Origin: a virus
Lineage: Duplodnaviria > Caudoviricetes
Strand: one strand, 5' to 3'
Virus record (IMG/VR): IMGVR_UViG_3300048574_000181
Location: 1-24,833 of that record
DNA length: 24,833 nt
Positions 1 to 24,833 of the stretch are shown here, one piece after another. How positions within the stretch are numbered: position 1 is the stretch's first letter; each line of letters starts with the position of its first letter. The notes under the pieces are model-generated. The model was given only the letters and a program-made list of their open reading frames with translations. It was not told the DNA's origin and ran no database searches. A program made the translations under genes and the position numbers.

Positions 1-72
1 CGTCGTTGGTGGCAGATAGGCTACGACCACGCCATCGTCCTGGCGCGCGAGAGTGCGCGCAGAAGCCTTTGA
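1..72 (+). CDS. Possible 3' end of an upstream gene (partial, ...RRWWQIGYDHAIVLARESARRSL*)
   Basis: Frame 1 is open from the window edge to TGA at 70-72; too short to identify. Confidence 0.35.
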   Translation, partial: RRWWQIGYDHAIVLARESARRSL

Positions 73-125
73 CAGCCTCTCCATCCGTCTGTCAGAGTGC
101 CCTCCGGCGCGCCGCCATCCTTCCC

Positions 126-172
126 CCCTGAAACCTTTCAAGGCCGATTTAATCCCCCGTGAGGGCGATTGT
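126..172 (+). promoter_or_regulatory. Putative late promoter 1 (activator dyad plus -10 element) upstream of the lysis cassette
   Basis: CCCTGAAACCTTTCAAGGCCGATTT (126-150) matches 8040-8064 at 22/25 nt. It contains the dyad TGAAA-CC-TTTCA. The hexamer GATTGT (167-172) sits at the same offset as CATTGT in copy 2. Confidence 0.7.
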
Positions 173-201
173 CCGAGGGTATTCAACCCGGGGTTCAATA
201 G

Positions 202-1110
202 ATGGTCATGGGGGTAAGCCCTGAAGGCGTGAAGTTCATCGAGCGCCACGAGGGCGTGGTCCTGAAGGCGTACCGCGACGTGGCGGGCGTCTGGACGATC
301 GGCGCGGGCCTCACCGCGGCCTCGGGCGTGGTGACGCCGAAGCACGGGCTGACAATCACGAAGGAGGAGGCGAGACGCCTCCTGGCGCTGGCGATCACCC
401 GCAACTATGCCCCCGCGGTGCGTGCGGTCATGCCGGGCTCGGTGCAGCACGAGTTCGACGGCGGGGTGAGCTTTCACTTCAACACCGGCGCGATCGGGCG
501 CGCGAGCTGGGTGGATGCCTGGCGCCGCCGGGACAAGGAAGCTGTGCGCAAGGGCCTCGCCAGGTGGGTGAAGGGCGGCGGCAAGGTGCTGCCGGGCCTG
601 CAACGCCGCCGCGAGGAAGAGGCGCGCCTGATCAGCGACGGAGCCTACGACGCGACAGAGGCAACGCCGCCGCGGCAGAGGAACGCGGCGCGGGTCGCGC
701 TCCGGCTGTCGCCGGCAGAGCTGGCGGCGGCCCGCGAGGGCTTCGGCAAGCTTGGCTACGACCCCGGGGCCGATCCGCGCTTCGTCGCGTTCGACGCTGT
801 CTGGCGTTTCCAGCGCGACCACGACCTTGCCGTCGACGGCATCCTCGGCCGCGCCACGCTCACGACGCTGCAGCGCCGTCTCGACGCGCGCCGGACGTCC
901 GCCCAGACCGTCGCGGCCGGCGGTGGCGGTGCCGCGGCGACACAGGCGCCGGGGATCGGCGATACCCTGCCTGACACCGTGATCCTGGTGGGCGTCGGGG
1001 TCGTGACCGCCCTCGTCCTTCTCTGGCTTGCCTGGACCTACCGCGACGTGGTCGCCGCCAAGCTCCAGCGCCTCGCACCCCGAACCGCAACCTGGCTGAG
1101 GAGCCGCTAG
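202..1110 (+). CDS. Endolysin: GH24 (T4-type) lysozyme, peptidoglycan-binding domain, C-terminal hydrophobic segment
   Basis: HEG...YRDVAGVWTIG gives the E-x8-D-x5-T catalytic pattern, with LPGLQRRREEE downstream. AVWRFQRDHDLAVDGILGRAT is a PG_binding_1-type motif. VILVGVGVVTALVLLWLAWTY is TM-like. The start may be 208. Confidence 0.92.
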   Translation: MVMGVSPEGVKFIERHEGVVLKAYRDVAGVWTIGAGLTAASGVVTPKHGLTITKEEARRLLALAITRNYAPAVRAVMPGSVQHEFDGGVSFHFNTGAIGRASWVDAWRRRDKEAVRKGLARWVKGGGKVLPGLQRRREEEARLISDGAYDATEATPPRQRNAARVALRLSPAELAAAREGFGKLGYDPGADPRFVAFDAVWRFQRDHDLAVDGILGRATLTTLQRRLDARRTSAQTVAAGGGGAAATQAPGIGDTLPDTVILVGVGVVTALVLLWLAWTYRDVVAAKLQRLAPRTATWLRSR

Positions 1111-1368
1111 ATGACCAAGGGCGAATACCGCGTCGGCGTGACGTTCAACCCCTCGGGCGACGACCAGGTCACCGCGATCAAGGCCGCGGCGGCGCGGTTC
1201 ATCGACCTCGTCGAGGGCATACAGACGCATTCCTCGGCCCGGCTCGCGATCGATGACGAGGCCTGCCGCGAGCGCGGCCGGCTGAAGGCACTCGCCCGGA
1301 CCGCCGCCGAGGAGGCGGCGATGTGGGCCGTGAAGGCCGCCACCAAACCCAACCGCGCGGAGGGCTGA
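1111..1368 (+). CDS. Small helical-hairpin protein, Acb2/Tad1-like (candidate anti-defence nucleotide sponge)
   Basis: 85 aa, directly abutting the endolysin stop. The C-terminal helix RLKALARTAAEEAAMWAVKA fits the A-x-T-x-x-EEA-x-MW pattern I recall from Tad1/Acb2-hairpin proteins. Confidence 0.6.
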   Translation: MTKGEYRVGVTFNPSGDDQVTAIKAAAARFIDLVEGIQTHSSARLAIDDEACRERGRLKALARTAAEEAAMWAVKAATKPNRAEG

Positions 1369-1369
1369 C

Positions 1370-1651
1370 ATGCGGTGGATCTTCTTCCTTCTGACATTCG
1401 CGCTTGCCCAGCCGGCCAACGCCCTTGTCTGCGTGCCGCTCGACGACGCGCTCGCACATCTGGCCGAGCGGTGGCACGAAACCCCGGTGTTCACGGGCGC
1501 CTTCGAGGACGGCGCCTGGATCGTCACCGCCGCGCCGGACGGCGGCAGCTTCACCATCCTGCGCCTCACGCCCGATGGCATGACCTGTATTGCCGGCGCG
1601 GGCGAAGGATGGGCCGCTGCCCCCGTGACACATTCCGGAAAGGACGGCTGA
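1370..1651 (+). CDS. Small exported protein of unknown function (signal peptide, two Cys)
   Basis: MRWIFFLLTFALAQPANA is a Sec-type signal with an AxA cleavage site. Cys residues occur near both ends of the mature domain. GGAGG lies upstream of the ATG. Confidence 0.75.
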   Translation: MRWIFFLLTFALAQPANALVCVPLDDALAHLAERWHETPVFTGAFEDGAWIVTAAPDGGSFTILRLTPDGMTCIAGAGEGWAAAPVTHSGKDG

Positions 1652-1652
1652 C

Positions 1653-2165
1653 ATGGCCCCCGCACTGATTTCCCTGGCCGCCCAGATCGGCGCCCCGATC
1701 ATCCGCGACATCCTCGCCCGCAAGATCGGCCGCGAGAACGCCGAACTCGCCAGCGACGTGGTCGGCATGATCGCGAAGCGCGCGGGTGTCGCCCCCGAGG
1801 CGGTCGAACAGCTTGCCGCCGACGAACCCGACCGGGTGATGACGGCGATGGTCGCCGTCGAGGGCGACGTGGCCGAGCTGGCGCCGCTCTATGCCGCCGA
1901 GATCGCGGCCCGGCAGGAGACCTTCGCGGCCGAGAGGGAGGAGCCGCTCTGGGTCCGCGCCTGGCGGCCCTTGGGCATGTACGGGCTGGGGTTCTTCTGG
2001 CTCTGGAACCTTGTCCTCCTCCACGTCGCGAATGCCGTCTGGAAGATTGCCCTGCCGCCCACCGACCTCTCGGTGCTGATGCAGATCAGCGCGCTCTACA
2101 TGTCGCTCTACATGGGCGGCCACACCGCCAAGGACCTCATGGCGAAGTGGACGGGCCGCACCTGA
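1653..2165 (+). CDS. Holin, GTA 3TM-holin-like
   Basis: WRPLGMYGLGFFWLWNLVLLH and LMQISALYMSLYMGGHTAKD resemble the WRP...TM...TM-G-x-x-T-x-x-K pattern of GTA_holin_3TM; position in the lysis cassette fits. Confidence 0.75.
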   Translation: MAPALISLAAQIGAPIIRDILARKIGRENAELASDVVGMIAKRAGVAPEAVEQLAADEPDRVMTAMVAVEGDVAELAPLYAAEIAARQETFAAEREEPLWVRAWRPLGMYGLGFFWLWNLVLLHVANAVWKIALPPTDLSVLMQISALYMSLYMGGHTAKDLMAKWTGRT

Positions 2166-2530
2166 TGGAAGCCGACGTCCTGAACATCTCGCCCTTCGTC
2201 GTCTGGGTGATCGCGCTCTCGCAGCTCCTGACCTTCGGCCTGACGGTCTGGAACCTGATGGCCTCTGGCAGCCGCGCCAACGCCAAGGCGCTCGACGCAC
2301 ACAAGACCATGCTCGACCACCACGGGCTCCGTCTGAGTTCGATCGAGCAGGCTATCGCCGACAGCCCCGGCCGCAAGGACATGCACGAGCTGCACATCGC
2401 GCTCTCCGAGATGCGGGGCGACCTCAAGGAGATGCGGGCGACGATGAAGGGCAACAACGAGGTCATGCGGCGCCTCGAGACCATCGTCAGCCGCCACGAG
2501 GATCACCTGCTCGACGGAGCGAAACGATGA
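2165..2530 (+). CDS. Mu gp25-like / DUF2730 family membrane-anchored coiled-coil protein
   Basis: ATG at 2165 overlaps the holin TGA. N-terminal TM, then RLSSIEQAIADSPGRKDMHELHIALSEMRG and a C-terminal EDHLL. Usual position before gp26. Confidence 0.75.
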   Translation: MEADVLNISPFVVWVIALSQLLTFGLTVWNLMASGSRANAKALDAHKTMLDHHGLRLSSIEQAIADSPGRKDMHELHIALSEMRGDLKEMRATMKGNNEVMRRLETIVSRHEDHLLDGAKR

Positions 2531-2826
2531 ACGACTATGCCGAGACGCTGCGTCAGCACCGCCGCCTCGCGATCCTGCGCCACCTGGAGGCGGTGCCGGA
2601 CTACACCTCGAACGCCTCGATCCTGCAATCGGTGCTCCAGGGCGTGGGCCTGCCCTCGACTGCCGACCAGGTCGTGACCGAGCTCTCGTGGCTGCGCGAG
2701 CAGGGCTTCGCGGAGTTCGAGGGCACGGCCGAGTTCCTCGTCGTCACCGCCACCCGGCGCGGCGTCGAGATCGCGCGCGGCATGGCGACGCATCCGGACA
2801 TCCAGCGCCCGCGGCCGAGGCGCTGA
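2527..2826 (+). CDS. Mu gp26-like winged-helix protein
   Basis: RRLAILRHL...SNASIL...ELSWLREQG...ATRRGVEIARG...PDIQRPRP is the typical signature of this conserved Mu-like phage protein. Confidence 0.8.
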   Translation: MNDYAETLRQHRRLAILRHLEAVPDYTSNASILQSVLQGVGLPSTADQVVTELSWLREQGFAEFEGTAEFLVVTATRRGVEIARGMATHPDIQRPRPRR

Positions 2827-2827
2827 G

Positions 2828-3367
2828 ATGCCGGTCCCCCGCAAGGTCGATCTCCTGCCGCCCGAGCTCAGGACCTGGCTCGAGGCGGAACTGCGTGCCC
2901 GCGGTTTCGGCGGTTATGTCGAGCTGGCCGAGGCGTTGAACGGCAAGCTCGAGGGCGAGGGGCTCGAGCTTCGCATCCAGAAGTCGGCGCTGCAGGAATG
3001 GGGCGCGGAATACGCCGAGTTCGTGAAGGTGCAGAAGGCCGCCGATGCCTGGGCCAAGGAGTGGATGAGCGAGCAGGGGCTCGGCGACGAGGCCAAGCGC
3101 CACAACATCCTCTTCCAGATGATCACCGCGCTCGCCTTCAAGGTCATGCAGCACCAGATGACGAAGGAAGGCGACGAGATCGACCCGAAGGAGCTCCACT
3201 TCCTCGGCCGCATGATGAAGGACATCATGCATTCCTCGGGGATCCGCGAGCAGCTTCTCGCGGCCGAGCGCAAGCAGATGGCCGAGAAACTCGACAAGGC
3301 CGTCCAGGACGGCGAGGTCACCGAGGACTTCCGCGCCCAGGCGCGCCGGATCATGGGCTTCGTGTGA
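2828..3367 (+). CDS. Mu gp27-like / DUF3486 protein (putative small terminase subunit)
   Basis: N-terminal RKVDLLPPELRTWL...GY..LAE.L...I.KSAL; C-terminal RRIMG; lies upstream of TerL. Confidence 0.82.
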   Translation: MPVPRKVDLLPPELRTWLEAELRARGFGGYVELAEALNGKLEGEGLELRIQKSALQEWGAEYAEFVKVQKAADAWAKEWMSEQGLGDEAKRHNILFQMITALAFKVMQHQMTKEGDEIDPKELHFLGRMMKDIMHSSGIREQLLAAERKQMAEKLDKAVQDGEVTEDFRAQARRIMGFV

Positions 3368-3573
3368 TGGCATTCCGGTGGGTCGATCCGAAAGGGGGCC
3401 GGAGCTTCGACTATCCGACCGAAGCCGCGGCGCGCACGAACGCCATCTACAACGTTCGCGTCCGGGCAGGGGTGCCGGCAGAGCGCGCCGGCCGCGCGCT
3501 CGACAAGGACCTTGAAGATACCCTGTGGAAATCCATGAAGCACGCCGGCTGGAAGATCGAGGTCGATGTATGA
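3367..3573 (+). CDS. Hypothetical protein (68 aa) between small and large terminase genes
   Basis: ATG overlaps the gp27 stop (TGATG) and TGA overlaps the TerL start (ATGA), so it fills the gap exactly. Sequence MAFRWVDPKGG...WKIEVDV. Confidence 0.7.
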   Translation: MAFRWVDPKGGRSFDYPTEAAARTNAIYNVRVRAGVPAERAGRALDKDLEDTLWKSMKHAGWKIEVDV

Positions 3574-5018
3574 GCGCGGTGGCTCCCGAAAACCCGATCA
3601 TCAAGTTCCTGCCCTACCAGCGGGCATGGATCGCGGACAAGGCGCGCTTCAAGATCGGCATGTTCACCCGGCGCGGCGGCAAGACGTTCGGCGCTAGCGG
3701 CGAGATCGTCGACGACTGCACGCAGGCCGAGATCGACGGGCGCAAGGTGCGCTGGACGATCCTGTCGCGCTCGGAGAACACCGCGAAGGAGGCGATGGAG
3801 GACGCGCTGAAGCCGATGACGCGCGCCTACTACGAGGTGCTGCGCGGGCTTTCGCGGCGTGGCCAGCCGGTCTTCGAGGAAGGCCAGTTCCACGTGCCCG
3901 CCCATGCCCGCGAGGTGCGGCAGGGCGACCAGGTCTTCAAGGTCGATGTCCCTGAGGCCACCTACAAGACGCACGAGGTCCGTTTCCCGGGCGGCAGCCG
4001 CGTCGTGGCGCTGTCTGCCTCCCCGGATGCCGCGCGGGGCTTCGGCGGCAATCTCCTGCTCGACGAGTTCGCCTTCCACGCCGACAGCCGGCGCATCTGG
4101 GGCTCGGCCTTCCCGGTGGCCGCGCGCGGCGGCCACAAGATCCGCGTGATCTCGACCCCGAACGGCAAGGGCAACAAGTTCTACGAGCTGATGACGGCCG
4201 AGGACACGAACTGGTCGCGGCATGTGGTCGACATCTACGAGGCCGTCAAACAGGGCCTTGACGTCGACATCGAGGAGCTGCGGAAGGGCATGTCCGACGA
4301 GGACGCCTGGGCACAGGAGTTCGAGCTGAAGTGGCTCGACGAGGCCGCCGCCTGGCTCGACTACGACCTCATCTCGGCGGCGGAGCATCCGGCCGCCGGC
4401 ATCCCGGGTCTCTACCAGGGCGGGCCCTGTTATGTGGGTGTCGACATCGCCGCCCGGAAGGACCTCTTCGTCATCGCCGTGTTCGAGCGGGTGGGAGATG
4501 TCCTCTGGCTGCGCGAGTTGATCGCCCGCCGCCGCATCTCGTTCCAGGACCAGGACCAGCTCCTCGACGACGTCTTCCGCCGCTACCGCGTGGTGCGCTG
4601 CCGGATGGACCAGACGGGAATGGGTGAAAAGCCCGTCGAGGACGCGCAGCGACGCCACGGCGAGACCCGCGTCGAGGGCGTCCTCTTCACCTCCGCCGCG
4701 CGGCTCGAGCTTGCGACCGACCTCAAGGAGGCGATGCAGGACCGCAAGGCCCGTATCCCGGCCGGCGACCCGGTGCTGCGCGCGGACCTCCATGCGATCA
4801 AGAGCCAGGTGGGTGTCACCGGTATCCGCCGCCTGGTCGCGGACGGCGACACCGACGGTCACGCCGACCGCTTCTGGGGAATGGCCCTCGGTGTATCGGC
4901 CGCCAGCGTGTCCTACCAGCCGTTCGACTATCAGCCCGTTCCGATCCACGGCGGCGACAACTTCGACCGCGAGGTGAGGATCACGGGTGGCTTCACCGCG
5001 CATAAAGGGATCTGGTGA
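3570..5018 (+). CDS. terL: Large terminase subunit (Mu gp28-like), 482 aa
   Basis: FLPYQRAW (Q motif), TRRGGKTF (Walker A), LLLDEFAFH (Walker B), VISTPNG (motif III), YVGVDIA, MDQTGMG and GHADRFW (RNase H-like nuclease). Start set at the coupled ATG 3570. Confidence 0.95.
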   Translation: MSAVAPENPIIKFLPYQRAWIADKARFKIGMFTRRGGKTFGASGEIVDDCTQAEIDGRKVRWTILSRSENTAKEAMEDALKPMTRAYYEVLRGLSRRGQPVFEEGQFHVPAHAREVRQGDQVFKVDVPEATYKTHEVRFPGGSRVVALSASPDAARGFGGNLLLDEFAFHADSRRIWGSAFPVAARGGHKIRVISTPNGKGNKFYELMTAEDTNWSRHVVDIYEAVKQGLDVDIEELRKGMSDEDAWAQEFELKWLDEAAAWLDYDLISAAEHPAAGIPGLYQGGPCYVGVDIAARKDLFVIAVFERVGDVLWLRELIARRRISFQDQDQLLDDVFRRYRVVRCRMDQTGMGEKPVEDAQRRHGETRVEGVLFTSAARLELATDLKEAMQDRKARIPAGDPVLRADLHAIKSQVGVTGIRRLVADGDTDGHADRFWGMALGVSAASVSYQPFDYQPVPIHGGDNFDREVRITGGFTAHKGIW

Positions 5019-6568
5019 TGGCAATTCTCGATCAATACGGGCGGCCCGTCAGGCTCGAGGCCCTGACAAAGCCCAAGGCGGAGCCCGGGCTTTCCGGCGT
5101 CCGCAATGTCTGGGGCCACTCGGTCGCGTCGGGGCTCACGCCGGCGAGGCTGGCATCGATCCTGCGGGCCTGCGACGACGGCAGCATCGACGAGTTCATC
5201 ACCCTGGCGGAGGAGATGGAGGAGCGGGATCCGCATTACTTCTCAGTGCTAGGCATCCGAAAGCGCGCGGTCTCCGGAGTGCGGCCGACGGTCGCCGCGG
5301 CATCCGACGCGGCCGGTGACGTGAGGATCGCGGACGCCGTGCGGGACAAGATCGCCGAGCATGACGGGTTTCCGGATCTGGTCGAGGAACTGCTCGATGC
5401 CATTGGCAAGGGGTTCGCCGTGGTGGAGATCGACTGGCGGAAGAGCGCGCGGGAGTGGTGGCCCGAGCGGTTCCTGCCGCGGTCGCAGCGTTTCTTCACC
5501 TTCGATAGGATCGCCGGGTCAGAGATCCGCCTGCGTGACGAGGCCGATCCTGCCGATGGGGTGCCGCTCGATCCATTCTGCTTCATAACCCACCGGGCCC
5601 GCATGAAATCCGGCCTGACCTTCCGAGGCGGACTTGCCCGTGTCGTCGCCTTCAGCTGGATGTGCAAGGCCTACGACCTCAAGGACTGGATCGCGTTCAT
5701 CGAGACCTACGGCCTGCCGCTGAGGCTCGGCCGCTACGGTGCCGAGCACTCGGCAGAGGACGTGCAGAAACTCTTCTCGGCGGTGGCGAACATCGGCACG
5801 GACGCGGCCGCGGTACTCCCGAAGAGCATGGAGATCGAGTTCACGGAGACGGGCGGCGGCACGACCGCCGACAAGGTGTTCGAGAATTTCGCGCGCTACG
5901 TCGACGAGCAGATTTCGAAGGCGGTGCTCGGGCAGACGATGACGGCTGACAACGGGTCGTCGAAAAGCCAGGCGGAAGTGCACAATGAAGTCCGTCACGA
6001 CATCGCGGCGGCGGACGCCCGGGCGCTCAAGGGCACGCTCGCCCGCGACCTGGTGAAACCCTTCGTCGATTTGAACTTCGGTGTCCAGGAGCGGTACCCG
6101 ACGCTATCGATCGACATTGCCGAGCCCGAGGACACGGCGATGATCATCGACAAGGGCCTTGCAATGGCCCGCCAGGGCGTCCGGATCAAGGCGAGCGAAC
6201 TGCGCGGAAAGCTCGGCTTCGCCGAACCGGATGACGACGACGAGATTGTCGGGACAGGCCCCGCGCCCGCCGCGGAGGGCTCCCGGCCGGCTACGAATAC
6301 CGCGCTGAACCGCGCGAGTAACGCCGACGACCTCGACGAGATCGAGGCCGGCATGCTCGACGACTGGGACGACGTCATGGAGGATGTCCTCGGTCCGATC
6401 GAGGCGATCGTCGCCGGTGCGGCGACCTACCAGGAACTGAAGGCGCGGCTTGCAGAGGCGGCGCCGCAACTCGGCGCGTCGCGGCTCATCGATGCGCTCG
6501 TCAAGGGGATGTTCAAGGCGCGCGCCATCGGCGATGCGGGTCAGCCAGGTGCGGGTGACGGGACGTGA
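5018..6568 (+). CDS. Portal protein (Mu gp29 / DUF935)
   Basis: ILDQYGRP, GLTPARLASILR, EEMEERDPH, DAIGKGFAVVEIDW, FIETYGLPLRLGRY, QISKAVLGQTMT, AEVHNEVRHDI. Confidence 0.95.
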   Translation: MAILDQYGRPVRLEALTKPKAEPGLSGVRNVWGHSVASGLTPARLASILRACDDGSIDEFITLAEEMEERDPHYFSVLGIRKRAVSGVRPTVAAASDAAGDVRIADAVRDKIAEHDGFPDLVEELLDAIGKGFAVVEIDWRKSAREWWPERFLPRSQRFFTFDRIAGSEIRLRDEADPADGVPLDPFCFITHRARMKSGLTFRGGLARVVAFSWMCKAYDLKDWIAFIETYGLPLRLGRYGAEHSAEDVQKLFSAVANIGTDAAAVLPKSMEIEFTETGGGTTADKVFENFARYVDEQISKAVLGQTMTADNGSSKSQAEVHNEVRHDIAAADARALKGTLARDLVKPFVDLNFGVQERYPTLSIDIAEPEDTAMIIDKGLAMARQGVRIKASELRGKLGFAEPDDDDEIVGTGPAPAAEGSRPATNTALNRASNADDLDEIEAGMLDDWDDVMEDVLGPIEAIVAGAATYQELKARLAEAAPQLGASRLIDALVKGMFKARAIGDAGQPGAGDGT

Positions 6569-7761
6569 ACGACCGCCCGGCCTACAGTTTGGACCCGGGT
6601 CCGCCGCCGGAGGCCTCGCGCTTCCTGCGCAACAAGGGCCTTATTCCGAGCTTCAGCTGGCAGGACGTCGAGCCGGAGGAGCATGCGGTCGCCTTCACCG
6701 TCGCCAAGGCGATGCAGATCGACGTCCTCGAGACGATCCGCGAGGAAGTTCAGCGCGCGCTGGACGATGGCCTGCCGCTCGCGGAGTTCCGGCGCACACT
6801 GCGGCCGCGCCTCGAGAAGCACGGATGGTGGGGTGTGAAGGCGATGGTCGATCCGGAGACCGGCGAGGCGAAGGAAGTGCGCCTCGGCACGCCGCGCCGC
6901 CTCAGGACGATCTACAATGCGAACATCCGCTCGGCGCGCGCGGCCGGCCAGTGGGAAAGAATCGAGCGAGCGGCGCGCGCATTTCCCTATCTCGAATACC
7001 GGCTCGGACCCTCGGAACGCCACCGCCCGCACCACGCAATCAAGGAAGGTCTGATCATCCCGGTCGACGATCCGTTCTGGGACGAATGGATGCCGCCGAA
7101 CGGCTGGGGCTGCAAATGCTGGGTGAGGCAGGTGTCCAAGGCGGAGGCCGAGCGGCGCGGCATCGATCGCGCGCCGCTTCTGCCGAAGCGCCGCGTCCTG
7201 AACAAACGGACGGGCGAGATGAGGGAGGTCCCGGTCGGGATCGACCCGGGATGGGAGAGAAACCCCGGGAAGTTGAGGTTGCAGGCGATCGAGGCGGTCC
7301 TCGCCGAAAAGATCGAGGCGCTGCCGGAGGCCGCGGCGCGGGCAGCCGTGCTTGACATCGCCACCAGCTGGCGGGCGGAGCGCGTTCTCCTCGGCAGGGC
7401 ACCCGGAGCCGTTCCCGTCGCCGTCCTTCCCGGCGCCGTGGCAGCGGCCATAGAGAGCGGAACCACTGTCGTTCAGATGACAAGTTCCTACGGCGACAAG
7501 TTCAACCTCCGCAACAGAAGCGTCACCACCGACACGCTCATGATCATGGACGATGCGCTTCGGACGGGGATCCTGATCCTGGAAGAGACGGATGGAGGTT
7601 CGACGCTGCACGTCCTCTCGCGCGGCGATGCCGCCTGGCAGTTCGCGCTGAAACTCGTCCGCGCACAGCGTCAGGTCTGGATAAAGACCATGCACCGATC
7701 GCGGCCATCCAGGGCAAAAGCGGTGCTTCGCCGGCCGGGTACGAGATCGATCAGGGATTGA
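6565..7761 (+). CDS. MuF (gp30) minor head protein with C-terminal PBECR-like extension
   Basis: SFSWQDV..EEHA.AFTVAK, RRLRTIY.AN.RSA..AGQW, RHRPHH, DDPFW...PPNGWGCKC and GIDPGW..NPG identify Phage_Mu_F. About 130 further aa follow, ending WQFALK...VWIKTMHR. GTG start overlaps the portal stop. Confidence 0.9.
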   Translation: MNDRPAYSLDPGPPPEASRFLRNKGLIPSFSWQDVEPEEHAVAFTVAKAMQIDVLETIREEVQRALDDGLPLAEFRRTLRPRLEKHGWWGVKAMVDPETGEAKEVRLGTPRRLRTIYNANIRSARAAGQWERIERAARAFPYLEYRLGPSERHRPHHAIKEGLIIPVDDPFWDEWMPPNGWGCKCWVRQVSKAEAERRGIDRAPLLPKRRVLNKRTGEMREVPVGIDPGWERNPGKLRLQAIEAVLAEKIEALPEAAARAAVLDIATSWRAERVLLGRAPGAVPVAVLPGAVAAAIESGTTVVQMTSSYGDKFNLRNRSVTTDTLMIMDDALRTGILILEETDGGSTLHVLSRGDAAWQFALKLVRAQRQVWIKTMHRSRPSRAKAVLRRPGTRSIRD

Positions 7762-7762
7762 A

Positions 7763-7830
7763 GCGCCCGGGAGGTCATTACCCCTCCGCAGTCACATGGA
7801 CTGGCTGAACGTTTTGCTCGGGCGCATCCA
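7763..7830 (+). ncRNA. Putative multi-stem structured RNA immediately downstream of muF (not a canonical tRNA)
   Basis: Closing stem GCGCCCG (7763-69)/CGGGCGC (7819-25). Hairpins GGAGG (7770-74)/CCTCC (7783-87) and CAGTC (7789-93)/GACTG (7799-7803), plus a weak third arm (7804-17). Ends in ATCCA. Confidence 0.5.
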
Positions 7831-7915
7831 GAAGGTATGCCTCGCCGAGACCGAAATCAAGCGCCAGGTTCCAAGCCGACCGCCCGGCGGCTGCGGCAAG
7901 GCGTCTGGGAGCGCC

Positions 7916-7931
7916 GTTAAACGGTAGTTAA
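7916..7931 (-). promoter_or_regulatory. CtrA-type box TTAA-N7-TTAAC
   Basis: Plus strand GTTAAACGGTAGTTAA; its reverse complement TTAA-CTACCGT-TTAAC equals the alphaproteobacterial CtrA consensus. Intergenic, in DNA where TTAA is rare. Confidence 0.5.
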
Positions 7932-8039
7932 AGGCCCTTGTCGGGCTGGGGGGCTACCTACTACGCTGCGACACGGGAAGGCCGCTCTACGGGCCTCCCA
8001 GGGTGCGTCGCGGTTTTCTGCCGGTGAGGCCCTCCCGGC

Positions 8040-8093
8040 CCCTGAAAGTCTTCAAGGCCGATTTGCCCGCACCCATCCGCCATTGTCGGCGCC
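8040..8093 (+). promoter_or_regulatory. Putative late promoter 2 (activator dyad plus -10 element) upstream of the protease/capsid operon
   Basis: CCCTGAAAGTCTTCAAGGCCGATTT (8040-8064) is a near-identical copy of 126-150. CATTGT (8081-8086) is followed by 7 nt and then the ATG at 8094. Positionally equivalent to Mu P(I). Confidence 0.72.
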
Positions 8094-9059
8094 ATGGTGA
8101 CGACGGTTCTCAATCAGCTTCAGGGCCTGGCCCTCAATTTCCAGTCCGGCGCGGCGCCGGGCTGGGTTCAGCTCATCCCGCCGGGGCCGGTCGTCGCCGG
8201 TCGCGACGGGCGGCGCTGGACCATGGTCGATCCGGCGGAAATCGTGGCGGCGTTCGATCCACGCAAGAAGCCCATGATCGACATCGAGCATTCCTCGCAG
8301 CTGAAGGCGCCGCAGGGTGAGCCTGCGCCCGCCGTTGGCTGGATCGAGGAGATGGAGGTCCGCGACGGATCCATATGGGGTCGCGTCGACTGGACGGCGG
8401 ACGGCGAAGCGGCCGTCACCTCGCGCGCCTACCGCTACCTGAGCCCGGCCTTTGCGTTCGACGCGGCGACCGGCGGGATCCTCCGGATCGTATCGGCCGG
8501 GCTCACCAACAACCCAAACCTCGACATGGCCGCACTGAACCGCGCCGCGTCGTCACAGGAGACTGAGAAGATGGACAAGGCAGTCCTTGAGGCGCTCGGC
8601 CTCAATGCCGATGCCACGGCCGCCCAGGCCGTGATCGCGATCGAGAAGCTGAAGGGCGAGCGTGCCACGGCGCTCAACGCCTCGCAGCATCCCGATCCGG
8701 ATAAGTTCGTGCCGCGGGCCGACCATCAGCTTGCGCTGAACCGGATCGCCGACTTCGAGGTGCGGGAGAAGGCCGCGCGCGAAGCCGAGGTCGCGGCCGC
8801 CGTCGACGCCGCGATCGAGGCCGGCAAGGTCGCGCCAGCGTCGAAGGAGTACCACCTCGCGTCCTGCCGCGCCGAGGGTGGACTGGAACGCTTCCGCGCG
8901 ATGGTCGCGGCGAGCCCCGAGATCGCGGGCAACTCGCAACTCGACCGGAAGAAGCCGGCCGAAGGAGCAGGCGCGTTGACCGCCGATGAGTTGGCGGTCT
9001 GCCGCCAGATGGACATGGACCCCAAGGACTTCGCGGCGGCGAAGCCGAAACCGGAGTAA
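8094..9059 (+). CDS. Mu-like prohead protease I (with C-terminal scaffold region)
   Basis: WVQLIPPG..V.GRDGR.W, IDIEHS, APAVGWI, IWGRVDWT, YRYLSPAF, SAGLTNNPNL; C-terminal LTADELAVCRQM. Confidence 0.95.
   Translation: MVTTVLNQLQGLALNFQSGAAPGWVQLIPPGPVVAGRDGRRWTMVDPAEIVAAFDPRKKPMIDIEHSSQLKAPQGEPAPAVGWIEEMEVRDGSIWGRVDWTADGEAAVTSRAYRYLSPAFAFDAATGGILRIVSAGLTNNPNLDMAALNRAASSQETEKMDKAVLEALGLNADATAAQAVIAIEKLKGERATALNASQHPDPDKFVPRADHQLALNRIADFEVREKAAREAEVAAAVDAAIEAGKVAPASKEYHLASCRAEGGLERFRAMVAASPEIAGNSQLDRKKPAEGAGALTADELAVCRQMDMDPKDFAAAKPKPE
8571..9059 (+). CDS. Nested in-frame scaffolding protein (Mu gpZ-like), 162 aa
   Basis: Internal AGGAG (8557-8561) lies 9 nt before an in-frame ATG (MDKAVLEALGL), just after the protease domain. 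Mu I/Z has this arrangement. Confidence 0.7.
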   Translation: MDKAVLEALGLNADATAAQAVIAIEKLKGERATALNASQHPDPDKFVPRADHQLALNRIADFEVREKAAREAEVAAAVDAAIEAGKVAPASKEYHLASCRAEGGLERFRAMVAASPEIAGNSQLDRKKPAEGAGALTADELAVCRQMDMDPKDFAAAKPKPE

Positions 9060-9065
9060 TCGAGC

Positions 9066-9989
9066 ATGGCTCTCATCACCCCCGCCATTCTCTCGGCGCT
9101 CAACACGGCGCTGAGAAAGAACTTCAGGGACGGCTACGATGCGATGAAGGCGGAGGCCGTCTGGACCCGCATCGCGACGCTCGTGCCGTCGTCGACCGCG
9201 TCCAACACCTACGGCTGGCTGAAGGACTTTCCGGCGTTGCAGGAATGGATCGGCGACCGTGTCATCAAGGACATGGCGACCGCTGGCTACCAGATCCCCA
9301 ACAAGCTCTACGAGGCGACCGTCGGGGTCAAGCGGACGGACATCGAGGACGACCAGTTCGGTCACTATGCTCCGATCGCGCGGACGATGGGCGAGGAGGC
9401 CGCGCAGCATCCCGACCGGCTGATCGCCTCGCTTCTGACCGGCGGCACCGCAGCGCTCTGCTTCGACGGCCAGAACTTCTTCGACACCGACCATCCTGTC
9501 TACCCGAACCACGACGGCACTGGCGTGGCCGCCACCGTGTCAAACTACAACAACGGCGGCGGCGCCCCGGGGCCGGCCTGGTATCTGCTCGACACACGGA
9601 AGGCGATCCGCCCTTTCCTGTTCCAGGAGCGCACCAAGCCCGAGTTCGACAGCCTGACCGACGCTCGGGCGACCGACAGCGTGTTCATGAAGGACCAGTA
9701 CCTGCATGGCATCCGATACCGCTGCAACGCAGGCTATGCGTTCTGGCAGATGGCCTACTGCTCGAAGGCCGCGCTCGATGCAACGAACTACGCGGCGGCC
9801 AAACTCGCGATGCGCAAGTTCACCGCCGACGGCGGTCGGCCGCTCGGCATCCGTCCGAACGTCATCGTCGTGAGTTCCGACAACGAGGCGGCGGCGCGGG
9901 CGCTCTTCGAGGCGATGATGATCGGCGGGGGCAACTCGAACCCGAACTACAAGGATGTCGAGATCATCGTCAATCCGTGGCTGCCGTAA
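9066..9989 (+). CDS. Major capsid protein (Mu gpT family)
   Basis: IAT.VPSST.SNTYGWL..FP.L.EWIGDR, N..YE.TV.VKR.DIEDD..G.Y, CFDGQNFFDTDHPV, WYLLDT, FWQMAY, GRPLGIRP. Confidence 0.96.
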   Translation: MALITPAILSALNTALRKNFRDGYDAMKAEAVWTRIATLVPSSTASNTYGWLKDFPALQEWIGDRVIKDMATAGYQIPNKLYEATVGVKRTDIEDDQFGHYAPIARTMGEEAAQHPDRLIASLLTGGTAALCFDGQNFFDTDHPVYPNHDGTGVAATVSNYNNGGGAPGPAWYLLDTRKAIRPFLFQERTKPEFDSLTDARATDSVFMKDQYLHGIRYRCNAGYAFWQMAYCSKAALDATNYAAAKLAMRKFTADGGRPLGIRPNVIVVSSDNEAAARALFEAMMIGGGNSNPNYKDVEIIVNPWLP

Positions 9990-9992
9990 GAC

Positions 9993-10042
9993 GGATGGTT
10001 CCCAGAGGGGGCGGCCTGACCGCCCCCTTCGATGAACCATCC
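9993..10042 (+). other. Long two-tier hairpin directly after the capsid gene (RNA stability, processing or attenuation element)
   Basis: Outer stem GGATGGTTC (9993-10001)/GAACCATCC (10034-42); inner stem AGGGGGCGG (10006-14)/CCGCCCCCT (10020-28); 5-nt loop; no U-tract. Confidence 0.65.
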
Positions 10043-10056
10043 TTGAGGAGACTGGC

Positions 10057-10428
10057 ATGGACAACCTTGGTGAAGGCCGGCGGCTGCGTGTCTCGGCGAA
10101 GGCAGAGGGCGGGTTTTTCCGGCTGGGCCGGCACTGGCCGAAGGAGGGTGTGATCGTCGCGGCCTCGGCGATCGATGCAGCCGGCTGGGAGGTGCTCCGC
10201 GGCGAGTTGAACCTGCACGTCGATCCGGCGCCTGAGGAAGACGCGGTTCCTGACCCGGAGGTTCTGAAAGCCGCCGTGAGGGGCGTGCTGGCGAGCCTCG
10301 CGCCGGAGGACTTCGGCAAGGACGGCAAGCCGAAGGTTCCCGCCGTGCGCAAGGCCCTGCCCGACGCCAGGGGAGTGACGCCGGAGCTCGTGGCCGAGGT
10401 CTGGGCCGGGCTCAAGCCGGCCGACTGA
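10057..10428 (+). CDS. Mu gp35 / HI1506-like protein
   Basis: GAGGAG RBS. N-terminal LRVSAK..GFFRLGRHW...L.GE.NL.V resembles the FluMu/HI1506 N-domain; C-terminal DFGKDGKPKV. Position between gpT and gp36. Confidence 0.7.
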   Translation: MDNLGEGRRLRVSAKAEGGFFRLGRHWPKEGVIVAASAIDAAGWEVLRGELNLHVDPAPEEDAVPDPEVLKAAVRGVLASLAPEDFGKDGKPKVPAVRKALPDARGVTPELVAEVWAGLKPAD

Positions 10429-10430
10429 AT

Positions 10431-10518
10431 GCGAAGCCGGCAGACACCCCCCACCCCTGCCGCACCGGCCGGACGCGAACGTCGCAAGGGGGCGTGACAG
10501 GTCGGAGAGACGGCCACC
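10431..10518 (+). ncRNA. Putative structured intergenic RNA (hairpins plus possible pseudoknot)
   Basis: Pairings GGCAG (10439-43)/CTGCC (10457-61), GACG-cgaa-CGTC (10472-83) and GGTCG-gagaga-CGGCC (10500-15). The loop C-tract (10447-52) is complementary to GGGGG (10488-92). Confidence 0.45.
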
Positions 10519-10539
10519 AGGTTTCAACGGGACGGGCAA

Positions 10540-10983
10540 ATGGCCTACGCGACCCAGAGCGACATCACTGACCTCTACGGCCTGAACGCGCTTTATGTCG
10601 CGGACCGGGACGGGGACGGTGTGGCCGACGCGGCGGCGGTGGACCGGGCGCTCGCCTCGGCCTCGGCAGAGATCGACAGCTACCTTCTCGTCCGCTACAC
10701 CCTGCCCCTGCCGGACGTGCCGCAGATCCTCGTCCAGGCATGCGTCGACATCGCGGTCTACCGCCTGGCGCTTTCGCACGACGTGCTCTCGGAGGAGCAC
10801 CGGCGCCGCTACGAGGACGCGACCGCGCATCTGAAGAGGATCGCCAGGGGCGAGGCCGCGCTTCACCTGCCATCGGCCCCGCCGGTACTCGATCCGGATG
10901 GCAATCCGATCACCGGCGCAAAGCCGATCGTCGCCGGCGGCCCGCCGCGGCTTTTCTCCCGTGACCAGACGAGGGATCTCTGA
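10540..10983 (+). CDS. Head-tail adaptor, Mu gp36 / DUF1320
   Basis: MAYATQSDI, ALASASAEIDSYL..RY.LPL..VP.IL...CVDIA.YRL, RRYEDA...LKRIA.G, RLFSRD. Confidence 0.92.
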   Translation: MAYATQSDITDLYGLNALYVADRDGDGVADAAAVDRALASASAEIDSYLLVRYTLPLPDVPQILVQACVDIAVYRLALSHDVLSEEHRRRYEDATAHLKRIARGEAALHLPSAPPVLDPDGNPITGAKPIVAGGPPRLFSRDQTRDL

Positions 10984-11435
10984 TGTCCGGTGTGGCCGTC
11001 GAAGTGACGCTCGATGACGCCGATCTGCGCCAGGCGCTGAGCCGCCTGGCGGCGGCCGACCTCGACGAGATCGCCTTCGCCGCGGGGCAGATGGTAGAGG
11101 ACCAGACCCGTCGACGGATCGCGGACGAGAAGATCGGCCCGGATGGCCTGCCATGGGCAGCCTGGTCGCCGGACTATGCCGCGACGCGGTCGGCGAAACA
11201 CTCGCTGCTGATCGGCGAAGGCAATCCCGGCCTGCTCGAAAGCATCCAGAACTACACGGAGGGAGAGACGGTGCGTGTAGGCACCCCGCTCGTCTATGGC
11301 GCAATCCACCAGATGGGCGGTGCGGGCACCGGCAAGCCAGGCCTTCCGGCGCGTCCCTACCTCGGGCTTTCCGAGGCCAACCGGCAGGAGATCACCGAAC
11401 TCGTCACCGGCCTGGTCGAGGACATCCTGCAATGA
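10983..11435 (+). CDS. Virion morphogenesis / tail completion protein (Mu gpG, P2 gpS family)
   Basis: T.RRI..EK.GPDG.PW..WS, VGTPLVYGAIHQMGG, LPARPYLGLS. Confidence 0.9.
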   Translation: MSGVAVEVTLDDADLRQALSRLAAADLDEIAFAAGQMVEDQTRRRIADEKIGPDGLPWAAWSPDYAATRSAKHSLLIGEGNPGLLESIQNYTEGETVRVGTPLVYGAIHQMGGAGTGKPGLPARPYLGLSEANRQEITELVTGLVEDILQ

Positions 11436-11989
11436 GCGCCCCGCGCCCGGATCTTCTCTATGCGCTCCCCGGTCTCGTCGCGGCGAGCATCCTGACCGTG
11501 CTGCCGGGTCTGCGCTCTTGCAAGGGGATGGCCGGGCGGTTCGATGTCGAAGAGCTGAAGCGGCAGGGGCTCGCCGCGCCCGCCGTGCTCGTCTCGCGGA
11601 CAGGTACCCGGCAGGGCCCGGTACTTGCCGGCCCGTTCAAGACCTTCGAGGTCGAGATGGCGGCCTTCGTGGTGACGAAGGACGAACTCGGTCTCAGCCG
11701 AGACGAGGCCGCGGCGAACATTTGCGCCGCGCTGCTGATGCACATCCCCGAGAAGACCTGGGGACAGGTCGGGGTCGGCGCCGCCGCGGGCGTCCGCGAA
11801 CAGCCGCTGATCACCAGCGCGTCGCAGCGGCTCGCCGCCGCGCTCTGGGCCGTCACCTGGACGCAGCCGGTGTCGCTCGAAGGTCTCCCGATCGTTCCGG
11901 CAGTGCCGCTCTCGCTATACGTCGGGGCGGGCCTCAGCGACGGCGCCGGCGATCCCGCTGCCTACGAGCAGATAGGGGCAACGCCATGA
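11432..11989 (+). CDS. Putative tail terminator / Mu gp37-like protein, 185 aa
   Basis: ATG overlaps the gpG stop (ATGA). Motifs GRFDVEEL, APAVLV and LWAVTWTQ. Position between gpG and the baseplate spike. Confidence 0.65.
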   Translation: MSAPRPDLLYALPGLVAASILTVLPGLRSCKGMAGRFDVEELKRQGLAAPAVLVSRTGTRQGPVLAGPFKTFEVEMAAFVVTKDELGLSRDEAAANICAALLMHIPEKTWGQVGVGAAAGVREQPLITSASQRLAAALWAVTWTQPVSLEGLPIVPAVPLSLYVGAGLSDGAGDPAAYEQIGATP

Positions 11990-12417
11990 GCTATGCCGCC
12001 GCAGAAGCGGATCGTCGCGTTGCCAACCTCTTGCAGGTCGGGATAGTCACCTCGGTGAACGGCGCGAACGGAAAGGCCCGGGTTCGTGTCGGCGATCTCG
12101 ATCTGCCCGAAATCAACGTGGCGCAGTTTCGGGCCGGCGGCATGAGCCTGTGGTGGATGCCGCAGGTCGGCGAGCAGGTACTGGTGGCCTGTCCGTCCGG
12201 CGACGCCGCGCAGGGGATCGTGCTCGCCTCGATCTTCGCCGGCAACGCGCCCTCCGCCGACGCAGCCGTACCGATGATCGAACTTGCCGGCGGCACACTG
12301 AAGGTGAACGGGTCGATCGAACTCACCGGCGACGTGATCGCCCAGGGCGTCAGCCTCGTGACCCACACCCATGGCGGCGTCCAGCCGGGTGGCGGCAACA
12401 CGGGAGTGCCGAACTGA
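11986..12417 (+). CDS. gpV: Baseplate central spike (P2 gpV-like), 143 aa
   Basis: RRVANLLQVG.V, RAG....WWMPQVGEQVLV.CPSGD, and C-terminal GDVIA.GVSL.THTHGGV with the HxH metal-binding tip. Confidence 0.92.
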   Translation: MSYAAAEADRRVANLLQVGIVTSVNGANGKARVRVGDLDLPEINVAQFRAGGMSLWWMPQVGEQVLVACPSGDAAQGIVLASIFAGNAPSADAAVPMIELAGGTLKVNGSIELTGDVIAQGVSLVTHTHGGVQPGGGNTGVPN

Positions 12418-12596
12418 TGGCAGCATCGCAGGAGTTCCGTGTCGACTTCGACGGATGGGTCGCCGGTCGCCGTGTGCGGAAGGGCGAGATCGTCCGCCTG
12501 ACGGCTGCGGAGGCGCGCTACGAACCCATCGCCCCGGTCGTCTCTGCCACCGATCCGGAACCGGCGGCACGACCCAAGCGAAGGGCGAGGCAATGA
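12417..12596 (+). CDS. Hypothetical protein (59 aa)
   Basis: Coupled at both ends (TGATG and ATGA). Contains KGEIVRLTAAEARY and a basic tail. Confidence 0.7.
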   Translation: MAASQEFRVDFDGWVAGRRVRKGEIVRLTAAEARYEPIAPVVSATDPEPAARPKRRARQ

Positions 12597-12931
12597 TCGG
12601 GCTATCGCGGCAGACAGGGCTCCGCATCGAGGGCGACGCGCACCTTGCCCAATCCATCGTCGATATCCTGTCGACGCCGAAGGGGACCCGCGTCATGCGA
12701 CGCGATTACGGGTCCGACCTCCCACTGCTGATCGACCAGCCGATAAACGGCGAGACCATCATCGAGCTCTACCAGGCAACGGCAGAGGCTCTCGACCGCT
12801 GGGAGCCGCGCATCCGCCTCGCGCGTGTCGAGGTCGAGGAGGCCATCGCGGGCGGCGTGACGCTTCAGCTGACCTACGAGACCGACGACGGCACCGCCGG
12901 GATCAGGGCCGAACTGGGGGTCGCGGCATGA
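12593..12931 (+). CDS. gpW: Baseplate wedge protein (P2 gpW / T4 gp25 family), 112 aa
   Basis: HLAQSIVDILSTPKGTRVMRRDYGS.L..LID.P, ALDRWEPRI. Confidence 0.95.
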   Translation: MIGLSRQTGLRIEGDAHLAQSIVDILSTPKGTRVMRRDYGSDLPLLIDQPINGETIIELYQATAEALDRWEPRIRLARVEVEEAIAGGVTLQLTYETDDGTAGIRAELGVAA

Positions 12932-13818
12932 GCGGCTTCGATGCGATCGACCTGGCAAAGCTCCCCGCCCCCGCCGTCGTCGAGGCGCTGGACTACGAAG
13001 CCATTCTCGCGGAGATGAAGGCCGATCTCGTTTCCCGAGCGCCGGAACTTGCGGCGGTCCTGGCCCTCGAGAGCGAGCCGATGGTCAAGCTGCTTGAGGT
13101 TTGCGCCTGGCGCGAACTCCTGATCAGGGCCCGTGTGAACGACGCCGCCCGCGCGGTGATGCTGGCCACCGCGACGGGCGCCGATCTCGACAATCTCGCC
13201 GCCCTCTTCGGCGTGGAGCGCCTCATTGTCGATCCCGGCGATCCGCTCGCGACCCCGCCGGTGCCCGAGACGCGCGAGAGCGATGCCGTCTTCCGCGCGC
13301 GGGCGCAGCTCGCGCTCGAAGGCTTTTCCACCGCCGGGCCGGTGGGAGCCTACACGTTCCACGCACTGTCGGCGGACGCCATGGTCAAGGACGTCTACGT
13401 GGACAGCCCGAACCCTGGCGAGGTGCGGGTGACGGTCCTGTCGCATGAAGGCGACGGCACGCCGTCGGCTCCGGTGCTCGCTGCAGTGGCGGCGGCGCTG
13501 AACGCCCAGGACGTGCGGCCCCTATGCGATCTCGTTAACGTCCAGGCGGCGACGATCGTGACCTACACGCTCGACGCCGCGATCGAGGTCCTTGACGGCC
13601 CGGACCCGGCCCTAGTCCTCGCAGCCTCGCTGGCGGCCGTCACGGGCTATGTGGACGGCGCCCATGCACTCGGCCGAGACATCACGCTGTCCGGCCTTTA
13701 CGCCGCCCTTCATCAGCCGGGTGTTTCCCGCGTGACCCTGACGGCGCCCGCGGCAGAGGTCGCCGTGGCAGCAACCGAGGCGGCATTCTGCGCGAGCCTC
13801 GCCGTGGTGCTGGCATGA
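12928..13818 (+). CDS. gpJ: Baseplate wedge protein (P2 gpJ family)
   Basis: IDLAKLPAP.VVE.LDYE.IL, LESEP..KLLE, R.RVNDAARA.MLA.A.G.DLD, STAGP.GAY.FHA, VRPLCD.V. Confidence 0.95.
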   Translation: MSGFDAIDLAKLPAPAVVEALDYEAILAEMKADLVSRAPELAAVLALESEPMVKLLEVCAWRELLIRARVNDAARAVMLATATGADLDNLAALFGVERLIVDPGDPLATPPVPETRESDAVFRARAQLALEGFSTAGPVGAYTFHALSADAMVKDVYVDSPNPGEVRVTVLSHEGDGTPSAPVLAAVAAALNAQDVRPLCDLVNVQAATIVTYTLDAAIEVLDGPDPALVLAASLAAVTGYVDGAHALGRDITLSGLYAALHQPGVSRVTLTAPAAEVAVAATEAAFCASLAVVLA

Positions 13819-14384
13819 ACGCGGTCCTCACCATCCTGCCACCGACCTCGACCCCGGCCGAGGTCGCAATCGAGGCGGCGACGGCGCGGGTGGGTGCGGT
13901 GCCCGTTCCGGTCGGCGATCTCTGGAACCCTGCCGCCTGCCCGGTGGACATGCTGCCCTGGCTCGCCTGGGCGCTGTCGGTCGATGGTTGGAATGCCGAA
14001 TGGACCGAGGCCGAGAAACGCGCCGCCATTGCGGCCTCGATCGGTATTCATCGGCGCAAGGGCACAGTTGCGGCGATCCTCAAAGGAATTGAAGCCGCGG
14101 GCATCGCCGATGGCCGCCTCTTCGAGCGCTGGACGGCGAGCCGCCATGACGGTGCCTTCCTGGCCGACGGGTCCCGAACCCACGCTCCCTCCGATCACTG
14201 GGCCGAGTACAGGATCGAGATCGACCGGCCGATCTCGATCGCCCAGGCGGCGGCAGTGCGCAAGCTGCTTGGCAGGGTGGCGCCGGCCCGCTGCCACCTG
14301 AAGGCGATGACCTATCCGCAAGCCCAGAACCTCTACGACGCCTCGATCGTCTACGACGGCGTCTACAGCCACGGAGTTGCCTGA
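13815..14384 (+). CDS. gpI: Baseplate/tail protein (P2 gpI family)
   Basis: LWNP..CP...LPWLAWALSVD.W...W.E..KR, HRRKGT, WAEY, APARCHL. Confidence 0.93.
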   Translation: MNAVLTILPPTSTPAEVAIEAATARVGAVPVPVGDLWNPAACPVDMLPWLAWALSVDGWNAEWTEAEKRAAIAASIGIHRRKGTVAAILKGIEAAGIADGRLFERWTASRHDGAFLADGSRTHAPSDHWAEYRIEIDRPISIAQAAAVRKLLGRVAPARCHLKAMTYPQAQNLYDASIVYDGVYSHGVA

Positions 14385-15436
14385 TGACCGATCTGCCCGA
14401 AACCTCCACCTGGGAAGCCGGCATCTATCAGCTGGAAACTACGGATCCCGTCGTCGGCGGCCCCCCGAACATTGCCACCAAGGCGGGCGCGTCCAACATC
14501 GCAGCCTGGCAACTCGGCAACCGCACCCGCTGGCTGAAGGATCAACTGGCTGCAGTCCAGGCGATGATCGGGGCGGCATCGACAGCCGTCGCCGGCATCG
14601 TCAGGCTGAACGACACGGTGACCTCGACCGCAGTCAACGAGGCGGCGACGGCGAATGCGGTCAAGACGGCGAACGACAACGCCAGCAGCCGGGCGCTGAA
14701 GGCTACCACGGTCACCGGCGGCGGCTTGGCGACCGGCGGTGGCGATCTGTCCGCGAACCGGACGATCACCGTGCCCGTGGCTTCGCAGGCCGTCGCGGAG
14801 GCAGGAACGGACAACACCACCGCAATGACGCCGCTGCGCGTGGCCCAGTACCTCGCAGCGCGCCTGGTTGCGCTCCTGCCGGTCGCATCGACGACAGATG
14901 CCGGCATCGTCCGCCTCGTGCACAGCACGTCGTCGACATCGCAGGCCGAGGCGCCGACGGCGGCAATCCTCAAGACGGTCCAGGACAACGCGAACACCCG
15001 CGCGCTCGCGTCGCGGACCATCTCGACGGCCGGTCTCGCCACGGGCGGCGGCGACCTGACCGCCAACCGCACGGTGACAGTGCCGGTGGCCAGCACGGCG
15101 CAGGCCCAAGCCGGCACCGACAATACCACCGCGATGACGCCCATCCGGGTCAGCGAGGCCTTGGCCGCGCTTGCCCCCGGCGTGATCGCGACAGCCGGAT
15201 ACGCCAGCGTCGGCGCCTACGTGCTGGCCATGCGAACCGCGACGGGGCCCATCACCGCAGGTCAGGTGCTGGCGGGGAGCGCGCTGAAGGTGTTCGGGAT
15301 CGTGCAGAATAGCCCGGACAACGACAACACCAACGGCCTCTCCGGCGCGACACTCCCCGGCACCTGGCGGGCCATGTGTGCCGTGGCCGGCAGCGCCGGA
15401 CACTATTCGTCCGGCCTTTTCCTGAGGATTTCGTGA
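14384..15436 (+). CDS. Tail fibre protein with an internal 103-aa duplication
   Basis: N-terminal anchor W..GIYQLET.DPV.GG...QL.NRT.WLK. Two AST..AGIVRL fibre repeats. C-terminal LPGTWR.M...LFLRIS. Follows gpI. Confidence 0.9.
   Translation: MTDLPETSTWEAGIYQLETTDPVVGGPPNIATKAGASNIAAWQLGNRTRWLKDQLAAVQAMIGAASTAVAGIVRLNDTVTSTAVNEAATANAVKTANDNASSRALKATTVTGGGLATGGGDLSANRTITVPVASQAVAEAGTDNTTAMTPLRVAQYLAARLVALLPVASTTDAGIVRLVHSTSSTSQAEAPTAAILKTVQDNANTRALASRTISTAGLATGGGDLTANRTVTVPVASTAQAQAGTDNTTAMTPIRVSEALAALAPGVIATAGYASVGAYVLAMRTATGPITAGQVLAGSALKVFGIVQNSPDNDNTNGLSGATLPGTWRAMCAVAGSAGHYSSGLFLRIS
14576..15170 (+). repeat. Diverged tandem duplication, period 309 nt
   Basis: Copies start at 14576 (GCATCGACAGCC) and 14885 (GCATCGACGACA). 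Both encode GIVRL...GLATGGGDL.ANRT.TVPVAS...AGTDNTTAMTP.RV. Confidence 0.9.
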
Positions 15437-15993
15437 TGCTTTCAGCCGTGAACTACCGCAACCCACGTGCGACCGCCGGAGACGCGATCGAATGCGAGAT
15501 CGAGCACCCGCGGTTCGGATGGATCCCGTTTGTGGCCTCGCCCGCCGACCCCGAGGCCCACGGCCGCCAGATCCACGCCCGCATTCTCGGCGACCAGGTC
15601 GCGATCGCGCCCCATCAGGCGGACATGACGGTGACCGGGGCCGACGTGGACCGCGAGTGCGATCGCCGCCTGCGCGGCACCGCCGCGTTCGGGGCCCACA
15701 CCTTCCAGACCGACCAGCTGTCGCTGATCCGCATCGCCGGAGCCGGCTCGCTCGCGGCTGCCGCCCTCGTGGCCGGCGCGCAGCCCGGAGACTACCGCTG
15801 GCACGGCGGCGGCGAGGACTTCGTCTGGTTCAGCGCCGACAACACTGCGGTTCCGCTCGATGCCCAGGCGATGTTCTCCTTCGCGCAGGCGATGGCGATC
15901 CGCGAGGGCGACTTCGTGAGGGCGTCCCGCGCCCTCAAGGGCATGACACCTATCCCCGCCGACTTCACCGACAATCGCTACTGGCCCGCCTGA
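15436..15993 (+). CDS. Tail fibre assembly/chaperone-like protein (DUF4376-like C-terminus), 185 aa
   Basis: TGATG coupling to the fibre gene. Motifs RNPR...I.CEIEHP.FGWIPF.ASP.D.E.HGR, FQTD, W..ADN..V.LDA and IP.DF.D..YWP. Confidence 0.75.
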   Translation: MLSAVNYRNPRATAGDAIECEIEHPRFGWIPFVASPADPEAHGRQIHARILGDQVAIAPHQADMTVTGADVDRECDRRLRGTAAFGAHTFQTDQLSLIRIAGAGSLAAAALVAGAQPGDYRWHGGGEDFVWFSADNTAVPLDAQAMFSFAQAMAIREGDFVRASRALKGMTPIPADFTDNRYWPA

Positions 15994-16005
15994 AAGGAGC
16001 CGACC

Positions 16006-17190
16006 ATGCCTGCACAGTTTCTTCACGGGACCGAGGTCGTCCAGATCAACGACGGCATCCGCCCGATCCTCACCGTCAAGTCTTCGATCATCGGCATCGT
16101 CGGCACCGCGCCCCTGGCCGACGTCCAGGTCTTCCCGGCCGACACCCCGGTGCTCGTTACCGGGCCACGTCAGGCCGCGCTCCTGGGCGCCACCGGCACT
16201 CTCAAGGATGCCTACGAGGCGGTCTACGCCCAGGGCGTGAACGTCGCCGTGGTGATCCGGGTAGCCGAGGGGGCCGACGCGGCCGCCACTCTGGCGGCGG
16301 TGGCTGGCGACGAGACGCTGCAGACCGGCGTCTGGGCGCTCCTGACGGCGGCCAGCATCACCGGGCAGACGCCGCGCATTCTCTGCGCGCCCGGTTTCAC
16401 GTCGACCCTTGCCGCCGATCCGGCCGGCCCGGTGACCGTCAACCTCGTCTCGATCGCGTCCCGGCTGCGCGGCGTCGCTATCGCCGACGGGCCCAACACG
16501 ACGGAAGCCGATGCGATCGCCGACGCAGGCAAGCACGGGTCGGACCGCCTCTACATCGTCGATCCCGCGGTGCGGGTCTTCGATACGGTCTCGGCGGCCT
16601 TCGTGACGCGGCCCGCCTCGGCTTATGTCGCCGGCATGATCTCGAAGCGCGACCAGGAGTTCGGCTTCTGGTTCTCGCCCTCGAACGCGATCGTGCAGGG
16701 CATCAGCGGCACGGCCCGGCCCGTCAGCTTCATGCTGTCCTCGGCCGAAACCGAGGCGAACCGCCTGAACGAGGCGCGCGTCGCCACCGTCGTGCAGCAG
16801 AACGGCTTCCGCCTCTGGGGCAACCGTACGCTCGCAACCGATCCGCTCTGGACCTTCCTGCCGGTGCGCCGTACCGCCGACATGATATACGAGAGCATCG
16901 AAGCCGCGCATCTCTGGGCGATGGACCGCCCGTTCTCGCAGCAGCTCATCCTCGATATCCGCGACAGCGTGCAGGCCTATCTGAACACGCTCGTGGCGCG
17001 CGGCGCCCTTCTCGGCGGGCGGGTCTGGCTCGATCCGGAGCTGAACACGCAAGCGACGCTCGCCAACGGCGAACTCTACCTCGACTTCGACATCGAGCCG
17101 CCCGCGCCGCTCGAACACCTCACCTTCCGGGCCCATCGCAACGGCGAGTACTACGAGGAACTCGTCGGCGAGATCGTGGCCGTCAGCTAA
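16006..17190 (+). CDS. gpFI: Contractile tail sheath (P2 FI family)
   Basis: AAAGGAG RBS; FLHG.EV..I..G.RPI, PRILCAPGF, GFW.SPSN, GFRLWGNRT, F..VRRTAD, P.PLEHL.F. Confidence 0.96.
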   Translation: MPAQFLHGTEVVQINDGIRPILTVKSSIIGIVGTAPLADVQVFPADTPVLVTGPRQAALLGATGTLKDAYEAVYAQGVNVAVVIRVAEGADAAATLAAVAGDETLQTGVWALLTAASITGQTPRILCAPGFTSTLAADPAGPVTVNLVSIASRLRGVAIADGPNTTEADAIADAGKHGSDRLYIVDPAVRVFDTVSAAFVTRPASAYVAGMISKRDQEFGFWFSPSNAIVQGISGTARPVSFMLSSAETEANRLNEARVATVVQQNGFRLWGNRTLATDPLWTFLPVRRTADMIYESIEAAHLWAMDRPFSQQLILDIRDSVQAYLNTLVARGALLGGRVWLDPELNTQATLANGELYLDFDIEPPAPLEHLTFRAHRNGEYYEELVGEIVAVS

Positions 17191-17202
17191 GGAGATCAGC
17201 CC

Positions 17203-17706
17203 ATGTCGCTTCCCCGCACGATCCGCAACTTCAACGCCTTCGTCGACGGCCGCAGTTACTTCGGCATCGCCACCGAGGCCAAGCTCCCGCAGCCGAAAAT
17301 CCAGACCGAGGCCCACCGCGGCGCCGGCATGGACGCGCCCGTCGGCATCGACATGGGCATGGAGGGCATGTCGGCGGAGATCACCTTCGCCGAATGGGAT
17401 CCGGTCCTCTTCAAGAAGCTCGGCCGGCAGGAGCGCTTCGTGCTGCGCCCAGCCCAGCTCGGCGAGGATACGCCGAACGCCGACACCATCATCGTGACCG
17501 TCGGCGGCCTGATCACCGCGCCGGAGACGGGCGACCTGAAGCCCGGCCAGAATGCCGCATCGTCCCTGAAGCTGACGATGGACGTCCGCTACTACCGGCT
17601 TGAAATCAACGGAGAGGAGATCATGGAGATCGACCTCGTGAACGCCAAGCGGGTCATCGGCGGCGTCGACCAGCTGAAGGAAATCCGTCGCGCCATGGGC
17701 ATCTGA
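17203..17706 (+). CDS. gpFII: Tail tube (P2 FII family)
   Basis: TAAGGAG RBS; LPR.I.NFN.FVDG..Y.G, E.HRGAGM, YYRL.I.GEE..EID, GGVDQL...R.A.G. Confidence 0.95.
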   Translation: MSLPRTIRNFNAFVDGRSYFGIATEAKLPQPKIQTEAHRGAGMDAPVGIDMGMEGMSAEITFAEWDPVLFKKLGRQERFVLRPAQLGEDTPNADTIIVTVGGLITAPETGDLKPGQNAASSLKLTMDVRYYRLEINGEEIMEIDLVNAKRVIGGVDQLKEIRRAMGI

Positions 17707-17716
17707 GGAGACCGAC

Positions 17717-18019
17717 ATGACCGATACCGCCTACATCCTCAGCGAGCCGATCATACGCAAGGAGGGAGACATCTCCTCCGTCACGTTGCGCAAACCCGGC
17801 ACCGGCGATCTTCGGGGACTGATGCTGACAAAGGTCTTGCAGATGGACGTCAACACGCTCCTCGTGCTCCTGCCCCGCATCACCAGTCCCGCACTCCTGC
17901 CCGACGAGGTTGCCGGCCTCGATCCGGCCGATCTTCTCGGCCTGAGCGGCCGGGTGGTCGATTTTTTCATGACGGCCCGGCAGCGGGCACAGGCGGAAGC
18001 GGAGCTCCGGCTGACCTAG
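17717..18019 (+). CDS. gpE: Tail assembly chaperone (P2 gpE-like)
   Basis: L.EPI.R....I..V.LRKP..GDLRGL, LLPRIT.P.L, LDPADL..L...VVDFF. Confidence 0.9.
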   Translation: MTDTAYILSEPIIRKEGDISSVTLRKPGTGDLRGLMLTKVLQMDVNTLLVLLPRITSPALLPDEVAGLDPADLLGLSGRVVDFFMTARQRAQAEAELRLT

Positions 18020-18171
18020 GGCTGCCGGAAGATGTCGATGACGCTGTGGCGGATATCGCCATCGTGTTCGGCTGGGGGCTTGCCGAGATCTACGGGCTGA
18101 GCCTCGACGATCTGGCCAGGTGGTGGGCAAAGGCCCGGGCGCGGGCGGAGAATGGGCAAGACGATGGCTGA
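17962..18171 (+). CDS. gpE'-like extension reached by programmed -1 frameshift (E+E' fusion 17717..18171, about 151 aa); absent from the ORF track
   Basis: Slippery heptamer T TTT TTC at 17962-17968. The -1 frame is open to TGA 18169-71 and encodes VADIAIVFGWGLAEIYGLSLDDLARWWAKARAR, the P2 GpE-family motif. Confidence 0.85.
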   Translation, partial: FFHDGPAAGTGGSGAPADLGLPEDVDDAVADIAIVFGWGLAEIYGLSLDDLARWWAKARARAENGQDDG

Positions 18172-20137
18172 TCTCAACATCTCCCTGATCCTGCGGCTCG
18201 TGGACAAGGCGACAGCGCCCGCGCGCACGGCGCTCAGGGAGGTCGAGCGCATGGGCGGGCGACTGCGCGAGGTCGGCCGGGAACAGATCGACCTCTCGCG
18301 CGAGCAGCTGGCAGCCAACGCCGACCGCCGCCGCGCGCTCATCGGTGAAGCGGCGGGGCTTGCCGCGACCGGATACGGCTTCTACCGGCTCCTCCGGCCG
18401 GCCGTGCAGTTCGAACGGCAGATGGCGCGCGTCGGCGCCGTTTCCCGTGCCTCCGACGCCGATCTCGGTAGACTGACCGAGAGCGCACTTCAGCTCGGCC
18501 GCGATACCTCGTGGTCGGCCAGTCAGGCGGCCGAGGGCATGCAGTACCTCGCGATGGCCGGCTTCGGCGTGAACGAGACGCTCGCCGCCATGCCCGGCGT
18601 ACTCGATCTCGCCAGCGCCGGCGCCACCGATATCGGCACCACGGCACAGATCGCCTCGAACATGCTTTCCGGCTTCAACCTCGAAGCCGCCGAGATGGGC
18701 CGCGTCGGCGATGTGCTCACGAACACCTTCACGACATCGAACACCAGCCTCGCCGACCTCGGGCTGACCATGGAGTATGTCGCCCCGCAGGCCGCCGCTG
18801 CGGGGGTGTCGATCGAGACCGTCGCGGCCATGGCCGGCAAGCTTGGCGATGCAGGCATCCAGGGCGAGAAATCGGGCACGGCGCTGCGCGCGATGCTGTC
18901 GCGGCTTGTGGCGCCGTCGAACGAGGCGGCGCGCGCGCTCGACCGGCTCGGGATCGCAGTCGCGGACAAGGACGGCAACCTCCGCGACATGCCGACGATC
19001 CTGGCGGAGATGGACGCGGCGATGAGGGACATGGGGTCTGCCGCCCGAGGCGAGCTCATCTCGGTCATCTTCGGGATGGAGGCGTCGGCCGCCGCCACAG
19101 TGCTTCTCGGAGAGGCTGGTAGCGAAGAGTTGCGGCGTTACGCCGAAAGCCTCCGCGAGACCGGATCGGCCGCACGCGTCGCCAAGGCGATAAACGAGGG
19201 AACCGCCGGGGCGCTGGAGCAGCTTTCCGGACAGGTGGAGACCCTCAGCATCACGCTCGGTACCGCTCTCGTGCCCGTGCTCGTGACCATGATCGACAAG
19301 ATCATGCCGATCATCGACGCCGTCACGGTCTGGGTCGAACAGAACCAGGAGTTGGTGCAGATCATCGGTTGGGTAACCGCAGGGCTCTTTCTCACGAGTA
19401 CGGCGATGCTGGCTGTCCGCTTCGCCATGAACGGCGTGGTCGGCCTTTTCTGGGTCTTCAACGCTGCCCTCGGGCTCATGTCGCTCGCCGCGGGTGCTGC
19501 TCCGGCTGTCCTTGGGGGCGTCGCGGTCGCGATCAACGCGGTGGGGGCCGCGCTTGTGGCCGTGGGACGGTTCGCCTGGGCAAACCCCATCGTCCTGGTC
19601 ATCGCCGCGATCGCGGGCGGGGCGCTCTTGATCTACAGGAACTGGGACGGTGTCGTCGCCTTCTTCCAAGCCCTCTGGGAAAAGCTGAGGGTGATCTTCG
19701 ACAGTATCAAGTCGGCGATCGCGGCGGCTTTTGCGCCACCGCCAGATTGGGGCGAGCCGGGCGGCCCGCCGCTCTACAAGGGTCCGAACGTGACCCTGCC
19801 GCGCACGCAGGGGCCGGCGCCAGGGGAGATCGAGGACTATCTCGGTGGCCAGCGCGCACTCGGCGGGCCGGTTCGGGCCGGCACCATCTACCGCTGGATG
19901 GAAGAGGGGCAGGAGCTCTTCATGCCGCGCACCGACGGAGCGGTGATCTCGTCCCGCGAGATCAGGGCGCTCCGCGCCGGCGGTGGGGCGCGCAGCCTCC
20001 GGATAGGCGACATCGTCATAAACGCCGCGCAGGGGCAGTCGCCCGAGGAGATCGCACGCGAGGTGATGCGCCGGCTCGAGCGGATGGCATCCCAGGCCGG
20101 TGTTCCCTTGCACGACGGAGGCGGCTATGCAGCTTAG
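18164..20137 (+). CDS. Tape measure protein (TP901-type core), 657 aa
   Basis: L.L.LVDKATAP, FE..MARVGAV, SASQAAEGM.YLA.AGF, AMPGVLDLA, GIQG..SGTALRA, ANPI.LVI.AIA..A.LIY.NWD, RALGGPV. Alternative start at 18152. Confidence 0.95.
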   Translation: MADLNISLILRLVDKATAPARTALREVERMGGRLREVGREQIDLSREQLAANADRRRALIGEAAGLAATGYGFYRLLRPAVQFERQMARVGAVSRASDADLGRLTESALQLGRDTSWSASQAAEGMQYLAMAGFGVNETLAAMPGVLDLASAGATDIGTTAQIASNMLSGFNLEAAEMGRVGDVLTNTFTTSNTSLADLGLTMEYVAPQAAAAGVSIETVAAMAGKLGDAGIQGEKSGTALRAMLSRLVAPSNEAARALDRLGIAVADKDGNLRDMPTILAEMDAAMRDMGSAARGELISVIFGMEASAAATVLLGEAGSEELRRYAESLRETGSAARVAKAINEGTAGALEQLSGQVETLSITLGTALVPVLVTMIDKIMPIIDAVTVWVEQNQELVQIIGWVTAGLFLTSTAMLAVRFAMNGVVGLFWVFNAALGLMSLAAGAAPAVLGGVAVAINAVGAALVAVGRFAWANPIVLVIAAIAGGALLIYRNWDGVVAFFQALWEKLRVIFDSIKSAIAAAFAPPPDWGEPGGPPLYKGPNVTLPRTQGPAPGEIEDYLGGQRALGGPVRAGTIYRWMEEGQELFMPRTDGAVISSREIRALRAGGGARSLRIGDIVINAAQGQSPEEIAREVMRRLERMASQAGVPLHDGGGYAA

Positions 20138-20528
20138 CTTCGTCATGATGGCGCTCGGACTTTTCCGCTTCGGCGTCAGCCAGGGTACCTACCAGACCTT
20201 CACGCGCTCGGCGCGCTACCGCTGGGAAAAACTCGACCGCACCGGCCGCGCGCCGGCCCTGCAGTTCCTCGGACCGGACGCCGATGAAGCGGTGCTTGAA
20301 GGGGTGATTTATCCCCATTTCAAGGGCGGTCTGAGGCAGGTCGAACTGATGCGGCTCGCCGCGCGGCTCGGCCAGCCGATGATGCTCGTGGATGGCCTCG
20401 GCTGGGTCTGGGACCGCTGGTCGATCATCGCCGTTGAGGAGAAGCAGTCCGTGTTCCTCGCCGACGGCGCCCCGCGGCGGATCGACTTCACCATCCGCCT
20501 CCAGGCTTACGGGAGCGATATGGCATGA
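20127..20528 (+). CDS. gpU: Tail tube initiator (P2 gpU family), 133 aa
   Basis: GGAGG RBS; MMALG.FRF, R.GR.PA.QFLGP, L.G.IYP, LVDG.G, F..DGAPRRI.F. Confidence 0.93.
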   Translation: MQLSFVMMALGLFRFGVSQGTYQTFTRSARYRWEKLDRTGRAPALQFLGPDADEAVLEGVIYPHFKGGLRQVELMRLAARLGQPMMLVDGLGWVWDRWSIIAVEEKQSVFLADGAPRRIDFTIRLQAYGSDMA

Positions 20529-20734
20529 GACGCGTCATCACCCGCGACGGTGACATGCTCGATGCGATCTGCAAGGCCGAACTCGGGGCCGAGGCGCACG
20601 CGGCAACCGTGCTCGACCTCAACCCGCGTCTGGCCGATCTGGGCCCGGTCTATGCAGCCGGGGTCGCCATCGTGCTGCCCGACGCCGCCGCCCCGGCGGC
20701 GAAACCCGCGATCCGACTTTGGGGGGCCGCATGA
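20525..20734 (+). CDS. gpX: Tail protein X (LysM-like, P2 gpX)
   Basis: GDMLDAIC, VL..NP.LA.LGP...AG..I.LP, IRLWG. Confidence 0.93.
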   Translation: MRRVITRDGDMLDAICKAELGAEAHAATVLDLNPRLADLGPVYAAGVAIVLPDAAAPAAKPAIRLWGAA

Positions 20735-21702
20735 AGCCGGATTTCCGCGTCGTGGCCAATGCCAAGGACGTTACCAAGGCGATCCGCGACCGTCTGCTTA
20801 CGCTCACGGTGATCGACGAGGACGGCTTCTCGGCCGACCGGGCGGAGATCACGGTCGACGACCGCGACGGACTGGTCGCATTTCCAGAAATGGATGCCAC
20901 GCTCGACATATCGCTGGGGTTTTCGGGGAACCTCACCTTCCTCGGGCGCTATGCGGTAGATGGCGTGGCCGGAACCGGGCCGCGCCAGACCATGACGATC
21001 ACGGCAACCGCCGCCGACATGAAGGGTGACATCCGCGCCCCGAAGACCCGCGCCTGGGAAGACGTGACCCTGAAGGACATCGTGGCCAGGATCGCCGCCG
21101 AGGCGCGGCTGAGCCCGGTCGTCGGCAAGAGCGTCGCCACGGCCCACTGGCCCTACGTGGCGCAGACGGCCGAGAGCGATCTGCATTTCCTGACGCGTCT
21201 CTCCGGCACGCTCGACGCGACCACGAAACCTGCCGGCGGTCGGCTCATCGTCCAGCGGCGGGGCGAGGGAAAGACGGCCGCCGGAGACCAGATCGAGCCC
21301 GTGAAACTCACTCCCATGAGGCTCTCCGAATGGAACTGGAAGCTTGACGCCCGTGAGGACTACGGCACCTGCGAGGCGGAATGGTCCGACACCGGCGGGG
21401 GCGCCCGGCAAAAGATCACCAAGGGGACCGGAACACCGCTGAAGAAGCTCCGTCATGTATTCGCCTCGTCGGCCGAGGCCGATCGCGCCGCGTCGGCCGA
21501 GCTTTCTCGGGCCGCCCGCGCCGGGCTGACCCTGAAGGGACGCATCGCCGGGTTCGAACCGGCTCTCTTCGCCGGCGGCCTGCTGTCGATCGACGGCCTG
21601 CGGGCCGAGATGAACGGCGAATGGCACGTCGCGCGCGTCGTGCACGAACTCGGCGCCGGGCTCACCACGAAGTTCGAGGCGCTGAAGGCGAGGCAGGGCT
21701 GA
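20731..21702 (+). CDS. gpD: Baseplate hub / late control D family protein (P2 gpD), 323 aa
   Basis: DVT..IRDRL..LTV.DE.G..AD...I..DDRDG, G.Y.VD, QTAESDLHFLTRL, W.V.RV.H.L..G.TT. Confidence 0.93.
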   Translation: MKPDFRVVANAKDVTKAIRDRLLTLTVIDEDGFSADRAEITVDDRDGLVAFPEMDATLDISLGFSGNLTFLGRYAVDGVAGTGPRQTMTITATAADMKGDIRAPKTRAWEDVTLKDIVARIAAEARLSPVVGKSVATAHWPYVAQTAESDLHFLTRLSGTLDATTKPAGGRLIVQRRGEGKTAAGDQIEPVKLTPMRLSEWNWKLDAREDYGTCEAEWSDTGGGARQKITKGTGTPLKKLRHVFASSAEADRAASAELSRAARAGLTLKGRIAGFEPALFAGGLLSIDGLRAEMNGEWHVARVVHELGAGLTTKFEALKARQG

Positions 21703-22133
21703 TGGCGGATACCCGGATCCCCGCACCGAAGGGCCTGAGGCGCGCGGATGCCGCACTCGGGCGCATCGGCCACCTGCGCTCGGACATGCCGAGCCTTGAT
21801 GGCCAGACGCCGGTCATCGTCCAGGCTCCGGCCTTCGCGCCTGCGAGTGGCGTCCCGGGCACGGAGTTCACGTTGATCCCGCCGCTGGCAGAGGGCGGGC
21901 CGATCCCGGCCGTCTCGCTCGGCGCCCTGACGCTCGACGGCGTCGACGTGCGCGCGATGCTGAAGGGCCGCCGGTTCGTTGCGCCTACTGCCGGCACCCT
22001 GATCGCCGTCTGGCATGCGGCGAACGGCGTCGTCCCGCACGCGACGGCATCGGCGCAGGCGCTGGTCACTTCCACCGGAACGGGCGGCTTCAACCGCGGC
22101 TTCAGCACCGGCTTCAACCGGAACGAGGAGTAA
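21702..22133 (+). CDS. Hypothetical Ig-like virion adaptor ending in GFNRGFSTGFN, 143 aa
   Basis: TGATG coupling to gpD. Pro/Gly-rich beta-like core (...A.NGV...A.A). C-terminal GFxx repeat occurs three times. Confidence 0.7.
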   Translation: MADTRIPAPKGLRRADAALGRIGHLRSDMPSLDGQTPVIVQAPAFAPASGVPGTEFTLIPPLAEGGPIPAVSLGALTLDGVDVRAMLKGRRFVAPTAGTLIAVWHAANGVVPHATASAQALVTSTGTGGFNRGFSTGFNRNEE

Positions 22134-22136
22134 GCC

Positions 22137-23819
22137 ATGACGACCAAACCGAGACTGACGCTTCAGGCCGACATGGCCATGGCGCTGGCGGATAATGCCA
22201 CGGGCAACATCACCGAGGCTGTGATGCGCGGGGTGGTTGGCGATCTGGCCGACAGTGCCGTGTTTCCGGAAGACATCGGCCCCGACTTGGCAAAGCTCGA
22301 CGGGATCGAGGACGGCGCTACCGGCGACATGACCGGCGCCGAGATCAAGGCCGCCTACGAGGCCGAGGCGAACACGAATGCCTATACCGACGCCGAGAAG
22401 ACCAAGCTCGCGGGGGTCGCGGCAGGAGCTCAAGTCAACCCCACCGATGCCGAGATGGTCGCGGCGCTCGACGCCTATCTGACCAACATGCGCTGGAGGG
22501 CCATCGAAGTTCCGGCCGGCGGCACGACCGGTCAGGTGTTGAAAAAGCAGTCGAACACCGATCATGACGTGGTCTGGGGCGACGACGCGACGGGTGGCGG
22601 CGGAGCTGGTGTTACCGACGGCGACAAGGGTGACATCACGGTCTCCGGATCGGGCGTCACCTGGACGATCGATAACGGTGTTGTCTCCCTGGCCAAGATG
22701 GCACCGGCTTCGGCCGGCTTCTCGATCATTGCCAAGCCCGATACGGGAGCAGGTCCATGGACGGAACTCGTCGCGGCCGACAACACTGTCCTGCGGAAAT
22801 CTACCGGCAACGTCTCCTTCGGCAAGATCATCAAGGAGCACTTCAACACCAACATCGTCGACAACACCATCCTGACCCAGGTGGCTACACAGACGATCAA
22901 GGGGCGCAGCACAGCTGGCACTGGCAACGTCCAGGACCTGACCGGAACACAGGTCACGGCGATGCTCGACGCCTTCACGACCTCGCAGAAGGGCCTCGCC
23001 CCCGCGTCTGGCGGTGGCACGACGAACTTCCTGCGCGCGGACGGCGCCTGGGCGGCGCCCCCGGGCGGAGGTGCGACCGGAACCACGTTCTACAACGGCA
23101 CTGGCGGCACGCTCGCCAAGGGCACACCGATCGCGCTCGGGGCCTTCAACGCGGGGTCGGGCAACCCCGGCATGATCGCGGCGGATGCCGACGGCACCGG
23201 CACGATGCCTTGTCTCGGCGTCCTTGGCGCGGCGGTGGCCGCGGGGGCGAGCGGTATCCCCGTCATCACCGGCGGCGAGATCACCGGGCTCGACACATCG
23301 GCCTGGACGCTCGGCGACAAGCTCTATGTCTCGACGGCCGGCGCGCTCACGAACGTGCGGCCGACGGCGGGCTTCATCCAGGCGGTCGCGGTCGTCTCCC
23401 GCGTCGATGCGGCGGCGGGCGAGATCATCGTGGCGCTGGAGGAGGCGGGCGAGCTTTACACCGAGGTCCTCGAACGGGCGATCTCCGACGAGGTCACGAA
23501 CCTCGGCACGGGCACAGCGAAGCTGACGTTCCGGATGCCCTTCGGGTTCAACCTCACCGGCATCCGCGCCTCGGTGAATACCGCCCCGGCAGGCTCCGCG
23601 ATCACCGTCGGCGTGAACCTGACAGGCACCGGCTCCATCCTCTCGACCGACCTCACCATCGACGACGGCGAGAAGACCTCGGTCACGGCGGCGGTTCCTG
23701 CCGTCATCTCCGTCGCCACGCTGGCCGATGACGCCGAGATCACCGTCGACATCGACACGGTCGGCTCCACGACGCCGGGCAAGGGCCTCAAGCTCCTCAT
23801 GCTCGGGTATCGCACATGA
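22137..23819 (+). CDS. Mosaic accessory fibre-like protein, 560 aa
   Basis: GAGGAG RBS; Gly/Thr/Ala-rich. Contains fibre-type segments AKLDGIE.GAT, TDAEKTKLAG, GGTTGQVLKK.SNTD.DV.W, DGDKGDITVS and NFLRADG.WAAP. Confidence 0.75.
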   Translation: MTTKPRLTLQADMAMALADNATGNITEAVMRGVVGDLADSAVFPEDIGPDLAKLDGIEDGATGDMTGAEIKAAYEAEANTNAYTDAEKTKLAGVAAGAQVNPTDAEMVAALDAYLTNMRWRAIEVPAGGTTGQVLKKQSNTDHDVVWGDDATGGGGAGVTDGDKGDITVSGSGVTWTIDNGVVSLAKMAPASAGFSIIAKPDTGAGPWTELVAADNTVLRKSTGNVSFGKIIKEHFNTNIVDNTILTQVATQTIKGRSTAGTGNVQDLTGTQVTAMLDAFTTSQKGLAPASGGGTTNFLRADGAWAAPPGGGATGTTFYNGTGGTLAKGTPIALGAFNAGSGNPGMIAADADGTGTMPCLGVLGAAVAAGASGIPVITGGEITGLDTSAWTLGDKLYVSTAGALTNVRPTAGFIQAVAVVSRVDAAAGEIIVALEEAGELYTEVLERAISDEVTNLGTGTAKLTFRMPFGFNLTGIRASVNTAPAGSAITVGVNLTGTGSILSTDLTIDDGEKTSVTAAVPAVISVATLADDAEITVDIDTVGSTTPGKGLKLLMLGYRT

Positions 23820-24544
23820 CGAACCTCCTGAACCCCTTCAGGATGGCGCCGCCGGCGGCCGCCGGCCTTGCCGGCTACGATGCACCGACGCCGTTCAAGA
23901 ACAGCACGACGCAGCAGACCTTCGGTGGCGCCGGCGTCTGGGACTATCCGGTGGTGGCGGGTGAGCTCGTTCTCGTCTCGATGCACGCCGAGGGCAACGC
24001 GACGATCGTCAACCCGACCAACTTCCTCTTGTCCCTCGGCGGCAGCGCCATGACGCGCATCACCGGGTCGGCCACCACGTCCTCAGGGGTGTTTCCAGGC
24101 TCGGCGCACTTCTGGATCATCGCGCCCTCGACCGCCACGCTGGCGCTCGCGGCGGACGTGGGCGTGTCGGCCCGCGCCTGCGCGCTCGTCGCGCGACGGA
24201 TCACCGGCTTCGATGCCGGAACGCCCATCGGCGCCGGCCTCGGCGCTCCGTCGAAACTCAACGCCGACGACGTGACCCTGACCGGGGCCGGCATCACGAC
24301 CGGGCGCGCCGGAAACGTGGTCATCGGGGACGCCTGCACGAAGGCCGGCACCGCCACGACCGCGAGTTCCACCGCTTTCGACGGCACGGCCTTCGATACG
24401 ACCGGCGCCACCACGATCAGCGACCTCGGCTTCGGTTTCGGCCACAAGCTCCTGCCCGCCCCGACCCTCATCACCCCCGACTGGACCTTCAACGTGAGCG
24501 GCCGTCTTTCCGGCTCCTTCGTCGAGATCAACGTGGCGCCCTGA
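23816..24544 (+). CDS. Hypothetical beta-rich protein (putative receptor-binding or fibre-associated), 242 aa
   Basis: ATGA coupling to the preceding gene. N-terminal LLNPFR, then a Thr/Gly/Ala-rich beta-like domain. Confidence 0.7.
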   Translation: MTNLLNPFRMAPPAAAGLAGYDAPTPFKNSTTQQTFGGAGVWDYPVVAGELVLVSMHAEGNATIVNPTNFLLSLGGSAMTRITGSATTSSGVFPGSAHFWIIAPSTATLALAADVGVSARACALVARRITGFDAGTPIGAGLGAPSKLNADDVTLTGAGITTGRAGNVVIGDACTKAGTATTASSTAFDGTAFDTTGATTISDLGFGFGHKLLPAPTLITPDWTFNVSGRLSGSFVEINVAP

Positions 24545-24546
24545 CC

Positions 24547-24833
24547 ATGAGCTATGTCACCGCATCTGGCCGCAAGCTCTACCTCGCCAAGGCGGGCCGC
24601 ACGGCCGCGCTGACGCGCAAGAACGGGCACAACTTCGGCGCCCCGCCGGCTCCTCCCGCCGGGGCGCTTGCCGTCACCGAATGGCCGCGTGACCGCTTCG
24701 CCTTCGACAGTGGCGCCTGGCGCGGCGAGAACAACGCCGACATTCCCGTTCGGATCACCGCGACGGCCGGCCAGGACATCGAGGCGCGGCTTGTCCCGAC
24801 CGACGGCGGTGTCGCCTCGGCCTGGACCGACGT
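24547..24833 (+). CDS. Partial ORF running off the right edge (probable further fibre/spike protein)
   Basis: ATG at 24547, 2 nt after the previous stop. Open to the end: MSYVTASGRKLYLAK...PPAPPAGAL...DRFAFDSGA...AWTD. Confidence 0.65.
   Translation, partial: MSYVTASGRKLYLAKAGRTAALTRKNGHNFGAPPAPPAGALAVTEWPRDRFAFDSGAWRGENNADIPVRITATAGQDIEARLVPTDGGVASAWTD

Follow-up and report, generated by a model that had tools for sequence, protein, structure and literature searches.

A tRNA-shaped, pseudoknotted RNA behind the predicted BECR-type domain of Mu-like phage MuF proteins is a candidate RNA immunity gene

The window analyzed here is the whole 24,833-nt Caudoviricetes record IMGVR_UViG_3300048574_000181, a single virus record that is 63% complete. 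It covers the part of a Mu-like phage genome that encodes lysis, head, and tail functions (Mu gp27, terminase, Mu portal, MuF, protease I, gpT capsid, baseplate, and sheath), and it has close relatives in Paracoccaceae and Roseobacteraceae. The muF gene is flanked by the portal and protease genes and encodes a long form of the protein, in which Pfam Phage_Mu_F spans residues 57 to 187 and the PHROG 220 match is to minor head protein and DNA pilot (for coordinates of all features, see Table 1). Placement in the head module and a variable C-terminal extension, which MuF polymorphic toxin systems require, are both found here. The muF stop codon is the TGA at 7759 to 7761. In the ORF listing, which covers ORFs of ≥50 aa, no plus-strand ORF starts between 7761 and 8003, and the slot behind the stop is filled by an RNA element, designated class A, and its predicted promoter. 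This agrees with the claim of a first-pass annotation that an RNA occupies the slot of the immunity gene. The virus record contains one copy of the class A element.

The structure model of the MuF C-terminal domain has a pLDDT of 91.9 and shows a helix leading into a meander sheet of four to five strands. Its best match over the domain is BrnT (Z 5.6, rmsd 3.0, 74 residues aligned), followed by CdiA-CT NC101 (Z 5.3, rmsd 4.0, 87 aligned), RelE (RelE/HigB, Z 4.0), and colicin D (Z 3.9), all of which are weak matches; the top Foldseek row is also CdiA-CT NC101, with an E value of 0.36. The CdiA-CT NC101 toxin cuts tRNA. The stretch's own domain has no Pfam match, and a PDB sequence search with the domain profile returned nothing, while the same profile collected 859 representatives at an E value of ≤0.001. 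Among 120 relatives scanned from the best 150 of these representatives, 18 match PBECR3 at an E value of ≤0.01, weakly and with 1 above the cut-off. A search of the Atlas returned PBECR3 clusters at 0.87, which we take as a lead only. The conserved residues of the domain are K312, which lies in the helix, K363, T375, which corresponds to the C-terminal Ser/Thr position, H377, and R378. BECR RNases carry a His or Arg in the N-terminal helix. This MuF has N317 at the site of the KxxxxH His of its relatives, and many RNA-bearing relatives keep the His. Because this His is missing from the stretch's own subfamily while the RNA is retained, the catalytic activity of the subfamily is uncertain. Based on the model, these weak matches, and the relatives, we regard the domain as a predicted PBECR3-like BECR ribonuclease. 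The same domain is also found behind a PT-TG pre-toxin domain and within a MuF-BECR-ART fusion (P0044 and P0144).

Table 1. Positions of the muF gene, the RNA element, and its predicted promoter in the window
Feature	Position	Strand	Basis or remark
muF (Mu gp30-like minor head/DNA pilot protein), long form, 398 aa	6565-7761	+	Pfam Phage_Mu_F, PHROG 220
MuF C-terminal domain, predicted BECR-type alpha/beta fold, PBECR3-like	7396-7758	+	structure model, weak fold matches, relatives
Class A RNA, tRNA-shaped pseudoknotted non-coding RNA gene (predicted), 63 nt	7763-7825	-	covariation, covariance model, promoter polarity
P1, acceptor-like stem, 5' strand, 7 bp; partner 7763-7769	7819-7825	-	covariation
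Pseudoknot strand, D-like region; partner 7776-7779 in T-like loop	7808-7811	-	covariation
Short anticodon-position hairpin	7789-7803	-	covariation
T-like arm, 5 bp, abuts P1 3' strand	7770-7787	-	covariation
Predicted -10 box TACCTT	7832-7837	-	ends 6 nt ahead of first base of P1
Predicted -35 box TTGATT, 17-nt spacer	7855-7860	-	conserved sigma70-type motif

The first-pass annotation had described a closing stem (GCGCCCG with CGGGCGC), two hairpins (GGAGG/CCTCC and CAGTC/GACTG), and a weak third arm. The three stems are at the claimed sites, corresponding to P1, the T-like arm, and the anticodon-position hairpin, and the structure covaries among homologues, the check that the annotation had proposed. 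Aligned across 23 homologues, the structure has 92.6% of its cells paired, and two-sided changes occur in 15 of its 23 pairs, compared with only 34 to 43% pairing in slid controls. The shuffle control ignores kinship among the rows, and its value is no probability. Two-sided changes are found in 6 of the 7 pairs of P1 (99.4% of cells paired), in 3 of the 5 pairs of the T-like arm (98.3% paired), and in 4 of the 5 pairs of the anticodon-position hairpin, in which the pair closing the loop is frayed. P1 has 7 bp and the T-like arm 5 bp in most homologues, giving a tRNA-like 7+5-bp coaxial helix, and the anticodon-position hairpin has a stem of 3 to 5 bp and a loop that varies in length and sequence. 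The third arm is indeed weak, a poorly kept 2-bp stem whose second pair forms in 15 of 23 rows, but its loop pairs with the T-like loop as a pseudoknot, which had been overlooked. On the minus strand, the pseudoknot pairs are C-G, G.U, U-A, and U-A. The central pair forms in 22 of the 22 rows that have letters there, 8 of them through a two-sided change, and the helix is 92% paired. When 53 rows are fitted to the covariance model, 94.8% of cells pair.

With differing sequence, the element recurs behind long MuF genes among 50 viral loci, and it is also carried by Ochrobactrum phage POA1180. The first covariance model has 34 matches in 53 sources (its own training rows included) and 53 further matches at an E value of ≤0.005 in 94 additional sources. 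Every match in both sets is behind a MuF gene and on the strand opposite to muF. Class A RNA behind MuF is thus an uncatalogued element that is conserved across relatives. It is not readily found by its folding energy: the exact 64 nt have folding z-scores of −2.95 on the plus strand and −2.87 on the minus strand, the value with flanks is −1.78, and z falls below −2 in just 3 of 17 homologues, with a class A median of −0.85. The folding z-score is therefore a poor detector of the element, and covariation is the decisive evidence.

A true tRNA or a catalogued RNA family was considered and rejected. ARAGORN reports no tRNA at the element or in 22 loci, and Rfam has no match at the element, nor at the element in 17 loci of this kind. 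The cloverleaf order, in which a T arm of 5 bp stacks on an acceptor stem of 7 bp, is seen on the minus strand only, and the element is without a canonical D loop, T loop (the loop of the T-like arm differs from it), 7-nt anticodon loop, or 3' CCA. The element is tRNA-shaped, yet it is no tRNA, and the earlier statement that canonical D and T loops are absent is borne out. An intrinsic terminator, which the first-pass annotation had also discounted, was likewise rejected; none was detected at the element on either strand in a search for a single hairpin plus U tract. A stop-codon readthrough or SECIS-like signal was rejected as well (the stops are 33 TGA, 11 TAA, and 9 TAG, with 0 to 92 open codons beyond).

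The first-pass annotation had read the RNA on the plus strand, with the sequence ATCCA as its 3' end, and here the conserved promoter contradicts it. Of 53 loci, counted without one at a contig end, 48 have a TTG..17..TANNNT motif just past the element on the minus strand. The opposite strand has it in 2, shuffles have it in 5.3 on average and in 12 at most, and it is present in 1 of 29 RNA-less loci. Among the 48 promoter-bearing homologues, the spacer is 17 nt in 43 and the distance from the −10 box to P1 is 6 nt in 30. Because the −10 box of the stretch ends 6 nt before P1, the predicted start is 7825, the first paired base. ATCCA then separates the −10 box from the predicted start, and CCA occurs within those 5 nt in just 3 of 53 homologues. 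A plus-strand RNA with a CCA end was rejected on the basis of the promoter strand and this count. In two loci (L228 and L229) the cassette is flipped into the muF sense and the promoter stays at the same end of the RNA, which settles the polarity of the RNA. Each of the tandem copies in two other loci (L038 and L111) comes with a promoter of its own, and the copies are not alike in their stems and knot. A generic promoter scanner did not flag the predicted minus-strand promoter. A strand test of G.U versus A.C pairs is not significant over all pairs (26 versus 18, P = 0.29) and gives 18 versus 4 without the two frayed pairs, the latter being a post hoc hand count. The class A RNA is therefore predicted, from sequence, to read from 7825 to 7763, converging on the muF stop; neither a terminator nor a conserved CCA marks its 3' end. 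The region of the Mu-like phage RcapMu is present in 18 public RNA runs, and the four examined are contigs over the whole region, which are blind to small RNA, strand, and level. Three same-sample runs and one other contained none of its sequence words, from which nothing follows.

The presence of the RNA follows the state of the domain. We compared 131 MuF loci; 5 truncated ones were excluded, and 112 are distinct. After removal of three near-duplicates and one other family, the long BECR-like set has 72 rows, and 67 of these have an RNA behind the domain (53 found by the first model, 2 by a second model, 7 of class B, and 5 by eye only; the last are 5 of the 14 RNAs that are not class A). 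The RNA is missing behind 24 of 25 short MuF genes, so the co-occurrence check proposed in the first-pass annotation supports its claim, with the limit that the loci are related and the counts are not independent events. The beta4 residue is Ser/Thr (one Asn) in all 67 RNA-bearing long domains. In contrast, all five long forms without RNA (L008, L026, L098, L107, and L163), which branch separately at five points of the MuF tree, are without the beta4 Ser/Thr, and four of them are also without the helix Lys/His. The sole exception among the 25 short forms is a Brevundimonas locus (L159:2261-2330), in which the RNA is directly behind a short MuF, apparently after deletion of the domain. A decayed domain with no gap behind it is found in L251, Pseudomonas phage Fc02, and phage Mu gp30, which overlaps the next gene. 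The available portion of PMC5512222 calls phage Mu gp30 inactive. Behind 11 MuF-ART forms, no class A-like element was seen by eye, and the 3 of the 11 that were searched with the model gave no match. One genome has eleven Mu-like copies (L149 to L158 and L160) with three or four MuF tail variants and a different sequence behind each. We take these tails, by motif, to be ADP-ribosyltransferase-like domains, and the sequences behind them are probably immunity ORFs.

The RNA also moves with the domain. Over 51 nonredundant loci, RNA identity has a partial rho of 0.33 with the MuF tail and of 0.17 with the MuF core, and where nearest neighbors differ, the RNA sides with the tail in 31 cases and with the core in 5, although such cotransfer could also be expected from adjacency alone. 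In L008, L010, and L014, the MuF core is the same, the tails differ, and the RNA is different or absent. A second model was used to survey 150 genomes of one family, scoring 33 candidates per genome, so that its totals of at least 19 places in at least 9 genomes are lower bounds. Of the 19 places listed, 5 are behind a MuF tail and 14 have no detected BECR gene adjoining. Several of these orphans are tandem sets of mixed types that resemble the RNAs of different tails. In one case, an orphan pair is flanked by gemA and an HTH gene within a mini-Mu element of 8 kb. This element has Mu transposase, MuB, GemA, capsid, and protease and lacks portal, terminase, MuF, and tail, and the genome that contains it has no MuF match. 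We infer that this element is a satellite. Loss of the RNA with active-site decay, cassette swapping, and orphan arrays are support that the first-pass annotation had not foreseen. Its proposal of a cognate RNA in the immunity slot of a BECR-like MuF domain thus agrees with the comparative tests, with the exception of the strand and the 3' CCA.

A compact mini-Mu in L259:5900-13536 (G446:C1) has two different class A RNAs between gemA and an HTH gene, and L230, L234, and L239 (G490) are similar. Elements of this type carry repressor, MuA, MuB, GemA, HTH, gpT capsid, and protease genes, no portal, terminase, MuF, or tail gene was seen in them, and they are likely Mu-like capsid-forming satellites. 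Orphan class A RNAs with promoters that appear to be chromosomal (L227 in G504 and L223 in G490:C13) were also seen; the chromosomal orphans adjoin tRNA-Pro in one case and a lipocalin gene. In L222 (G441:C5:163436-163666) and L237, three different RNA units are arranged head to tail with a single promoter, which suggests a processed multi-unit transcript. Solo BECR ORFs of ~100 to 150 aa with a convergent structured RNA are found in L246, L248, and L252, and the one in L246 adjoins an IS1595 transposase gene and resembles a stand-alone toxin-antitoxin cassette.

Structured RNAs of other classes occupy the same position. Class B is a four-way junction with covarying stems, found at 14 loci that are all behind BECR-like domains, and it has U.G at one pair in 13 of the 14 when read on the promoter strand. 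PBECR2 (Pfam) is matched in 30 of 401 genomes, giving 27 usable loci after two contig-end loci and one below the cut-off were left out. On the opposite strand behind the stop, loop-loop complementarity at these loci is 3.88 nt versus 2.57 nt in shuffles, compared with 2.71 versus 2.59 at 30 control loci. Complementarity of ≥4 nt is found at 13 of 27 PBECR2 loci and at 1 of 30 controls, and the P values (about 4e-5) overstate the case because the loci are related. The RcapMu PBECR2 locus has a promoter and two complementary loops. Several unrelated kissing-loop RNAs follow the PBECR2 domains of L189 to L216 and L218:7500-7590, and some RNAs of PBECR2 loci finish with a terminator hairpin, the loop of which serves as the kissing partner. 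A longer RNA class was seen behind muF in AT-rich genomes (L184, L186, and L185); the T-loop of the L184 RNA looks canonical, a hint of descent from a tRNA, and ARAGORN makes no call there.

Taken together, the comparisons indicate that the class A element is inherited together with the MuF C-terminal domain and likely yields a small RNA. The reading that we favor, and hold to be reasonably probable, is that it is an RNA immunity gene for a predicted virion-delivered BECR RNase, since intact domains are not maintained in the absence of the RNA, yet the RNA survives alone and in mixed sets. The separate promoter and the free orientation further indicate action in trans. In such a system, a lysogen would make the RNA constantly, and MuF would be packaged and then injected along with the DNA. 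Packaging and injection with the DNA are known for SPP1 gp7-type proteins. In cells without the matching RNA, the MuF tail would cleave tRNA or mRNA, while the RNA may mimic the tRNA elbow and acceptor helix and so occupy the enzyme, thereby shielding producer cells while late genes are being expressed and protecting the lysogen from infecting kin. Mini-Mu elements without MuF would gather RNAs of several types as protection against the MuF that their helper injects. Virion injection has been proposed for PBECR fusions in the available portion of PMC5512222. We lean, by a little, toward the broader proposal that virion-delivered BECR RNases with tRNA-mimicking or kissing-loop RNA immunity are a widespread, undescribed system that is cassette-swapped, occurs solo on IS elements, and has its orphans hoarded by Mu-like satellites and host chromosomes.

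A different possibility, rather improbable in our estimation, is that the domain is an RNA-binding or RNA-processing carrier and the RNA its cargo or effector, in an RNP that would be packaged or made in the lysogen, for example as a decoy against host tRNA-cutting defenses or as a host-factor mimic. The tRNA-like shape (7+5-bp helix and loop-loop elbow), the missing helix His of the stretch's subfamily, and the persistence of orphan RNAs without a detected domain, including the chromosomal copies by tRNA-Pro and the lipocalin gene, are all consistent with this, as is the RNA binding suggested for inactive PBECR domains in the available portion of PMC5512222. However, the RNA is lost when the conserved residues of the domain decay and yet lives without the domain, which fits an antidote and not a carrier-dependent cargo, and the arrays of mixed RNA types carried by mini-Mu elements without MuF look like collections of orphan immunity genes. 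In addition, the promoter looks like a housekeeping sigma70 promoter and faces against the late operon, which makes a virion-packaged RNA less likely. The orphans would also fit a domain-independent function of the RNA.

The remaining explanations keep the element at its own locus or deny it a present function. Antisense pairing or transcriptional collision that damps muF or late-operon read-through, in a type I-like manner, would be in keeping with an RNA that is convergent, lies few bases from the stop in most loci, and has no terminator to keep its transcript out of muF. We nevertheless think such cis action quite unlikely, given that the sense-oriented copies in L228 and L229 have their own promoter, orphan and tandem copies are far from muF, the folded part is outside the coding sequence, and a tertiary pseudoknot is preserved by compensatory change. 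It is still harder to see the element acting as DNA, that is, as a protein-binding or recombination site for the exchange of MuF C termini or as a single-stranded DNA fold in packaging or ejection. The element does mark the edge of the swapped cassette, and its fold is almost equally stable on both strands, but a promoter at a fixed distance from the first paired base travels along with it, tandem copies included, and promoter-strand G.U pairs are tolerated (as in class B). Least credible of all is the idea that the element is what remains of a tRNA gene or an attachment site and is functionless today, for which the minus-strand tRNA arm order and the canonical-looking T-loop of the distant L184 class could speak. 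The extensive compensatory change largely refutes it, there is no anticodon loop or CCA and no ARAGORN call in the 22 loci, and the element is retained or lost according to the condition of the neighboring domain.

The fold of ToxN differs from a BECR-like fold. Compared with MuF polymorphic toxins, for which the available portion of Jamet 2017 (PMC5576092) describes protein immunity and many Proteobacterial MuF extensions of unknown kind, the present system has the same MuF N terminus, exchangeable C-terminal effector, and adjoining portal gene, and its cognate partner is likewise directly downstream and travels with the C terminus. Unlike in that source, the partner is a structured RNA gene with its own predicted promoter, usually on the opposite strand, instead of a small ORF. 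The Pfam families concerned are PBECR3 (PF18812), PBECR2 (PF18810), and MuF_C (PF18819). PBECR domains, as far as covered in the available portion of Iyer 2017 (PMC5512222), share the BECR-like MuF C-terminal fusion, the predicted RNase activity, and the predicted injection; the stretch's domain differs in falling below Pfam cut-offs and in having Lys/Asn where the family has His, and no partner RNA is described in that portion. If the favored reading holds, there is also a likeness to the type III systems ToxIN, CptIN, and TenpIN (Goeders 2016, PMC5086642, in its available portion), in which an RNase is neutralized by a pseudoknotted noncoding RNA and tandem copies occur. There, the antitoxin repeat array precedes the toxin within a single operon, a terminator separating the two, and the knots are H-type; here, the RNA is downstream of the toxin domain, separately promoted, mostly single, and convergent, with a multi-way junction and a covarying loop-loop pairing of another topology, and the predicted toxin is a BECR-like fusion to a virion protein. 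In AbiF/RCd22 RNA (bioRxiv 10.1101/2025.04.15.648962, available portion), a prophage toxin is similarly neutralized in cis and in trans by binding of a neighboring noncoding RNA, but the protein is Abi_2/AbiD/F, linked to Cas13, and neither BECR nor virion. The DUF3800-associated motifs, drum, and skipping-rope (Weinberg 2017, PMC5737381, available portion) are alike in that one domain has many unrelated RNA folds, in either orientation and some with terminators, and unlike in that the protein family is another one, and Rfam gave no match to any of these motifs.

An RNA partner of MuF or PBECR is undescribed in the literature searched, while supplements, non-Rfam motif catalogues, and subscription papers could hold the motif. 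In the available portions of the sources, polymorphic-toxin immunity is described as protein-based and RNA antitoxins guard cell-internal toxins; an RNA immunity gene for a phage-head-injected toxin, if true, would join both concepts. It would also give a testable role to the unexplained Proteobacterial MuF extensions (PMC5576092, available portion) and PBECR domains (PMC5512222, available portion), provide many natural RNase/RNA-inhibitor pairs of differing specificity, and point to a Mu-like satellite class defined by its RNA cargo.

Three further features of the window were observed. A weak terminator-like hairpin on the minus strand at 7863 to 7880, the tail of which overlaps the −35 box, might insulate the RNA promoter. 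An Acb2/Tad1-family protein is encoded at 1111 to 1368, directly behind the lysozyme gene (Pfam PF24729, E value of 6.5e-15); this is the anti-CBASS/Thoeris nucleotide sponge family. An AT-rich inverted motif at 7910 to 7940, ahead of the protease gene, recurs in both long and short MuF loci, and because it closely follows the stop in short forms, the RNA cassette is placed between the stop and this motif.
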